Positions 1-64,000 are shown, counted from the first letter of the stretch. The stretch is DNA of 64,000 nt from an uncultured Candidatus Rokubacteria bacterium (GCA_963762145.1 CAVXJS010000019.1:224001-288000), one strand, 5' to 3'. Numbers and translations are program-made. The notes: generated by a model not told the origin, from the letters alone.

Positions 1-1064
<1,064 letters not shown>

Positions 1065-1071
1065 GATCTGC

Positions 1072-3054
1072 TCACGCGTAGTAGTCGAAGTCGCGCTCGC
1101 GGCGGCGCCAGCGGCCCACGCGATAGATGTGCGCGGGGGCGACGCGCGGGTCGAGCGTGACCGAGTGGGTGGCGCCGCGCACGAGGCGGCGGTCGCCGCC
1201 CAGGAGCTCGTGGATCTCGTAGGTCTCGTCCGCGGCGATCCCGATGTCGGCGAGCGGGATCTGCAGCGTGGCCTCGTGGGTCGCGAACGGGTCCAGGTTG
1301 ACCGCGACCAGGATCACGTTGTCGCGCGCCGGGGTGTGCTTGCCGTAGAAGAGCACGTGCGGGCTGTCCGCCGGGTAGAAGCGGAGGCCGGCCATGGCGT
1401 GGAGCGCCGGGTTCTCCCGCCGGATCGCGTTGAGCCGCGCGATGTAGTCCGAGATGTTGCCGGGCGCGCTCCAGTCGCGCACCCGGATCTCGTACTTCTC
1501 CGAGTCCCGGTATTCCTCGGTGCCGGGCAGCGGCGTGCCCTCGCAGAGCTCGTAGCCGCTGTAGATGCCCCACACCGACGAGAGCGTGGCGGCCAGGGCG
1601 GCGCGCATGCGGAAGGCGGGGGGCCCGCCGCGCTGCAGGACCTCGGGGAGGATGTCGGGCGTGTTGACGAAGAAGTTGCCGCGGAAGTACTCGGCCATCT
1701 CCGAGCGGGTGAGCTCCTCCAGGTACTCGGTGAGCTCCTCCTTGAAGTTGCGCCAGGTGAAGTAGGTGTAGGACTGCGTGAAGCCGGCCTTGGCGAGCGC
1801 GCGCATCACCTTGGGCCGGGTGAAGGCCTCGGAGAGGAAGATCACGTCCGGGTCGCGGTCCTGGACCTCGCGGATCAGCCAGGCCCAGAAGTCGAGGGGC
1901 TTGGTGTGCGGATTGTCCACCCGGAAGGTCCGCACGCCCTGCTCGATCCAGAATCGCACGACGCCCAGCAGGGCGTCCCAGAGCGACTCCCAGGCCGGGC
2001 TCGCGAAGTTGATCGGGTAGATGTCCTGGTACTTCTTGGGCGGGTTCTCGGCGTACTTGATGGAGCCGTCGGGCCGCGAATAGAACCACTCCGGGTGCTC
2101 CCGCACCCACGGGTGATCCGGCGAGCACTGGATCGCGAAGTCGAGGGCGATCTCCATCCCCAGGTCCTGGGCGGCCTTCACGAGACCGCGGAAGTCCTCG
2201 AGCGTCCCCAGCTCGGGGTGCACCGCGGTGTGGCCGCCCTCGGCGCCCCCGATGGCCCACGGGCTGCCCGGGTCGCCGGGGCCCGCGACCAGCGCGTTGT
2301 CCGGACCCTTGCGCGCGGTCCGGCCGATGGGATGGATGGGCGGCAGGTAGACGACGTCGAAGCCCATGCGGCGGATCTCGGGAAGCCGGTCCACGCAGTC
2401 GTCGAAGGTGCCGTGGCGGCCAGGCACGCGGCCCTGCGAGCGCGGGAACAGCTCGTACCACGCGGCGAACGCGGCGGCCGGCCGGTCGACGACCACCTCG
2501 AGCTCCCGATCGTGGCGCGTGAGGTCGGGCCGCGGCTGGACGCGCGCCATCACCTGACGGAGATCGGGGTCGAGGAGGACGTCGAGGCGGTGGTCGCGCG
2601 AGGACGCGGCCTCGAGCCGCTCGATCGCGCGGGTCACCGCGGCGGCGTCCGCGTCCCGCGCGACGTCGCGCGCGAGCCGGAGCATCGCGCCGCCTTCCAG
2701 CAGCTCGCTCGTGAGATCGGTCTGGCCGCCGGCCAGGCGCCGCCGCATCTCCTCGACCCAGGAGCCGAAGGTGTCGGTCCAGGCCTCGACGGTGTAGCGA
2801 TAGCGGGTATTGGCCTCGAGAGGGAACGACCCGGCCCAGCCGTCGTTGTCCACCGGATGGAGCGCCGCGGTTCGCCAGTCGGTCTGCCCGGCGGGCCGGA
2901 AGCGGATGGCCGCGGCGAGGAGATCGTGGCCTTCCTTGAAGATGTCGGCGGTGACGGTCAACGCGTCTCCCGCGACCCGCTTGACCGGATAGCGGCCGGC
3001 GTCCACCGCGGGGCGCACGTGCTCGATCACGATCGGCCGGCGGGTCCGCGTCAT
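1072..3054 (-). CDS. glgE: Alpha-1,4-glucan:maltose-1-phosphate maltosyltransferase GlgE
   Basis: AWYELFPRS, PGSPWAIG, YAENPPKKYQDIYP, FRVDNPHTKP, SEAFTRP. ATG at 3054 overlaps the upstream stop (ATGA). Confidence 0.95.
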   Translation of the reverse strand: MTRTRRPIVIEHVRPAVDAGRYPVKRVAGDALTVTADIFKEGHDLLAAAIRFRPAGQTDWRTAALHPVDNDGWAGSFPLEANTRYRYTVEAWTDTFGSWVEEMRRRLAGGQTDLTSELLEGGAMLRLARDVARDADAAAVTRAIERLEAASSRDHRLDVLLDPDLRQVMARVQPRPDLTRHDRELEVVVDRPAAAFAAWYELFPRSQGRVPGRHGTFDDCVDRLPEIRRMGFDVVYLPPIHPIGRTARKGPDNALVAGPGDPGSPWAIGGAEGGHTAVHPELGTLEDFRGLVKAAQDLGMEIALDFAIQCSPDHPWVREHPEWFYSRPDGSIKYAENPPKKYQDIYPINFASPAWESLWDALLGVVRFWIEQGVRTFRVDNPHTKPLDFWAWLIREVQDRDPDVIFLSEAFTRPKVMRALAKAGFTQSYTYFTWRNFKEELTEYLEELTRSEMAEYFRGNFFVNTPDILPEVLQRGGPPAFRMRAALAATLSSVWGIYSGYELCEGTPLPGTEEYRDSEKYEIRVRDWSAPGNISDYIARLNAIRRENPALHAMAGLRFYPADSPHVLFYGKHTPARDNVILVAVNLDPFATHEATLQIPLADIGIAADETYEIHELLGGDRRLVRGATHSVTLDPRVAPAHIYRVGRWRRRERDFDYYA

Positions 3055-4286
3055 CGCCACCGGTCCACCAGGTAGGTCTTGTCCTCCTCGAACATGCCGC
3101 CCAGACGCGTCGCGCTCTGGACCATGGCGGCGGGTGGCCGCGTGCTGGTCTCGAGGATCACCGAGGCGGCGCGGCCCAGGTAGAGCGGGGCGAGCGACTG
3201 GGCGGCGTGGCTGCGGTAGACGACTCGCGCGCGGTAGGCGAGCAGGAAGTCGTAGACCACGCGCGTCCATAGCCGGTCGGAGAAGCGGAAGCGCTCGAGC
3301 GGCCGATCGCTCAGCTCCAGCACCTCGCCCAGATTCTCGGGAGCCAGGATGCGCTCCCACACCGGAAGGAGGTCGCGCACGCCCTGGACGAAGCCGACCT
3401 GCATGCGCTCGGGGTCCACGATCGGCCCGCCCGGCAGCGGCTCGGGCGGCACGCCGAAGGTCGCCACCGGCTCCGAGCCGCGGATGTCGAGCCAGTACTG
3501 CTCCGACTGCTCGGCCAGGGCGAAGAGCGCGCCGGCCACCCGGCCCACCGTGCGACCCAGCGGCGCGGGGGGCTGGCTGGCCGTCACCGTCCGCGGACCC
3601 AGCACGGCCTGCCCGACCGTGAAGCCCCGCTCGATCGCGGTGGCGGGCAGCCAGAACTCGAGGCCGTGACGGCCGAGGTCGGTCTCCCAGATCGGCTGCG
3701 CGAGGAAGGCGTCGGCGGCCGCAGCCGAGCAGGCGAACTCCTCGGCCAGCGGATGGGCGAGCTGCCGCCCGAACAGGCTGCGCATCAGCGGCACCACGAG
3801 GGCCTGGGTGAGCGTGCCGTCATACCGGTAGCGATGATAGATGGGCAGGACGAGCCCGACGTCGTCCTTGAGCACCGGGGTGGCCAGGGCGCGGACCCAG
3901 TCCGGGGTGGTGCTGCCCAGATCCGCATTGAGCGTCACGAGCGCCCGCGCCTCGAGCCTCCGGCCGACGGTGAGGATCGTTCGGACGGCCTGGGCCCAGT
4001 CGAGCGCGCCGTCCGCGGCGTGGCCGCCCCCGGCGGCCCGGATCACGCGCACCGGCCCCAGGGCCGCCGCGAGCGCAGGCGGCGTCTCCACGGAGCCCGT
4101 CTGGTCCACGTGCACGACCACCGCGCCTTGGCCGGCGAAGTGCGCATCGAGGCTCGCCCGCACCGCGCCGGCCACCGCGGCGACGGTGGCGCTCGGCCCG
4201 GCGGTGGCGAGGCCCACCACGAGGTCGGCGGTGCCGATCCGCTCGACGGTGGTCCGGACCTCGGGCGCGAGCTCGAGCGTTTCCAT
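3051..4286 (-). CDS. Glucosylglycerate/mannosylglycerate-synthase-like GT-A glycosyltransferase (divergent)
   Basis: IGTADLVVGL, PIYHRYRYDGTLT, LAPLYLGR(A)ASV, FEEDKTYLVDRW resemble this family. The DxD motif reads NAD. Confidence 0.6.
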   Translation of the reverse strand: METLELAPEVRTTVERIGTADLVVGLATAGPSATVAAVAGAVRASLDAHFAGQGAVVVHVDQTGSVETPPALAAALGPVRVIRAAGGGHAADGALDWAQAVRTILTVGRRLEARALVTLNADLGSTTPDWVRALATPVLKDDVGLVLPIYHRYRYDGTLTQALVVPLMRSLFGRQLAHPLAEEFACSAAAADAFLAQPIWETDLGRHGLEFWLPATAIERGFTVGQAVLGPRTVTASQPPAPLGRTVGRVAGALFALAEQSEQYWLDIRGSEPVATFGVPPEPLPGGPIVDPERMQVGFVQGVRDLLPVWERILAPENLGEVLELSDRPLERFRFSDRLWTRVVYDFLLAYRARVVYRSHAAQSLAPLYLGRAASVILETSTRPPAAMVQSATRLGGMFEEDKTYLVDRWR

Positions 4287-5488
4287 CACCGGGTGAGATG
4301 GGCGAGCAGCGCGAGATAGTCGCTGAGCTGGCGGGTCACGAGGAAGTTGCGGCGCACGTGCTCGCGCCCGGCCGCGCCCATGCGGCCGATGAGCTCCGGA
4401 TTGCTCAGAAGCTGCCGGATGCGGAACGCGGCTCCTTCCACGGTCTCCACGGTATACCCGGTGACGTTCACGACCATCTGAAATGGAATGCCCCCCGCGA
4501 TGGTGCCGATCACCGGCTTGCCCTTCCACATCGCGGTGGCCACGTCGATGGTGAAATCGGCCTTGAGCGGCTTCTGAAACGCGATCGTCGCGGCGCGCTC
4601 GAGCGCGTTCAGCTCCGTCTGGGGATCCGGGGGGAGCACGATCACCGCGATGTCGGGATCCTGTCCCGCCGCCTCCTGCACGTCGGCGAGGACATCATCG
4701 CCGGGCGCGGGGGGCGGACCGGCCAGGACGAGCCGGACGTCGTGGTGCTTCTTCACCAGCCGGAAGGCATTGATCACGCCGAGCGGGTCGTGCTGGCGCT
4801 CGAAGGGCCCCACCTGGAGCAGGATCGGCTTGTCCCGCGGGACGTGGAGGCGGTCCAGCTGGGCGGCCTGCTCGGCGCGGGTCATCTCCCGGTTGCGCTC
4901 GGAGAGCGGATCGATCGACGGGTACACGACGAACCGCGGGATCGAGAGTGGGGTCGCGAAGCGGGCGAGGGAGAAGACGGCCGCGTCGTAGCGCTGGGCG
5001 ATCGGGCGGAGCGCGCTCCAGACCTGCGGCTGGGCCGAGGAGAGGTCCTGGTGGCACCGCCACACCCAGCGGCCCGCGCCGCCGCGCTGCTCGACCAGGC
5101 CGAGCGGGGCGGCGTCGTGCACCATCACGAGGTCGGCGTCGAGCCGGAGCCGGCGCGCGTTCTCGGCCGCGGTCTCGCTGAGGCGGGCCAGCATGCCCTC
5201 GGTGATCACCTGCTCGGTGCCCGCGAGGGCCCGGCTCACCGCGCGGCCGACCTGGTCGAAGTCGGCGGTGCCGATCGTGATCTCCCAGCTCGTATCCACC
5301 CCCAGGTCGTTCATGATCGGCACGAGCCGGTTCAGCACCTCCACGCCCACGCCCCCGTACCGCGAGGCGCTCACGTGCACGAAGCGCTTCCCGCGCAGGC
5401 GCTCGCCGAGGCGCATCAGGATGTCCACCGCGCCGCGCGGGGCAATCTGGCGGTAGTCGTCGAGCTTGAGCAGCGAGCCCGGGGCCAT
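4286..5488 (-). CDS. TreT-like GT4 glycosyltransferase with degenerate catalytic motifs
   Basis: RLRGKRFVHV, WVWRCH, PSIDPLSERN, DPLGVINAFRLVKK, AMWKGKPVI match the TreT family. EGFGL is replaced by ADFTI. Confidence 0.8.
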   Translation of the reverse strand: MAPGSLLKLDDYRQIAPRGAVDILMRLGERLRGKRFVHVSASRYGGVGVEVLNRLVPIMNDLGVDTSWEITIGTADFDQVGRAVSRALAGTEQVITEGMLARLSETAAENARRLRLDADLVMVHDAAPLGLVEQRGGAGRWVWRCHQDLSSAQPQVWSALRPIAQRYDAAVFSLARFATPLSIPRFVVYPSIDPLSERNREMTRAEQAAQLDRLHVPRDKPILLQVGPFERQHDPLGVINAFRLVKKHHDVRLVLAGPPPAPGDDVLADVQEAAGQDPDIAVIVLPPDPQTELNALERAATIAFQKPLKADFTIDVATAMWKGKPVIGTIAGGIPFQMVVNVTGYTVETVEGAAFRIRQLLSNPELIGRMGAAGREHVRRNFLVTRQLSDYLALLAHLTR

Positions 5489-6150
5489 CAGGCGCCTCCG
5501 TCCGCGATGGCGTCGGAGAGCACGTTGAGATGACGGTCGCGGATGCGCTCGAGGCTGCCCGCGTAGGGATCGATGTGGGCCAGGCGCTCGGCGACGTCGG
5601 GGAGGCCGAGCCCTCTCGCGACCCATTCCGCGAAGTCGCCGCGCCCGCGTCCGGCGCGGTAGCGCGCCTCGATCGTGTGGAAGAAGACCGCGCTCACGTC
5701 GACCTCGACCAGCGCGTCGCGCAGCTCGGGCAGGGTACGGGCCTGGTGGCCGGTGGGCACCGGGACGAGGTGCATCTGGAAGAAGCGGAAGCGCTTGCCC
5801 TGGGTGCGCGAGGGCGCGGTCCCGAGGTGCTGGAGGTGATCCGAGATGGTGGCGACCAGCTCCTCGCGCACCCGCTCCATGGAGCCCGCGTGGAAGGCAT
5901 CCACCCCGGCCAGGCGCTCCGCGAGGCGCACGTCGCGCACCTCGGTGCCCACCCACAGCGCGAAGTCGTTGGGATAGGCCTCGGCCAGGACCGCCCGGCG
6001 CAGCAGCGAGGCGGACGTGTGGCAGAAGACGGACTCCACCGGCACGCGCTCGAGCTGCTCGAGCAGCTGACGGGCGTCGTGGGCCTCGTGGGGCAGCAGC
6101 TCGTTCAGCTCGAGGCAGCCGAGGAAGACGAAGGGCTCGGTGGGGCTCAT
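5488..6150 (-). CDS. DUF5752 family protein (commonly paired with TreT)
   Basis: Two repeats of F.F...A..L.EL...L..V...S.F.H...NDFA.WV; translationally coupled to the TreT-like gene. Confidence 0.8.
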   Translation of the reverse strand: MSPTEPFVFLGCLELNELLPHEAHDARQLLEQLERVPVESVFCHTSASLLRRAVLAEAYPNDFALWVGTEVRDVRLAERLAGVDAFHAGSMERVREELVATISDHLQHLGTAPSRTQGKRFRFFQMHLVPVPTGHQARTLPELRDALVEVDVSAVFFHTIEARYRAGRGRGDFAEWVARGLGLPDVAERLAHIDPYAGSLERIRDRHLNVLSDAIADGGA

Positions 6151-6179
6151 GCGGTAAGCTCTCCGGGAGGACGACAACC

Positions 6180-7361
6180 GTGAGAATCCTGCTCCTGAGC
6201 CGCGAGTACCCGCCGCACATCTACGGCGGGGCAGGCGTGGTGGTGGATCACCTGAGCCGCGCGCTCGCCCGCCGCGCATCGGTCGAGGTGCGCTGCTTCG
6301 GCGAGAACGACCAGGTGAAGCCCGGCTTGACCGTGCGGGGCTACGCGCCCTGGCCGCGCCTGGCGGGAGGGCCGGAGGTGCCTTACGCCCCCGCGCTCGA
6401 GGCCCTCTCGGTCGGGCTCGCGATGGCGCGGGATCCGGTCGCGGCCGACCTGGTGCACACCCACACCTGGTACGTGGGGCTGGGCGGAATGCTGGTGCAG
6501 TCCATCCACGACGTTCCCCTCGTGGTCACCCTGCACAGCATGGAGCCGCTTCGACCCTGGAAGGCCGATCAGCTCGGCACCGGTTACGCGGTGTCGACCT
6601 GGGCCGAGCGGCTCGCCGTCGAGCGCGCCGACCGCGTGATCGCGGTGTCGGCCCAGATGCGCGGGGACATCCTGACCCACTTCCAGGTCGATCCCGCTCG
6701 GGTGGTGGTGATCCACAACGGGGTGGACGCGGAGGCCTTCGCGCGCACCGACCGGCAGGACGCCCTCGCGCGCCACGGAGTGCGCGCGCCCTACGCGCTC
6801 TTCGTCGGCCGGATCAGCGAGCAGAAGGGGATCTTCCAGCTCCTGGAGGCCGCGCGGACCTTGCCGGCGGGCGTCCAGCTCGTGCTCTGCGCCAGCAGCC
6901 CGGACACGCCGGAGCTGCTCGCCCGGCTCGAGGCCGCGGTGGCGGGGCGCCCGGAGATCCGATGGATCAACGCGATGCTGCCGGTGCCCGAGGTCGCCCA
7001 GCTGTACAGCCACGCCGCGGTGTTCGTGTGCCCGTCCATCTACGAGCCGTTCGGCCTGATCAACCTCGAAGCCATGGCCTGCGGCACGCCGGTGGTGGCG
7101 AGCCGGGTCGGCGGCATCCCCGAGGTGGTGGTGGACGACGAGACCGGCCGGCTGGTGGAGCCCGGCGACGTCGCCGCGCTCGGCCAGGCCCTGCGGGAAA
7201 CGCTCGCCGATCCGGCGCGCGCCCGACGCATGGGCGAGGCCGGCCGCCGCCGCGTGGAGGCCCAGTTCTCCTGGGATCGGATCGCGGAGCGGACCATGAC
7301 GGTCTACCGGGAAGCGATCGATTCCAGGGCGGCTCATCGGGGGCGGGCTCCCGCGAGATAG
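6180..7361 (+). CDS. glgA: GT4 glycogen synthase / alpha-maltose-1-phosphate synthase (GlgM, Corynebacterium-type GlgA)
   Basis: REYPPHIYGGAG, HTHTWY, HSMEPLRPWKADQLG, CPSIYEPFGLINLEAMAC; GGAGG SD. Confidence 0.9.
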   Translation: MRILLLSREYPPHIYGGAGVVVDHLSRALARRASVEVRCFGENDQVKPGLTVRGYAPWPRLAGGPEVPYAPALEALSVGLAMARDPVAADLVHTHTWYVGLGGMLVQSIHDVPLVVTLHSMEPLRPWKADQLGTGYAVSTWAERLAVERADRVIAVSAQMRGDILTHFQVDPARVVVIHNGVDAEAFARTDRQDALARHGVRAPYALFVGRISEQKGIFQLLEAARTLPAGVQLVLCASSPDTPELLARLEAAVAGRPEIRWINAMLPVPEVAQLYSHAAVFVCPSIYEPFGLINLEAMACGTPVVASRVGGIPEVVVDDETGRLVEPGDVAALGQALRETLADPARARRMGEAGRRRVEAQFSWDRIAERTMTVYREAIDSRAAHRGRAPAR

Positions 7362-9178
7362 AACGCCACGCTCCACGGCGGCAGCGCGGACCACGTGGGC
7401 GATGGCAAGGCGAGCGCGTAGAGGCGGCGGCCCCAGTCCGCGCCCGGCCCGTCGTGCGGAACAGGGGCCGCGCCCAGGTTGGCGACGAGCCGCAGCGTGC
7501 CGGTCGGGAACGTCCAGGCGACCTCGAGCGCGGTCTCGCCGAGGGCCTTCCACGAGACGGCCGGGACCGGCTCGTCCGCGAGCAACGACGCGATCTCCCG
7601 GGTCCGCAGCGCGAGCAGCGCCTGGTGGAACGCGAGCCAGTCCTTGTGGACGGCGGCCCGCGCGTGACTCCAGTCGAGGCTCGAGCGCCGGAACGTGGAC
7701 TCGGCCTGGGGATCGGGGATGCGCTCTCGCGTCGCGGGATCGGCGAACTCGGGGAACCGCGCGAACTCACGCCGCCGTCCCTCGGAGACGAGCGGGCCCA
7801 GGTCCGGGCCCAGATCGCTGAAGAACAGGAACGGCTCCGGCGCGGCCCACTCCTCGCCCATGAACAGCAACGGCGGAGCGGGGGAGAGCAGGAGCACCGC
7901 GGTGGCCGCGCGCACCGCATCGGGCGAGGCGAGCGCGGTGATCCGCTCGCCGAGCGCGCGATTGCCGATCTGATCGTGGTTCTGGAGGAAGCCCACGAAG
8001 GCGGTGGGCGGCAGGTCCGCGGAGGGCTCGCCGCGGGCGCCGCCCCGGTACGCGGACCACTCGCCCTGGAACGCGAAGCCCTCGGCCAGGCATCGGCCGA
8101 GATGCGGCAGCGGCGGCTGGTAGTCGCCGTAGTAGCCGCCGCGCTCGCCGGTCAGGAGCACGTGCAGCGCGTGGTGCACGTCGTCGTTCCACTGGGCCTG
8201 GTAGAGCGGGCGCCCGCCGTCCGCCCGCCGGAGGTAGCGCGCCTCGTTGGCGCCGTTCTCCAGCACCAGGTGCACGCGGCGCTCGCGGGCGGGCCCGTCG
8301 GCCACCGCGCGGGCCAGCTCCTCCAGGAGGTGACGGGGCGACTCGTCCACGATCGCGTTGACCGCGTCGAGGCGCAGGCCGTCGAGGTGGTACTCCTCGA
8401 TCCAGTAGAGCGCGTTGTGGATCATGAACGCGCGCACCACCTCCGAGCCGGGCCCGTCGTAGTTGATCCCGTCGCCCCACGGGGTCTGGTGGCGCGGGTT
8501 GAAGAAGTCGGGCGCGTAGCGGTGCAGGTAGTTGCCCTCGGGCCCGAAGTGGTTGTAGACGACGTCGAGGAAGACGGCGAGGCCGCGCGCGTGCGCGGCG
8601 TCCACCAGGGCCTTCAGGTCCTCGGGCCGGCCGTAGGTCGCCTCGGGCGCGTACAGGAGCACGCCGTCGTAGCCCCAGCCCCGGCGGCCCGGGAAGTCGG
8701 CCACCGGCATCAGCTCCAGCGCGGTGACGCCGAGGGCGACCAGGTGATCGAGCCGCTCGGCCACGGCCGCGTGGGTGCCGGCCGCGGTGAAGGTGCCGAC
8801 GTGCAGCTCGTAGAACACGAGCCGCTCCGGAGCGAGCCCGATCCAGGCGGTGTCGGTCCAGGCATGGGCCAGGGGGTCCACGACCTCGCTCGCGCCGTGC
8901 ACGTCGCCGGGCTGGAAGCGCGCGGCCGGATCGGGCACGAGCAGCTCGCCGTCGATGCGGAAGCGGTAGCGCGTGCCCGCGGGCGCTTCCCGCGTCACGT
9001 ACTCGGCCCATCCTCCCGCGTCGCGCGGCATCGCCACCGCGCGCCCCGGCTCCTCGAGCCAGAGCTCGACCTGGCGAGCGCCGGGGGCCCAGAGGCGGAA
9101 CCGCGTGGTGCCGTCCTCGCGGACCTCCGCGCCGAACGGCATCCGATGCGCGCGCCGCGCCGCCGGGCTCGGGCTCAC
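7334..9178 (-). CDS. treZ: Malto-oligosyltrehalose trehalohydrolase TreZ
   Basis: MPFGAE, YELHVGTFT, WGYDGV, DGLRLDAV, QWNDD, FLQNHDQIGNRA, FMGEEW. GTG at 9178 overlaps the treY stop. Confidence 0.95.
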   Translation of the reverse strand: MSPSPAARRAHRMPFGAEVREDGTTRFRLWAPGARQVELWLEEPGRAVAMPRDAGGWAEYVTREAPAGTRYRFRIDGELLVPDPAARFQPGDVHGASEVVDPLAHAWTDTAWIGLAPERLVFYELHVGTFTAAGTHAAVAERLDHLVALGVTALELMPVADFPGRRGWGYDGVLLYAPEATYGRPEDLKALVDAAHARGLAVFLDVVYNHFGPEGNYLHRYAPDFFNPRHQTPWGDGINYDGPGSEVVRAFMIHNALYWIEEYHLDGLRLDAVNAIVDESPRHLLEELARAVADGPARERRVHLVLENGANEARYLRRADGGRPLYQAQWNDDVHHALHVLLTGERGGYYGDYQPPLPHLGRCLAEGFAFQGEWSAYRGGARGEPSADLPPTAFVGFLQNHDQIGNRALGERITALASPDAVRAATAVLLLSPAPPLLFMGEEWAAPEPFLFFSDLGPDLGPLVSEGRRREFARFPEFADPATRERIPDPQAESTFRRSSLDWSHARAAVHKDWLAFHQALLALRTREIASLLADEPVPAVSWKALGETALEVAWTFPTGTLRLVANLGAAPVPHDGPGADWGRRLYALALPSPTWSALPPWSVAFYLAGARPR

Positions 9179-12100
9179 GGCCGGCCGGCCTCGCGCGCGA
9201 GGAGTGCCACCGGGAAGTGGGCGAACAGCGCGGGTACCGGGAGCACCGTGACGCCATCGTACCGCTCGGTGGCCACCGTGAGCCCCGAGAAGCGGTCGCG
9301 GTAGACGCCGGCGAGGTCGTCGGCGAGAGCGACCCACGTGTGCTCCCACGCGGGCTCGCCGACCGGGAAGCGGCCGGTGAGGCCGGCGAGGCGAGCGGTC
9401 AGGCGCGGCACCGCGGCGATCACCGCGTCGGGTCCGTCCACCCGCGCCAGCGCCACCACGTGATCGGCGTGGCGGCCGCCGGGGGCGAGCCCGCGGTACT
9501 GGCCCGCGGCGAAGAGCCGGCCCCGCTGCCGCCGCAGGGTGAGAGCGCGGTGGGTCAGGAAGAGCTTCACCCGACCGTCCGGCCAGTGCTCGAGCAGCTC
9601 CGCACAGAGGGCGGTCAGGTCGGGGGCCTCCGCGCCTTCTCCGGGAACGCGGGCGCGCAGGGCGTCGAGGAGCGCCACGCGGTGGGCGAAGTCCACCGGC
9701 CGGCGGTTGTCGGGATCCACGAGGGACAGCTCCCAGAGCTCGGTGCCCTGGTAGAGATCGGGAATTCCCGGGGACACGATCTTGAGCAGGGTCTGCGCGA
9801 GCGAGTTGACCGCCCCGTGCGCGGCGATCAGGCGCTGGAACGGCCGGAAGGCGGAGAGAAAGGCCCCGCCCGGCGCGAGCAGGCCGGTCACGAACCCGCG
9901 GGTCGCCGCGTCGTAGGCGGCGCTCGGGTTCACCCAGCTCGTGTGCCGCTTGGCCTCCTTGGTGGCCTTCTCCATGTAGGCGGCCAGGCGGTCGGTCAGC
10001 GTCTCGATCGGCTCGTCGGTGTCCCGGGCGGGCCAGGCGCCCACCAGGGTCTGGTAGAACAGGTACTCGTCGTTGGCGTCGGGCGCGGCGCGGCCGTCCA
10101 CGTCCACCTTGAAGCGGCGGGCGAGGGCCCGCCAGCGCCGGACCTCGGCGGCCCAGGCGGCGGGGACCTCGGAGAGCACGTTGATGCGCGCGCGCACGTC
10201 CTCGCCCCGCTTGGTGTCGTGGGTCGCGGTGGCGACGAGGGACTCCGGCCACCGGTCCAGACGCGCCGCGTTCTTGTCGTGGAAGACGGCGGGCGATTCG
10301 CCGTAGCGCGCGGGATCTCCGCCGACCTCGTTGAGCGAGACGAGGCGGTTGTAGACGTAGAACGCGGTGTCCTCGACGCCCTTGGCGGTGATCGGCCCGG
10401 TCGTCTGCTGGAAGCGCATCGCGAAGTGCCGGCGGGCGGCCAGGTCGCCGGGATCCGGGCGGGCCGGGTTCCGCACCAGGAGGACGTCGCGAAGGAAGTC
10501 GAAGATCGAGACGTTCACGGTGGGGTTGCGGCGCTTGGCCTCCGCGACCGCTTCCTCGATGTACGCCCGGTCGCGGGCGCTCGGGTCCCGCCCGTCGTCG
10601 CCCACGTAGGTGCGGTAGACCGAGAATGCGGCCACCACCTCGCGGATCACGCGGACCAGGCTGTAGAGGGTGAAGTCGCGCGAGAGGCGATCGCGCTCGG
10701 ACATGGAATCCAGGTGATGGCCGAGCTGGTTGATCTCGCTCGCCATCGAGACCTGCATGATGAGGCGCTTGGCGGCGTAGGTGTGATCGGCGAGCAGCCC
10801 GCCCGCCCCGGCGAGCCGCGTGTACAGCGAGGTCATCTGCCGGGACGTTCCGCGGTCCACGAAGAGCCCGTTCACCGAGGCCAGGAAGTCGTAGCCGGTG
10901 GTGCCGGCAACCGCCCACCAGTCGGGCAGGGGCTCGCCCGGACTCAGGATCTTCTCCGCTGCGATCCAGAGCGGCCGGGCCTCCGCGGCGGCCGGCTGCT
11001 CCAGGGCGCGGGCGCGGTAGAGCGCGCCGAGCGCCTCCGCCTCCGCGGGGCCCAGCTCGGGCACGAGGCGTCGCGCGGTCGCCACCAGCGCGCCTTCCTG
11101 GAGGCGGCGGAAGTACTCGCCCGGCGCGTAGAGCCCGTCCGGATGGTCCACCCGCAGCGCGGTCACCTTGCCCTCGCCCACCAGCCGCACCACGAGCTCG
11201 TGGGCCGCGTCGAACACGACGCGCTCCTCCATGCGGATGGCGGCCAGGTGGCTCACGTCGAAGAACCGGCGGTAGTTCACCTCGTCGCCCGCCACGCGCC
11301 AGTCCGCGAGCCGGTAGGTCTGGGCCGAGAGCAGGCGGTCGAGCGCGTCGAAGCTCGCCGGGTTCCCCGCGACGCCGTTCACCGCGCGCACCGTCTCCTC
11401 GATGTGCTCGCGGATCTCGGCCGACTCCTTCGCGAGGGCGGCGAGGCGCCGCTTGGCGATCTCCTTCTCGCGGAGCCGCTCCTCGAGGCGCGCGGGATCG
11501 GTCTCGGTACGCCCGGGCAGGTGCTCGAGCGCGGTCAGGATGCTGCGCAGCTCGAGCAGCCCCGTGTCTTCCGGGCCCAGGCGGCCCGCGAGGACGGGCA
11601 GGCGCTCGGTCAGGATCTGCGCGTAGGTGTCGGGGGCGATGGGCAGGCGCGCGCCGGCGTAGCGGAGGTGGAAGGCACCGTCCGCGAACTCGAGCTGGAG
11701 CTGCTGCGACTCCAGCACGCGGCCGTACTGGTCGGGCAGGACGGGCAGGAGCACGCGATCGCGCAGCTCGGGCTTGAACGGTGTCCAGTCGATGTCGAAG
11801 AACCCGGCGCGGGGCGAAGCCCGGCCGTTCTCCAGGACGTCCAGCCACCAGGGATTGGCGTCCCCTGCGATGCCCATGTGATTGGGCACCACGTCGAGGA
11901 TGAGGCCGAGGCCGCGCGCGGCCAGCGCGGCGGCCATGTGATCGAAGGCGGCCGCGCCGCCGATCTCGGGGTTGAACGCGTTGTGATCGGTGACGTCGTA
12001 GCCGTGCGAGCTGCCGGGCCCGCAGCGGAAGCAGGGAGAGAGGTAGGCGTCGCTCACGCCGAGCGCGTCGAGGTACGGGCCGAGCGACGCCACCGCGTCG

Positions 12101-12198
12101 AAGCCGTGCGCGCTTCCGAGCTGCAGGCGATACGTGGCATGACGCTCGCGGCGCAGCGCGGCAGCCGCCTGCTGGAAGAGGACGCCGACCTCGATCAT
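9175..12198 (-). CDS. treY: Malto-oligosyltrehalose synthase TreY
   Basis: ATYRLQ, GSSHGYDVTD, DVVPNHM, NYRRFFD, LRVDHPDGL, KGVEDTAFY, THDTKRGED, SLVDPDNRRPVDF. Confidence 0.95.
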   Translation of the reverse strand: MIEVGVLFQQAAAALRRERHATYRLQLGSAHGFDAVASLGPYLDALGVSDAYLSPCFRCGPGSSHGYDVTDHNAFNPEIGGAAAFDHMAAALAARGLGLILDVVPNHMGIAGDANPWWLDVLENGRASPRAGFFDIDWTPFKPELRDRVLLPVLPDQYGRVLESQQLQLEFADGAFHLRYAGARLPIAPDTYAQILTERLPVLAGRLGPEDTGLLELRSILTALEHLPGRTETDPARLEERLREKEIAKRRLAALAKESAEIREHIEETVRAVNGVAGNPASFDALDRLLSAQTYRLADWRVAGDEVNYRRFFDVSHLAAIRMEERVVFDAAHELVVRLVGEGKVTALRVDHPDGLYAPGEYFRRLQEGALVATARRLVPELGPAEAEALGALYRARALEQPAAAEARPLWIAAEKILSPGEPLPDWWAVAGTTGYDFLASVNGLFVDRGTSRQMTSLYTRLAGAGGLLADHTYAAKRLIMQVSMASEINQLGHHLDSMSERDRLSRDFTLYSLVRVIREVVAAFSVYRTYVGDDGRDPSARDRAYIEEAVAEAKRRNPTVNVSIFDFLRDVLLVRNPARPDPGDLAARRHFAMRFQQTTGPITAKGVEDTAFYVYNRLVSLNEVGGDPARYGESPAVFHDKNAARLDRWPESLVATATHDTKRGEDVRARINVLSEVPAAWAAEVRRWRALARRFKVDVDGRAAPDANDEYLFYQTLVGAWPARDTDEPIETLTDRLAAYMEKATKEAKRHTSWVNPSAAYDAATRGFVTGLLAPGGAFLSAFRPFQRLIAAHGAVNSLAQTLLKIVSPGIPDLYQGTELWELSLVDPDNRRPVDFAHRVALLDALRARVPGEGAEAPDLTALCAELLEHWPDGRVKLFLTHRALTLRRQRGRLFAAGQYRGLAPGGRHADHVVALARVDGPDAVIAAVPRLTARLAGLTGRFPVGEPAWEHTWVALADDLAGVYRDRFSGLTVATERYDGVTVLPVPALFAHFPVALLAREAGRP

Positions 12199-12201
12199 GC
12201 G

Positions 12202-12906
12202 CTAGAGGTGGGTCAAGGTCTCCCGCGGATGCGGCTCGCGGTTGCGCAGGTGTCGCTCGAGGATCTGGCGCGCCAGCGCGCGCCCGCCGAGGCCGAAGGC
12301 CAGGGCCAGGGCGAAGATCAGGCCCCCGAAGGTGATGCCGAAGGCCACCAGCACCATCTCCTTGCCGATCCCCAGGTGGGTGATCGCGGTGGCGCTCGCG
12401 AAGAGCAGCACGCCCCAGCGGATCGCGCGCGCGAGCAGGCGCGCCTCCGGCACGCGCGCGTTGACCGCCGCGATGAGGGCGCCCTCGCCCAGGAAGTTGG
12501 CCACGAGCCAGCCCACGAGCAGGATCAGCGCCGCGCCCATCACGCGCGGCACCCACGCGAACATGAACTCGGTGAGGCGCCCGGTGCCCGGAATCGCGAG
12601 CGCGTCGATGGCCATGGACAGGAAGAGGACGAGGATGCTCCAGAAGACGACGAGTGCCAGCACTTGCGACGGCGGCCGGCGCACGCCGGCGCGGCTGAGC
12701 TGCGAGACGATGCCCCAGCTCTCGGCGCGTCGGTCGAAGGCCACCGCCTGCGACACGCGCCGGGTGAGGCGCGCGGCGATCCAGGCCCCCGCGAGGCCGA
12801 CGACCGCCAGGGTCAGCATCGCGAGGATGCCCGGCATCACGAGGACCAGCCTCGTCTTCAGATCCGCGAGTGCGGCCCACACGAGATCACCCCACATGTC
12901 CGTCAT
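12202..12906 (-). CDS. Multi-pass membrane protein, conserved TM-helix repeat (CmpX / MscS-associated type)
   Basis: Two P.(I/V)..A..IL.VG...A repeats and a C-terminal ALAFGLGGR. Confidence 0.75.
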   Translation of the reverse strand: MTDMWGDLVWAALADLKTRLVLVMPGILAMLTLAVVGLAGAWIAARLTRRVSQAVAFDRRAESWGIVSQLSRAGVRRPPSQVLALVVFWSILVLFLSMAIDALAIPGTGRLTEFMFAWVPRVMGAALILLVGWLVANFLGEGALIAAVNARVPEARLLARAIRWGVLLFASATAITHLGIGKEMVLVAFGITFGGLIFALALAFGLGGRALARQILERHLRNREPHPRETLTHL

Positions 12907-12969
12907 GTTCCGCGCCTCCTTCCGTCCGTTTCGGTGCGGGAATGTCCCACGGTATCACGCGTGGAAGGT

Positions 12970-12985
12970 CGCAGAAAGGCTGCCC
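12970..12985 (-). promoter_or_regulatory. Possible sigma-54 promoter for the TM-helix-treY-treZ operon
   Basis: Minus strand reads GGGCAGCCTTTCTGCG (GG-N10-GC); imperfect match. Confidence 0.45.
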
Positions 12986-13024
12986 GCTGGGAGTATCACG
13001 CCGACGAGTCGGTGTTACCGCCCT

Positions 13025-13039
13025 CGGTAACGTTTACCG
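13025..13039. promoter_or_regulatory. Palindrome CGGTAA-CGT-TTACCG, candidate enhancer (UAS)
   Basis: Perfect 6-bp inverted repeat about 100 bp upstream of a sigma-54 promoter. Confidence 0.5.
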
Positions 13040-13134
13040 GTCCTTCGCGCGACGCGGGCCGGCCGCGGCGCGGCCCGCCGCGTGGGTCCGCGGCTTTTCG
13101 AGCGCTTGGCGGCGCCGCCGACCGGGACGCCGCG

Positions 13135-13150
13135 TGGCACAAGGCTTGCC
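13135..13150 (+). promoter_or_regulatory. Sigma-54 promoter
   Basis: TGGCACAAGGCTTGCC. Confidence 0.8.
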
Positions 13151-13200
13151 GATGTTCCGAGCGTCATGAGGATCGCCCTGCGTGCCGCCAGGAGGTGTCG

Positions 13201-13689
13201 ATGAGTCCGGCGGGCCGCGCCCGGCTGCCTCTGCGCGAGCGGATCGCGCAGAGCTTCACCCAGGTCGAGGACGTGCTCTACGTGGGGATCGGCGTGATGC
13301 TGGCGGCCGGCGCCATCGGGCTCCTGATCAGCGCGGGAGCGACGTTCGCGCGCAGCGTGGTGGTCGGGGCGATCGGAGGCAGCATCGTGGGACTGCTCGA
13401 CCAGCTCCTGCTGATCCTGATGATGATCGAGATCCTCTACACGGTGCAGGTGTCGTTCCGGGAGCACGTGCTGGTGCCGGAGCCCTTCGTGCTGGTGGCG
13501 ATGATCGCGGCGGTGCGGCGGATCCTGGTGCTCACCGCGGAGTTCGGCAAGCTGATGGAGCAGGGCGACCAGGTCTTTCGCAACGCGATGATCGAGCTCG
13601 GGGTGCTCACCGTGATGACCGGGGTCATGGTGGCCTGCCTGGTGGGCCTGCGAAAGCGCGACAAGGCGGTGGTGGCCGAGCGGGCCTGA
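13201..13689 (+). CDS. Phosphate-starvation-inducible PsiE family membrane protein
   Basis: LLDQLLLILMMIEILYTV...EPFVLVAMIAAVRRIL; AGGAGG SD. Confidence 0.85.
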   Translation: MSPAGRARLPLRERIAQSFTQVEDVLYVGIGVMLAAGAIGLLISAGATFARSVVVGAIGGSIVGLLDQLLLILMMIEILYTVQVSFREHVLVPEPFVLVAMIAAVRRILVLTAEFGKLMEQGDQVFRNAMIELGVLTVMTGVMVACLVGLRKRDKAVVAERA

Positions 13690-13713
13690 GATGTCTCACG
13701 CGAGGAGCGGGAC

Positions 13714-14163
13714 ATGAAGATCCAGCAGATCGACGAGGTGGACGGACGGCGCACGTTCGTGATGGTTTGCGACCGGGGCGACGACCCCGTGGAGGCTCTG
13801 ACCGCGGCGGCGAAGCGCTTCGACCTCTCCGCCGCCTCGCTCACCGGGATCGGAGCTTTCTCCGGGGTCACGCTCGGCTTCTTTGATCGGGGCCGGCGGG
13901 ACTATGCCCGCCGGGTCATCCGGGAGCAGGTCGAGGTGGTCTCCCTGCTCGGCAATGTCGCCCTCGATGGCGGCGAGCCCCGGGTGCACGTCCACGTGGC
14001 GGTGGCCCGATACGACGGGAGCGCGCTTGGCGGCCACCTCCTGGGCGGGACGGTGGATCCCACCCTGGAGGTCATCATTCTCGAGTCGCCCAGAATCCTC
14101 CGGCGAAAGACAGACCAAACGACGGGTCTGGCGCTCCTCGATCTCGATTGGAGCCGGTCCTAA
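13714..14163 (+). CDS. PPC domain (DUF296) protein
   Basis: GIGA, EVVSLLGN, HVHVAV, GGHL. Confidence 0.9.
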   Translation: MKIQQIDEVDGRRTFVMVCDRGDDPVEALTAAAKRFDLSAASLTGIGAFSGVTLGFFDRGRRDYARRVIREQVEVVSLLGNVALDGGEPRVHVHVAVARYDGSALGGHLLGGTVDPTLEVIILESPRILRRKTDQTTGLALLDLDWSRS

Positions 14164-14306
14164 TTACACGGTAATATCTTCCTGTCACTCAGAGGATGAG
14201 GGGCAAATTACGCTCCAGTGAACTTTTATCTTCGCCATCGTAACTAACAGTAAAGATGTAATAGAAGTCTATTTTTCCCACCTGGGTCCTTCAGCCTGTT
14301 TTTGAG

Positions 14307-14322
14307 GGGCATATGGCTTGCA
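14307..14322 (+). promoter_or_regulatory. Sigma-54 promoter of the NtrC-type activator
   Basis: GGGCATATGGCTTGCA at the end of an AT-rich intergenic region. Confidence 0.7.
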
Positions 14323-14386
14323 GCCATGGGGCGACTACTCAAATTCGTCACGTGAACCCTCGCGCGCTAGCCGAAAGGGGCTGACC

Positions 14387-15757
14387 ATGAAGCATCGGAT
14401 CCTGATCGCAGATGACGACGAGTCCGGCCGCGGCGGTCTGGCCGCCTTGCTGACCATGTGGGGGTACGACGTGCAGGAAGCGGTGGACGGCAAGGATGCG
14501 CTGGAGCGCGCACCGACGTTCCGGCCCCACGTCGTGGTTGCCGACATGGTCATGCCGGTGATCGACGGGATCGGGTTGCTCAAGCCCCTCGCCGCGACGG
14601 TCCCGGAGGCCGCCGTCATCCTGCTCACCGCCCACGGGTCCATCGAGACCGCGGTGTCGGCCATGAGGGAGGGCGCCTACGACTACATGACCAAGCCGGT
14701 GGACCCACGCCGGCTCCGGGTTCTCGTGGAGAAGGCGGTCGAGAAGGTCCAGGTCAACCGCGAGGTCACCGTGCTTCGCCGCCAGCTCAAGGAGACCCGA
14801 GGGCTCGGTCCCCTGCTGGGCGTGAGTCCCGCGATGCAGGAGGTTTATCGGCTGATCGAGATGGCGGCCCCGAGCCCGGCGCCGGTGCTGATCCTGGGCG
14901 AGACCGGGACCGGCAAGGAGCTGGCTGCACGCACCATTCACGAGCTCTCGAACCGGGCGAAGGGGCCCTTCGTGGCGGTGAACTGCTCGGCGATTCCGGA
15001 GACGCTCCTCGAGAGCGAGCTGTTCGGCCACGAGAAGGGGGCCTTCACCGGCGCGATGGCGCGCCGGCCTGGGTACTTCGAGCTCGCCGATGGCGGGACC
15101 ATCTTCCTCGACGAGATCGCCGAGATGAGCTCGGCCCTGCAGGCCAAGTACCTCCGCGTGCTGCAGGACAGCCAGGTGCGGCGCATCGGCGGCCACGACG
15201 AGGTCTCGGTGGACGTGCGGGTCGTGTGTGCGACCAACAAGGATGTGGTCAAGGCGGTGCAGGAGGGGGCGTTCCGGGAGGACCTCTACTACCGGGTGAA
15301 CGTCCTGACGATCCCGCTGCCGCCGCTGCGCCGGCGGCACGAGGACATCCTGCTCCTCGCCGAAGCCTTCATGGCCGAGTTCAACGACAAGTACGAGCGG
15401 CAGGTGCGCGGGATCGACGAGGCCGCGCTCAAGCTGCTGCGCGAGCATGCCTGGCCTGGCAACGTGCGGGAATTGCGGAACGTCATCGAGCGCGCGGTGG
15501 TCTCGTGCGAGGACGGGATGATCACTGCCGAGGCCCTGCCGATCGCTCCGCTGGGGACCCAGCCCACCGAGCGCGCCAACGTGGTGGTCCTGCCGGTGGG
15601 CACCACCCTCGACGACGGCGAGAAGCAGCTGATCCTGAGGACGCTCCAGTCCGTGAACAACAACAAGACCCGGGCCGCCGAGATCCTTGGAACCACGCCG
15701 AAGACGCTCCACAACAAGGCACGCCGGTGGCGGGAGCTTCAAGCCGAAGAGCGGTAG
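14387..15757 (+). CDS. Sigma-54-dependent response regulator (REC-AAA+-Fis HTH; NtrC/AtoC family)
   Basis: REC domain, GETGTGKE, ESELFGHEKGAFTGA, FLDEI, WPGNVREL, C-terminal HTH. Confidence 0.95.
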   Translation: MKHRILIADDDESGRGGLAALLTMWGYDVQEAVDGKDALERAPTFRPHVVVADMVMPVIDGIGLLKPLAATVPEAAVILLTAHGSIETAVSAMREGAYDYMTKPVDPRRLRVLVEKAVEKVQVNREVTVLRRQLKETRGLGPLLGVSPAMQEVYRLIEMAAPSPAPVLILGETGTGKELAARTIHELSNRAKGPFVAVNCSAIPETLLESELFGHEKGAFTGAMARRPGYFELADGGTIFLDEIAEMSSALQAKYLRVLQDSQVRRIGGHDEVSVDVRVVCATNKDVVKAVQEGAFREDLYYRVNVLTIPLPPLRRRHEDILLLAEAFMAEFNDKYERQVRGIDEAALKLLREHAWPGNVRELRNVIERAVVSCEDGMITAEALPIAPLGTQPTERANVVVLPVGTTLDDGEKQLILRTLQSVNNNKTRAAEILGTTPKTLHNKARRWRELQAEER

Positions 15758-15764
15758 GGGACGC

Positions 15765-15805
15765 CACGGGCGGCGGCGAGGCAATCGCCGCCGCCCGTGT
15801 TTTTT
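15765..15805 (+). terminator. Rho-independent terminator
   Basis: 15-bp perfect stem CACGGGCGGCGGCGA/TCGCCGCCGCCCGTG followed by a T run. Confidence 0.9.
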
Positions 15806-15855
15806 CTGCTTTTCTTCTGCGGATTTGACCTGAGGAGTAGTCCTGCCCGAAGGAG

Positions 15856-16749
15856 CTAGCGGCGGCGTTCGCCGGCGCGAGGCTGGGCGCCGATCCACAC
15901 CACCCAGGGCCGGCTGGAGGAGGCCTCCTGCCGGATCTCAACCGGATAGCCTTGCTGCTGGATGCTGCTGGCCAGACGACTGGCTGCGTCCCGGTCCGCG
16001 AAGGCGGCCGCAGGGGTCCAGTCGCGGCCGCCCTTCCCGGTATCCACCGCAGGCGCTGTGGGCGCGGCAGGTGTGCGACCCGGCGTGGTATTCAGGACGG
16101 CGGCCTGGGGCTGCCGAGGTGGCTCGGGCGCCCGACTCACACGAGACTCGGGTGCCGGCACGATAGCAGGTCGCGGCTGGACCGGCGGGAGTGAGGGCGC
16201 CGCGGGTGGCGGCCCAGCGGGCGGAAGTGTCGGTCTCGTCGACTCGACGGTGGCCGCCGGGACGTCTGGTGTGCTCGGCGGCGCGCTCGGCACCGGTGAG
16301 GGAGCCGGCTCCGGTACGCTGCGGGACCCGGTGATGTCCCGTGGGTCCGTCGGCCTCGGCGATGGGGCGAGCGGGTCCAGCACGCGGGACGCGGCGAAGG
16401 GGTCGCGAAGCGCCTCGGACATCGACGGGGGTGCCAACTGCGATCCGCTCACGAGCGGGGCAGACGGACCTGGGTCGCTCGCCGTGGCAGCGGTGTCCAG
16501 CACCGCTCCCACCATGTAGCTCAGGCCGAAGAAGATGAGCAGGAACGTGGGGACGAACGTGGCCGCGGCGATCAGGGGCCCGGGCACGGCACCCAGGAGC
16601 TGGAGGCCGCGGGGCTCGTCGACCCCCTCGTCGTCAAGCTCGTCGACCTCGTCTCGCTCCTCGGGAAAGACGTCGTCCTTCGAAATGAGGTCGGACGGCT
16701 CCGGCACCACGTCCTCCTCGATGTCGTCTTCGCGCTCGCGGGCTTTCAT
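15856..16749 (-). CDS. Membrane-anchored Pro-rich protein with C-terminal SPOR-like domain
   Basis: Acidic N-terminus, one TM, Pro-rich linker, AF.DR.AA..LA..I...GYPV...W.VWIG. Confidence 0.7.
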   Translation of the reverse strand: MKAREREDDIEEDVVPEPSDLISKDDVFPEERDEVDELDDEGVDEPRGLQLLGAVPGPLIAAATFVPTFLLIFFGLSYMVGAVLDTAATASDPGPSAPLVSGSQLAPPSMSEALRDPFAASRVLDPLAPSPRPTDPRDITGSRSVPEPAPSPVPSAPPSTPDVPAATVESTRPTLPPAGPPPAAPSLPPVQPRPAIVPAPESRVSRAPEPPRQPQAAVLNTTPGRTPAAPTAPAVDTGKGGRDWTPAAAFADRDAASRLASSIQQQGYPVEIRQEASSSRPWVVWIGAQPRAGERRR

Positions 16750-16774
16750 TCGGAGTCTCACGCTGGCAATCATA

Positions 16775-16790
16775 CGCAAGTGACGTGCCA
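16775..16790 (-). promoter_or_regulatory. Sigma-54 promoter (SPOR gene)
   Basis: Minus strand reads TGGCACGTCACTTGCG. Confidence 0.8.
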
Positions 16791-16910
16791 TGCACGAACG
16801 GAAAGAGTCTCCGGTTCGCGACCGGGATGCCCGCAACGACCGATGGAGGGCGGGTAGGAATTTCCGAGGGGTGTCGAGGAATTTTTTCCACGTCGGAGGA
16901 GTCGACGCGC

Positions 16911-16926
16911 TGGCACGCGGGTTGCG
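16911..16926 (+). promoter_or_regulatory. Sigma-54 promoter (ANTAR gene)
   Basis: TGGCACGCGGGTTGCG. Confidence 0.8.
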
Positions 16927-16953
16927 ATGAGCGCGGCGCTCAGGAGGTGCTCA

Positions 16954-17568
16954 ATGCGATCGATCCGTCGGATGTTCCAGAATGGTCCGCCGCGCTGGCG
17001 AGTGGCGATTCTCGAGTCGGATACCTCCTCTCGCGTCGCGCTGCGCGCGGCCGTCGAGGACGCGGGCGGTCTCGTCGCGGTCGAGGCTCCGCTTCGCCTC
17101 GACGCGGTCGTGCTGATGAAGCAGACGCGACCCGACGTCGTGATCATGGCGCCCAGTCTCTCCGGAGCGCGCGAGCCGGCCCTGATGCCGCGCATCACCG
17201 CCGAGCTGGAGTGCCCCGCCGTCCTGTTCACGCGCGACACCGATCAGACCGTGGTCAAGCAGGCCAATCGTGCCGGGATAATGGGCTTCATGCTCAAGCC
17301 GCTGCGTGCGGCGGAGATCGGGCCGACGCTCGACCTCGCCCTGGCGCGGTTCCGCGAGCTACGCCGGCTCCAACAGGCGCGCGCCGAGCGGCCGATCGTG
17401 GATCAGGCGAAGGGCAAGCTGATGAGCGACCGACAGCTCAGCGAGGCGGAGGCGTTTCGGTGGCTGCGGCGCCAGGCCATGGATTCCCGGCAGCGCCTGG
17501 GCGACGTGGCGCGGGAGGTGCTGGCGGGAGAGGCCGCGTTCCAGGCGCTCGCCGAAGGGGCTCGATGA
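16954..17568 (+). CDS. ANTAR-domain response regulator with pseudo-receiver
   Basis: ERPIVDQAKGKLM...SEAEAFRWLRRQAMD (ANTAR); receiver has PDVVIMA where D is expected; GGAGG SD before ATG 16954. Confidence 0.9.
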   Translation: MRSIRRMFQNGPPRWRVAILESDTSSRVALRAAVEDAGGLVAVEAPLRLDAVVLMKQTRPDVVIMAPSLSGAREPALMPRITAELECPAVLFTRDTDQTVVKQANRAGIMGFMLKPLRAAEIGPTLDLALARFRELRRLQQARAERPIVDQAKGKLMSDRQLSEAEAFRWLRRQAMDSRQRLGDVAREVLAGEAAFQALAEGAR

Positions 17569-17720
17569 CGCGCTGCGCGTACTTAGGCCGATTGGGGCCG
17601 GCTGGAAGGCTTTACACGATCGGCCATGAAATTCCTACTCGGTCGGGACGGTTCGTCGTGCGGGCCCCACTTCGATCATATGACTGGGGAACTTGCCGGG
17701 GGGCGGGATCATAATCGAGC

Positions 17721-17736
17721 TGGCATGGGCGATGCT
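17721..17736 (+). promoter_or_regulatory. Sigma-54 promoter
   Basis: TGGCATGGGCGATGCT. Confidence 0.7.
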
Positions 17737-17764
17737 ACCTCAGGATCCCACGGAGGTGACAACC

Positions 17765-18103
17765 ATGGAAATCATCGTGGTGGCGACGATGCTGCTCGTG
17801 GTCGTGCTCCTTGGAGTCGCGGTCAAGCTCTACGACCTCAAACGGAAGCGAGAGGATGAGGCGATCGCGGCCCAGGCCAGGATCTCCGATGCCTTGCTGA
17901 TGGACGCGACCCTGGCCGGGTTGCCGCTGACGCCCACCGCGCATCTGCCGCTCTGGAAGGGTTCACCGCTCGTGGTCGAGATCACCGGCCAGGTGCCCCG
18001 ACCCGAGCTTCGCGAAGCGGCGGTGGACGTGGCCAAGCGTGAGATGAATCGTAGCCGGTCCGACTTCCGCATCGAGGACCGGATCGCGGTCCACGCCGCG
18101 TAG
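17765..18103 (+). CDS. Small membrane-anchored protein (possibly BON-like)
   Basis: GGAGG SD, N-terminal TM, V.ITG.VP...R..A...A pattern. Confidence 0.65.
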   Translation: MEIIVVATMLLVVVLLGVAVKLYDLKRKREDEAIAAQARISDALLMDATLAGLPLTPTAHLPLWKGSPLVVEITGQVPRPELREAAVDVAKREMNRSRSDFRIEDRIAVHAA

Positions 18104-18107
18104 CTGC

Positions 18108-18737
18108 ATGCGCGCAGACCTGCTGCCGCGATACCTGGTTCCGATCGTCCTGGTCGCATTGGCCGTCGGGGCTCCGGCGCCTGCGCGCGCCGGGGCCCCG
18201 ACCGACCAGCTCAAGGCCTCGGTCGACCAGATCATCAAGGTCCTGGAGGATCCGGCGCTCAAGCCGGAGGCCAGGGCCCAGGAGCGACGGGCTGCGATTC
18301 GCAAGGAGGCCGAAGGGGCCTTCGACTTCACCGAGACCGCCAAGAGGGCTCTCGGCCGGCACTGGCAGGCCCTGGCCGAGAAGGACCGGCAGGAGTTCAC
18401 GGCGTTGTTCACCGATCTGATCGAGCGGGCCTACATCTGGAAGATCGAGCGGTATAGCGGCGAGCGGATCGCGTACGCGGGCGAGGCGATGGACGGCGGG
18501 CTCGCCACCGTGCGGACGCGGTTCGTGACCAAGCAGGGGACCGAGGTGCCGGTGGACTACCGGATGCAGCAGCGGGGGGACCGGTGGCTCGTGTACGATG
18601 TCTCCGTCGAGGGCGTGAGCTTGATCAACAACTACCGGACCCAGTTCGACAAGATCATCCAGACCTCCTCGTACGCGGAGCTGGTCCGGAAGATGAAGGC
18701 GGCCGAGTTCGCCCAGCCGGCCTCACCGCGGTCGTGA
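18108..18737 (+). CDS. MlaC/Ttg2D family phospholipid-binding protein
   Basis: Signal peptide, FDFTETAKRALGRHW, WLVYDVSVEGVSLINNYRTQF. Confidence 0.92.
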   Translation: MRADLLPRYLVPIVLVALAVGAPAPARAGAPTDQLKASVDQIIKVLEDPALKPEARAQERRAAIRKEAEGAFDFTETAKRALGRHWQALAEKDRQEFTALFTDLIERAYIWKIERYSGERIAYAGEAMDGGLATVRTRFVTKQGTEVPVDYRMQQRGDRWLVYDVSVEGVSLINNYRTQFDKIIQTSSYAELVRKMKAAEFAQPASPRS

Positions 18738-19129
18738 GCCCTCCCGGGTCGCGCACCGGGGCCGGCCGCCTCCTGGCCGCGGCCGTCCTCGTGGCGGGTC
18801 TCGCGGGCGCGTGGGCGGGGGTGGCCCCGGCGGGAGAACGTCGAGCCGGCTCGGTGCTCGCGGTCGATCCGCAGGCGCGTACCCTGATCGTCGATGAGTT
18901 CGGCGCCAACGCCGAGCGGCGTGCCCTGCGGGTGCAGGTGCCGCGCGAGGCGGTGGTGCTGCTCTCGCAGCGAAATCTCGCGGGCCGCGACGTGAAGGAC
19001 AGCTTCAACGAGCGCTCGATCACCCTCGCCGATGTCCGGGTAGGCGACTTCGTCGTCATCGAGCTGACGAGCGACCCCGAGGTGGCGCGGGTGGTGATGG
19101 TCACCTTGCGGAGGGGTGCCGGCTCCTAG
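18734..19129 (+). CDS. Secreted hypothetical protein (small OB-fold-like)
   Basis: GTG overlaps the mlaC stop; signal peptide; G.V.AVD...TL.V and LADVRVGDFV. Confidence 0.6.
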   Translation: MSPPGSRTGAGRLLAAAVLVAGLAGAWAGVAPAGERRAGSVLAVDPQARTLIVDEFGANAERRALRVQVPREAVVLLSQRNLAGRDVKDSFNERSITLADVRVGDFVVIELTSDPEVARVVMVTLRRGAGS

Positions 19130-19148
19130 TGCGCCGGCAGGCCGCCTG

Positions 19149-21455
19149 ATGGCCGACGGGTGGGGAGGCCGATACCGCGGCCTTCGCCGGTGGACTCTTC
19201 TCGCGGGCATCTTGCTGGCCATCGTGGTGCTGGTCGGGGGAGGCCTCGCCATCTACGCGGCTCGGGCGCTCTCGCGGTTCGAGCGGGTGGAGGCGCGTCG
19301 CTCCACCGTGCTCTACGCCGCGCCGCCCGTGCTCCGGCCGGGTGTCAACGTGAACGCCCTCGACCTGGCCGGGATCCTCGGCCGCCAGGGCTACCGCGAG
19401 ACCCGCAACGCGGGAGCATCCGGACAGTTCTCCCGCTCGGACAGCGCGTGGGAGATCAACGTGGCCGGGGCGGCCCGGGTCAGGCTGACCGTATCGGGTG
19501 GGCGGGTCACCCATCTGCGGCAGGGCGACTCTGCGGTACAGAGCGTCGCGCTGCCCCCCGAGCTGCTGGCCAGCGCCGGCGCCGACATGGGAGAGAACAT
19601 CCGTCCGGTTCGCCTGCCCGACGTGCCCCAGGTCCTGCGCGACGCGGTCCTGGTCACCGAGGACGCGCGCTTCTATGAGCACGGCGGCGTGGACCCCCGC
19701 GGGATCGTGCGCGCGCTGTGGACCAATGTCCGGAAGGGGCGCGTCGCCGAGGGGGGCAGCACCATCACGCAGCAGCTCGTCAAGAGTCGGCTGCTCAACC
19801 CGGAGCGGACGCTGGCGCGCAAGATCAACGAGGCGCTCCTGTCGACCGTGCTCGAGTGGCGCTACGGCAAGGATCAGATCCTCGAGGCCTACCTCAACGA
19901 GATCTATCTGGGACAATCGGGGGGCTCGGCGGTGCGCGGCGTCGGCGCCGCCTCGCGAGCGTATTTCGGCAAGGAGGTCCATCAGCTCTCGCTGCCGGAG
20001 GCCGCGCTGCTCGCGGGAATGATCCGCGGACCCAACAACTACTCGCCGGTCGGCAATCCCGAGCGCGCGCGGGAGCGGCGCGACGTGGTCCTCACGCGCA
20101 TGCGCGACCTCGGCAAGATCTCGGAGGCCGACCTCCGCCGCGCCCGCAAAGAGCCGGTGCGCGCCCGCACCACCCCGGTGAACGGCCTGATGGCGCCGTA
20201 TTTCGTGGACTACGTCCGCGCCGAGCTCGAGCGGAACGCCGACATCGACCTGGCCGACCTGCACGGGGTGCGCGTCTATACCACGCTCGATCCGGTGCTG
20301 CAGCGGCTGGCCGAGGCCGCGGTGGTGAGGGGCATGGATCGTCTCGAGACGCTGCGCCCGCGGCTGCGGCGGCAAAACCCGGAGGAGCGCCTGCAGGTGG
20401 CGATGATCGTGCTCGACCCGGCCAGCGGTCAGGTTCGCGCGCTCGTCGGGGGCCGCGACTACCGGGCGAGCCAGTTCAACCGGGCCGTGCTCGCCCGACG
20501 GCAGCCGGGGAGCGCGTTCAAGCCGTTCGTGTACCTGGCCGCCCTCACGCCGCGGAAGGACGCGAGCCTCTTCACGGCCGCCACGCTGATCGAGGACGCG
20601 CCCATCACGGTCACGGTGGACGGCAAGCCGTGGACGCCCAAGAACTACGACGACCGCTACGAAGGCCCGGTCACCGTGCGCCGGGCCCTGGAAGGCTCGC
20701 TCAACACCGCGACCGTCCGCGTGGCCCAGGCGGTGGGCCTGCCCGTGGTCATCGACACCGCGCGGTCGATGGGCATGGAGGTCGATCTCAAGCCGGTGCC
20801 CGCGCTCTCCCTGGGCGTGTTCGAGATCACGCCGCTGGCGCTCGCGCGCGCGTACCTGCCGCTGGCCAACGGCGGGCTGGCGCCGACCGGTGGCGGGGTC
20901 GTGGAGACGGTCGCCGACGAGGGGGGGCGCGCCATCTGGAGCGCGCGTCGCGAGGCGCGTCCGGTGATCGGCGCACCCGAGGCCTTCCTGGTCACGTCGC
21001 TGCTGGAGGGCGTGGTCAACGTGGGCACCGCGGCCTCTGCGCGCGCGGCCGGGGTGCCCGGCGCGGTGGCCGGCAAGACCGGAACGACGAACGAAGGGCG
21101 GGATGCGTGGTTCGTCGGCTATGCGCCCAACCTGCTCGCGCTCGTCTGGGTGGGGTTCGACGACGGGACACCCGCCGGGCTATCCGGGTCGGAGGGCGCG
21201 CTGCCGATCTGGTCCGAGTTCATGCGGCAGGCCCTCGACATCTACCCGGGCGGCGCGTTTCCTGAGCCGTCCGGCATCACCCACGCGAAGGTGGACGTGA
21301 CCACCGGCCGTCGGGCCACCGCGTTCTGCCCCCTGGTGACGACCGAGGTATTTCTGGCCGGCAGCGAGCCCACGGCCTGCGAGGAGCATGGCGGGGCCGT
21401 CATGGAGCAGATCGAGCGCTGGTGGGATAAGGTCCGGGGCTGGTTCGGGAAGTAG
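19149..21455 (+). CDS. Class A penicillin-binding protein (PBP1A/1B)
   Basis: EDARFYEHGGVD, GGSTITQQL, YLNEIYLG; SAFK, SLN and KTG transpeptidase motifs. Confidence 0.95.
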   Translation: MADGWGGRYRGLRRWTLLAGILLAIVVLVGGGLAIYAARALSRFERVEARRSTVLYAAPPVLRPGVNVNALDLAGILGRQGYRETRNAGASGQFSRSDSAWEINVAGAARVRLTVSGGRVTHLRQGDSAVQSVALPPELLASAGADMGENIRPVRLPDVPQVLRDAVLVTEDARFYEHGGVDPRGIVRALWTNVRKGRVAEGGSTITQQLVKSRLLNPERTLARKINEALLSTVLEWRYGKDQILEAYLNEIYLGQSGGSAVRGVGAASRAYFGKEVHQLSLPEAALLAGMIRGPNNYSPVGNPERARERRDVVLTRMRDLGKISEADLRRARKEPVRARTTPVNGLMAPYFVDYVRAELERNADIDLADLHGVRVYTTLDPVLQRLAEAAVVRGMDRLETLRPRLRRQNPEERLQVAMIVLDPASGQVRALVGGRDYRASQFNRAVLARRQPGSAFKPFVYLAALTPRKDASLFTAATLIEDAPITVTVDGKPWTPKNYDDRYEGPVTVRRALEGSLNTATVRVAQAVGLPVVIDTARSMGMEVDLKPVPALSLGVFEITPLALARAYLPLANGGLAPTGGGVVETVADEGGRAIWSARREARPVIGAPEAFLVTSLLEGVVNVGTAASARAAGVPGAVAGKTGTTNEGRDAWFVGYAPNLLALVWVGFDDGTPAGLSGSEGALPIWSEFMRQALDIYPGGAFPEPSGITHAKVDVTTGRRATAFCPLVTTEVFLAGSEPTACEEHGGAVMEQIERWWDKVRGWFGK

Positions 21456-21474
21456 CGAGCCCGGCGTCGGCGGC

Positions 21475-21786
21475 CTAGACCGCGAGCAGGCGACCGAAGC
21501 GGCGCAGGCGGTCCTGGATGTCTCCCATGAAGAGGAAGGCCATGCCGTCGGAGTCCTGCCGCCAGACCAGCGCCGGCACGTTGAACGGCGACCCGTCGGG
21601 CGGCCGGAACCGGAGCTGAGCCGGCGTCCCGATGTCGATCCGTTCCTTGGGTCTCACCTTCGCGCCGCGGGCCGAGATGTCCATCGTCTGGAGGAGGAAG
21701 CGGCGCTTGCCGGCCTCCACGACGACGAGCCAGGAGACGTCGGTGCGCGGATGACGGCGGCGGTCGGCGTGCCTTGTGGTGACCAT
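21475..21786 (-). CDS. PilZ domain protein
   Basis: DRRRHPR (RxxxR) and DISARG (DxSxxG). Confidence 0.9.
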   Translation of the reverse strand: MVTTRHADRRRHPRTDVSWLVVVEAGKRRFLLQTMDISARGAKVRPKERIDIGTPAQLRFRPPDGSPFNVPALVWRQDSDGMAFLFMGDIQDRLRRFGRLLAV

Positions 21787-21799
21787 GCCCGGGGGTGCG

Positions 21800-21815
21800 A
21801 GCAACCTGCGTGCCT
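21800..21815 (-). promoter_or_regulatory. Sigma-54 promoter (PilZ gene)
   Basis: Minus strand reads AGGCACGCAGGTTGCT. Confidence 0.7.
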
Positions 21816-21832
21816 CGGCCGGACGCCCGTCA

Positions 21833-21845
21833 TATCAACCGGTTG
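21833..21845. promoter_or_regulatory. IHF-type site
   Basis: TATCAACCGGTTG matches WATCAANNNNTTR, just upstream of a sigma-54 promoter. Confidence 0.55.
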
Positions 21846-21934
21846 GACCCCGTCAACCCGTTGGCGGACCGTCAGATCCGTGTCGTGACGCTGACAGTGT
21901 TCGCCGGCTGCCAAAGCGTGTAGAGTCGGGGCCC

Positions 21935-23311
21935 ATGAGCCCGGCGACGGCCGAGGTGGTGATCTGCGGGGCCGGGATGGCCGGCATCGCCGCCGCGTAT
22001 CACCTGGCGGTGCGTCGCGGCATCGGCGGGGTCGTCCTGGTGGACGAGCGTCCGGCGCTGTCCCTGACCAGCGACAAGTCCGCCGAGTCCTACCGAAACT
22101 GGTGGCCGGGCCCGGGCGACTCGATGGTCGCGCTGATGAACCGCAGCATCGACCTCATGGAAGAGCTCGCCGCGGAGAGCGGCAACGTCTTCCTGATGAA
22201 CCGGCGGGGCTATCTCTTCGCCACCGCGCAGCCGGAGCAGATCGACCGCTACGTGCAGGCGGCCGAGGACGCGGCCGGCTTCGGCGCCGGCCCGGTCCGC
22301 ATGCATCGCTCGGCCGCGGACAGCTATCAGCCCGCGCCCGCCGTCGGCTACGAGAAGCAACCCATTGGCACCGACGTCATCACCGACCCGAGTCTGATTC
22401 GCCGTCATTTTCCGTACCTCGCACCGGACACGGTGGCGCTGCTGCACGCGCGGCGCTGCGGCTGGTTCAGCGGTCAGCAGCTCGGCATGTACATGCTCGA
22501 GCGGGCGCGGGACCGGGGGGTCCGGCTGATCGACGGACGCGTGGAGCGCGTGGAGACGGCGGGCGGCCGGGTGACCGGGGTGGTCGTGAGCGGGCGTGAC
22601 GGTAGGCGGACGATCGGGACGCCACGCTTCGTCAACGCGGCGGGGCCCTTCGTCAAGGATGTGGGCCGGCTGCTCGGCATCGAGCTGCCCGTGTTCTGCG
22701 AGCGGCACGCCAAGGTCGCCTTCCACGACACGCTGGGCGTGGTGCCGCGTCACGCGCCGATGATGATCTGGACGGACCCGGTGCGCCTGCCGTGGTCCGA
22801 GGACGAGCGCGCGGAGCTCGGAGAGGCCGAGGCCCTGCGGCATCTGCTGGAGGAGATGCCGGCCGGCGTGCACGGACGTCCCGAGGGCGGGGGAGACAGC
22901 CCGATCATGCTCGGGGTGTGGACCTACCATGCCGAGCCGATGGAGGCGCGCTTCCCGATCGAGTTCGATCCGGCTCACGCGGAGATCGTGCTCCGGGGTC
23001 TGACGCGGCCGCTGCCCGGGCTCGCCGCGTACCTGTCGCGCTTCCCGAAGTGCTTCGTGGACGGAGGCTATTACACCAAGACGCAGGAGAACCGCTTCCT
23101 GTCGTGCCCGCTCCCCCTCGAGGGCGCCTACCTCATCGGTGGCCTGTCGGGCTACGGGATGATGTCGTCGAACGGGGCCGCCGATCTCCTCGCGGACTAC
23201 ATCGCGGAGCGGCCGCTGCCCCGCTACGCTCCCGCCTTCCACCTGGACCGCTACCAGGATCCGGCCTACCAGAAGCTCCTGGACGACTGGGGCGACTCCG
23301 GGCAGCTCTGA
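21935..23311 (+). CDS. FAD-dependent oxidoreductase (DAO / sarcosine oxidase-like)
   Basis: VVICGAGMAG...VVLVDE, VNAAGPF, GLSGYGMM. Confidence 0.88.
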   Translation: MSPATAEVVICGAGMAGIAAAYHLAVRRGIGGVVLVDERPALSLTSDKSAESYRNWWPGPGDSMVALMNRSIDLMEELAAESGNVFLMNRRGYLFATAQPEQIDRYVQAAEDAAGFGAGPVRMHRSAADSYQPAPAVGYEKQPIGTDVITDPSLIRRHFPYLAPDTVALLHARRCGWFSGQQLGMYMLERARDRGVRLIDGRVERVETAGGRVTGVVVSGRDGRRTIGTPRFVNAAGPFVKDVGRLLGIELPVFCERHAKVAFHDTLGVVPRHAPMMIWTDPVRLPWSEDERAELGEAEALRHLLEEMPAGVHGRPEGGGDSPIMLGVWTYHAEPMEARFPIEFDPAHAEIVLRGLTRPLPGLAAYLSRFPKCFVDGGYYTKTQENRFLSCPLPLEGAYLIGGLSGYGMMSSNGAADLLADYIAERPLPRYAPAFHLDRYQDPAYQKLLDDWGDSGQL

Positions 23312-23387
23312 TCGGAGGGGGCCTCGGCGGCCCCCTCCGAGCCTCCCCCTGAAACGGGGGTGCGCCGGCGAAGCCGGCGCTCGAACG
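23312..23387. repeat. REP-like composite palindrome / bidirectional terminator between convergent genes
   Basis: TCGGAGGGGGCC-TCGGC-GGCCCCCTCCGA, then CCCCC-TGAAAC-GGGGG and GCGCCGGC-GAA-GCCGGCGC hairpins. Confidence 0.6.
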
Positions 23388-23431
23388 GAGACGGATCCTA
23401 CGAGCTTGGCGCTCTGGCGCGGAAGCTACAT

Positions 23432-24721
23432 CTACCAGTACTGCATGGCGTCGCGGAGGATGAGGTCGAGCTCGGCGGCGCCCACGTGGCGCGGGGCGCC
23501 CGCCAGGAGGCGCGGCTGACGTAGCGTGCCCTCGATCAGCGCGGGAAGATCGCGCTCGGTGTAGCCGATCGCGGTGAGGCCGTTCGGGATGCCGATGTCC
23601 CGCATGATCGAGAGGAGCGCCTGCGGCAGCGCCTCGCGCCGCCCGGCCTCGTCGAGATCGGCCACCGGCCATCCCAGTAGCTCGGCCGCGCGCAGATGGC
23701 GTTCGGGCGCGGTCGTGTAGGTGAAGCGGAAGGCGGCGGGCGCGGTGAGGATCACCGACATGCCATGCGGGACGAGCGGGTGGCGGGTTCGATAGCCGCT
23801 CGGGATGTAGTCACGCACGAGACCCGCGATCGGGTAGGCCACCGCGTGGGGGATGTGCACGCCCGCGTTGCCGAAGCCGACGCCCGCGTAGTTGGCCGCC
23901 AGCGCCAGGTGCAGGCGCGCGTCGACGTCGAGGCCGTTGAGCACGGCGCGCCGCAGGTAGCGAGCCGCGTATTCCATCGCCTTCTCGCACCAGATGTCGC
24001 TCGCGGGATTGGCGCCGATGTAGGCCGGCCGGTCGGGCGGGTGGTGCTTGGCGCGCGCGTTGTACGGGCGCGTGGTGTACGACTCGATGGCGTGGGTGAG
24101 GATGTCGGCTCCCGCCGCCGCGGTCACCTCGGGCGGGACGGTGAGCGTGTTCAGCGGATCCACCACGCCGAGCGCGGGCCGCAGCAGGCGGTGCGAGACG
24201 CCCGCTTTCACGTTCTGGTCCACGATGTGAGTCACCGCCACCGCGGTGGTCTCGCTGCCGGTGCCGGCGGTGGTGGGCACCGCGATCAAGGGGCGCACCG
24301 GGCCGGGTACCGCGATGCCCTTGCCGACCGGCTTGTTGATGTAGTCGAGCAGCGGCGCCGGGTAGCAGGTGAGGAGGTTGGCCGCCTTGCACGTGTCGAT
24401 GGTGCTGCCGCCGCCCACCGCGATCAGTCCGTCCCAGTCCTTGCTGCGCGCGTACTCGCCCGCCTCCTCCATGGAGCGATCGGTGGGCTCCACCTCTACG
24501 CCGTCCCAGACGTCGGCCTTCACGCCCTGTTCCTCGAGGAGCGCGCGCACGCGTTCGGCGAGGCCGAGCTCGGAGATGTGGCGGTCCGTGAAGATCAGCG
24601 CCTTGCGGATGCCCAGGCGCGTGGCGTCGAAGCCGATCTCGTCCATGGCGCCCAGCCCGAACTTGATCGGCGAGTTCTCCATCACGAATACGGTCTCGGT
24701 CGGCAGGGTCACGCCCTTCAT
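23432..24721 (-). CDS. Hydroxyacid-oxoacid transhydrogenase (iron-containing ADH family)
   Basis: GGGSTIDTCK, PTTAGTGSETT, GFGNAGVHIPH, VPHGMSV. Confidence 0.88.
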   Translation of the reverse strand: MKGVTLPTETVFVMENSPIKFGLGAMDEIGFDATRLGIRKALIFTDRHISELGLAERVRALLEEQGVKADVWDGVEVEPTDRSMEEAGEYARSKDWDGLIAVGGGSTIDTCKAANLLTCYPAPLLDYINKPVGKGIAVPGPVRPLIAVPTTAGTGSETTAVAVTHIVDQNVKAGVSHRLLRPALGVVDPLNTLTVPPEVTAAAGADILTHAIESYTTRPYNARAKHHPPDRPAYIGANPASDIWCEKAMEYAARYLRRAVLNGLDVDARLHLALAANYAGVGFGNAGVHIPHAVAYPIAGLVRDYIPSGYRTRHPLVPHGMSVILTAPAAFRFTYTTAPERHLRAAELLGWPVADLDEAGRREALPQALLSIMRDIGIPNGLTAIGYTERDLPALIEGTLRQPRLLAGAPRHVGAAELDLILRDAMQYW

Positions 24722-24852
24722 GCGGGCCTCCAGTGGGTGGCGGTGCGTGGGATGTCCGGCTGGTCCGAGATTATAGAATCGCGGGGCCGACTGCGATACC
24801 CTCGCGCATTGCGAGCCGCCGGCCGCTGGGTGCGGCCGCGCCGGACCCCGAG

Positions 24853-25878
24853 CTAGGAAGGGAGCGCGACGCGGGCGAGGAGCTTGACGTCGTCGAGCAG
24901 CGCCCCGGCTCCGCGGACGACGCAGGTCAGCGGGTCGTCGCTCACGCGGATCGGCAGGCCGGTCTGCTCGTGGAGCAGCAGGTCGAGCCCGCGGAGGAGC
25001 GCGCCGCCGCCGGACACCACGATACCCTTGTCCACGATGTCGGCGGCCAGCTCGGGCGGGATCTGCTCGAGGCACGTGTGCACCGCGCTCACGATCGCCA
25101 TGATCGGCTCGCGCAGCGCCTCGCGGATCTCCTCGCCGGTCACCAGGATGGTCTTGGGGATGCCGACGATCAGGTCGCGGCCCTTGACCTCCATGGTGAG
25201 GTGCTCGCCGTTGACCGGGTAGGCGGAGCCCAGCCGGAGCTTGATGTCCTCCGCGTGGCGCTCGCCGACGAGGAGGCTGTAGTTCTTGCGGATGTGCTGG
25301 ATGACCGCGGTGTTCATCTCGTCGCCCGCGATGCGGGCCGACTTGCAGTAGACGATTCCGGACAGGGACATCACCGCGACCTCGGTGGTGCCGCCGCCGA
25401 TATCCACGATCATGTTCGCGCCCGGCTCGGCCACCGGGAGGCCCGCGCCGAGGGCGGCCGCGATGGGCTCCTCGATCAGATAGGCCTCGCGGGCGCCCGC
25501 CTGCTTGGCCGACTGTCGCACGGCCCGCTTCTCGACCTGGGTGATCCCCGACGGCACCGTGACCACGACGCGCGGGTGCACGATGCTGCGCCGCTGGTGG
25601 GTCTTCTTGATGAAGTAGTGGAGCATCTTCTCGGTGGAGTCGAAGTCGGCGATGACCCCGTGACGGAGCGGTCGGATGACCGAGATGCTTCCCGGGGCGC
25701 GGCCGAGCATCGCCTTGGCCTCGTGGCCGGCGGCCAGGACGACACCGTCCTTCATGGCGACGATGGACGGCTCGTTGAGGACGATGCCCTGTCCTCTCAC
25801 GTAGACGAGGGTATTGGCGGTTCCCAGATCCACCGCCAGGTCGTCGGCCAGGAAGCTCATGAGGGATCTCAGAGGCAT
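24853..25878 (-). CDS. mreB: Rod shape-determining actin MreB (orphan paralogue)
   Basis: DLGTANT, NEPSIVA, IRPLRHGVIADF, EEPIAAA, VDIGGGTTEVA, GGGALL. Confidence 0.95.
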   Translation of the reverse strand: MPLRSLMSFLADDLAVDLGTANTLVYVRGQGIVLNEPSIVAMKDGVVLAAGHEAKAMLGRAPGSISVIRPLRHGVIADFDSTEKMLHYFIKKTHQRRSIVHPRVVVTVPSGITQVEKRAVRQSAKQAGAREAYLIEEPIAAALGAGLPVAEPGANMIVDIGGGTTEVAVMSLSGIVYCKSARIAGDEMNTAVIQHIRKNYSLLVGERHAEDIKLRLGSAYPVNGEHLTMEVKGRDLIVGIPKTILVTGEEIREALREPIMAIVSAVHTCLEQIPPELAADIVDKGIVVSGGGALLRGLDLLLHEQTGLPIRVSDDPLTCVVRGAGALLDDVKLLARVALPS

Positions 25879-25906
25879 GTCCGGTCCTTTCGGGACAGGG
25901 AGGGAA

Positions 25907-25922
25907 CGCAACGGATGTGCCA
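25907..25922 (-). promoter_or_regulatory. Sigma-54 promoter (mreB)
   Basis: Minus strand reads TGGCACATCCGTTGCG. Confidence 0.8.
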
Positions 25923-26122
25923 GTGGGAGCGGCAACCGGGACGACGCGAAGTGGTTGCCGGAGGGGCGTCTCCTACCATAGGCGGGGGTGAGCAAGCGCC
26001 TCGCTCCGGCGAAAGTGTCAGCATATGTAGGTTTTACATTACACCAATGTAATATTTACCCCGATTTCTGCCCCGGGAAAGGGCCTTGTCAGCCCCGGGA
26101 CCGCGTCGTAATCTTGGGCGCC

Positions 26123-26908
26123 ATGAAGGCCCCCCGGAAGCCGCCGGCGAAGATCGAAGGTCGCAAGCGAATGCAGCAAAGCGGACTCACGGTCGCCTGG
26201 CGGGGCACACGGAGTCGCAAGGACTGGGCGGCCTATCTCGAGAACGGGAGCGAGAAGGGGCGCCTCGTGCTCGCTGAGCAGGTGTCGGAGCGGGCCGTGA
26301 AGAGCCTGCTGGCGCGGATCCAGAGCCTGTCGCGTGACGTCCTCGAGGCCATGGGGCGCCCGGTCGAGGCGGTCGCCGCACAGGGTGGGGGGCCGCCGCC
26401 CGCTCGCCGGCCGCGCGGGAGTGACGAGGGGCGATCGAGCTCCGAGATCGTCGTGCAGGCGGTGCCGGGTCGCCAGCTTGCGCTGACCGGGGACACGGAG
26501 ACGGAGGCATCGGCCACCGCGAGCTCACGTCGCCGCCGGCTCCCGGCCAAGGTCGAGCGCAATCCCTCCGCCGAGCGTCGCCCGGCGCGGGTCTCCGCCC
26601 GCGACCTGGCGGGAACCGTGCGGCAGCTTCGCTCGCGGCTCGAGAGCCTGGAAGAGGAGCAGCATGAGCTTCGGGCCGAGCTGGCCCTGCTACGGGGCGA
26701 TGCCGAGGCCTACGAGGGGACGACGCCCAGCATCTTCGTCACGGGGTGGTTTCGCGCGGCCCTGGTCCTGATCGTGCTGGCGATCGTCGTGGTGATCAGC
26801 GTGCCCTGGCTGATGGAGGTCTTCGAAGGGGGTGCGCGAGAGTCACGTCCGCCGATTCGCGACGAAGCGCCGGTGACCTTGCCGGATCCGCCGCCGAGGA
26901 GCCGCTGA
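26123..26908 (+). CDS. Hypothetical protein with coiled coil and C-terminal TM helix
   Basis: ORF fills the gap; LRSRLESLEEEQHELRAEL followed by a hydrophobic helix. Confidence 0.65.
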   Translation: MKAPRKPPAKIEGRKRMQQSGLTVAWRGTRSRKDWAAYLENGSEKGRLVLAEQVSERAVKSLLARIQSLSRDVLEAMGRPVEAVAAQGGGPPPARRPRGSDEGRSSSEIVVQAVPGRQLALTGDTETEASATASSRRRRLPAKVERNPSAERRPARVSARDLAGTVRQLRSRLESLEEEQHELRAELALLRGDAEAYEGTTPSIFVTGWFRAALVLIVLAIVVVISVPWLMEVFEGGARESRPPIRDEAPVTLPDPPPRSR

Positions 26909-26910
26909 GC

Positions 26911-27237
26911 CTACTGCTCGGCGCAGCGCAACGCGACGCGGGCGTACTCGATTCCGCCAGGGTAATAGTAAATGGTCCCCGAATCGCCCTCCCGCTGGAA
27001 CGGCTCCCCCGACCAGCTGTCGTTGATCGCCTTGACCGTGATCAGGTGCCGATCGAGCGCCGCCTTGCACTCCTCGCCGGTGGCGTAGCGGCCGGCGATG
27101 ATCTGGTCGGTCGGGAGGGGCGGGACGCGGGCGAGCCAGCGGAGCATGATCGTGTCCAGCGGGTTGTCCTTGATGGTCACGGATAGGTCGGACCAGAGAA
27201 GCCAGACCAGACTCAGGGCCCCGACCCACTTTCTCAT
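26911..27237 (-). CDS. Small secreted hypothetical protein (two Cys)
   Basis: Hydrophobic N-terminus; preceded by TTGACA-N18-TAGAGT on the minus strand. Confidence 0.6.
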   Translation of the reverse strand: MRKWVGALSLVWLLWSDLSVTIKDNPLDTIMLRWLARVPPLPTDQIIAGRYATGEECKAALDRHLITVKAINDSWSGEPFQREGDSGTIYYYPGGIEYARVALRCAEQ

Positions 27238-27382
27238 GGCCAGACTCTAGGTCCCGACCTCCCTGGCTGTCAAGGTTAGGGGGCTCGGGAACCTACCGGG
27301 GGCTTCGTGCGTTGGGGCACAAGCTGGGTTCGCCGAGGCGGGCCCGAAACCCGGGCGAGAGGGGGTAGAATAGGGCCGGCAG

Positions 27383-27772
27383 ATGGAGACCATCCTGGTG
27401 GTGGACGACGAAGCGCAAGTGCGGACCCTGGCGCGTGACATCCTCCTGGGAGCCGGTTACCGAGTGCTCGAGGCCGAGGATGGTGAGCAGGCGCTTCGGC
27501 TCGCGGAGGATCACCAGGGCGCGATCCACGTCCTCCTGACCGACATCATGATGCCGGGTATCAACGGCAAGGAACTGGCGGACCGGTTCCTCATCGCGCG
27601 CCCGGACGCCAAGGCGATCTTCATGTCTGGCCGGGCCGCCGAGGTGATCAGCGACGCGGGGGTGCTCATCCCGGTGGACGCGTTCCTGGCCAAGCCCTTC
27701 ACGGTGGAGCGCCTGCTGAACAAGATCCGCGAGCGGCTCGAGTATCGCTCGCCCTTCTCCCGTCCCCGCTAG
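27383..27772 (+). CDS. Single-domain response regulator
   Basis: ILVVDDE, LLTDIMMPG, MSG, KPF. Confidence 0.92.
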   Translation: METILVVDDEAQVRTLARDILLGAGYRVLEAEDGEQALRLAEDHQGAIHVLLTDIMMPGINGKELADRFLIARPDAKAIFMSGRAAEVISDAGVLIPVDAFLAKPFTVERLLNKIRERLEYRSPFSRPR

Positions 27773-27805
27773 CCGTCCCGCGGGCGGCCCCGATCGACCT
27801 CCTCC

Positions 27806-28330
27806 TCAGCCGCTGTCCATCTGAGCGGGGCGCTTCACCCGGTCGCCCGGCCGGAGGTTCAGGATGGCCTCCGGGAATACCCGCGCCAGCCACCCCACCA
27901 CGTCGTTCACGGTCACGATGCCGATCGGGCGGTGATCACCGTCGACCAGGGGCACGGTGCGATACCCCGCACTGTGCATGCGGTTGATGGCGAAGCAGAT
28001 GCGGTCGCCGGGGTTGAGGGCCTCGGGATCGGCGGTCATCACCTCCGCCAGGCGTGTCCGGGCGAGATCGCGCCCCTGGCGGACCACGCGGGTGAGCAGA
28101 TCGCGCTCGGTGAAGATCCCCACGAGCCGGCCAGTCTGGTCGACGATCACCACGCCCGCCCGGTGGTTGTCCCCCATCCGTGTGACCGCCTCCGCGACCG
28201 AGGCTTCCGGGAGCATGCGGATCGGCTCGCTGGGCGCGAGCATGCGCACCTCGTCGCTCAGCAGGGCGTCCTGGAGCTTGCGGAACTCCGCGTCGAGGGA
28301 TTCGGAGTACTCGTCGTGGAACTCGCTCAT
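27806..28330 (-). CDS. CBS domain pair protein
   Basis: LVGIFTERDLL, VMTADP, PIGIVTVNDVV. Confidence 0.9.
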   Translation of the reverse strand: MSEFHDEYSESLDAEFRKLQDALLSDEVRMLAPSEPIRMLPEASVAEAVTRMGDNHRAGVVIVDQTGRLVGIFTERDLLTRVVRQGRDLARTRLAEVMTADPEALNPGDRICFAINRMHSAGYRTVPLVDGDHRPIGIVTVNDVVGWLARVFPEAILNLRPGDRVKRPAQMDSG

Positions 28331-28639
28331 GACCGCCACCTCGAGGGGTGGAGCATGCTAGGCCCGCGTTGATCGTGGTGTCAAGACTGGGAAGGCTCCT
28401 GCCTACTCAGGGAGCAGGAGCGCCCAAGCTTGGTGCGGTGGTTCCCATCGTTCGGCGCGCAGGCTGCGCACGTGGCGGCCTCGAGGGCTCGGATGCGAGC
28501 ATCGCTTGAACCCGGGTGTCGAGCGACGATGGGTAAGTGACTGATGCGGATGATGTCGTCGTATGCAAGTCGTGCAGGGTCCGCTGGCGCGCGAGCCGGG
28601 GACTTGGCGGCGGCAGACGCGCCGCGAGTCGGGTCCGGG

Positions 28640-28655
28640 TGGCACCGAGTTTGCC
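28640..28655 (+). promoter_or_regulatory. Sigma-54 promoter
   Basis: TGGCACCGAGTTTGCC. Confidence 0.78.
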
Positions 28656-28669
28656 GAGTATCGACCGCC

Positions 28670-28840
28670 TTGAAAGTCATTTGCTCGCGGTGTCAGGAGG
28701 AAGGGAAACCGAGCCTCCTGGTCACGATCGACATCCCGGGTGATGACCGCGAGATCCATGGGCTCTGCTGGACGCACCGGCTCCGCCTCCTGGCCAGGTC
28801 GACCGACTCGACACCCCCTCGCGAGCCCGGCGCGCGCTGA
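28670..28840 (+). CDS. Small putative Zn-binding protein (CxxC...HxxCxxH)
   Basis: TTG start, MKVICSRCQEEG...IHGLCWTH; directly after a sigma-54 promoter. Confidence 0.6.
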   Translation: MKVICSRCQEEGKPSLLVTIDIPGDDREIHGLCWTHRLRLLARSTDSTPPREPGAR

Positions 28841-28841
28841 C

Positions 28842-29573
28842 ATGCTGTTCGGGGGACGGATTCGCCGGATGTCGATCTGGTTCTGGCGAACCGTCCCGGC
28901 CCGGCGGCTACTGGTGATCGTCGGGCCGGGACGGCCCGCGCTGGTGCCCCGGATCGAGCGGCTCTTCGAGGGCGAGCCCGGCACGGTGGACGTGGTGCTC
29001 GACCGCAGGCGCCGCGAGCGCCGCATCGTGGTCATGACGCGCCAGCCGGAGCGGCGGAGGCGGGACCGGCGGCGGCCGCGGGGCGGTGGCCGGTCGCGCG
29101 ACGTCTCGGTGGTGATTCGGCGCGAATCCGCGCCCGGACTGGATTACACTCCCCCCATTCATGCGGCTCATGCCGCTCCCATTCATGTGAAAGGAGAAGT
29201 TCGAACGATGAATGTCGAATCCAAGCAAACGCGCGACGGAGACGACGTGCGGCGCTGGCTCGAGGCGGGGCAGACGCAGCTCGCCTCGCTCCTGGAGCTG
29301 CTGCACGAGCACGACCGGCTCCGCGATCGCGTGGAGTCTTCCGAGCGGGAGAACGAGCGGCTCCGGGGTGTCACCTACGAGAACGAACAGCTCCGCAATC
29401 GACTCGAGACCTCCGAGCGTCAGGCCGAGCACCTCCGTCAGAGCATGACCGAGCTGCGCACCGAGAACGAGCGGCACCAGAAGGAACGCGAGGAGGCCGC
29501 CGAGCGGCTCAATCATCTCGTCAACGAGATCGCGCAACGCCTGCGTCCCGGCGCGGGAGTCTCGCGCAGCTGA
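28842..29573 (+). CDS. Arg-rich (DRR/ERR) domain in frame with a coiled-coil protein that has its own SD and ATG at 29208
   Basis: VVLDRRRRERR...ERRRRDRR; AAAGGAG before ATG 29208; heptad repeats. Confidence 0.55.
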   Translation: MLFGGRIRRMSIWFWRTVPARRLLVIVGPGRPALVPRIERLFEGEPGTVDVVLDRRRRERRIVVMTRQPERRRRDRRRPRGGGRSRDVSVVIRRESAPGLDYTPPIHAAHAAPIHVKGEVRTMNVESKQTRDGDDVRRWLEAGQTQLASLLELLHEHDRLRDRVESSERENERLRGVTYENEQLRNRLETSERQAEHLRQSMTELRTENERHQKEREEAAERLNHLVNEIAQRLRPGAGVSRS

Positions 29574-29668
29574 GAACCTCGTCGCCAATTTTTGTCCGCT
29601 TCCCGGCGGTCGCGTGCCGCCGGGCGGCGGCGAGCGCGATTTTTGAGGGGTTTCCCGGACGTCTCCCT

Positions 29669-29684
29669 TGGCACCCCCGATGCA
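29669..29684 (+). promoter_or_regulatory. Sigma-54 promoter
   Basis: TGGCACCCCCGATGCA. Confidence 0.7.
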
Positions 29685-29723
29685 GCCCAACGGGTGCCGA
29701 TCGCGACGCGCAGAAACTTCCCC

Positions 29724-30122
29724 ATGACCGATACCGACAGCGCGAGACCGCGGGTCCTGCTGGTGGACGACGAGGAAGGCGTGCGCATGAGCCTGCGCGC
29801 CCTGCTCGAGCGCGAGTATCGGATCGCGAGCGTCCCGAGCGGCGAGGCCGCGATGGAGGAGCTCCCGCGCTTCCGGCCCGACGTCGTGCTGCTCGACGTG
29901 CGTCTCCTGCCGAGCATGAGCGGCCTCGACGCGCTCGAGCGTATCAAGGCCTTCGACGAGCGCATCGAGGTCGTGATGATCACCGCGTTCGCCTCGCTCG
30001 CCACGCTGAACGAGGCACTGCGCCGCGGCGCCTGCGGCTACCTCATCAAGCCGTTTCCCCGGCGGGATCTCGAGCTGATGGTCCGGGACGCGCTGGACCG
30101 ACGCGGGCCGCGGCTCAACTGA
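29724..30122 (+). CDS. Single-domain response regulator
   Basis: VLLVDDE, VVLLDV, ITA, YLIKPF. Confidence 0.9.
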   Translation: MTDTDSARPRVLLVDDEEGVRMSLRALLEREYRIASVPSGEAAMEELPRFRPDVVLLDVRLLPSMSGLDALERIKAFDERIEVVMITAFASLATLNEALRRGACGYLIKPFPRRDLELMVRDALDRRGPRLN

Positions 30123-30139
30123 GACCTTCGAGCGCGACG

Positions 30140-30168
30140 TTGACAGGATCGGCTCCCCCGGTCAGAAT
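30140..30168 (+). promoter_or_regulatory. Sigma-70-type promoter of pckG
   Basis: TTGACA-N17-CAGAAT. Confidence 0.6.
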
Positions 30169-30210
30169 TTGCCCAGACACTCCAGCTCAAGCGACGGGAG
30201 GGTATCGCCC

Positions 30211-31959
30211 ATGAGTCTCACGAGTCAGGTCGAGAAGTGGGTGGATGAAGTCGCCGAGCTGACCGAGCCGGCGAGAGTCGCGTGGGCGGATGGCTCGAAG
30301 GCAGAGTACGAGCGCCTGATCGCCGACATGCTGCGGGACGGCACGCTGCTTCCGCTGAACTCCCGGACGTACCCGAACTGCTACCTGCACCGCAGCCACC
30401 CCACCGACGTGGCCCGCACCGAGCAGCTCACCTTCATCTGCACGCGGAGCCGGGAGGACGCGGGGCCGACCAACAACTGGATGGCCCCCGCGGAGGGCAA
30501 GGAGAAGCTGCGCGCGCTCTTCCGCGGGTGCATGCGCGGGCGCGCGATGTGGGTGATCCCGTACCTCATGGGCCCGGCCGGCTCGTCCATGAGCCGGGTG
30601 GGCGTCATGGTCACGGACAGCGCGTACGTGGTCGCGAGCATGCACATCATGACCCGTGTCGGCGCGGTCGCGCTCGAGCACATGCGCGGCCCGGACGACT
30701 TCGTGCGCGGCCTGCACTCGCTCGGGGACCTCTCCCCGGACCGGCGCTTCATCCTGCACTTCCCCGAGGAGCGGCTGATCTGGAGTGTGGGCTCGGGCTA
30801 TGGTGGCAACGCGCTGCTCGGCAAGAAGTGCCACGCGCTCCGCATCGCCTCGTCGCAGGCCCGGACCGAGGGCTGGATGGCCGAGCACATGCTCATCCTC
30901 GGGGTGGAGGACCCCAGCGGCCGGGTCACCTACCTGGCCGCCGCGATGCCGAGCGCGTCCGGGAAGACGAACCTGGCCATGGTGGTGTCGAGCCTGCCCG
31001 GCTATCGCGTGTGGACGGTGGGTGACGACATCGCGTGGATCCACGTGGACAAGCACGGGCAGCTCCGCGCCACGAATCCGGAGCGTGGCTTCTTCGGCGT
31101 CGCGCCCAACACGAGCGCGAAGACCAATCCGAACGGGGCGGCGATGGTGCGCTCCAACACCATCTTCACCAACGTCGCGCTGACCCCCGCGAACGAGCCC
31201 TGGTGGGAAGGCATGGGCCCGGAGGCGCCGGCGGGCATGCTCGACTGGCAGGGCAAGCCGTGGACGCCGGGCAGCGGGCCGGCCGCGCATCCGAACTCGC
31301 GCTTCACGGTGCCCGCGCAGCAGTGTCCGTCCATCGCGCCCAACTGGGAGGATCCGGAGGGCGTGCCCCTCTCCGGCTTCATCTTCGGCTCCCGCCGCGC
31401 CCGCGTGGTGCCGCTCGTGTTCGAGGCGTTCGACTGGAACCACGGCGTCTTCCTGGGCTCGGCCATGGGCACCGAGACGACCGCGGCCATCACGGGACAG
31501 GTCGGCATCGTGCGCCGGGACCCGATGGCGATGATCCCGTTCTGCGGCTACAACATGGCCGACTACTTCGCCCACTGGCTGTCCGTCGGGTCTCGCGTGA
31601 AGAATCCGCCGAAGATCTTCCGCGTGAACTGGTTCCGGCGCGACGCGGAGGGGCGATTCCTCTGGCCCGGGTACGGGGAGAACGTGCGCATTCTGAAGTG
31701 GATCGTCGAGCGCATTCATGGAAACACCGGCGGCGAGTCGGTGGAGACGCCGATCGGCCACATTCCGGCGAAGGGGGCGATCGATTGCACGGGCCTCCAG
31801 ATGCCTCCCGGCGCGCTCGACGCGGCCCTGCACGTCGACCGCGAGGAGTGGCGGCAGGCGCTCGATGAGCTCCGTGAGTTCTACGAACAGTTCGGCGAGC
31901 GGATGCCGCCGGCGATCTGGAAGGCGCACGCGGAGACCGCGCGCCGTTTCGGTCTCTGA
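30211..31959 (+). CDS. pckG: Phosphoenolpyruvate carboxykinase (GTP)
   Basis: GSGYGGNALLGKKC, WMAEHMLI, PSASGKTNLAM, VGDDIAW, AHPNSRF, FCGYNM. Confidence 0.96.
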   Translation: MSLTSQVEKWVDEVAELTEPARVAWADGSKAEYERLIADMLRDGTLLPLNSRTYPNCYLHRSHPTDVARTEQLTFICTRSREDAGPTNNWMAPAEGKEKLRALFRGCMRGRAMWVIPYLMGPAGSSMSRVGVMVTDSAYVVASMHIMTRVGAVALEHMRGPDDFVRGLHSLGDLSPDRRFILHFPEERLIWSVGSGYGGNALLGKKCHALRIASSQARTEGWMAEHMLILGVEDPSGRVTYLAAAMPSASGKTNLAMVVSSLPGYRVWTVGDDIAWIHVDKHGQLRATNPERGFFGVAPNTSAKTNPNGAAMVRSNTIFTNVALTPANEPWWEGMGPEAPAGMLDWQGKPWTPGSGPAAHPNSRFTVPAQQCPSIAPNWEDPEGVPLSGFIFGSRRARVVPLVFEAFDWNHGVFLGSAMGTETTAAITGQVGIVRRDPMAMIPFCGYNMADYFAHWLSVGSRVKNPPKIFRVNWFRRDAEGRFLWPGYGENVRILKWIVERIHGNTGGESVETPIGHIPAKGAIDCTGLQMPPGALDAALHVDREEWRQALDELREFYEQFGERMPPAIWKAHAETARRFGL

Positions 31960-31978
31960 GCGGCCGAGGAGATACGGC

Positions 31979-32401
31979 ATGAGCGGTGAGACGCTGCGTG
32001 GAGCCGGGCTCGCGCTGGTGATGCTGGTCGGGCTCGGCGGCTGCTCCCTTATCAGCTCCGACGATGAGTTCCCGCCCGCCCAGCCGCCCGCGGCCGCGAC
32101 GCGCTTCAAGGTCACCGCGCCCGGCGGGTTTCCGGAGGACGTCTACCTGTCGGCGTGGGGGGAGGGCTACGTGATCCACGCCGCCGGCCAGGCTCCCATG
32201 TACCTGATCTCCGACAAGAAGGGCGGCTTCATCATCCAGCGCCCCGGGGAGACGGCTACCTGGGTGTCCCCGCGGCCGGACGGCAGCGGCTGGACCATCC
32301 TCTCCCCCAGCGCGCCGGCCACCCTCCTGCTCAAGCAGAAGGAAGGCACCTGGATCCTGCAGCCGCCCGGCGAGCTACCAACCCTGATCGTTCCGCAATA
32401 G
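31979..32401 (+). CDS. Lipoprotein with short beta-hairpin repeats
   Basis: Lipobox LGG-C; four repeats of G(Y/F/W).I..PG. Confidence 0.7.
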   Translation: MSGETLRGAGLALVMLVGLGGCSLISSDDEFPPAQPPAAATRFKVTAPGGFPEDVYLSAWGEGYVIHAAGQAPMYLISDKKGGFIIQRPGETATWVSPRPDGSGWTILSPSAPATLLLKQKEGTWILQPPGELPTLIVPQ

Positions 32402-32511
32402 ACGCCCCCTCCCGGGGCCTCTGCATAGTGTCAGCTCCCTGACAGTGGCCCTGTCATGGAGCGTCCACCAGCTGCCCTTCGTTGTCGGCTGACTGGCTGT
32501 TCACCTAGATA

Positions 32512-32524
32512 AATCAAGTTGTTA
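32512..32524. promoter_or_regulatory. IHF-type site
   Basis: AATCAAGTTGTTA matches WATCAANNNNTTR. Confidence 0.65.
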
Positions 32525-32540
32525 TCTGTCCTCTGCCTCC

Positions 32541-32556
32541 TGGCAGGGACGTTGCG
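32541..32556 (+). promoter_or_regulatory. Sigma-54 promoter (bactofilin-M23 operon)
   Basis: TGGCAGGGACGTTGCG with an adjacent IHF site. Confidence 0.78.
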
Positions 32557-32668
32557 TACCCGTAGTTGATTCCCACGCGGCGACCCTGTCGAGGAGGCAA
32601 CACACGATGCACGGATGTGCCGGCGCCAAGCTGGCCCTGGTCGGGCGGCAGTAGCGGCCACCCCTGCC

Positions 32669-33082
32669 ATGTGGCCCTGGAAAGCCCGCGTCTCTCCCGC
32701 GACCCGAAAGAAGCTCACCGCCTTCCTCGATGAAGGCTCGGAGATCGAGGGCAAGTACACGTTCACCGGCACGGTCCTCCTCAACGGCAAATTCCAGGGT
32801 GAGATCGCCTCGCCGGATACCCTCATCATCGGCGAGCGCGCGGTGGTCAATGCCACCGTTCGCACGGGCACGCTCGTGGTGAACGGGGAGCTCGTGGGCA
32901 ACGTACACGCGAGCGAGCGGGTGGAGCTCACCGGCAAGGCCCGGGTCTTCGGGGACCTCGAGTCGCCGGTCGTGGTGCTGGACGAGGGCGTGCTGTTCGA
33001 GGGCCACTGCCGCATGCCCAGGTCCGGAGCGTCCGATCCGATGCGGGAGGCCGCGGCGGTGGTCTCCCTCAAGCGGTCATGA
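32669..33082 (+). CDS. Bactofilin (polymer-forming cytoskeletal protein)
   Basis: FLDEGSEIEGK..F.G...LNG.F.GEI...LIIGE.A.V...LDEGVLFEGHCRM. Start is uncertain. Confidence 0.92.
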   Translation: MWPWKARVSPATRKKLTAFLDEGSEIEGKYTFTGTVLLNGKFQGEIASPDTLIIGERAVVNATVRTGTLVVNGELVGNVHASERVELTGKARVFGDLESPVVVLDEGVLFEGHCRMPRSGASDPMREAAAVVSLKRS

Positions 33083-33972
33083 GCGACCGGCACGGCGGCG
33101 GCTTCACCCTGGTCCTGGTCCACAGCCGCGGCACGCGCATGCTTCACGTGGGCTGCCCCAGGTGGCTTCTCTGGGTTGGCCTGACCCTCCTGCTGATGAG
33201 CGGCGCGCTGCTCACCGGGACCTGGATGGACTACTTCGCGCTCAAGCGGGCACAGCTCCAGGCCGCCGCGCTCGAGCGCCGGGTCGAGGAGCAGCGGGCC
33301 GAGATCGAGGTCTTCGAGCTGCGGGTGGCGGAGGTCAACCGCGAGGTGGCCGGCTGGCAGACGATGCACGTGCGCCTCTGGAGCGCGTTCGGCCCCGCCC
33401 CCGGGCACGGGGGCAAGGGCACGGGCATGGGTGGCGCGGTGGCCGTCCTGCCGCTGGTCTTCGCGACCGAAGGGCCTGCTCTGCCACAGCAGCTCGCCTT
33501 CCTGGCCAGCACCGTGAGCGAGAGTGGCGAGAGCCTGCGGGCGCTGGGTCGCTTCGTGGACCGCACGCGCTCGGTGTTCCTCGCGATGCCCTTCCGCTGG
33601 CCGGTCCGCGGGCCGCTGAACTCGCGCTTCGGGCACCGCCCGTCGCCCTGGACGGGCGAGCCCGAGTTCCATCGCGGCCTCGACATCAGCGCCGGCCGCG
33701 GCACTCCGGTGTACGCGCCGGCCACCGGCACCGTGCACTACGCGGGCGCGGGCGGCGAGTACGGCAACATCGTGATCCTCGATCACGGGAACGAGCTGCG
33801 CTCCCTGTACGGGCACCTGCAGGAGGCCCGCGTGAAGCACGGCCAGCGCGTGGAGCGCGGCCAGCTCATCGCTCTCACCGGCAACACCGGCCGCACCTCC
33901 GGCCCCCACCTGCACTACGAGATCCAGGTGCGTGGCCAGGCGGTGGACCCCCGCCAGTACATCTCGGAGTAG
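33079..33972 (+). CDS. M23 family metallo-endopeptidase with TM and coiled coil
   Basis: HRGLD, YGHL, GNTGRTSGPHLHYE. Confidence 0.93.
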   Translation: MSDRHGGGFTLVLVHSRGTRMLHVGCPRWLLWVGLTLLLMSGALLTGTWMDYFALKRAQLQAAALERRVEEQRAEIEVFELRVAEVNREVAGWQTMHVRLWSAFGPAPGHGGKGTGMGGAVAVLPLVFATEGPALPQQLAFLASTVSESGESLRALGRFVDRTRSVFLAMPFRWPVRGPLNSRFGHRPSPWTGEPEFHRGLDISAGRGTPVYAPATGTVHYAGAGGEYGNIVILDHGNELRSLYGHLQEARVKHGQRVERGQLIALTGNTGRTSGPHLHYEIQVRGQAVDPRQYISE

Positions 33973-34044
33973 CCGCGACGTAGGCCCCGCAGTTGTGGTT
34001 TGATCTCCTCACGGTCGACCAATTCCGACGAGGAGGATCCCGCC

Positions 34045-34854
34045 ATGCCCATCGTCTCCGTCAAGGACCTCACCACCGACCTGCTGATCCGCTACGGCTT
34101 CCAGATCCTGGGCGCCCTCGTCATCCTGGGTGTCGGCTTGCTCCTGGCGCGCTGGGTGGGCAATCTCATGGCGCAGTGGCTCGAGCGCCGCAACCTCGAG
34201 CCGCCGGTCCGCAGCCTCATGGTGAAAGCGGTACGGGTCGTGGTGCTGATGTTCACCCTGGTCGTCGCGCTCGACAAGTTCGGCTTCCAGGTGGCGCCGC
34301 TGGTGGCCGGCATCGGGGTGGCCGGCATCGGCATCGGCATCGCGCTTCAGGGCGTGCTGGGCAACGTGGTGGCCGGCCTCAGCATCATCATGACCAAGCC
34401 GTTCCGGGTGGGGGAGTGGATCTCGATCGTCGGAGTCTACGGGCAGGTGAGCACGATCGAGCTGTTTTCCACCACGCTGCTCCATCCCGACCAGTCCCGG
34501 GTCGTGATTCCCAACCGCAAGATCGTCGGCGAGATCCTGCACAATCACGGGATCACCAGACAGCTTGATCTGAAGGTGGGAGTCGCCTACGGGACCGACC
34601 TGTCCAAGGCGCAGGCCACCGCGCTGGAGACGCTGCTCGCCAACCCGCGTGTGCTCAAGATCCCGGCGCCGGAGGTGGGCATCGCGAGCCTGGGTGACTC
34701 GGCGATCATTCTCGCGCTGGGCCCATGGGTGGCGTTGCCCGACTACGCGCCGGCTCAGGGCGAGCTCTACCAGGCGGTGGTGGAGCGCTTCCGGGCCAGC
34801 GGCATCGAGATGCCTGCGCCCCAGCGGGAGGTGCGACTGCACGCGGCGGCCTGA
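34045..34854 (+). CDS. mscS: Small-conductance mechanosensitive channel MscS
   Basis: GIALQGVLGNVVAG...KPFRVGEWI...VVIPN...VGVAYG. Confidence 0.9.
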   Translation: MPIVSVKDLTTDLLIRYGFQILGALVILGVGLLLARWVGNLMAQWLERRNLEPPVRSLMVKAVRVVVLMFTLVVALDKFGFQVAPLVAGIGVAGIGIGIALQGVLGNVVAGLSIIMTKPFRVGEWISIVGVYGQVSTIELFSTTLLHPDQSRVVIPNRKIVGEILHNHGITRQLDLKVGVAYGTDLSKAQATALETLLANPRVLKIPAPEVGIASLGDSAIILALGPWVALPDYAPAQGELYQAVVERFRASGIEMPAPQREVRLHAAA

Positions 34855-34897
34855 GCGCCGCGCGCTCTGCTACGCGGTGCCGGTCGGCGTAGTCGCG

Positions 34898-36055
34898 CTA
34901 CTCGCCGAATGAGGGAGGCCGAGCGACTTCCTGGAGGAGCAGCAAGAGCACCGCGGTGGTGACCAGGCACGGTCCGATCACCTCGAGCCCGGCACGCGTC
35001 GCGAGCAGGCCGGTGAGGCCGGGAATGGCGGCAACTCCAAGACAGGCGCCCGCGACCTGGAAGCCAATTGCGGACGTGGCATGCGCGGACCCGAGGCGAG
35101 CCGGCGTTTCCGCGATCAGCGTCGGGAAGATCGGGGCCAGGGCGAAGCCGAGCGCGGCCAGTCCAACCGGCCCGGCGCCCATGCCTGGATCCCACCAGAT
35201 CAGCACCGCACCGGCCAGCGCCCCAATCGTGCCGATGCGGAGAAGGGCATTCGCGGTGAGTCGGCTCGCGAGCGCTCCTGACACGACGCGGCCGACGGTG
35301 AGTGCCCCCCAGTAGATCGCGATCCAGATGCCCGCGGCGCCCGTCGCGATCCCACGCGCCTCCGTGAAGAGGCTGTAGGTCCACTGGCCGGCCGTCACTT
35401 CGAGGCCCGCATAGACGAAGAAGAGGGCGACGTGGAGCCAGACTCTCGGCCGCCCCACCGTGTCGAAGAGTCCGGCCGCACGTTCGGGCGCAGTGGCCGG
35501 CGAGTCCGGGTCCGAGCGCGCCATCGTCCACAGGGAGATCGTGACCAGGAAGCTCACCGCCATCGCGGCCAGCAGGACGCCGATCCCCGCGTAGCCCCAG
35601 CGCCATCCGAGGCCCGAGGTGAGGACCGCGGTCATCAGGAGCGGACCGAGCATCGCGCCGACGCCGTAGCAGGCGTGAAGCCAGCTCACGAGGCGCGGCG
35701 AGAACCGCGCCGCCGCGAAGGCGTTGATCCCCGCGTCGATGGCACCGGCGCCGAGCCCGGCGAGCAGGCCGGCCGCCACCATCACGCTCCAGGCCGGAGC
35801 CAGCGCGCAGGTGAGGGCATTCACGGCCATCAGCACGCTGCTCCACAGCAGCACGCGCCCGACGCCCAGGCGCGCCACCAGCGCACCGCTGCTGAAGCTC
35901 GAGACGAGATAGCCGATCATGGCCGAGGCGAGCAGCGAGCCGAGCTGCCCCGGAGGCAGGCCGAACGAGCGGCGGATCGACGGCCAGGCCACGCCGAGGA
36001 TCCCGTCCGGGAGTCCCAGGCTGACGAAGGCCAGGAGCGCGATGGCGAGGAGCAC
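34898..36055 (-). CDS. MFS transporter
   Basis: About 12 TM; LGLPDGILGVAWP, GAGAIDAG.N, WLHACYGVG. Confidence 0.9.
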   Translation of the reverse strand: MLLAIALLAFVSLGLPDGILGVAWPSIRRSFGLPPGQLGSLLASAMIGYLVSSFSSGALVARLGVGRVLLWSSVLMAVNALTCALAPAWSVMVAAGLLAGLGAGAIDAGINAFAAARFSPRLVSWLHACYGVGAMLGPLLMTAVLTSGLGWRWGYAGIGVLLAAMAVSFLVTISLWTMARSDPDSPATAPERAAGLFDTVGRPRVWLHVALFFVYAGLEVTAGQWTYSLFTEARGIATGAAGIWIAIYWGALTVGRVVSGALASRLTANALLRIGTIGALAGAVLIWWDPGMGAGPVGLAALGFALAPIFPTLIAETPARLGSAHATSAIGFQVAGACLGVAAIPGLTGLLATRAGLEVIGPCLVTTAVLLLLLQEVARPPSFGE

Positions 36056-36078
36056 GAAGCGGCGCGCTCCGAGACTGA

Positions 36079-37143
36079 CTAGGCGGTCGCCGCCACCGAG
36101 TAGATCGGAACGGCCTCGCGCCGGGTCTTGATCTGGGTGGGCCCGAGGGCCTCGACGTCGAATCCGTTGCCGAGGCCGCTCCGGGTGTTCTCGTCGATGA
36201 GGATGGGCCGGCCGAGCACCTTGGTGTGAGCCTCCAGATGCGCGGCGAGGTTCACCGCGTCTCCCACGCCGGTGTAGGTCATGCGCTGCTGGGTTCCGGT
36301 GAAGCCGGCGATCAGAGGCCCGGAGGCGATGCCGATGCCGATTCGAACCTCGACCGCGCCGCGGCGCGCGCGATCCTGGTTGAAGGCGTCCATCATCTCG
36401 AGCATCTCGAGGGCGGCGCGTACCGCGCGGGTGCGGTGGTCCGTCAGCGGAAGCGGCGCGCCGAAGATCGCCATGAGGCCGTCTCCGAGCATCTGGTTGA
36501 CGATCCCGCCGTGCCCCGCGATCGCGTCGAAGGTGAGGGTGTAGTAGCTGTTGAGGAGCTCGATGGTCTCGGCGGGCGGCAGGGTCTCGGTGAGGCTCGT
36601 GTACGAGCGGATGTCCGAGAACATGACGCTGGCCTCGACCTGCTTGTATCGGCCGTCGAGAGAGCCGCCCGCGGTCAGCACCTCGTCGGCCACCTCGGCG
36701 GTGGCGAACTTCCGGAACAGCTCGCGCTGGAGGTCCCGCAGCCGCTTCTTCTCCAAGCTCGCCGCCACGCGGGCTCGGAGCAGCACCGGATTGACCGGCT
36801 TGAAGAGGTAGTCCTCGGCGCCCATCTCGATGCAGCGCGCGACGCTGTCGACCTCCTCGACCGAGGACATCATGACGACCGGGACGTCCCGCAGGCGCGG
36901 GTCGGCGGCGAGCGCGGCCAGGGTCTGGTAGCCGTCCATCTCGGGCATCTCGATATCGAGCAGGATCAGGTCCGCGCGCCGCTGGCCGAGCGCCTCCAGC
37001 GCCTGGCGCCCGTTCTCGGCGAACGCGACGGTGTGTCCGAGCTGCTCGAGGGCGCGTCCCAGCAGGAGCCGGTTGACCCGGTTGTCGTCGACGACCAGGA
37101 GGCTGCCCGCCGCGGTGCTAGTCGGTGTACTCACGTCGGACAT
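36079..37143 (-). CDS. Receiver-domain class III nucleotide cyclase
   Basis: REC (LVVDD, LLDIEMP, KP); FSDIRSYT, LGDG, GDAVNLAAHLE. Confidence 0.9.
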   Translation of the reverse strand: MSDVSTPTSTAAGSLLVVDDNRVNRLLLGRALEQLGHTVAFAENGRQALEALGQRRADLILLDIEMPEMDGYQTLAALAADPRLRDVPVVMMSSVEEVDSVARCIEMGAEDYLFKPVNPVLLRARVAASLEKKRLRDLQRELFRKFATAEVADEVLTAGGSLDGRYKQVEASVMFSDIRSYTSLTETLPPAETIELLNSYYTLTFDAIAGHGGIVNQMLGDGLMAIFGAPLPLTDHRTRAVRAALEMLEMMDAFNQDRARRGAVEVRIGIGIASGPLIAGFTGTQQRMTYTGVGDAVNLAAHLEAHTKVLGRPILIDENTRSGLGNGFDVEALGPTQIKTRREAVPIYSVAATA

Positions 37144-40100
37144 CTCCCAGCGCGTGTGCCACGCGCTCGTTCAAGTTCGCGAGCTGCTCGACCCGGTCGC
37201 CGGCCTCGTGCAGGTCTCCGGCCTGACCCAGGAGCTCGAGCTCGCGGGCGAGCGCGGCGAGCCCGCCGGCGCCCAGGCTCTCGCTGGTGGACTTCAGCGA
37301 GTGGGCGGCCCGGCGGAAGCCGTCCCGGTCCGTCCGCCCGAGGGCGGCGCGGAGTGCGGTCACCAGGTCCCGGGCGTCGGCGATGAAGGTGTCGATCAGC
37401 TCGACGACGAACGCGCGATCCATGGTGCCCCCGAGCCGCTCGATCACCGCACGGTCCACCACGCTCGCGGCCGGCGTGGCCGCCCCGCGCCGCGGGCTGC
37501 GGCCCAGGGCGGCCACCAGCTCCTCGACACGGATCGGCTTCGCGACGTAGTCGTCCATGCCCGCCGCGGTGCACAGCTCGCGGTCGCCCGGCATGGCGTT
37601 GGCGGTCATGGCCACCAGGCGCGGCCGGCGCTCCCCGGGCCAGCGCCGGTTGATCTCGCGGGAGGCCTCGAAGCCGTCGAGCTCCGGCATCTGCACGTCC
37701 ATGAGGACCACGTCGTAGGTCTGCCGGCCGACCGCGTCGATGGCCTCGAGGCCGTTGGCGGCCAGATCGGCCCGGTAACCCATCTGGCCCAGGATGCGAA
37801 GGGCGACCTTCTGGTTGACCACGTTGTCCTCGGCCACGAGGATGCGCAGCGGGTGCCGGCGGGCCATGTCGGGGTCGAGGTCGGTCTGCCCCATCCGCCG
37901 CTGCGGCACGTGGACCGGCTGCTCGGCAAGGACGGAGACGATGGCGTCGAAGAGCTGGGAGGGCTTGATGGGCTTGTTGAGATACGCGGCGAAGCCGGCC
38001 TCCTCCGCGCGCGCCTCGCGGCGGCCCAGCGAGGTGAAGAGGATCAGCGGCAAGGCCGTCCCGGCCGGTTGCTCGCGGATGGCCCGCGCCAGCGCCACGC
38101 CGTCCATCTCCGGCATGTGCATGTCCAGGACGCCGGCGTCGAAGCGCTCGCCGTCCCGGATCCAGCCGAGCGCCTCGGCCGGCGATTCGGTGGCGCGCGC
38201 CCGCATCCCCCAGGTGTCGAGGTGCGAGACGAGGATGCGCCGGTTGGTGGCGTTGTCGTCCACCACCAGGATGCGCTTGTCGTGTAGCGACGGCTGCACG
38301 CCGCTCAGGTCGCGCCGGACGGGGACCGGCGACTCGGCGGCGGGAACTTGGATGGTGAAGCGGAAGTCACTGCCCCCGCCGACCTCGCTGGTGACGCTGA
38401 TCCGACCGCCCATCAGCTCGGTCAGGCGCTGGCTGATCGCCAGCCCGAGCCCGGTGCCGCCGTAGCGGCGGGTGGTGGAGGCGTCGACCTGGCTGAAGGA
38501 CTGGAACAGGCGGCCGAGGCGGTCGGACGGGATGCCGATGCCGGTGTCGCGGACCGAGAAGGTCAGCTCCCACAGGCCGGCGTCGCGATGCGCGGTCACC
38601 GAGAGCACGATCTCGCCGCGCTCGGTGAACTTGACCGCGTTGGAGAGCAGGTTGAGCAGGATCTGGCGCAGGCGCGTGACGTCGCCGACGACCGCGCCGG
38701 GGGTCCCGTCGCCGAAGAGATACGCGAGGTCGAGGTTCTTCTCGGCGGCCCGGCTCGCCACCAGGTCCAGCGCGGACTCGACGCACTCGCGGAGGTCGAA
38801 CGGCTGGGCCTCGAGCTCGAGCCGGCCCGCCTCGATCTTGGAGAAGTCGAGGATGTCGTTGATCACGGTGAGGAGCGCGTCGCCGCTCTGCCGCACGATC
38901 TCCGCGTACTCGCGCTGCTCGTCGGTCAGCGCGGTGTTGAGGAGCAGCCCGCTCATGCCGATCACCGCGTTCATCGGGGTGCGGATCTCGTGGCTCATGG
39001 TGGCCAGGAAGGCGCTCTTGGCCTCGTTGGCCGCCTCCGCCTCCCGCCGGGCCAGGAGGAGCTCGGTGATGTCGTGGTAGATCCCGATCATGCCCATCCG
39101 GGTGCCGTCCACGACCACCGGCATGGACGAGATCTCGACGTCCACGATGCTGCCGTCCTTGCGGGCGCGCCGGCCGATCGCGCGGATCCATTCCCCGTCG
39201 AGGGTCTGGCGGATGTTGGCGCGCACCTCTTCCCGCTTTCCCGGGGCGGCCACCAGGTCCTCCATGCGGCGCCCGAGCGCCTCCGCCGGGGTATGACCGA
39301 AGAGGCGCTCGGCGCCGGGATTCCAGCCCGCCACGGTGCCCTGCAGATCCATCGTGACGATGGCCACCGGGCTGGTCTCGACGAGAGCCTCGGAGTACTG
39401 CTTCTGTCGGTGGATCTCGCGGAACAGCTCCGCGTTGTGGATGGCCAGTCCCGACTGGGTCGCGAAGGTCTGGAGCATGGCCACGACCTCGGGCGAGAAC
39501 GCGCCGCGCTCGCGCCGCAGGATGACGAGGCCGCCCAGCAGGCGGTCTTCCCGCACCAGCGGCACCGCGAGGAGCGAGCGCAGCCCCTGCTGGATGAGGA
39601 GGCGCTGGACCTGGGGGGCGACGAGGCGGGCCGCGGCCTCGACGTCCGCGACCTCCACGGGGGCCCGCTCGACCCCCGCCCGCCCGATTGCGCCCTCGCC
39701 GAGCCGGATCGGCGCGGCGCGCACCGCCTCCAGGAACGCGGACGGGATCTGGTGGGCGACGCGGGCGTGGAAGCTCTGGCTCGATTCGTCGAACTCGTAG
39801 ACGATACCGCCGGCGCTGCCGGAGAGCTCGACCGCGCGGCTGACGATGGTGGCCAGCACGGTCTCGAGGTCCAGCGTGGAGCTGACCGCGCGGCTCACCT
39901 CGCCGAGCGCCTGGAGCTCGCTGACCGAGTGGGTGAGCTGGCCCGTCCGGGCTTCCAGCTCCTTGAAGAGGCGGACGTTCTCGATCGCGATCACCGCCTG
40001 GTCGGCGAAGGTCTGCATCAGGCTGATCTGCCGGTCGCCGAAGCCGCGTGCCTCGGCGCGCCAGCACGCGATGACCCCGACCACGGTGTCGTCCCGCAGC

Positions 40101-42171
40101 ATCGGGACGGCGAGGAACGAGCGGTACCCGCCCGCCCGCTGGGTCGCCGCGCGGAGCGGATTGGCCGGCAGCGAGAGCACGTCGTCCACGTGGATGACCC
40201 GGCGCTCGAGGACCGCCTGGCCGATGGCCACCTCGGGCCCCGGCCGATAGGGGAAGAAGTCCACCCAGGCCTGGAGGATCTGCTCGCGGCCGGGGCCGTG
40301 GACCGACCCCTGGTGGAGCATCTCGCCGTCGAAGCGCAGCAGCGCGCCCGCGAACGCCTCGCACAGGCGGACCGCGCTCTCCACGATGGCGTCGAAAACC
40401 GGCTCCACGTCGGTGGGCGAGCTCGAGATCACGCGGAGGATCTCGCCGGTCGCGGTCTGCTGCTCCAGCGTCTCGGTCAGGTCGCGGTTGCGGCCGTCGA
40501 GCTCGGTGAAGAGGCGCACGTTCTCGATCGCGATGACGGCCTGGTCCGCGAAGGTCTTGAGGAGCTCGATCTGGCGGTCGGAGAAGTGCCCCACCTGCGA
40601 CCGTCCGACTGCGATCGCCCCGATCGGGCGGCCCTCCCGGATCATCGGGACCGCGACGATGCTGCGAAAGGTGACGACGCGCGCGACCGGGCCGAGGGTG
40701 AAGTCGGGATCTGCGTCGATGTCGGGGATGTGGGCGACGATGCCGTCGAGGATCGACCGCCCCGCGGCGCTACCGCGATTCGGCGGAGCGGAGAAGGCGC
40801 GGCGTACGGCCTCCGTCGCTTCGGTGGTGTGACCATGGCCGGCCACGAAGTGGAGCAGCTCGCCGTCGAACCGAAAGACCTGGCAGACGGTCCCCTCGCA
40901 CAGGCGGGCCGCGCTCTGAGCGATCGTGTCGAACACGGGCTGAGCGTCGGTGGGCGAGCTGGAGATGACCCGCAGGATCTCGCCGGTGGCGGTCTGCTGC
41001 TCGAGGGTCTCGGTCAGCTCGCGGTTGCGGGCCTGGACCTCGGTGAACAGGCGCACGTTCTGGATCGCGATGACCGCCTGCGCCGCGAAGGTCTTGAGCA
41101 GCTCGATCTGGGTCTCGGTGAAAGGACGCGGGGTGGTCCATCGGTGGACGACGATGGCCCCGACCGGAGCGCCCTCGTGGAGGATCGGAACACACAGGAC
41201 ACTCCGGAGTCCGACCCGGCGCAGCGAGTCGAGATCGAAGGTGGGGTCGTCGAGCACATCGGGGACGTGGGCGGCATTGCCGGTCAGGATCGCGCGGCCG
41301 GCCACACTGCCCAGCGTCGCCTCCATCGGGTAGATCTGGCGAAGGACCGCGCCGCCTTCCGAGCTCGTGTTGTCCAGGGACCGGAGGTTGATCAGCCGGC
41401 CGTCGTAGGTGAACACCGCGCCGGAGTCGGCGTTGCACAGACGCCGCGCGTTGCCGGCGATCGTGTCGAAGACGGGCTGGACGTCGGTGGGCGAGCTCGA
41501 GATGACGCCCAGGATCTCGCCGGTCGCGGTCCGCTGCTCGAGAGTCTCGGTCAGCTCGCGGTTGCGGGACTCGAGCTCGGTGAAGAGGCGGACGTTCTCG
41601 ATCGCGATGACCGCCTGGTCGGCGAAGGTCTGCACGAGCGCGATCTGGGCTGCGGTGAAGGGGCGGACCTGGCGACGGCCACAGCCGATCACGCCGATCG
41701 GCACCCGGTTGCGGAGGATCGGGATGGCCAGGAACGTCCGGTAGGGCGCCGCACGCTGGAGCACCTGCAGGGTGTGCGGATCGTAGGCGGGATCCTCCAG
41801 CACGTCCTCGCAATGGACCGCCCGGCCCTCCACGAACGCGCGGCCCATGATGAACCCGCGGTGCGCCGGTCGGGGAAGAGGCTCTGGTAGGCTCGGGTCT
41901 CCGCGGGGGACATGTTGTTGATCGCGGTCAGGTGAAGCAGGCCGTCATCATCGAGCCGCGCCACCGCGCTGAATCCGGCCTCGCACAGCCGCGCCGCGCT
42001 GGTCACGATCGCGTCGAACACGGGCTGGACGTCGTCCGGCGAGCTGGAGATGACCCGCAGGATCTCGGCGGTCGCCGCCTGCTGCTCGAGCGCCTCGGCC
42101 AGGCGCCCGGCCGAGCCGCCGGTCGAGGGGGCTCGACGGGTGGAGGAGGCACCGCGCCGGGCGGGCTTCAC
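37118..42171 (-). CDS. Hybrid histidine kinase: 5xGAF-PAS-HisKA-HATPase-2xREC-HPt, with a frameshift at about 41872
   Basis: Repeated [20 protein letters not shown] / [48 protein letters not shown]. ORFs 41689-42171 and 37118-41848 join if one C is added. Confidence 0.9.
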
Positions 42172-42319
42172 CGCGGCGGCCTTGATCTTCCTTGATTTCG
42201 CCTTCCGGGGGATAGCCCTCTCCTTGCGCGAGTGGCCGGCGCCCTGGAGCGGGCCGGGGACCGGACGACAGGCTAAGCGAAGGGGCCCCGCAGAGCAAGC
42301 CCGGTCGAGGCGCTGCCGG

Positions 42320-42832
42320 TCAGGCCTCCGCGCCGGTCTGGGTGTGGCTCCGGAAGGTCACGGTCTCGTCCCCGATCCGCACCCGGGCGTCCCAGGTGAT
42401 GTCGATGGCCCCCTGCACGCTCTGGTGGGCCGGGCAGCCTTGCGGGTGCAGCGCCAGCGCCCGCTCGGTCGCGTCCCGGCTCTCGGCGGGCACCGCGAGC
42501 TCGTAATGGACGTGGATGGACCTGATGCGGATGGTCTTGCCGACCCCGACGATGCGGCCTTCCACGGTGGCGACATAGCCGTCACGGTCGAACGCGATCT
42601 TGCGCCCTGCCAGGGCGCCGCGCAGCGTGCCGTACATTCAGCCGGCGACGGCCGCGACGATGTGGTCGAGGGTGGAGGCGACCGGCGGCCCTTCCGCGAC
42701 GCCGTAGTACTCGCGGAGCTTGCCCTGCACGCCGTAGACCACCGGAGCGGGGACCTCGCCCAGGTAGGCGTGGCGGTAGCCGTGCCGGTTCTCGAGACGG
42801 GCCTGAGAGATGTATTCGAAGTCGTCGGGCAT
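42320..42832 (-). CDS. OsmC/Ohr-like protein with in-frame UGA (probable selenocysteine)
   Basis: ORFs 42638-42832 and 42320-42637 abut in the same frame: DHIVAAVAG-UGA-MYGTL...HPQGCPAHQSV. The UGA falls at the first conserved OsmC Cys. Confidence 0.8.
42602..42618 (-). promoter_or_regulatory. Candidate bacterial SECIS hairpin
   Basis: mRNA GCGCCCU-GGC-AGGGCGC; the loop begins with G at position +27 after the UGA. Confidence 0.65.
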
Positions 42833-42947
42833 GAAAGCCTCCTCGGGTTGTTTGGACGTGGCCGGGGGCGGCCGCGGTCAAACTCTAGCATCCGGCCGCC
42901 TTGAGCTGCGCGCGGAACGTGGTTAGCATGCGTCGCGGAGGGGCGCG

Positions 42948-43373
42948 ATGTCGGCAGAAGACAACAAGGCACTGGTGCGTCGGATCCTGGCGGAAGTGCG
43001 CGACGGGTGGACCCAGGCGGTCATCGACCAGTTCTTCGCGCCGGACTACCGCCGCCATCTCACGCCGACCGGCCCACACCTCACTCGCGAAGAGCAGCGG
43101 GAACGGGCCTCGAGACTGCGGGTTGCGTTTCCGGACGCCGAGGCCACGCTGGACGACATGCTCGCCGAGAGGGACCGCGTGGCATATCGGCTCACCATTC
43201 GCGGAACCCATCAGGGCTCCTTCCTCGGCGTGGCCCCAACCGGCCGTCGCGTGACGGTCTCGTTTTTCGCGATCGTCCGCGTCGAGAATGGCAGGCTCGC
43301 CGAGGAGTGGGGCGGCCTCGACCAGGTGGACCTGCTCCGGCAACTCCGAGAGCCGAGCGAGCCGTCCCGCTGA
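42948..43373 (+). CDS. SnoaL-like ester cyclase (NTF2 fold)
   Basis: AEDNKALVRR, AFPD, GTHQG.FLGVAPTGR, LAEEW. Confidence 0.88.
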   Translation: MSAEDNKALVRRILAEVRDGWTQAVIDQFFAPDYRRHLTPTGPHLTREEQRERASRLRVAFPDAEATLDDMLAERDRVAYRLTIRGTHQGSFLGVAPTGRRVTVSFFAIVRVENGRLAEEWGGLDQVDLLRQLREPSEPSR

Positions 43374-43419
43374 GACGCATCCTCGCCCCGCCTCTCGCGA
43401 CGTGTGGCATGATGGCGCC

Positions 43420-44148
43420 ATGGCGGAGGCGGAGCGCGCGGTCGGGCTGGCGATCATGGCCAAGGCGCCGCGGGTAGGGGCCGTGAAGACGCGCCTCTGC
43501 CCGCCTCTTCGCGCTCCCGAGGCGGCCGAGCTGGCGCGGTGCTTCCTGCTGGACACCGTCGACCGGGTGCGGATGGTGGCCGGGGCCCGCCCGATCATCG
43601 GCTACGCGCCGATCGAGGCACAGGGTCTGTTCGAGGAGGCCGCGCCGGGCTTCGCGTTGATTCCGCAGCGCGGCGGCGACCTGGGTGAGCGTCAGCTCCA
43701 CCTGATCGATGACGTCCTCGGGCTGGGCCTTCAGGCGGCGCTGCTGATCGGCACGGACTCGCCGACACTGCCCCGTGAATGTCTGGACGAGGCGGTCGGC
43801 CTGGTCATGGCGCGCGACGTGGACGTGGTGCTGGGCCCCACCGAGGACGGAGGCTATTACCTCGTGGGGATGCGCGCGCCTCATCCTGCCCTGTTCGAGC
43901 ACATGCCGTGGAGCACCCCCACGGTCCTCGCACGCACGCTCGACCGGGCTCAGCGCCAGGGTCTCCGGGTGGCCTGCCTGCCCACGTGGTTCGATGTGGA
44001 CACCGGGGCGGATCTGGAGCGCCTGCGCATCGACCTGGAGGCGTCGCCCGCCACCTGGCCACGCCTCACCCGCGCGTTTCTCGAGCGCCGAATCGTTCGG
44101 GCCGCCGCCGCAGACGGCGGAGGAACAGCGGCTTCACATCGCCGGTGA
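43420..44148 (+). CDS. DUF2064 / TIGR04282-type CofC-like transferase
   Basis: MAKAP..G.VKTRL, Q.GGDLGER, IGTDSP, LGPTEDGGYYL, WST, WFDVD. Confidence 0.88.
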   Translation: MAEAERAVGLAIMAKAPRVGAVKTRLCPPLRAPEAAELARCFLLDTVDRVRMVAGARPIIGYAPIEAQGLFEEAAPGFALIPQRGGDLGERQLHLIDDVLGLGLQAALLIGTDSPTLPRECLDEAVGLVMARDVDVVLGPTEDGGYYLVGMRAPHPALFEHMPWSTPTVLARTLDRAQRQGLRVACLPTWFDVDTGADLERLRIDLEASPATWPRLTRAFLERRIVRAAAADGGGTAASHRR

Positions 44149-44208
44149 TCGCCCGGCGCCCTGCTGGTCCGAGGCGTACACTGAAGCGACCTGGATGAGC
44201 GCCCAAGC

Positions 44209-44898
44209 GTGACGGATCAGGCGCAGCTCGAGGGGCTGGCCGCTCGGGCGCTGGAGCACGTCCGCGACGGGATGCTGGTGGGACTGGGCTCGGGCGCTGC
44301 CGCGACCGCCTTCGTCCGGGCGCTGGGGGTGCGAGTGGGCCGCGGGCTGCAAGTTCGGGGTGTGCCCACGTCGGAGGCGACGGCGCGACTCGCGCGAGAG
44401 GTCGGGGTACCGGTGGTGGGCCTCGATGAAGGGATTCTCGACGTCACGGTGGATGGGGCGGACGAGGTGGATCCAGACCTCGATCTGATCAAGGGCTATG
44501 GCGGCGCGCTGTTGAGGGAGCGGATCGTGGCGAAGGCTTCGCGCCGGCGGATCAACCTGGTGGGTCGCGAGAAGCTCGTACCGGTGCTGGGCAGCCACGG
44601 CCGTCTCCCGGTCGAGGTGATTCCCTTCGCGTGGCCGCTCGTCGTGCGCGAGCTCGCCGCGCTGGGTTGTCGCCCGACGCTGCGCACGACCGAAGGGCAG
44701 CCCTTCGTGACCGACAACGGGAACCGCATCGCCGACTGTGCGGTTCGCGCCATCGAGGCGCCGGCGGCTTTCGACCGCGATCTCCGGGCGATTCCGGGTG
44801 TCGTGGACACGGGACTCTTTCTGGGTATAACCGATCTGGTTCTGGTCGCCGAGCGTGGAGGCATTCGGGAGATGAAGCGAGGAGCGACGAGCCCGTGA
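44209..44898 (+). CDS. rpiA: Ribose-5-phosphate isomerase A
   Basis: GLGSG, DGADEVD, IKGYGGALLRE, TDNGN, PGVVDTGLF. Confidence 0.94.
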   Translation: MTDQAQLEGLAARALEHVRDGMLVGLGSGAAATAFVRALGVRVGRGLQVRGVPTSEATARLAREVGVPVVGLDEGILDVTVDGADEVDPDLDLIKGYGGALLRERIVAKASRRRINLVGREKLVPVLGSHGRLPVEVIPFAWPLVVRELAALGCRPTLRTTEGQPFVTDNGNRIADCAVRAIEAPAAFDRDLRAIPGVVDTGLFLGITDLVLVAERGGIREMKRGATSP

Positions 44899-44914
44899 CG
44901 CGGTTGCGGTCCTG

Positions 44915-45668
<754 letters not shown>

Positions 45669-45670
<2 letters not shown>

Positions 45671-45742
45671 CCCAGATCGTGGAGCGGCACCGCCTACTGG
45701 CCCGTGGAGGCCGCCGCAGCGGGTCAGCCCAGATCGTGGAGC
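45669..45742. repeat. 17-bp direct repeat AGCCCAGATCGTGGAGC (45669-45685 and 45726-45742)
   Basis: Exact duplication of the last codons of the M20 gene. Confidence 0.85.
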
Positions 45743-47208
45743 AGGCGCGCCGTAGTCAGCACACCCTGGTAGAGGTGGTCGAGACGCAGATGCTCGTTGG
45801 GGCTGTGCTGGCGATTGTTGGCGTTGGCGTAGGGCACCACGATGGTGGGCAGCTTCAGGATGTCGGTGAACGCCCAGAGCGGCACGCTGCCCCCCATGGT
45901 CGGCAGGACCACCGCGGGCTCCCCGCCGTGCGCGCGCTCCACGGCCTCGATGACCTCTCGCGAGATCGGCAGATCCGCGGCGGTCTTGGCCGGATCGTAG
46001 CCTCGCCGCTCCACGACCCGGACCGCGCGCCCGCGTAGCTCGTCCGGGATCGGCGCGTCTGCCGACTCGATCACGGTGAGGCCCTGCGCGCGGATGTGAT
46101 CGAGGATCCGCCGGTACACCACCTCCACGCGCTGGTTCTTCACGAGCCGGGCGTCGAACGCCACCGTGGCGTGGCTCGGGATGATGGTCTGCGCTTCCCG
46201 GCCGGTGAAGCCGCTCTTGAGCCCGCGGATGGTGAGCGAGGAGCGGAACATGAGCCGCTCGAGGTACTCGGAGGGCAGGGGCACGCCGAGCTCCCGCTCG
46301 ATCGCGCCGCGGTCGAGGGGGATGCGCCCCATCAGCTCGCGCTCGGCCGCGGTGGGCGGGACCACGCCCTCCTCGAGGCCTTCCACGAGCGGCGTGCCGT
46401 CCGGCGCGGCCATCGAGGCGAGCAGGCCGACCAGGCGCCAGGCCGGATTCGGGACGCTGAAGTTCCCGGAGTGCACGTCACGCCGGGCCGCCTCGAGGGT
46501 CAGCTCCAGCGACAGGATGCCGCGCGCGCCGAAGGCCACGGTGGGCCGACCGCTCGCGTCCTTCGGCCCGTCCATCACCAGCGCGACGTCGGCCGCGAGG
46601 AGGTCGCGGTGCCGCTCGGTGAACGAGCCAAAGTTGGTGCTGCCCATCTCCTCCTCGCCGTCGAAGATGAACTTGAGCGCCACCCGGGGGGCGATACCGT
46701 GCGCTCGCATGAGCTCGAGGGCCGTGAGATGGGCCCAGATGGGCCCCTTGTCGTCGGAGGCGCCCCGGGCGTAGAGCCGGTGCTGCGGCAGGAGGTCGTC
46801 CGCGACGTCCGCGAGGCCCAGGACGGGCGAGCCCTCCTCGGCCGTGCCTCGACGGAGCACCGGCTCGAAGGGTGACGGCTGGAGCCACCCGGCCGGAGGG
46901 GCGGGCTTGACGTCATAGTGGCAGTAGATCAGCACGGTTCGGCGGGCCCCCGGCAGGAGGAGAGATCCGTAAACAGTGGGATTTCCGCCCGTTTCCATGA
47001 CACGGGCCTCGAGGCCGCGAGCCGTCATTCCCTGGGCGAGCCATGCGCCGCCGGCTCGGACGCCCTCCGGGTTCTGGCTCACCGTATCGAGGCGCAGGAA
47101 TTGGGCCAGGCCTTCCATGATGGGCCGATGACGGGCGGTGATCGCCGCCCGAAGGTTGGCCCAGGCGACCTCATCCGCCACCTTGGGTATCACCTTGGGG
47201 GTGGTCAT
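45724..47208 (-). CDS. M20 family metallo-dipeptidase
   Basis: YCHYDV, ARGASDDKGP, DGEEE, HSGN, QHSPNE. Confidence 0.92.
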   Translation of the reverse strand: MTTPKVIPKVADEVAWANLRAAITARHRPIMEGLAQFLRLDTVSQNPEGVRAGGAWLAQGMTARGLEARVMETGGNPTVYGSLLLPGARRTVLIYCHYDVKPAPPAGWLQPSPFEPVLRRGTAEEGSPVLGLADVADDLLPQHRLYARGASDDKGPIWAHLTALELMRAHGIAPRVALKFIFDGEEEMGSTNFGSFTERHRDLLAADVALVMDGPKDASGRPTVAFGARGILSLELTLEAARRDVHSGNFSVPNPAWRLVGLLASMAAPDGTPLVEGLEEGVVPPTAAERELMGRIPLDRGAIERELGVPLPSEYLERLMFRSSLTIRGLKSGFTGREAQTIIPSHATVAFDARLVKNQRVEVVYRRILDHIRAQGLTVIESADAPIPDELRGRAVRVVERRGYDPAKTAADLPISREVIEAVERAHGGEPAVVLPTMGGSVPLWAFTDILKLPTIVVPYANANNRQHSPNEHLRLDHLYQGVLTTARLLHDLG

Positions 47209-47322
47209 GGCCTACCTTACCTGCCGGGACTGCCCGGTACCAGGCCTTTGGGGCCCTGTCCGGGAAATTGGACTATTCGGACCCCTTCTCGGTAGAGTCG
47301 ATGCTCACGTGACCGCCCGGCC

Positions 47323-48987
47323 ATGTCTCCCACTCGAGATCGCTCCGTGAAGAAGCGCCGCGCCTTCCTGGCGGTGGTCATGATCCTCGACCTCTGCCTG
47401 GCCAATGCCTGCCTCCTCGCCGGCCCCGTGGTCGCGCCGGCGGTGGCCCAGCAGTCCGAGGCCGACGTGTTCGTCGCGCAGGCCATCCTGGCCTATGACG
47501 GCCGGAAGTACGACGAGGCGCTGGCCTTCCTGAAAGAGGCGCTGGCGCTGGACCCCAGGAACGTCGAGGCCCTCTATTACTCGGGCCTGGTCCTGATGGC
47601 CCAGCAGAAGACCGAGCAGGCGGTGGAGGTGCTGGAGAAGGCCCGGGCGCTCGCGCCGCGCGACCTGTCGATCCTGTTCCTCCTGGGCGTGGCCTATTTC
47701 GCCCTCGAGCGCTACGACCAGGCCGAGGGCCCGCTGACCCAGGTGTTCAACGAGCGGCCCCAGACCGAAGGCGTCGGCTACTACGTCGGCCTGATCCGCT
47801 ACCGGAAGAAGGACTACCAGGGCGCCCTCAAGGCCTTCCGGGCCGAGACCTCGAAGAACCCGAATATCCAGCAGCTCGTCAAGTTCTACTCCGGGCTCAC
47901 CCTCGCCATCCTGGGGCTGCCCGAGCAGGCCGTCGCGGAGGTCGACGCGGCGCTGAGATTCCAGACCGGCTCTGCGCTCACCGGCCCGGCGGAGCGAATC
48001 CGGGACTCCCTGGTCGCCGCGAAGGACACCGAGCGGCGGTTGCGCGCCGAGGTCCGCGTGGGCTTCCTGTACGACAGCAACGTGAGGGTCGAGCCGCAGC
48101 CCAGCCACGACCCCACCGCGGAGTCGTTCCGGCACAACAAGACGGCCACCCCCGGCGAGATCTTCGGGGCCCGGCTCGAGTACACCTGGCTGCGGACCGG
48201 CCCGTGGGAATCGTCGGTCGCGTACTCGTTCTTCCAGACGGTCAACAACCGGGAGGGGCTGTCGACCTTCGACGTGCAGAACCATCTGGTGTCGGCGGCC
48301 CTTTCCTATAAGGGGGCCCTCGCCGGGATGCCCTACCAGGTGGGTACCCAATACTCGTGGGACTACATTTCGCTCGGCGGCGACTCGTTCCTGCAGCGGC
48401 AGAACGTCACGCTCTTCGGAACGCTGGTGGAGAATCAGGCGAATCTGACCACGCTGCTGGCGCGCTTCCAGGGCAAGGATTTCTACGGCATTGTGCAGCA
48501 GCCGCTTGACGAGGATCGCGACGCGCGGAACTTCATGGTGGGGTTCACCCACGTCTTCCGCTTCGCCCAGGACCGGCACTTTATCCGGCTCGGCTACCAG
48601 TACGACTACGAGAATTCGGACGGGCGGAACTACAGCTATGCCGGCAATCGCTTTCTGGCCGGGGGGCAGTACACGCTGCCCTGGGGATCCACGCGGCTCA
48701 AGTACGACTTCGATCTCCACCAGCGCGGATACTTCTACGCGAACACGATCCTGCCCGCGATCAATCCGAACACGCGGCAGCGACAGGACCTCGAGCAGAA
48801 CCACATCTTCCGCGTCGAGCAGGTCCTGGCCACGAACATCGGACCGGTCTCGATCGGCTGTGCGCCGACCGCCCCCTGTCCGCTGACGCTGGCTGCGGAG
48901 TACCAGCGGACGAACGCGGACTCCAACCTGCCGGTCTACGACTACGTCCGGAACGTCTGGTCGCTCACGCTGTCCTGGCAGTACTGA
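47323..48987 (+). CDS. TPR + outer-membrane beta-barrel protein (Slam/DUF560-like)
   Basis: Signal peptide, about 5 TPRs, YDSNV at the barrel start, amphipathic strands, C-terminal SLTLSWQY beta-signal. Confidence 0.75.
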   Translation: MSPTRDRSVKKRRAFLAVVMILDLCLANACLLAGPVVAPAVAQQSEADVFVAQAILAYDGRKYDEALAFLKEALALDPRNVEALYYSGLVLMAQQKTEQAVEVLEKARALAPRDLSILFLLGVAYFALERYDQAEGPLTQVFNERPQTEGVGYYVGLIRYRKKDYQGALKAFRAETSKNPNIQQLVKFYSGLTLAILGLPEQAVAEVDAALRFQTGSALTGPAERIRDSLVAAKDTERRLRAEVRVGFLYDSNVRVEPQPSHDPTAESFRHNKTATPGEIFGARLEYTWLRTGPWESSVAYSFFQTVNNREGLSTFDVQNHLVSAALSYKGALAGMPYQVGTQYSWDYISLGGDSFLQRQNVTLFGTLVENQANLTTLLARFQGKDFYGIVQQPLDEDRDARNFMVGFTHVFRFAQDRHFIRLGYQYDYENSDGRNYSYAGNRFLAGGQYTLPWGSTRLKYDFDLHQRGYFYANTILPAINPNTRQRQDLEQNHIFRVEQVLATNIGPVSIGCAPTAPCPLTLAAEYQRTNADSNLPVYDYVRNVWSLTLSWQY

Positions 48988-48999
48988 GGAACGACGCGG

Positions 49000-50862
49000 C
49001 TACTGGCCCTGCTTGACCTGCGCGCCGCCCGTGACGGTGATCACGGCGGATCCCGGCGCGATCGAGAGGGTATTGCCGGCCAGGTTCAGGATCGGGTTGC
49101 TCAGGCTGATCGATCCGCCGCCCGTCACGAGGACCGGCAAGTTCCCGATCATCGTGCAGCCGTTGGCGCAGAGGGTGTTCGAGATCGAGAGCGTGTTCCC
49201 GGTGCCGATGAAGTTGACGAGGGCGCCCGTCACATTGAGAGTCGAGCCGCCGCCGAGGCTCAGCAGCGCACCGTTGGTGAAGGTGAGCGTGCTGCCGTTG
49301 GCGATGCGGAAGAGGTCGCCCGCCACGGTGAGGCTCGCCCCCCCGGTGAGGCTCACCCCGTGCCCGGCGACGGCCAGGGCGCTGGTGTTCAGCGCGGTGA
49401 TCTGGCTCAGCCTCACCGCCGCGCCGCCCGAGATATCGACGAGGCCGCGCCCCGTGGTCAGTGCGGCGTGCTGGGTCAGGTTCAGGAGCGGCGCGCTGGC
49501 GCGCACCAGGTCCAGCACCGCCCCGCCGCTCACCGACAGGAGCGCCCCCGCGGCGCTGGCGCTCGAGCCCACGAGATCCACCAGGGCGGACGCGCCGCTG
49601 CCGACCATGGCCGCGCCGCCCGAGACCCGGATCACGTCCGACCCGAGGGCGAGGCCGCCGTTCTGGTCGTGGAACAGCGTGCCCGTGAGGCTGAAGGTCG
49701 CGCCCCCGCTCAGGGTGAGCACGCTGGCCGCGCCGAGCTTCGCGGGATCCAGGTAGAGCAGCGGCGCCGCGCTGCTGCTGGCGAAGACGGCCCCGCCCGA
49801 CACGTCCATCAGGCTCTGGCCGACGCTCAGCGAGCTGCCCAGGGCCTCGAGGATCGGCACGGCCGGCGAGTCTGTCTGCCCCCGGGTCAGCGAGTAGAGA
49901 CTGGCGGGCGCGGTCACGGTCTGGCCGTTGAAGGAGAAGCGCGCCTGGCCTGTGGGGCCCGTGACCGGCCCGGGCGCCGGGCTGCCGGCCGCCGGCGCCG
50001 CCACCAGGGCGGTGACGGGCGCATCCGTGATGCCCGGCGTTTCGCTGGTCTCGGCGCCCGGCGGCGCGGCCGACGCACCATCCCCGCCCGCACCCGCACC
50101 GGCCATCTCCGGGGCGAGGAACTCGGCCACCGCGAGCGCCTTCGCCTGCTCGCGCGTGGTGACGCCGGCCATGAACTCCACCGGCCCCTCGGTGATCTGG
50201 GGCGCGGAGCGGAGGTCGGCGAAGACGCGCTCGGCGGCGGCGGGTGACAGCGGCGCCTGCGAGAAGGGCTCGCTCCCGGTGCGGCTCCAGCTCTGCAGCG
50301 TGCCGACCTGGGCCGCGGGGGCGCCCGGGTTATTGGGGTCGGACACCTCCACGAGGCCGTGCAGAACGTGGACCTTGGTCGTGTAGCGGGGCTGGCCCGG
50401 AGAGCCGCCCGATGCCGGGATCAGCTCGACGACCAGGACCGTCCCGCGGATCGCCGCGATCGCGTTCGGGGTGCGGATCTCGATGACCTCGCCGGGCCGC
50501 ATGCGCTGGCGGACGACGCCCATCGCGATCTTGCCGGCCGTGAGGTCGACGGTGGAGCGCCCCGTCTCCTCCTTGATCGTGAGGGACGAGAGCTCGCGCA
50601 CCGTCACGAGCGCCTTGCCGCCCAGCAGGACGCGGACCACCGACTTCTCGGCCGTCTCGATGTAGTCGCGGACGAAGACGTCGTCCTTGAACTGGAGCGG
50701 CCGGGGAGCGGGCAGGGCGGCGCGCGCCACCGTCACGGTACCGGTCAGCGTCGTGACGACGCCGACGCCGCGGCCGCCGTCGCCGGCGGTCTGGGCGGGG
50801 GCGGCCGCCGTCCAGGCGGCGAGCAGCAGGGCCACCGAGGTCACACGCGCCAGCCATCTCAT
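49000..50862 (-). CDS. Secreted FecR-domain protein with Gly/Ser/Leu-rich beta-solenoid C-terminus (paralogue 2)
   Basis: Signal peptide; FKDDVF.RD.I.T...TVRELS...IRTPNAIAAIRGT; repeated L.LSGGA units. Confidence 0.8.
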   Translation of the reverse strand: MRWLARVTSVALLLAAWTAAAPAQTAGDGGRGVGVVTTLTGTVTVARAALPAPRPLQFKDDVFVRDYIETAEKSVVRVLLGGKALVTVRELSSLTIKEETGRSTVDLTAGKIAMGVVRQRMRPGEVIEIRTPNAIAAIRGTVLVVELIPASGGSPGQPRYTTKVHVLHGLVEVSDPNNPGAPAAQVGTLQSWSRTGSEPFSQAPLSPAAAERVFADLRSAPQITEGPVEFMAGVTTREQAKALAVAEFLAPEMAGAGAGGDGASAAPPGAETSETPGITDAPVTALVAAPAAGSPAPGPVTGPTGQARFSFNGQTVTAPASLYSLTRGQTDSPAVPILEALGSSLSVGQSLMDVSGGAVFASSSAAPLLYLDPAKLGAASVLTLSGGATFSLTGTLFHDQNGGLALGSDVIRVSGGAAMVGSGASALVDLVGSSASAAGALLSVSGGAVLDLVRASAPLLNLTQHAALTTGRGLVDISGGAAVRLSQITALNTSALAVAGHGVSLTGGASLTVAGDLFRIANGSTLTFTNGALLSLGGGSTLNVTGALVNFIGTGNTLSISNTLCANGCTMIGNLPVLVTGGGSISLSNPILNLAGNTLSIAPGSAVITVTGGAQVKQGQ

Positions 50863-50924
50863 CACGATCACTCCTCCGTGCAGGGGTTGCGCGGTGACGC
50901 CTGCGCGCCCGCGGGGCATGACAT

Positions 50925-50940
50925 AGCAAGCGGGTTGCCA
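50925..50940 (-). promoter_or_regulatory. Sigma-54 promoter (FecR paralogue 2)
   Basis: Minus strand reads TGGCAACCCGCTTGCT. Confidence 0.78.
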
Positions 50941-51076
50941 CGGGCGGAGCGTTCGGAAGTCAGTGGAAGATCAGGCGAGGCGGGAACGCGCGGACGCGCT
51001 GCGACCCTCAAAACATGACGGGCTCCCGACGTTTTGCGTCGGAAGCCCGCTGTTCCGCCCCCGGAGGGGCGGGAGC

Positions 51077-53539
51077 CTACAGCCCGTTGATCGTGACCTT
51101 GGTCGTGGCGCCGTCCACGCGGATGAGCGCCGCGTTCGGAGCGAGGTTGACGGTCCCGAGGCCACCGTTCTTGATTGCGCCGGTGATGCTCACGTTGCTC
51201 GCCAGCGCGCCGCCGGTCAGGCTGACCGGGATGCCGCCGATGGTGGTGCAGGGGCAGAAGCTGTTGGTCACCGAGACCAGGTTGCCGCCGCTGCCGCCGA
51301 AGCCGATCAGCGCGCCGGTCACGTTCAGCATCGAGCCGCCACTGAGGCTGACGAGGGGCCCGCTCAGCAGATTGAGCGAGCTGCCGTTGGTGAGACTGAA
51401 GAGGTTGCCCGTGACCCGGAGCACGCTGCCGCCCGCGAGGCTCAGCGCGGCGCCCCGGCCGACCGTGAGAGCACTGCGATCGAGCGCCACCACCGAGCCA
51501 AGGCTCGTGACCTTGGCCTGGTAGGAGAGGTTCACGGTGTCGGCCGCGGTGGTCAGCTTGCTGCCGTTCCGGAGCACGAGGAGGGGCGCGCTCGCCTCGA
51601 GCAGGGCGTTGTCCACACGCACGGCCTGGGTGGCCGTCACGGTGGCATTGGAGGCATCGAGGAGCGAGCCCGCATGCAGGAGCGGGCGGTGCGTGCCGAG
51701 CGTGAGGCCGGTCTCCGCATCCGGCGCCGCGGTCGTGCCGTAGAGGTCGAACATCGGGACGCCCGCGCCGCCGAAGGTGTAGACGCCCCCGTCGAAGCGG
51801 GCGAGCGGATCGGTCGAGGACGTGGTCAGGACTCCGCCCTGCATCACGGCCAGCAGGCTCCACGGCACGGTCAGGTTGCTATCGGTCGCGTGCAGCAGCG
51901 GGCCGGCCAGCGTGGCCCGCCCGTCGCAGCAGACCACCATGAGGGAGTCGAAGGTCTGGGTCGCGTTCTGGAGCTGCAGCAGCGGGTCGGTGCCGTTGCG
52001 GACCAGGCTGTCGCCGCGGCGGAGGAAGTAGAGCGGGGGATCCTGTCCGACCGCCGCCGCGTCAACCAGGGCGGCCGAGTCGATGATGGTGTCGCTCCGG
52101 TCGAAGACGTCGAAGCTCAGCGTGGCAGCCCCGGAAGTCTCCGGCACCCACTGTGTGTTCACCGTCTTGAAGCCGGTGCGCCCGTGGGAGCCCGAGGTCG
52201 AGAACCCGAGCGCCGTGGTCACCTCATTCGAGGTGACGAAGGTGGACGCTAGGCGGGTCTCCTGCGCGAGCTGGGTGATGGTGCCGGAGGGGCTGGTCAC
52301 GAGCGCCCGGAAGATGTCGTCGACCTGCTGCGTCGGGAACTCGTTGGTGATGAAGTTGTAGTTGACCTGGACCGTGTAGAGGCTGCCACCCGTGACGTTG
52401 AATGCCTGGGATACGCGGCCACCCTGGGTTACGCCCTGGGGCGGGGACGGGAACAGGGGGTTGTTGAGCGCCGGCAGCGCGCCCGTGCCCGTGTGGATCA
52501 GGGCCATGCTCTGGCCCTCGGGTGGCGTGATGGAGCCGAGGCTCGAGACAACGCCGCCGCCGCCGCTCAGCGTCCAGCCCGTCAGACCGGACTCGAACCC
52601 GGGATTGACCAGCACGTTGCTCTTCGGTCCACCACCGGGAGGGGGATTGTTCGTGCCATCGCCCGGAGGAGGATTGTTCGGGGTAGGAGTTGTGCTGGTC
52701 GTCGTGGGCGTTCCCGGGATCTGGCCCGTCTTGAAGGGGTCTTCCGTGTCCGGGTTGACCGGGGCCACGTTGCCGGAGGTCGGGGGCTGAACCGTCGGAT
52801 TGGCGATCTGGAACGCGGAGACGGTCCCGGTCGTGACGAACTGGGCGACCTGCGTGGCTTGGCTCGCCTGCCCCTGCATCACCGCGTTCGTGACGTTCTC
52901 CGGCGCGGTGGCCGCGCGGGCGCTGGTCTGCACGTTCACGAAGCCGTTGGCCTCGGCCGCGGTAGCCGGCCGCTGCTGCCCGTTGGTGGAGAGCTGCCCG
53001 ACCGGGAGGGGAACCGTCGGTCCGGTCCCCTGCTGGTAGGTGCAATCGCCCGAGGCGCAGAAGGCGGTGGTGGTGCCGCTGCCCGGGGTGCCGGCGGCGG
53101 CCCCGCGGAACTCGACGGCGAGGATGCTGCCGCGCACCGCGGCCACCGCGTTCGGGGTGCGGATCTCGATGGACTCGCCCGGGCGCATCCGCTGCTTGGC
53201 GACGGCGAGGACCACCTTGCCGTCGGGCAGCGTGACGATGGCGCGCCCCGGCTCCTCGCTGATCGTGACCTGGGAGAGCTCGCGCACCGTGAGAATGGCC
53301 TTGCCGCCCAGCAGCACGCGCACGAGGGAATTCTCCTGCGTGCTGATGCGGTCGCGTCCGAACACGTCGTCCTTGAACTTGAGCGCGAGCGGGCTCGGAA
53401 GCGCCGGACGAGCCACGGTGGCGCGGCCGTCGATCGTCGTGACGATGCCGACGGACTCCGAGGTCTGCGCCGCGACGGGAGGCGGAAGGAATGATGCTGC
53501 CATCGCTGCCGCCGCCGCCATCCACGTCCACCGTCTCAT
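51077..53539 (-). CDS. Secreted FecR-domain protein with CBM-like domain and beta-solenoid C-terminus (paralogue 1)
   Basis: Signal peptide; FKDDVFGRD...IRTPNAVAAVRGS; Pro/Thr linker; NPGFESGLTGWT; C-terminus similar to paralogue 2. Confidence 0.8.
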   Translation of the reverse strand: MRRWTWMAAAAAMAASFLPPPVAAQTSESVGIVTTIDGRATVARPALPSPLALKFKDDVFGRDRISTQENSLVRVLLGGKAILTVRELSQVTISEEPGRAIVTLPDGKVVLAVAKQRMRPGESIEIRTPNAVAAVRGSILAVEFRGAAAGTPGSGTTTAFCASGDCTYQQGTGPTVPLPVGQLSTNGQQRPATAAEANGFVNVQTSARAATAPENVTNAVMQGQASQATQVAQFVTTGTVSAFQIANPTVQPPTSGNVAPVNPDTEDPFKTGQIPGTPTTTSTTPTPNNPPPGDGTNNPPPGGGPKSNVLVNPGFESGLTGWTLSGGGGVVSSLGSITPPEGQSMALIHTGTGALPALNNPLFPSPPQGVTQGGRVSQAFNVTGGSLYTVQVNYNFITNEFPTQQVDDIFRALVTSPSGTITQLAQETRLASTFVTSNEVTTALGFSTSGSHGRTGFKTVNTQWVPETSGAATLSFDVFDRSDTIIDSAALVDAAAVGQDPPLYFLRRGDSLVRNGTDPLLQLQNATQTFDSLMVVCCDGRATLAGPLLHATDSNLTVPWSLLAVMQGGVLTTSSTDPLARFDGGVYTFGGAGVPMFDLYGTTAAPDAETGLTLGTHRPLLHAGSLLDASNATVTATQAVRVDNALLEASAPLLVLRNGSKLTTAADTVNLSYQAKVTSLGSVVALDRSALTVGRGAALSLAGGSVLRVTGNLFSLTNGSSLNLLSGPLVSLSGGSMLNVTGALIGFGGSGGNLVSVTNSFCPCTTIGGIPVSLTGGALASNVSITGAIKNGGLGTVNLAPNAALIRVDGATTKVTINGL

Positions 53540-53750
53540 CGTGTGAGCCTCCGTGTTTTTGCTCGTGAGCGAGTGCCTGATTATGCGTTCAGCGGGGACC
53601 CGGTGCAAGAGGGAGCGACGCGAAAATCGCTTTCCGCACGAGGGCTCCGTCAACGCGTGGACATCGCGCACATGTTGCGCTCCGCTCGTGGCTCGCGCGG
53701 GCAGTTGTGACTCGCGCGGTGGTATAGTCGGAGGCTGAGCGCGACCATCC

Positions 53751-54230
53751 ATGTTCGACATCGGCCTCCAGGAGCTGGCTCTCATCTTCGTGATCGCCCT
53801 GCTCGTGTTCGGCCCCAAGAACCTTCCCCAGCTCGGCCGCTCGCTCGGCCGGGCCATGCGTGAGTTCCGGCGGGCCAGCGACGAGTTCCGGTCCACGATC
53901 GAGACCAATCTCAAGATCAACGAGCTGGACCCCCTGCCGGATCCCACGCCCGCCGCCTCCACCTCTGCCGATCTCGTGACCGAGCCGGCGGCGACGACGG
54001 AGGCTCTGCCGGAGTCGGTCCTGAACCCTCACGAGCCGACGGCCGTCGTCGTCCCGGAAGGGGAGAACTACCTGGCCCAGCGCAGCGCCAAGCTCTTCCA
54101 CGGGCGTGACTGCAGCTGGGCCCGGCGGATCGCCGAGCCCGAGCGCGTCTACTTCAAGCGGGTGAGCGAGGCCCGCGAGGCCGGCTACGCGGCCTGCCCA
54201 GTCTGTGAGCCCTGGGAGCCGGCCGGCTGA
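53751..54230 (+). CDS. tatB: TatB/TatA translocase subunit fused to an Ada-type metal-binding domain
   Basis: MFDIGLQEL...FGPKNLP..GRSLG; C-terminal FHGRDC...YF....AREAGY.ACPVC. Confidence 0.8.
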   Translation: MFDIGLQELALIFVIALLVFGPKNLPQLGRSLGRAMREFRRASDEFRSTIETNLKINELDPLPDPTPAASTSADLVTEPAATTEALPESVLNPHEPTAVVVPEGENYLAQRSAKLFHGRDCSWARRIAEPERVYFKRVSEAREAGYAACPVCEPWEPAG

Positions 54231-54246
54231 CCCCCCCTTTTTTTGC

Positions 54247-54276
54247 TTGTCCAACTCAACGGGTGTTGACTATCAT
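54247..54276 (+). promoter_or_regulatory. lexA promoter with internal palindrome (candidate SOS box)
   Basis: TTGTCC-N18-TATCAT containing TCAAC-GGGT-GTTGA (54256-54269). Confidence 0.6.
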
Positions 54277-54315
54277 CTGTTGAGCCACAGCCAGAGGCCA
54301 GGGGAGGAGACCAGG

Positions 54316-54951
54316 GTGAAGGAGATGACGGATCGGCAGCGCGAGGTTCTGGAGTTCATCCGGATCTTCGGGGAGCGGCACGGCGTGCCGCCCACCGTCC
54401 GTGAGATCGGAGAGCGCTTCCACTTCACGGCGCGCGCGGCCTTCGACCACCTTCGGGCGCTGGAGCGCAAGGGCATGCTGGAGCGCCGGGTGACCGGCAA
54501 GCGCGCCTCCCGGACCCTCGTGCTCCCCGCGCACAAGGGGGCCCGCCGGGGGGACGCGACGGTCCCCGGCATTCCCGTGCTCGGCCGCATCGCGGCGGGC
54601 GCCCCGATCACCGCGGTGGAGAACCACGAGGACACGATCCCGCTGCGGGCGGACTGGCTCGGCGCGGGCGGTCTGGAGGTGTTCGCGCTCCGGGTGCGCG
54701 GAGACAGCATGATCCAGGCGCACATCGTGGACGGAGATCTGGTCCTCGTGCGCAAGCAGGAGACGGCGGGAAGCGGCGACATCGTCGCGGCCATGCTGGA
54801 CGGCGAGGCCACCGTGAAGCGCTTCGCCCGGGAGGACGGCGCGGTGGTGCTGCACCCGGAGCATCCGACGATGAAGCCGATTGTGGTGGAGGCCGGGCGC
54901 GGCGACTTCCGCATTCTCGGCAAGGTCGTCGGCATCATGCGGCAGATCTGA
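54316..54951 (+). CDS. lexA: SOS repressor LexA
   Basis: PPTVREI, HLRALERKG, GRIAAG cleavage site, GDSM, TVK. Confidence 0.96.
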   Translation: MKEMTDRQREVLEFIRIFGERHGVPPTVREIGERFHFTARAAFDHLRALERKGMLERRVTGKRASRTLVLPAHKGARRGDATVPGIPVLGRIAAGAPITAVENHEDTIPLRADWLGAGGLEVFALRVRGDSMIQAHIVDGDLVLVRKQETAGSGDIVAAMLDGEATVKRFAREDGAVVLHPEHPTMKPIVVEAGRGDFRILGKVVGIMRQI

Positions 54952-54978
54952 GCGGCAGATCCGAAAGGAGCAGGGACC

Positions 54979-55242
54979 ATGCGGCGGGTAGCGGTGATGG
55001 CGATACGGAGCAGGAAGCGGCGGCCGATCACGCGCCGGGACTGGAAGTCCGACTGGCGGCGCGACGTGCGGCGCCGGGTGTGGATCGGTTCGCGCGCGCG
55101 GGCCAGCGCGACGCGGCCCCTTTTTTTCGCCTTGAAGACTCAACAGGTGGCGACGCTTCGTCCGGTCGATCTCCTGGGCGCGGCGGCCATGCTGCTGGGC
55201 GTGGCGTCGTGGGGCGTGCTGGCTGCGCTGCTGGGAAGCTGA
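54979..55242 (+). CDS. Small basic protein with C-terminal TM helix, downstream of lexA
   Basis: AAAGGAG SD; 27 bp after lexA; hydrophobic C-terminus. Confidence 0.6.
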   Translation: MRRVAVMAIRSRKRRPITRRDWKSDWRRDVRRRVWIGSRARASATRPLFFALKTQQVATLRPVDLLGAAAMLLGVASWGVLAALLGS

Positions 55243-55255
55243 CGCGGAGCCGGAT

Positions 55256-57148
55256 TCAGGCGCGATCCGGCCGGTCCCAGGGCCGGACCGCGATGAAGAT
55301 CTGGAGCAGATCGCCGTCGAGCGCGCCTGCCTTGCGCTCCTGGCCCAGGATGTCGAGCGCGCGCTCTACCGGGACCGCGGGCTTGTAGGGCCGGTCGCGT
55401 GAGGTGAGCGCGTCGAAGATGTCGGAGATGGTCATCATGCGCGTCTGCACCGAGATGTCCGGGGCGCGCCAGCCATCCGGGTAGCCGCCACCGTTCAGCT
55501 TCTCGTGATGCGAGCGCGCGATCTCCGGTACGCGCCGGAGCTCCTTGGTCCACGGGATCTGCCTCAGGAACTGATAGGTGTGCACGACGTGGGACTGGAT
55601 CTGCTCGTACTCCTCGGCAGTCAGGCTCCCCCGGGGGATGGCCAGGATGCGGGCCTCTTCCGGCGTGATCAGCGTCAGCGAGTCGCCCAGATGATCCGGA
55701 TAGGCGTGCACGGCCAGGTCACGGATCGAGGCGGAGACGTCGTCGGGCATCACGGTGGGCTCGTTGGCCGCCGCGACCGCCTTGAGATGCTGGTCGATGT
55801 CGGCGAGCGCGGCGGCCAGCTCGGCGTCCCACTCCGCGGAGCGATTGGCGAAGCCCTCGCGGCCGTGCAGGAGCAGCCAGTCCATCTTGCGGCGCGCGTG
55901 GAGCAGCTCGATACCGCGCCGGATGATCTCGCCGCGCTGCCGGATGATGTCGAGCTGGCCCACCGGCAGCTTCTTGGCCTTGACCAGCACTTCCTCGCGC
56001 ACGCCGACCTTGCCGAAGTCGTGGAGCAGCGAAGCGTAGCGGATCTCCTTCATCTCGTCGGCCGAGAAGCGGACGTCGCGGAAGGGACCGCCGTCCCGGT
56101 CCACCGCGGTGGCCAGCGCCACCGTGAAGTCGGCGACCCGGAAGGAGTGACCCGAGGTGGTCGGGTCGCGCGACTCGATCGCGGTGACCGAAGCCTGCAC
56201 GAACCCCTCGAACAGGGCCTGGATGGACTGGTAGAGGCGACTGTTCTCGAGGGCCACCGCGGCCTGCGAGGCGAGCGAGGTGGCGAGATCGCGGAAGCGC
56301 CGCGAGTAGGGCATCACCTGGGCCAGCGCGTCGGCGGGCGTCGCGAAGACCGCGCCGGAATCTCGCTTGCAGTTGATGAGCTGCAGCGCGCCGATGACCT
56401 TGCCCTGCGGCGTCGTCATCGGCACGACCAGCATGGACTTGGTGCGATAGCCGGACCGCTCGTCGAAGTCGCGGTTGACGCGGAACGGCGAGCCGGGCGG
56501 CAGGACGTAGGCGTCGTCGAGCTGCAGCACCACGCCGGTCAGCGCCACGTAGCCGGCCACGCTGGCGTCGTCGATCGGCAGGGTGAACTCGGTGAACGGC
56601 ACCCGGACCGAGTCGTTCTGGGCCAGCTTGAAGCGCAGGCGCGCGGTGCCGTCGGCTGCGTCCTCCACCACGTAGAGCGACCCGGCATCGCTATGGGTGA
56701 TCGCGCGGGCCTTGGTCAGGATCAGGCTGAGGAGGGCGTCGGTGTCGCGCTCGGCGGAGAGCCCGACGCCGATCTCGTTGAGCTCCTGCAGCTCGCGGCG
56801 ACCCGCGGCGGCCTCCCGCCGGGCCGCCGCGTGGTCGCACGCGTTGCGGAGGGCGGCGGCGAGCACCGCGGGGGCGGCCGGCTTGCCGAGGTAGGCGTAG
56901 CACGAGACGGCCGGCGTGGCGTCGGAGGCGACCAGGGCGACCACCGGTAGGTCGGGCGCCTCGGCGGCCAGGCGCGCCGCGACCGGCGCGTCCGCGGTCA
57001 GGTCCACGAGCGCCACCGCGGACTCCTCCGGCGCGGCCGGCGGGGCGCCCGTCGAGGGCAGGGGCAGCGCCTCGAGATCGCCGGGGAGTGCGGAGAGCAG
57101 GGTAGCTGCCGGGGAACCCGCCGGGTACCAGACCACTCGGCGTGGCAT
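55256..57148 (-). CDS. GAF + HD-GYP cyclic dinucleotide phosphodiesterase
   Basis: GAF (FD...GYRTKSML), GHSFRV, LLHDFGK, HHEKLNGGGYP, DIFDALT..RPYK. Confidence 0.92.
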   Translation of the reverse strand: MPRRVVWYPAGSPAATLLSALPGDLEALPLPSTGAPPAAPEESAVALVDLTADAPVAARLAAEAPDLPVVALVASDATPAVSCYAYLGKPAAPAVLAAALRNACDHAAARREAAAGRRELQELNEIGVGLSAERDTDALLSLILTKARAITHSDAGSLYVVEDAADGTARLRFKLAQNDSVRVPFTEFTLPIDDASVAGYVALTGVVLQLDDAYVLPPGSPFRVNRDFDERSGYRTKSMLVVPMTTPQGKVIGALQLINCKRDSGAVFATPADALAQVMPYSRRFRDLATSLASQAAVALENSRLYQSIQALFEGFVQASVTAIESRDPTTSGHSFRVADFTVALATAVDRDGGPFRDVRFSADEMKEIRYASLLHDFGKVGVREEVLVKAKKLPVGQLDIIRQRGEIIRRGIELLHARRKMDWLLLHGREGFANRSAEWDAELAAALADIDQHLKAVAAANEPTVMPDDVSASIRDLAVHAYPDHLGDSLTLITPEEARILAIPRGSLTAEEYEQIQSHVVHTYQFLRQIPWTKELRRVPEIARSHHEKLNGGGYPDGWRAPDISVQTRMMTISDIFDALTSRDRPYKPAVPVERALDILGQERKAGALDGDLLQIFIAVRPWDRPDRA

Positions 57149-57197
57149 GTATCGAGGGTAGGACCCCCCTCGGCGGCGTGTCAAGCAACCCGACGGC

Positions 57198-57227
57198 TTG
57201 ACCGTCTCCCGCCCGGGTCGGTAAGAT
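57198..57227 (+). promoter_or_regulatory. Sigma-70-type promoter, near-leaderless
   Basis: TTGACC-N18-TAAGAT, 9 nt before the ATG. Confidence 0.5.
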
Positions 57228-57236
57228 CACCCGGCC

Positions 57237-58121
57237 ATGACCACGCGCGTATCCACGGGTAATTCCAGGCTGGACGAGATGCTGGGCGGCGGGCTGCTCC
57301 CGGGCACCCTGATGGTCGTGTACGGGGCCACCGGCATCGGCAAGACCCACCTGGGCCTGGGTTTCTGCGATCACGGCGCCCGGGCGGATGGGGCCCGCGG
57401 CATCGTCTTCGACATGAACGTCCGCGGCGACTCCCAGCAGCACCACGCCTACGCCGCCCGGCTGCACGACTGGGATCTCAAGCGCTGGACCCACTCGGTG
57501 CTGCCCATGGCGGAGCCGTTTCCTTCCGCCGAGCAGATGCAGGCCTTCTACTGCGACGCGCTGCCGTGGGTCGGCAAGCTGCGCGACTATCAGGTCGCCA
57601 GCGGGGACGGGGTCGAATTCGACTGGAACTGGAAGGCCCAGTACAACCAGGCCCTCTACACCGTGCGGCCCTTCGTGTACTTCCATCTCGGGGCGGGAAG
57701 CCGGCGCATCGTGGTGGACGGCGTCGAGCCGATGGACGTGCCGGGCGACTACATCCAGCCCTACATCTTCGACGACCTGTACCGGAAGACCATCCACCGC
57801 GACAGCGAGACGCTCGGGATGGAGATCTGCATGCCGGTGTGGAAGCACCGCGCCTTCATCGACGCGCACCGCTACGACCACGCCGCGGTGACCACGATGC
57901 TCCTGGTGACCACCGAGGAGACCCAGCTCGAGCACCTCATCGCCCGCAAGGTCGCGGCGGGCGATATCGGCGCGGTGGCCAATACCATCCTGGTGATGGG
58001 CAGCGAGCGCGTCGGCAACCGCCTCGCGCGGATGCTCTGCGTGGTCAAGCACCGGGGGAGCGCCAAGAGCGACGAGATCACCGAGTACCGCGTCACCGAG
58101 CGGGGCTTCGAGCTGGGCTGA
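57237..58121 (+). CDS. KaiC/RAD55-like RecA-superfamily ATPase (single domain)
   Basis: RVSTG...LDEMLGGGL.PG, GATGIGKT, IVVDG, R.L.VVKHRGS. Confidence 0.88.
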   Translation: MTTRVSTGNSRLDEMLGGGLLPGTLMVVYGATGIGKTHLGLGFCDHGARADGARGIVFDMNVRGDSQQHHAYAARLHDWDLKRWTHSVLPMAEPFPSAEQMQAFYCDALPWVGKLRDYQVASGDGVEFDWNWKAQYNQALYTVRPFVYFHLGAGSRRIVVDGVEPMDVPGDYIQPYIFDDLYRKTIHRDSETLGMEICMPVWKHRAFIDAHRYDHAAVTTMLLVTTEETQLEHLIARKVAAGDIGAVANTILVMGSERVGNRLARMLCVVKHRGSAKSDEITEYRVTERGFELG

Positions 58122-58126
58122 GCCGC

Positions 58127-58972
58127 ATGGACCAGGCCGCGCTGCTCCGGCGTCGGCGCCTCAACTTTCGCCAGCTGCCATCTCGCCGCGTGCGCTCCGC
58201 GCGGAGCGCCCTTGCCTTCGTGGAGACGGTGGGCCTCTGCTCGACGTTCCATCGCTTCCCGGAGGGCCTGGGCTGCCTCTGGGAGGCGGTGGTGGGGCGG
58301 GCCGCGCCGCGCTGGCCGCGCCGCTCGCATCACGACGACGGCATCGGCCTGACCTGGGAGCTGAAGGACGTGCTGCCCGCGCGGCGGCAGGTGTACTACG
58401 GCAAGCTCGTGAAGGGCCGGCCGCTGCTGGTGGCGCTCGATCTGTTCCCGGCCTTCTACGCCCTCGTGCGCGGCGCGCAACGGGCGAGCGCCTACCGCAA
58501 AGAATACGAGGCGGGCCGCCTCTCGCTCAACGCCAAGCGCATCATGGACAGCCTGGTGCGCGAGTCGCCGCAGTACACGCGAGGCATCCGCGCGGAGTGC
58601 TTCATGCTCGAGCCGGGCAAGACGCGCGAGTTCGAGCGGGCCATGGGCGAGCTCCAGCAGGGGCTCTGGATCGTGAAGACGGAGGAGCGCTACGAGCCGA
58701 CCTTCTCGTACCGATGGGACCTGCTCGAGCGGTGGCTGCCCGAGGTGGTCGCGGAGGGCCGGCGCCTGCGCCGCCCGGCCGCGCTCGAGCGGCTGCTCTC
58801 GCGTTATCTCGCCGGCGCGGTGTACTCGACGCCGGCGCTGCTCGCGCGCCTCTTCGGGGTCCCGCGTCGCGAGGTGGAGACGGCCCTGGCGGCCCTCGTG
58901 CGGGCGGGCCGCGTGAGCGCGCCCCGCGAGGTGACGGGCTGGTCCGGCCGGTGGGTGGTGAGCCTCGTCTGA
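58127..58972 (+). CDS. AlkZ-related / winged-helix DNA-binding protein
   Basis: A.AFVE.VG, WELKD.LP...VYYGK...G.P.LV, LQQGLWI; family assigned by resemblance only. Confidence 0.55.
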   Translation: MDQAALLRRRRLNFRQLPSRRVRSARSALAFVETVGLCSTFHRFPEGLGCLWEAVVGRAAPRWPRRSHHDDGIGLTWELKDVLPARRQVYYGKLVKGRPLLVALDLFPAFYALVRGAQRASAYRKEYEAGRLSLNAKRIMDSLVRESPQYTRGIRAECFMLEPGKTREFERAMGELQQGLWIVKTEERYEPTFSYRWDLLERWLPEVVAEGRRLRRPAALERLLSRYLAGAVYSTPALLARLFGVPRREVETALAALVRAGRVSAPREVTGWSGRWVVSLV

Positions 58973-59823
58973 TGGCGTCGCCGCCGCCCGGCTTCCGGTA
59001 CATCGACGTCCACACCCACCTGCATCCCGAGTGGCTCTCGGCCGCGATCCGCCGCTGGTTCGTGGGCCGGCCGGGCTGGGACTTCCAGTACGGGACCGAG
59101 CCGGAGTGGGTCGCGCGCTTCCTCGCCGAGCAGGGCGTGGAGCGCTTCGTCTACTTCTCCTACGCCCACAAGCCCGGCCTCGCCCGCGAGCTCAACGCGT
59201 GGCTCCAGGAGACGGCCCGGCGGCTGCCCACCGGCCTGCCGCTGGGCACGGTGCACCCGGGCGATCCCGACGTGGTCGACGTGGCCCGGGAGGCGCTCGA
59301 CGACCACGGCTTCAAGGGCTTCAAGTTCCACATCAACGTGCAGCGCTTCCATCCGGACGATCCGCGCATCCTGCCGGTCTACGAGCTCCTGCTGGCGCGG
59401 GGGGCGGTGCTCCTGATCCACGTGGGCAGCGCGCCCTGGCCCAACGAGTACGACGGATTTCCGCGCTTCGAGCGGGTGATGAACATGTTCCCGGAGCTCA
59501 AGGTGATCGTGGCCCACATGGGCCAGTTCGAGACGCGCCGGCATCTCGAGCTGATGGAGCGGTGCCCCAACATGTATCTCGACACGACCGCCGCGATGGC
59601 CCCCCACAGCGCGATCTACCGGGAGGGGCACGGCGCGAGCGCCGCCGACGTCACCGACGCCGATCTCGTGCGCTGGCAGGATCGCATCCTGTTCGGGAGC
59701 GACTTCCCCAACACGCCCCACAGCTACGAGGACGAGCGCCGGCCGATCTGGGAGCGGGCGGTGCCCGAGACGGTTCACCGCAAGATCTTCCACGACAACG
59801 CCCAGCGGCTGCTCGGGCTCTAG
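58972..59823 (+). CDS. Amidohydrolase_2 family protein
   Basis: IDVHTH, GFKFH, LIHVG, VAHMG, ILFGSDFP, NAQRL. Confidence 0.9.
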   Translation: MASPPPGFRYIDVHTHLHPEWLSAAIRRWFVGRPGWDFQYGTEPEWVARFLAEQGVERFVYFSYAHKPGLARELNAWLQETARRLPTGLPLGTVHPGDPDVVDVAREALDDHGFKGFKFHINVQRFHPDDPRILPVYELLLARGAVLLIHVGSAPWPNEYDGFPRFERVMNMFPELKVIVAHMGQFETRRHLELMERCPNMYLDTTAAMAPHSAIYREGHGASAADVTDADLVRWQDRILFGSDFPNTPHSYEDERRPIWERAVPETVHRKIFHDNAQRLLGL

Positions 59824-61271
59824 TGCGCGTCCGGCTGGATCAGTTGCCGGAGGAGGGGCGTCGCGCGCTGGCCGCGCTCGCCGAGCTGGCGGGCCCCGCC
59901 GGCCCGGCGTGGGTCGTCGGCGGCACCCTGCGCGAGGTCCTGGCGGGCGGCACCGCCGCGGATCTCGACGTGGCGGTGTCCGGGGGCGCGCTCGAGCTCG
60001 GCCGCCGCCTCGCCGACCGGCTCGAGTCGTCCTTCGTGGTCCTGGACGAGCTCCGCGGTGCCGGGCGCATCGTGCCGCGGTCGGCCGGTCCGGTCGTGGA
60101 TCTGGTGAACCTCCGGGCGCCGACCATCGAGGGCGACCTGCGGGCCCGCGACTTCACGGTGAACGCGCTCGCCGTGCCGGTGGCGGAGATGCTGCGCGAG
60201 GGCGGCGCCACCGTCCTGGACGTCACGGGAGGGCTCGACGACCTGCGCGATCGGGTCGTGCGCCCCTGCGGACCGGCTGCGATCACCGACGATGCGGTCC
60301 GCGCGCTGCGCGGGGTCCGGCTCGCGATGCGTCCCGGGTGGCGACTCCATCCGGACGCCGAGGAGGCCATCGAGGCGGCGGCGCCCCTGGTCACGCGCGT
60401 GGCCGCGGAGCGGATCCGCGACGAGCTGGTCGGCATCCTCGGCGAGCCGGCGGCCGCCGCGGGGCTGCGCACGCTGGACCGGCTGGGCGTCCTGGCGCCG
60501 CTGCTGCCGGAGAGCCTCCCGATGCGCGCCACCGCCCAGCCGCTCCCGCATCATTTCGACGTCTGGGAGCACTCGCTGCGGGCGGTCGAGGGGATCGACC
60601 GCGTGCTCGCCGGCCTCGACACCCTCACCCCGTGGGGTCCCGCGCTGCGCGAGCATTTGCGGCAGGACCTGGGGGGCGGGCTCACCCGGCGCGAAGCGCT
60701 GAAGCTGGCCGCGCTGCTCCACGACGTGGCCAAGCCCGAGACGCGGACCGAGGTCGGCGGGCGCGTACGCTTCATCGGCCACGACACGGCGGGCGCGCGC
60801 CGCACCGGCGAGATCGCCCAACGCCTCCGCCTCTCGCGGCATGCCGCGCAGGTGCTCGAGCGGCTCGTGGCCGAGCACCTGCGGCCGATGCATCTGTCGC
60901 AGGCGGGTCTGATCACCCGGCGCGCGCGCTTCCGGTTCTTCCGGGCGCTGGGTGACGAGGCGCGCGATCTGTTGCTGCTGGCCCTGGCCGACGCGGCCGC
61001 GCTCGACGGCGCTTCTCCGCTGACGGTCTGGGCGGGCGCGGGAGGCGAGGTGGTGCGCACCCTCATGGCGGGCGCCGACGAGGAGGCGGCCGCGGCCGGC
61101 GCGCCCGCGCTGCTACGCGGTGAGGACGTCATGGCCGCCTTCGGCGTGGCGCCGGGGCCGGAGGTGGGCCGCCTGCTTGCCCTGGCCCGCGAGGCGCAGG
61201 CCCTCGGGCTGGTGCGCACGCGTGACGAGGCGCTCGCGCACCTGCGACGCGAGACGGCGGGGGGAACTTGA
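59823..61271 (+). CDS. Class II tRNA nucleotidyltransferase with HD domain (probably CC-adding type)
   Basis: VGG.LRE, DLD, DLRARDFTVNA, DDAVRALR, AERIRDEL, HH.DVWEHSL, LLHDVAKP. Confidence 0.85.
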   Translation: MRVRLDQLPEEGRRALAALAELAGPAGPAWVVGGTLREVLAGGTAADLDVAVSGGALELGRRLADRLESSFVVLDELRGAGRIVPRSAGPVVDLVNLRAPTIEGDLRARDFTVNALAVPVAEMLREGGATVLDVTGGLDDLRDRVVRPCGPAAITDDAVRALRGVRLAMRPGWRLHPDAEEAIEAAAPLVTRVAAERIRDELVGILGEPAAAAGLRTLDRLGVLAPLLPESLPMRATAQPLPHHFDVWEHSLRAVEGIDRVLAGLDTLTPWGPALREHLRQDLGGGLTRREALKLAALLHDVAKPETRTEVGGRVRFIGHDTAGARRTGEIAQRLRLSRHAAQVLERLVAEHLRPMHLSQAGLITRRARFRFFRALGDEARDLLLLALADAAALDGASPLTVWAGAGGEVVRTLMAGADEEAAAAGAPALLRGEDVMAAFGVAPGPEVGRLLALAREAQALGLVRTRDEALAHLRRETAGGT

Positions 61272-61342
61272 CACCCGGCCGGACGGTTGCCTACAGTGAG
61301 GCCACTTTCCCGCCAACTTCACCGCTTCCAAGGAGGCTCCAG

Positions 61343-62878
61343 ATGGTCGTGAGACGTCTCTGTTCGCTCGTACTGGCCCTGCTCGTGGCGCCGGGCCTGG
61401 CCTGGGCCGCTCCGGAAGGCAAGGTCGTCATCGCCCAGGGCGTGGACCCCACGACGCTCGACACCCAGAACCAGCAGGAGACGCCCGCGTCGGTGGTGGC
61501 GAGCCATCTGTTCGACACGCTGGTGGAGCGCGATCAGAACCTCAAGATCGTTCCCGCCCTGGCCGCGGAGCTGCCGAAGCTGGTGGCCCCGACGACGTGG
61601 GAAGTGAAGCTGCGCCGCGGCGTCAAGTTCCACAACGGCGAGGAGTTCAACGCCGAGTCGGTGAAGTTCAGCCTCGAGCGGGTCAAGACGGGGCTCCGGG
61701 CCAGCTCCAACTTCCGGCCCATCGAGAAGGTCGACATCGTGGACGCCTACACGGTGCGCGTGCAGACGAGCAAGCCGTGGCCGATCTTCCCCACGATCAT
61801 GACCTCCCGCCAGGCGTCCATGTACCCGCCCAAGGCCTACGCGGGCAAGGACTCGGCCTTCATCTCCAAGAACCCGATCGGCACCGGGCCCTACAAGCTG
61901 GTTCGCTGGAGCAAGGACGAGGAGATCGTGCTCGACGCCAACGACCAGTACTGGCGCGGCGCGCCCAAGATCAAGACGGTCGTGTTCCGGCCCATCCCCG
62001 ACGACGCGGTGCGCGTCGCCGCGCTCCAGAACGGGGAAGTGGACGTGGCGGTGAACATCCCGCCGCACCTGGCCAACATCATCAACAATCATCCGAAGAT
62101 CTTCCTCTCCACCGCGCCGTCCATCCGCACGCTGCAGCTCATGTTCGTGACCCACGAGTACGACGCGCAGCACAAGCCGGTCGGGCCCTACAAGGGCGTG
62201 ACCGCCGACAAGCGGGTGCGGCAGGCCATCGCCTCCGCGCTCGACGTGGACGAGATCATCAAGGGAGTGCTGGACGGCAAGGCGATGCGCACCGCCACCC
62301 TGCTGACGCCGCTGCACTTCGGGTACGACCCCGCGCTCAAGCCCATCAAGCAGGACCTGGGCAAGGTCAAGCAGCTCCTGACCGAGGCCGGCTTCCCCGG
62401 CGGGCTCGACCTCACGCTGAATAGCCCGCAGGGCCGCTACGTACGGGACAAGGAAGTGGCGGAGGCGGTGACCGGCCAGCTCACCAAGGCCGGGATCAAG
62501 ACCCAGCTCAAGACCTTCGAGTTCGTCAACTACCTGAACACCCTCGTCTACGTGCACAAGCCCGGCCCGGTGTGGCTGATCGGCTGGGGCACGGCCACGG
62601 TGGACGCCGAGACGGTGTACGGGCCGCTCTTCCGGAGCGGCAGCAACCTGGGCAACTACCACAACGCCGACTTCGACGGCATGGTCGACCTGGCCCAGAC
62701 GCAGATGGACGAGAAGCAGCGGCTCGCCACGTACCACCGGATCAACAAGCTGTGGATCGACGACATGCCCGCGGTTCCGCTCTACCAGCAGCTCGACCTC
62801 TACGGGGCCAACAAGCGGCTCAACTGGAAGGCCCGCAGCGACGAGCTGATCAAGGCCTACGACATGTCATTAAAATAG
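61343..62878 (+). CDS. ABC transporter substrate-binding protein, family 5 (orphan)
   Basis: AAGGAGG SD, signal peptide, LRRGVKFHNGE, PIGTGPYK. Confidence 0.92.
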   Translation: MVVRRLCSLVLALLVAPGLAWAAPEGKVVIAQGVDPTTLDTQNQQETPASVVASHLFDTLVERDQNLKIVPALAAELPKLVAPTTWEVKLRRGVKFHNGEEFNAESVKFSLERVKTGLRASSNFRPIEKVDIVDAYTVRVQTSKPWPIFPTIMTSRQASMYPPKAYAGKDSAFISKNPIGTGPYKLVRWSKDEEIVLDANDQYWRGAPKIKTVVFRPIPDDAVRVAALQNGEVDVAVNIPPHLANIINNHPKIFLSTAPSIRTLQLMFVTHEYDAQHKPVGPYKGVTADKRVRQAIASALDVDEIIKGVLDGKAMRTATLLTPLHFGYDPALKPIKQDLGKVKQLLTEAGFPGGLDLTLNSPQGRYVRDKEVAEAVTGQLTKAGIKTQLKTFEFVNYLNTLVYVHKPGPVWLIGWGTATVDAETVYGPLFRSGSNLGNYHNADFDGMVDLAQTQMDEKQRLATYHRINKLWIDDMPAVPLYQQLDLYGANKRLNWKARSDELIKAYDMSLK

Positions 62879-62885
62879 GTCCGGG

Positions 62886-62913
62886 TTGACTGCCCACCAT
62901 CGAAGACTAGAAT
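62886..62913 (+). promoter_or_regulatory. Sigma-70 promoter of the tRNA gene
   Basis: TTGACT-N16-TAGAAT. Confidence 0.65.
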
Positions 62914-62930
62914 AGGACGGCACCGGTAGC

Positions 62931-63005
62931 GCGGGCGTGGCGCAATGGTAGCGCACGAGCTTCCCAAGCTCGGGGTTGCGAGTTCAAATCTCGTCGCCCG
63001 CTCCA
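62931..63005 (+). tRNA. tRNA-Gly(CCC)
   Basis: GCGGGCG/CGCCCGC acceptor stem, anticodon loop TTCCCAA, GTTCAAATC T-loop, encoded TCCA end. Confidence 0.96.
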
Positions 63006-63010
63006 GTTTC

Positions 63011-63046
63011 GCGAAGGGGGTCACGGAGAACCGTGGCCCCCTTCGC
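63011..63046. terminator. Long hairpin between the convergent tRNA and acyl-CoA dehydrogenase genes
   Basis: GCGAAGGGGGTCACGG-AGAA-CCGTGGCCCCCTTCGC. Confidence 0.7.
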
Positions 63047-63049
63047 ACG

Positions 63050-64000
63050 TCACCCGGCTTCCAGGCCGAGCGCGGCTTCCCACGCCTGCTGGGTGGCGAT
63101 CTCCTGCGTCCACGGACGCATCAAGGCGCCGGCCCGGGCGTCGCGCGCGTAGCGCTCCAGCGGATAGCGCTTGAGGAGGCCGCGCCCGCCGCAGACCCGG
63201 ATCGCCTCCTGGGTCACGGTGACCGCGGAGCGCTGCACGGTCACGTGCGCGGCCCGCGCGCGCTGCACCACGTCGGGTGGGCAGTCCACCCGCGCCTCCG
63301 AGATGGCCCGATAGTAGAGGGCGCGCGTGCCCTCCAGCGTGAACAGCATCTCGGCCACCGCGTGGCCCTTCACGGCCGCTTCGGTGTGGAGGCCGGGTGA
63401 GCCCGCCATCTGGCCGGTCAGGTAGGCGAGGGCGCCGTCGTAGGCGGCCTGCATGAGGCCCAGGAAGGTCGCGCAGAACGTCAGCGGGGAGAGCTGGGGG
63501 AAGGCGTTGTACATCGCGCCGAAGAGGCCCGGCGGCAGCACCTCGCCGTCGTCGGGCACGAAGACGTCCTGCAGCACCATGTCGCGGCTGACCGTGCCGC
63601 GCATCCCCATGGGGTCCCAGTCGCCCGGGAAGGAGACCCCTGGCGCGTCTTTCGGAACCTGGAGGTAGAGCGTGCGCTCGATCCAGGGCTCGTCGCCCAG
63701 ACGGATGGCGGGCGTCGCGAAGTAGGGCGCGGATCCGGCGAGCGACACGAAGAACTTCCGCCCGTTCACCACGTAGCCTCCGTCGACCTTCCGCGCGGTG
63801 GTGCCGAACCGGCGGCCGCCCATGCGCAGCGCGGTGTCCGTCTCGCCCTGCTCCACCGGCTCGCTGTGCGGCTGGCCGTAGAAGGCGCCGGCCTCGATGA
63901 CCTCGCGGAACTTGGCCGCGCGGAGGCGCTCGTGCCGCGCGCGCGCCGTGGACGACATCGGCATGTCGTCGGCGAGCACGCCCATCATGAGCATGGTGAG
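63050..64000 (-). CDS. Acyl-CoA dehydrogenase family protein (5' end beyond the window)
   Basis: SEP, VNGRKFFVS, WDPMGMRGTVS, AIRVCGGRG...LERYARDAR. Confidence 0.9.
   Translation of the reverse strand, partial: LTMLMMGVLADDMPMSSTARARHERLRAAKFREVIEAGAFYGQPHSEPVEQGETDTALRMGGRRFGTTARKVDGGYVVNGRKFFVSLAGSAPYFATPAIRLGDEPWIERTLYLQVPKDAPGVSFPGDWDPMGMRGTVSRDMVLQDVFVPDDGEVLPPGLFGAMYNAFPQLSPLTFCATFLGLMQAAYDGALAYLTGQMAGSPGLHTEAAVKGHAVAEMLFTLEGTRALYYRAISEARVDCPPDVVQRARAAHVTVQRSAVTVTQEAIRVCGGRGLLKRYPLERYARDARAGALMRPWTQEIATQQAWEAALGLEAG

Follow-up and report, generated by a model that had tools for sequence, protein, structure and literature searches.

A gene on the minus strand of the analysed window (42832-42320) is, with high probability, a single gene for a 170-residue thiol/selenol peroxidase-type protein of the OsmC/Ohr fold, in which the UGA at codon 65 is decoded as selenocysteine (Sec). 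The window is a stretch of 64,000 nucleotides from an uncultured Candidatus Rokubacteria bacterium (GCA_963762145.1, CAVXJS010000019.1:224001-288000). The gene begins with an ATG (42832-42830) that follows a Shine-Dalgarno-like GAGGAGG (42844-42838) at a distance of 5 nt, both read directly from the sequence, and it ends after 170 codons with a TGA (42322-42320). An earlier note on this DNA had described one reading frame broken by a single TGA at 42638-42640. This was confirmed on the minus strand, where the TGA is codon 65, and the read-through product of 170 residues (...STLDHIVAAVAG-U-MYGTL...HPQGCPAHQSV...) was identical to the one given there. With translation table 11, the frame is divided into ORFs of 64 aa (42832-42638) and 105 aa (42637-42320). 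The note had also expected annotation pipelines to call two fragments, and the public databases contained just such pieces. Most of the 120 listed matches among public gene calls were C-terminal pieces of 99-108 aa, named 'OsmC family protein' and starting at the Met after the UGA, and N-terminal stubs ending at residue 64 were present as well. The assignment of the gene draws on its reading frame, a Pfam match, an AlphaFold2 model and Foldseek searches; that of codon 65 (42640-42638) as Sec at the peroxidatic cysteine position draws on the conserved TGA column, homologues with Cys and alignment with Ohr/OsmC proteins.

A six-frame search (E <= 1e-10) of the window's phylum, represented by 251 genomes, detected the gene in 162. 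Four genomes marked as unpublished are counted here, and the loci extracted for further analysis were taken from other genomes. Among the matches listed, every match spanning codon 65 contained a TGA, and the three listed matches lacking one covered only residues 90-166, 99-162 and 98-163. Fifty loci were extracted from the phylum, the 30 closest with 74-99% identity and 20 distant ones, from other families of the phylum, with 39-47%. All 50 (39-99% identity) had a TGA in the same column, and the residues on both sides of it were conserved (..TLDHxVAAVAG-U-M.GTL..). The TGA was also present in 80/80 metagenome loci from a scan seeded with the JGI protein P0004, 76 of them by pattern and four by inspection, and in 80/80 loci from a collection of species-representative genomes, which overlaps the set of 251 phylum genomes; neither the relatives nor the sets are independent of one another. 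In the loci examined, TAA and TAG were never seen in the column of codon 65, while the terminal stop varied between TAG, TGA and TAA among orthologues. The terminal TGA of the window gene is a true stop and has no SECIS-type context. Besides the UGA for Sec, an orthologue from the same genus (L030, G154:C84) had a TAG in frame at codon 110, which is otherwise always Tyr. The cause is either a nonsense mutation of recent date or a fault in the assembly of this metagenome-assembled genome (MAG).

A core hairpin of the bacterial SECIS (bSECIS) type was located at 42618-42602 on the minus strand (GCGCCCU-GGC-AGGGCGC, -12.0 kcal/mol). Its 7-bp stem begins 20 nt and its loop (GGC, 42611-42609) 26 nt after the UGA, and the stem GCGCCCU/AGGGCGC with a G-initiated loop had been placed and described correctly in the earlier note. 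According to the sections of a 2026 review that deal with it, the bSECIS consensus comprises 3-9 nt in the loop, 4-16 bp in the stem, a G among the first two nucleotides of the loop, a distance of 16-37 nt from the UGA and a minimum free energy of <= -7.5 kcal/mol (PMC13188914). The hairpin of the window gene conforms to this model. On its own, it is mildly unusual and constitutes weak evidence. Among synonymous-codon permutations of the gene (n = 300), 5.7% equalled or beat the SECIS-type hairpin of -12.0 kcal/mol and 20% passed the model. At control in-frame positions of the family (n = 7183), 12% passed the model and 1.9% reached -12 kcal/mol. The hairpin of the distant locus L068 was no better than its own permutations. 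The folding energy of the whole region was tried as evidence and dropped in favour of the consensus model, permutations and synonymous sites, since the 76-nt fold gave z = 0.2 against dinucleotide shuffles in this G+C-rich DNA, and energy alone was uninformative. Because the hairpin of the single sequence is weak evidence, the case for a selenoprotein rests on the relatives, and the significance of the hairpin comes from comparative data.

The strongest single result was a freeze of the synonymous sites over the hairpin. In the 30 close relatives, codon entropy averaged 0.09 at the hairpin codons 72-77 and 0.91 at the remaining 85 conserved degenerate codons, and codons 72-77 formed the six-codon stretch with the lowest entropy in the gene. 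Within the hairpin, GCA was fixed in 29/29 and GGG in 30/30 sequences, and the sole variants (GGC>GGT and CGC>CGT) changed G-C into G-U pairs. The hairpin is thus under selection. Pairing was assessed in 69 distinct sequences, obtained from 107 sequences of the close clade and the metagenome relatives, with three metagenome loci missed by the pattern left out. The partners were paired in 99.4% of 483 cells, versus 28-62% when the partner was slid. The changes in these sequences consisted of 28 replacements of C-G by U-G and one double change from C-G to A-U, which occurred in two sequences; covariation within the close clade is thin. Across the phylum, hairpins passing the bSECIS model were present in 50/50 loci and took four or more distinct sequence forms, and the expectation that both the UGA and the hairpin would be conserved in relatives was borne out. 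The close clade had the form GCGCCCU-GGC-AGGGCGC. Loci L054 and L073 had GCGCGCU-GGU/GGA-(A/G)GCGCGC, with a compensatory swap of C:G to G:C, and L072 had UUGGCCAG-GCUC-CUGGCCAA. In most of the distant members, the hairpin (CGCUAGC-loop-GCUAGCG) was located 8-9 nt closer to the UGA and was built on CUA Leu codons.

The genome containing the window is a draft of 25 contigs totalling 6.26 Mb, with 88% completeness and 5.4% contamination. A search for Sec machinery, proposed in the earlier note, retrieved selA, selB, selC and selD, all with matches above the curated cut-offs. The genes for SelA (577 bits), SelB (363 bits) and tRNA-Sec (69 bits, anticodon TCA) were located within 5 kb on contig 9, and selD (341 bits) was located on contig 11 (L010, G000:C11:419505-420437). 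The latter contains one in-frame TGA, and the selenophosphate synthetase that it encodes probably contains Sec; C14 carries another selD-like gene, which lacks a TGA. Within the phylum, selA was detected in 215 of the 251 genomes and in 94 of the 104 high-quality ones. The window's genome also encodes other OsmC-fold proteins with an in-frame TGA in the column of U65. One (L074, G000:C14:639223-639654) is a member of the NCBIfam family NF041052 (152.5 bits) with the motif A-F-U-L-M-T, and another (L077, G000:C9:407643-407975) scored only 34 bits and has G-A-U-R-I-N. Including the window gene, at least three OsmC-fold genes in this genome have UGA at the reactive cysteine, and two further OsmC paralogues (L075 and L076) have Cys.

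An exhaustive search of representative proteins yielded 408 matches (E <= 0.001), many of which were fragments starting at residue 66 or ending at residue 64, an annotation artefact. Thirty full-length homologues with 30-76% identity were aligned. Cys, the residue that the earlier note had proposed to look for at the UGA position, was found in 28 of the 30. The remaining two had Ser (P0248, which also lacks the second Cys) and W (P0172). Only one Cys form had more than 60% identity, a metagenome protein of 162 aa (P0003). The earlier note had named Trp, Arg or a variable residue at this site as evidence against its own reading; Cys is the dominant residue. The W printed in two JGI proteins (P0004 and P0006) was considered as an indication that homologues have Trp and was rejected, as the contigs of P0004 itself (L078 and L079, 99% identity) carry TGA at this position.

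These observations also bear on the rival that survives best, although it is very unlikely, namely that UGA is read as Trp, Gly or Cys without selenium, through an altered code or near-cognate read-through. The W that some databases print at the site (P0004, P0006 and P0172) would fit such a reading. The W proteins, however, reflect TGA in the DNA: the translation that gives W in the JGI proteins also runs past the terminal TGA, and the W of P0172 is probably a TGA read as Trp. Moreover, TGA truly terminates the window gene and several of its orthologues, homologues have Cys rather than Trp or Gly at the site, and a full set of Sec machinery as well as a SECIS-type hairpin is present.

The Pfam OsmC domain (PF02566) was matched by residues 56-147 with 41.5 bits, compared with a gathering threshold of 27.5, and the match spans the UGA. 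An AlphaFold2 model based on a 26-sequence alignment had a mean pLDDT of 87 and a pTM of 0.80. The Foldseek matches shown were all chains of the OsmC/Ohr family or uncharacterised structural-genomics chains, among them 1lql (E = 3e-8), OhrB (6ebc), Ta0195 (2onf, TM 0.80 by target) and E. coli OsmC (1nye). The protein is accordingly modelled with the fold of the OsmC/Ohr hydroperoxide reductases, which it shares with OsmC of E. coli (1qwi/1nye) and T. thermophilus (1ukk), Ohr of P. aeruginosa (1n2f) and OhrB of C. violaceum (6ebc); Foldseek E values for the set overall were 3e-8 to 1e-5. Identity to any solved structure was 12-21%.

Two redox residues could be aligned with those of OsmC/Ohr proteins. 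U65 and C133 aligned by sequence with the first and second Cys of the Ohr proteins 1n2f and 4noz (E = 0.003), and by profile with both Cys of T. thermophilus OsmC (1ukk, E = 3.4e-6) and E. coli OsmC (1qwi, E = 1.2e-4). In Ohr and OsmC, these two cysteines are the peroxidatic and the resolving residue. C133 is encoded by the TGC at 42436-42434 on the minus strand and is part of a C-P motif; both it and position 65 were invariant in alignment A2. The two residues have the same positions as in OsmC/Ohr, about 68 residues apart, and the window protein differs in having Sec in place of the peroxidatic Cys. The description of the gene as encoding an OsmC-like protein with UGA at the catalytic Cys and a second Cys in CP therefore agrees with the fold and with both aligned cysteines. 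In Ohr/OsmC proteins, the peroxidatic Cys is activated by a catalytic Arg, situated in the N-terminal region, and a Glu. The N-terminal 55 residues of the window protein were outside all sequence alignments, so that the catalytic Arg and Glu were left unaligned; R20 and D56, both invariant in A2, could be the activating Arg and the acidic residue. Because the catalytic Arg and Glu could not be aligned, a peroxidase activity is proposed by analogy.

The possibility that the region consists of two small genes, encoding 64 aa and 105 aa and meeting at a UGA-AUG stop-restart junction, has even less probability than that of an ordinary amino acid at the UGA. The sequence TGAATG, with UGA directly before AUG, is a typical coupling junction, and the pieces of 99-108 aa and the N-terminal pieces ending at residue 64 in the public calls would be expected from such an arrangement. 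The break would, however, fall inside the OsmC domain, exactly at the column of the catalytic Cys and midway along a predicted helix (residues 54-76). Homologues with Cys are single polypeptides that have C-M or C-L at the junction, and L073 has CUC (Leu) after the UGA and thus no start codon. No Shine-Dalgarno-like motif was found ahead of the ATG at 42637, the start used by pipelines for the 105-aa fragment, when the sequence was read directly. In the loci examined, the internal stop is exclusively TGA whereas the terminal one varies. Two genes would also leave the frozen synonymous sites over the hairpin unexplained. Least probable of all, to the point of being negligible, is a pseudogene or assembly error in an ordinary Cys-OsmC gene, for which a single nonsense mutation or miscalled base (TGC/TGT to TGA) in a draft assembly of this completeness and contamination would suffice, but which is contradicted by the recurrence of the TGA in all the relatives examined, which represent two phyla and many separate assemblies, and by strong amino-acid conservation without frameshifts on either side of it.

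For a single gene with Sec at codon 65, we infer the following course of Sec insertion and of the peroxidase chemistry, with its substrate and reductant. SelB, carrying GTP and Sec-tRNASec, would bind the hairpin at 42618-42602, which lies inside the coding sequence with its loop 26 nt past the UGA, and Sec would be delivered to the UGA in the A site in place of release factor 2. Sec65 would then stand where the long central helix starts, at the site of the peroxidatic cysteine, and the resolving residue would be Cys133 of the C-P motif. By analogy with OsmC/Ohr, the selenolate of Sec65 may be oxidised to a selenenic acid as it converts a hydroperoxide into the alcohol. The latter would form a selenenylsulfide with Cys133, which a dithiol donor would reduce again, likewise by analogy with OsmC/Ohr.

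Selenoproteins of the OsmC-like kind have been on record since 2005, and what is new here is a subfamily that escapes both curated models and gene callers. In the part of the 2005 Sargasso Sea survey by Zhang, Fomenko and Gladyshev that describes it, an OsmC-like selenoprotein family is assigned to COG1765 and given the motif UxxT (PMC1088965), and the 2026 review, in the corresponding section, lists an OsmC-like selenoprotein under PF02566, again with UxxT (PMC13188914). The selenoprotein reading of the earlier note was therefore supported, whereas its word 'hidden' is somewhat too strong, as OsmC-like selenoproteins had already been published (PMC1088965). As described there, the Sargasso Sea family resembles the window protein in its OsmC fold, in the UGA-encoded Sec at the redox cysteine with a bacterial SECIS element just downstream, and in the prediction of a thiol-dependent redox protein. 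The two differ in the motif, which is U-M-Y-G-T (UxxxT) in the window protein and U-M-T-G-T in the distant clade, so that the UxxT of the published description is not matched. They differ also in about 55 additional N-terminal residues outside the Pfam domain in the window subfamily, and in origin, marine plankton in the Sargasso Sea family and soil Methylomirabilota/Rokubacteria and Chloroflexota in the window subfamily.

A curated model exists for a related family, NF041052 (OsmC_like_Se, 'OsmC-related (seleno)protein'), which belongs to the same superfamily and has Sec in the same alignment column. The window protein scored 17.2 bits (E = 0.0038) on this model, below its cut-off of 95, and the window gene was not among the four matches obtained when NF041052 was run over the genome. 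The NF041052 member of the same genome (L074) has U-L-M-T, unlike the window gene. The window protein represents a different subfamily that is missed by the curated model, and consequently NCBI records carry only the fragment of about 100 aa. In the literature on OsmC-like selenoproteins, on selenoproteins of Methylomirabilota and Rokubacteria and on selenoproteomes of groundwater MAGs, we found no paper on this subfamily, though the lists of Deng et al., whom the 2026 review cites for a selenoprotein-rich MAG of Methylomirabilota, may contain the gene.

By record title, 80 genome loci comprised 39 from Methylomirabilota/Rokubacteria, 34 from Chloroflexota and seven with other labels. The Chloroflexota loci were mostly from Ktedonobacteria and had about 70% identity to the window gene, with the TGA and the hairpin GYGCCCU-GUC-AGGGCGC. 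The complete genome of 'Ktedonobacteria bacterium brp13' (AP024096.1) contained two near-identical copies (L200 and L206) about 20 kb apart, and it also contained selA and tRNA-Sec. In a quick maximum-likelihood tree of 86 rows, from which the partial matches L219, L236 and L237 were left out, 33 Chloroflexota rows were separated from 45 Rokubacteria-type rows (SH-aLRT 99), and the window gene was grouped with MAGs of Methylomirabilota. Some genomes of the phylum, for example the one with G070:C92 and G070:C111, contained both a close (about 79%) and a distant (about 42%) form, each with UGA. The presence of both forms in one genome implies that the two clades are, at least in part, paralogues with differently placed SECIS hairpins. 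Several contigs with other labels also carried the gene: those of L158, L162, L163, L166 and L231 were labelled as Deferrimicrobiaceae, Acidoferrum, Nitrosotalea (an archaeon) and Verrucomicrobiia. The copies of L158, L162, L163 and L166 were 83-91% and that of L231 was 73% identical to the window gene, and they were nested inside the Rokubacteria clade. These are likely mis-binned contigs or mislabelled MAGs.

Tentatively, the distribution suggests a distinct, uncurated subfamily of Sec-OsmC proteins in which Sec is near-obligatory, and which may have been transferred horizontally, ready to be decoded, between two unrelated Sec-competent soil phyla; we regard this broader reading as possible, and hold it with less than even confidence. 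Sec appears near-obligatory because every DNA locus examined has TGA and P0003 is the sole Cys form above 60% identity. Horizontal transfer is implied by about 70% identity, together with the built-in SECIS hairpin, across Methylomirabilota/Rokubacteria and Chloroflexota/Ktedonobacteria. We claim neither a donor nor a direction of transfer, because the base of the ingroup was without resolution and the outgroup branch was long (2.7).

Through its annotation as fragments, a whole subfamily of selenoproteins from soil bacteria is absent from protein databases and from counts of selenoproteomes. Where the 2026 review treats Methylomirabilota, the phylum is described as selenoprotein-rich, with one MAG in which 63 genes for selenoproteins are predicted (PMC13188914). 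Within such a phylum, the window gene adds one more peroxidase-type protein with Sec for Cys and opens no new mechanism. If strain brp13 is in culture, it would allow direct tests of whether UGA is read as Sec and of what an OsmC-type peroxidase gains from Sec rather than Cys.

The stretch or a part of it was detected in 20 sequencing runs from 13 studies, mostly labelled as soil metagenomes. In six RNA runs, the share of the stretch was small (0.04-0.09), which by itself is no evidence of expression. A scan of positions 41800-43000 detected no promoter-like site, and a terminator scan of the same interval detected a single terminator-like site, which lies on the opposite strand and is no more than chance would give. 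The neighbours of the gene encode a SnoaL-like protein, a DUF2064 protein and a large GAF histidine kinase. In 30 loci with flanks of about 1.5 kb, these neighbours were kept in only a few close relatives (SnoaL in three, DUF2064 in ten and the kinase in four), and no conserved gene for a redox partner was seen. Just downstream of the gene, the translation of an ORF of 1576 aa (37118-41848, minus strand) contained many repeats of a GAF-like type and, beyond them, histidine-kinase and receiver-like regions. A sequence like the N-terminus of this ORF adjoins the gene in three other loci.
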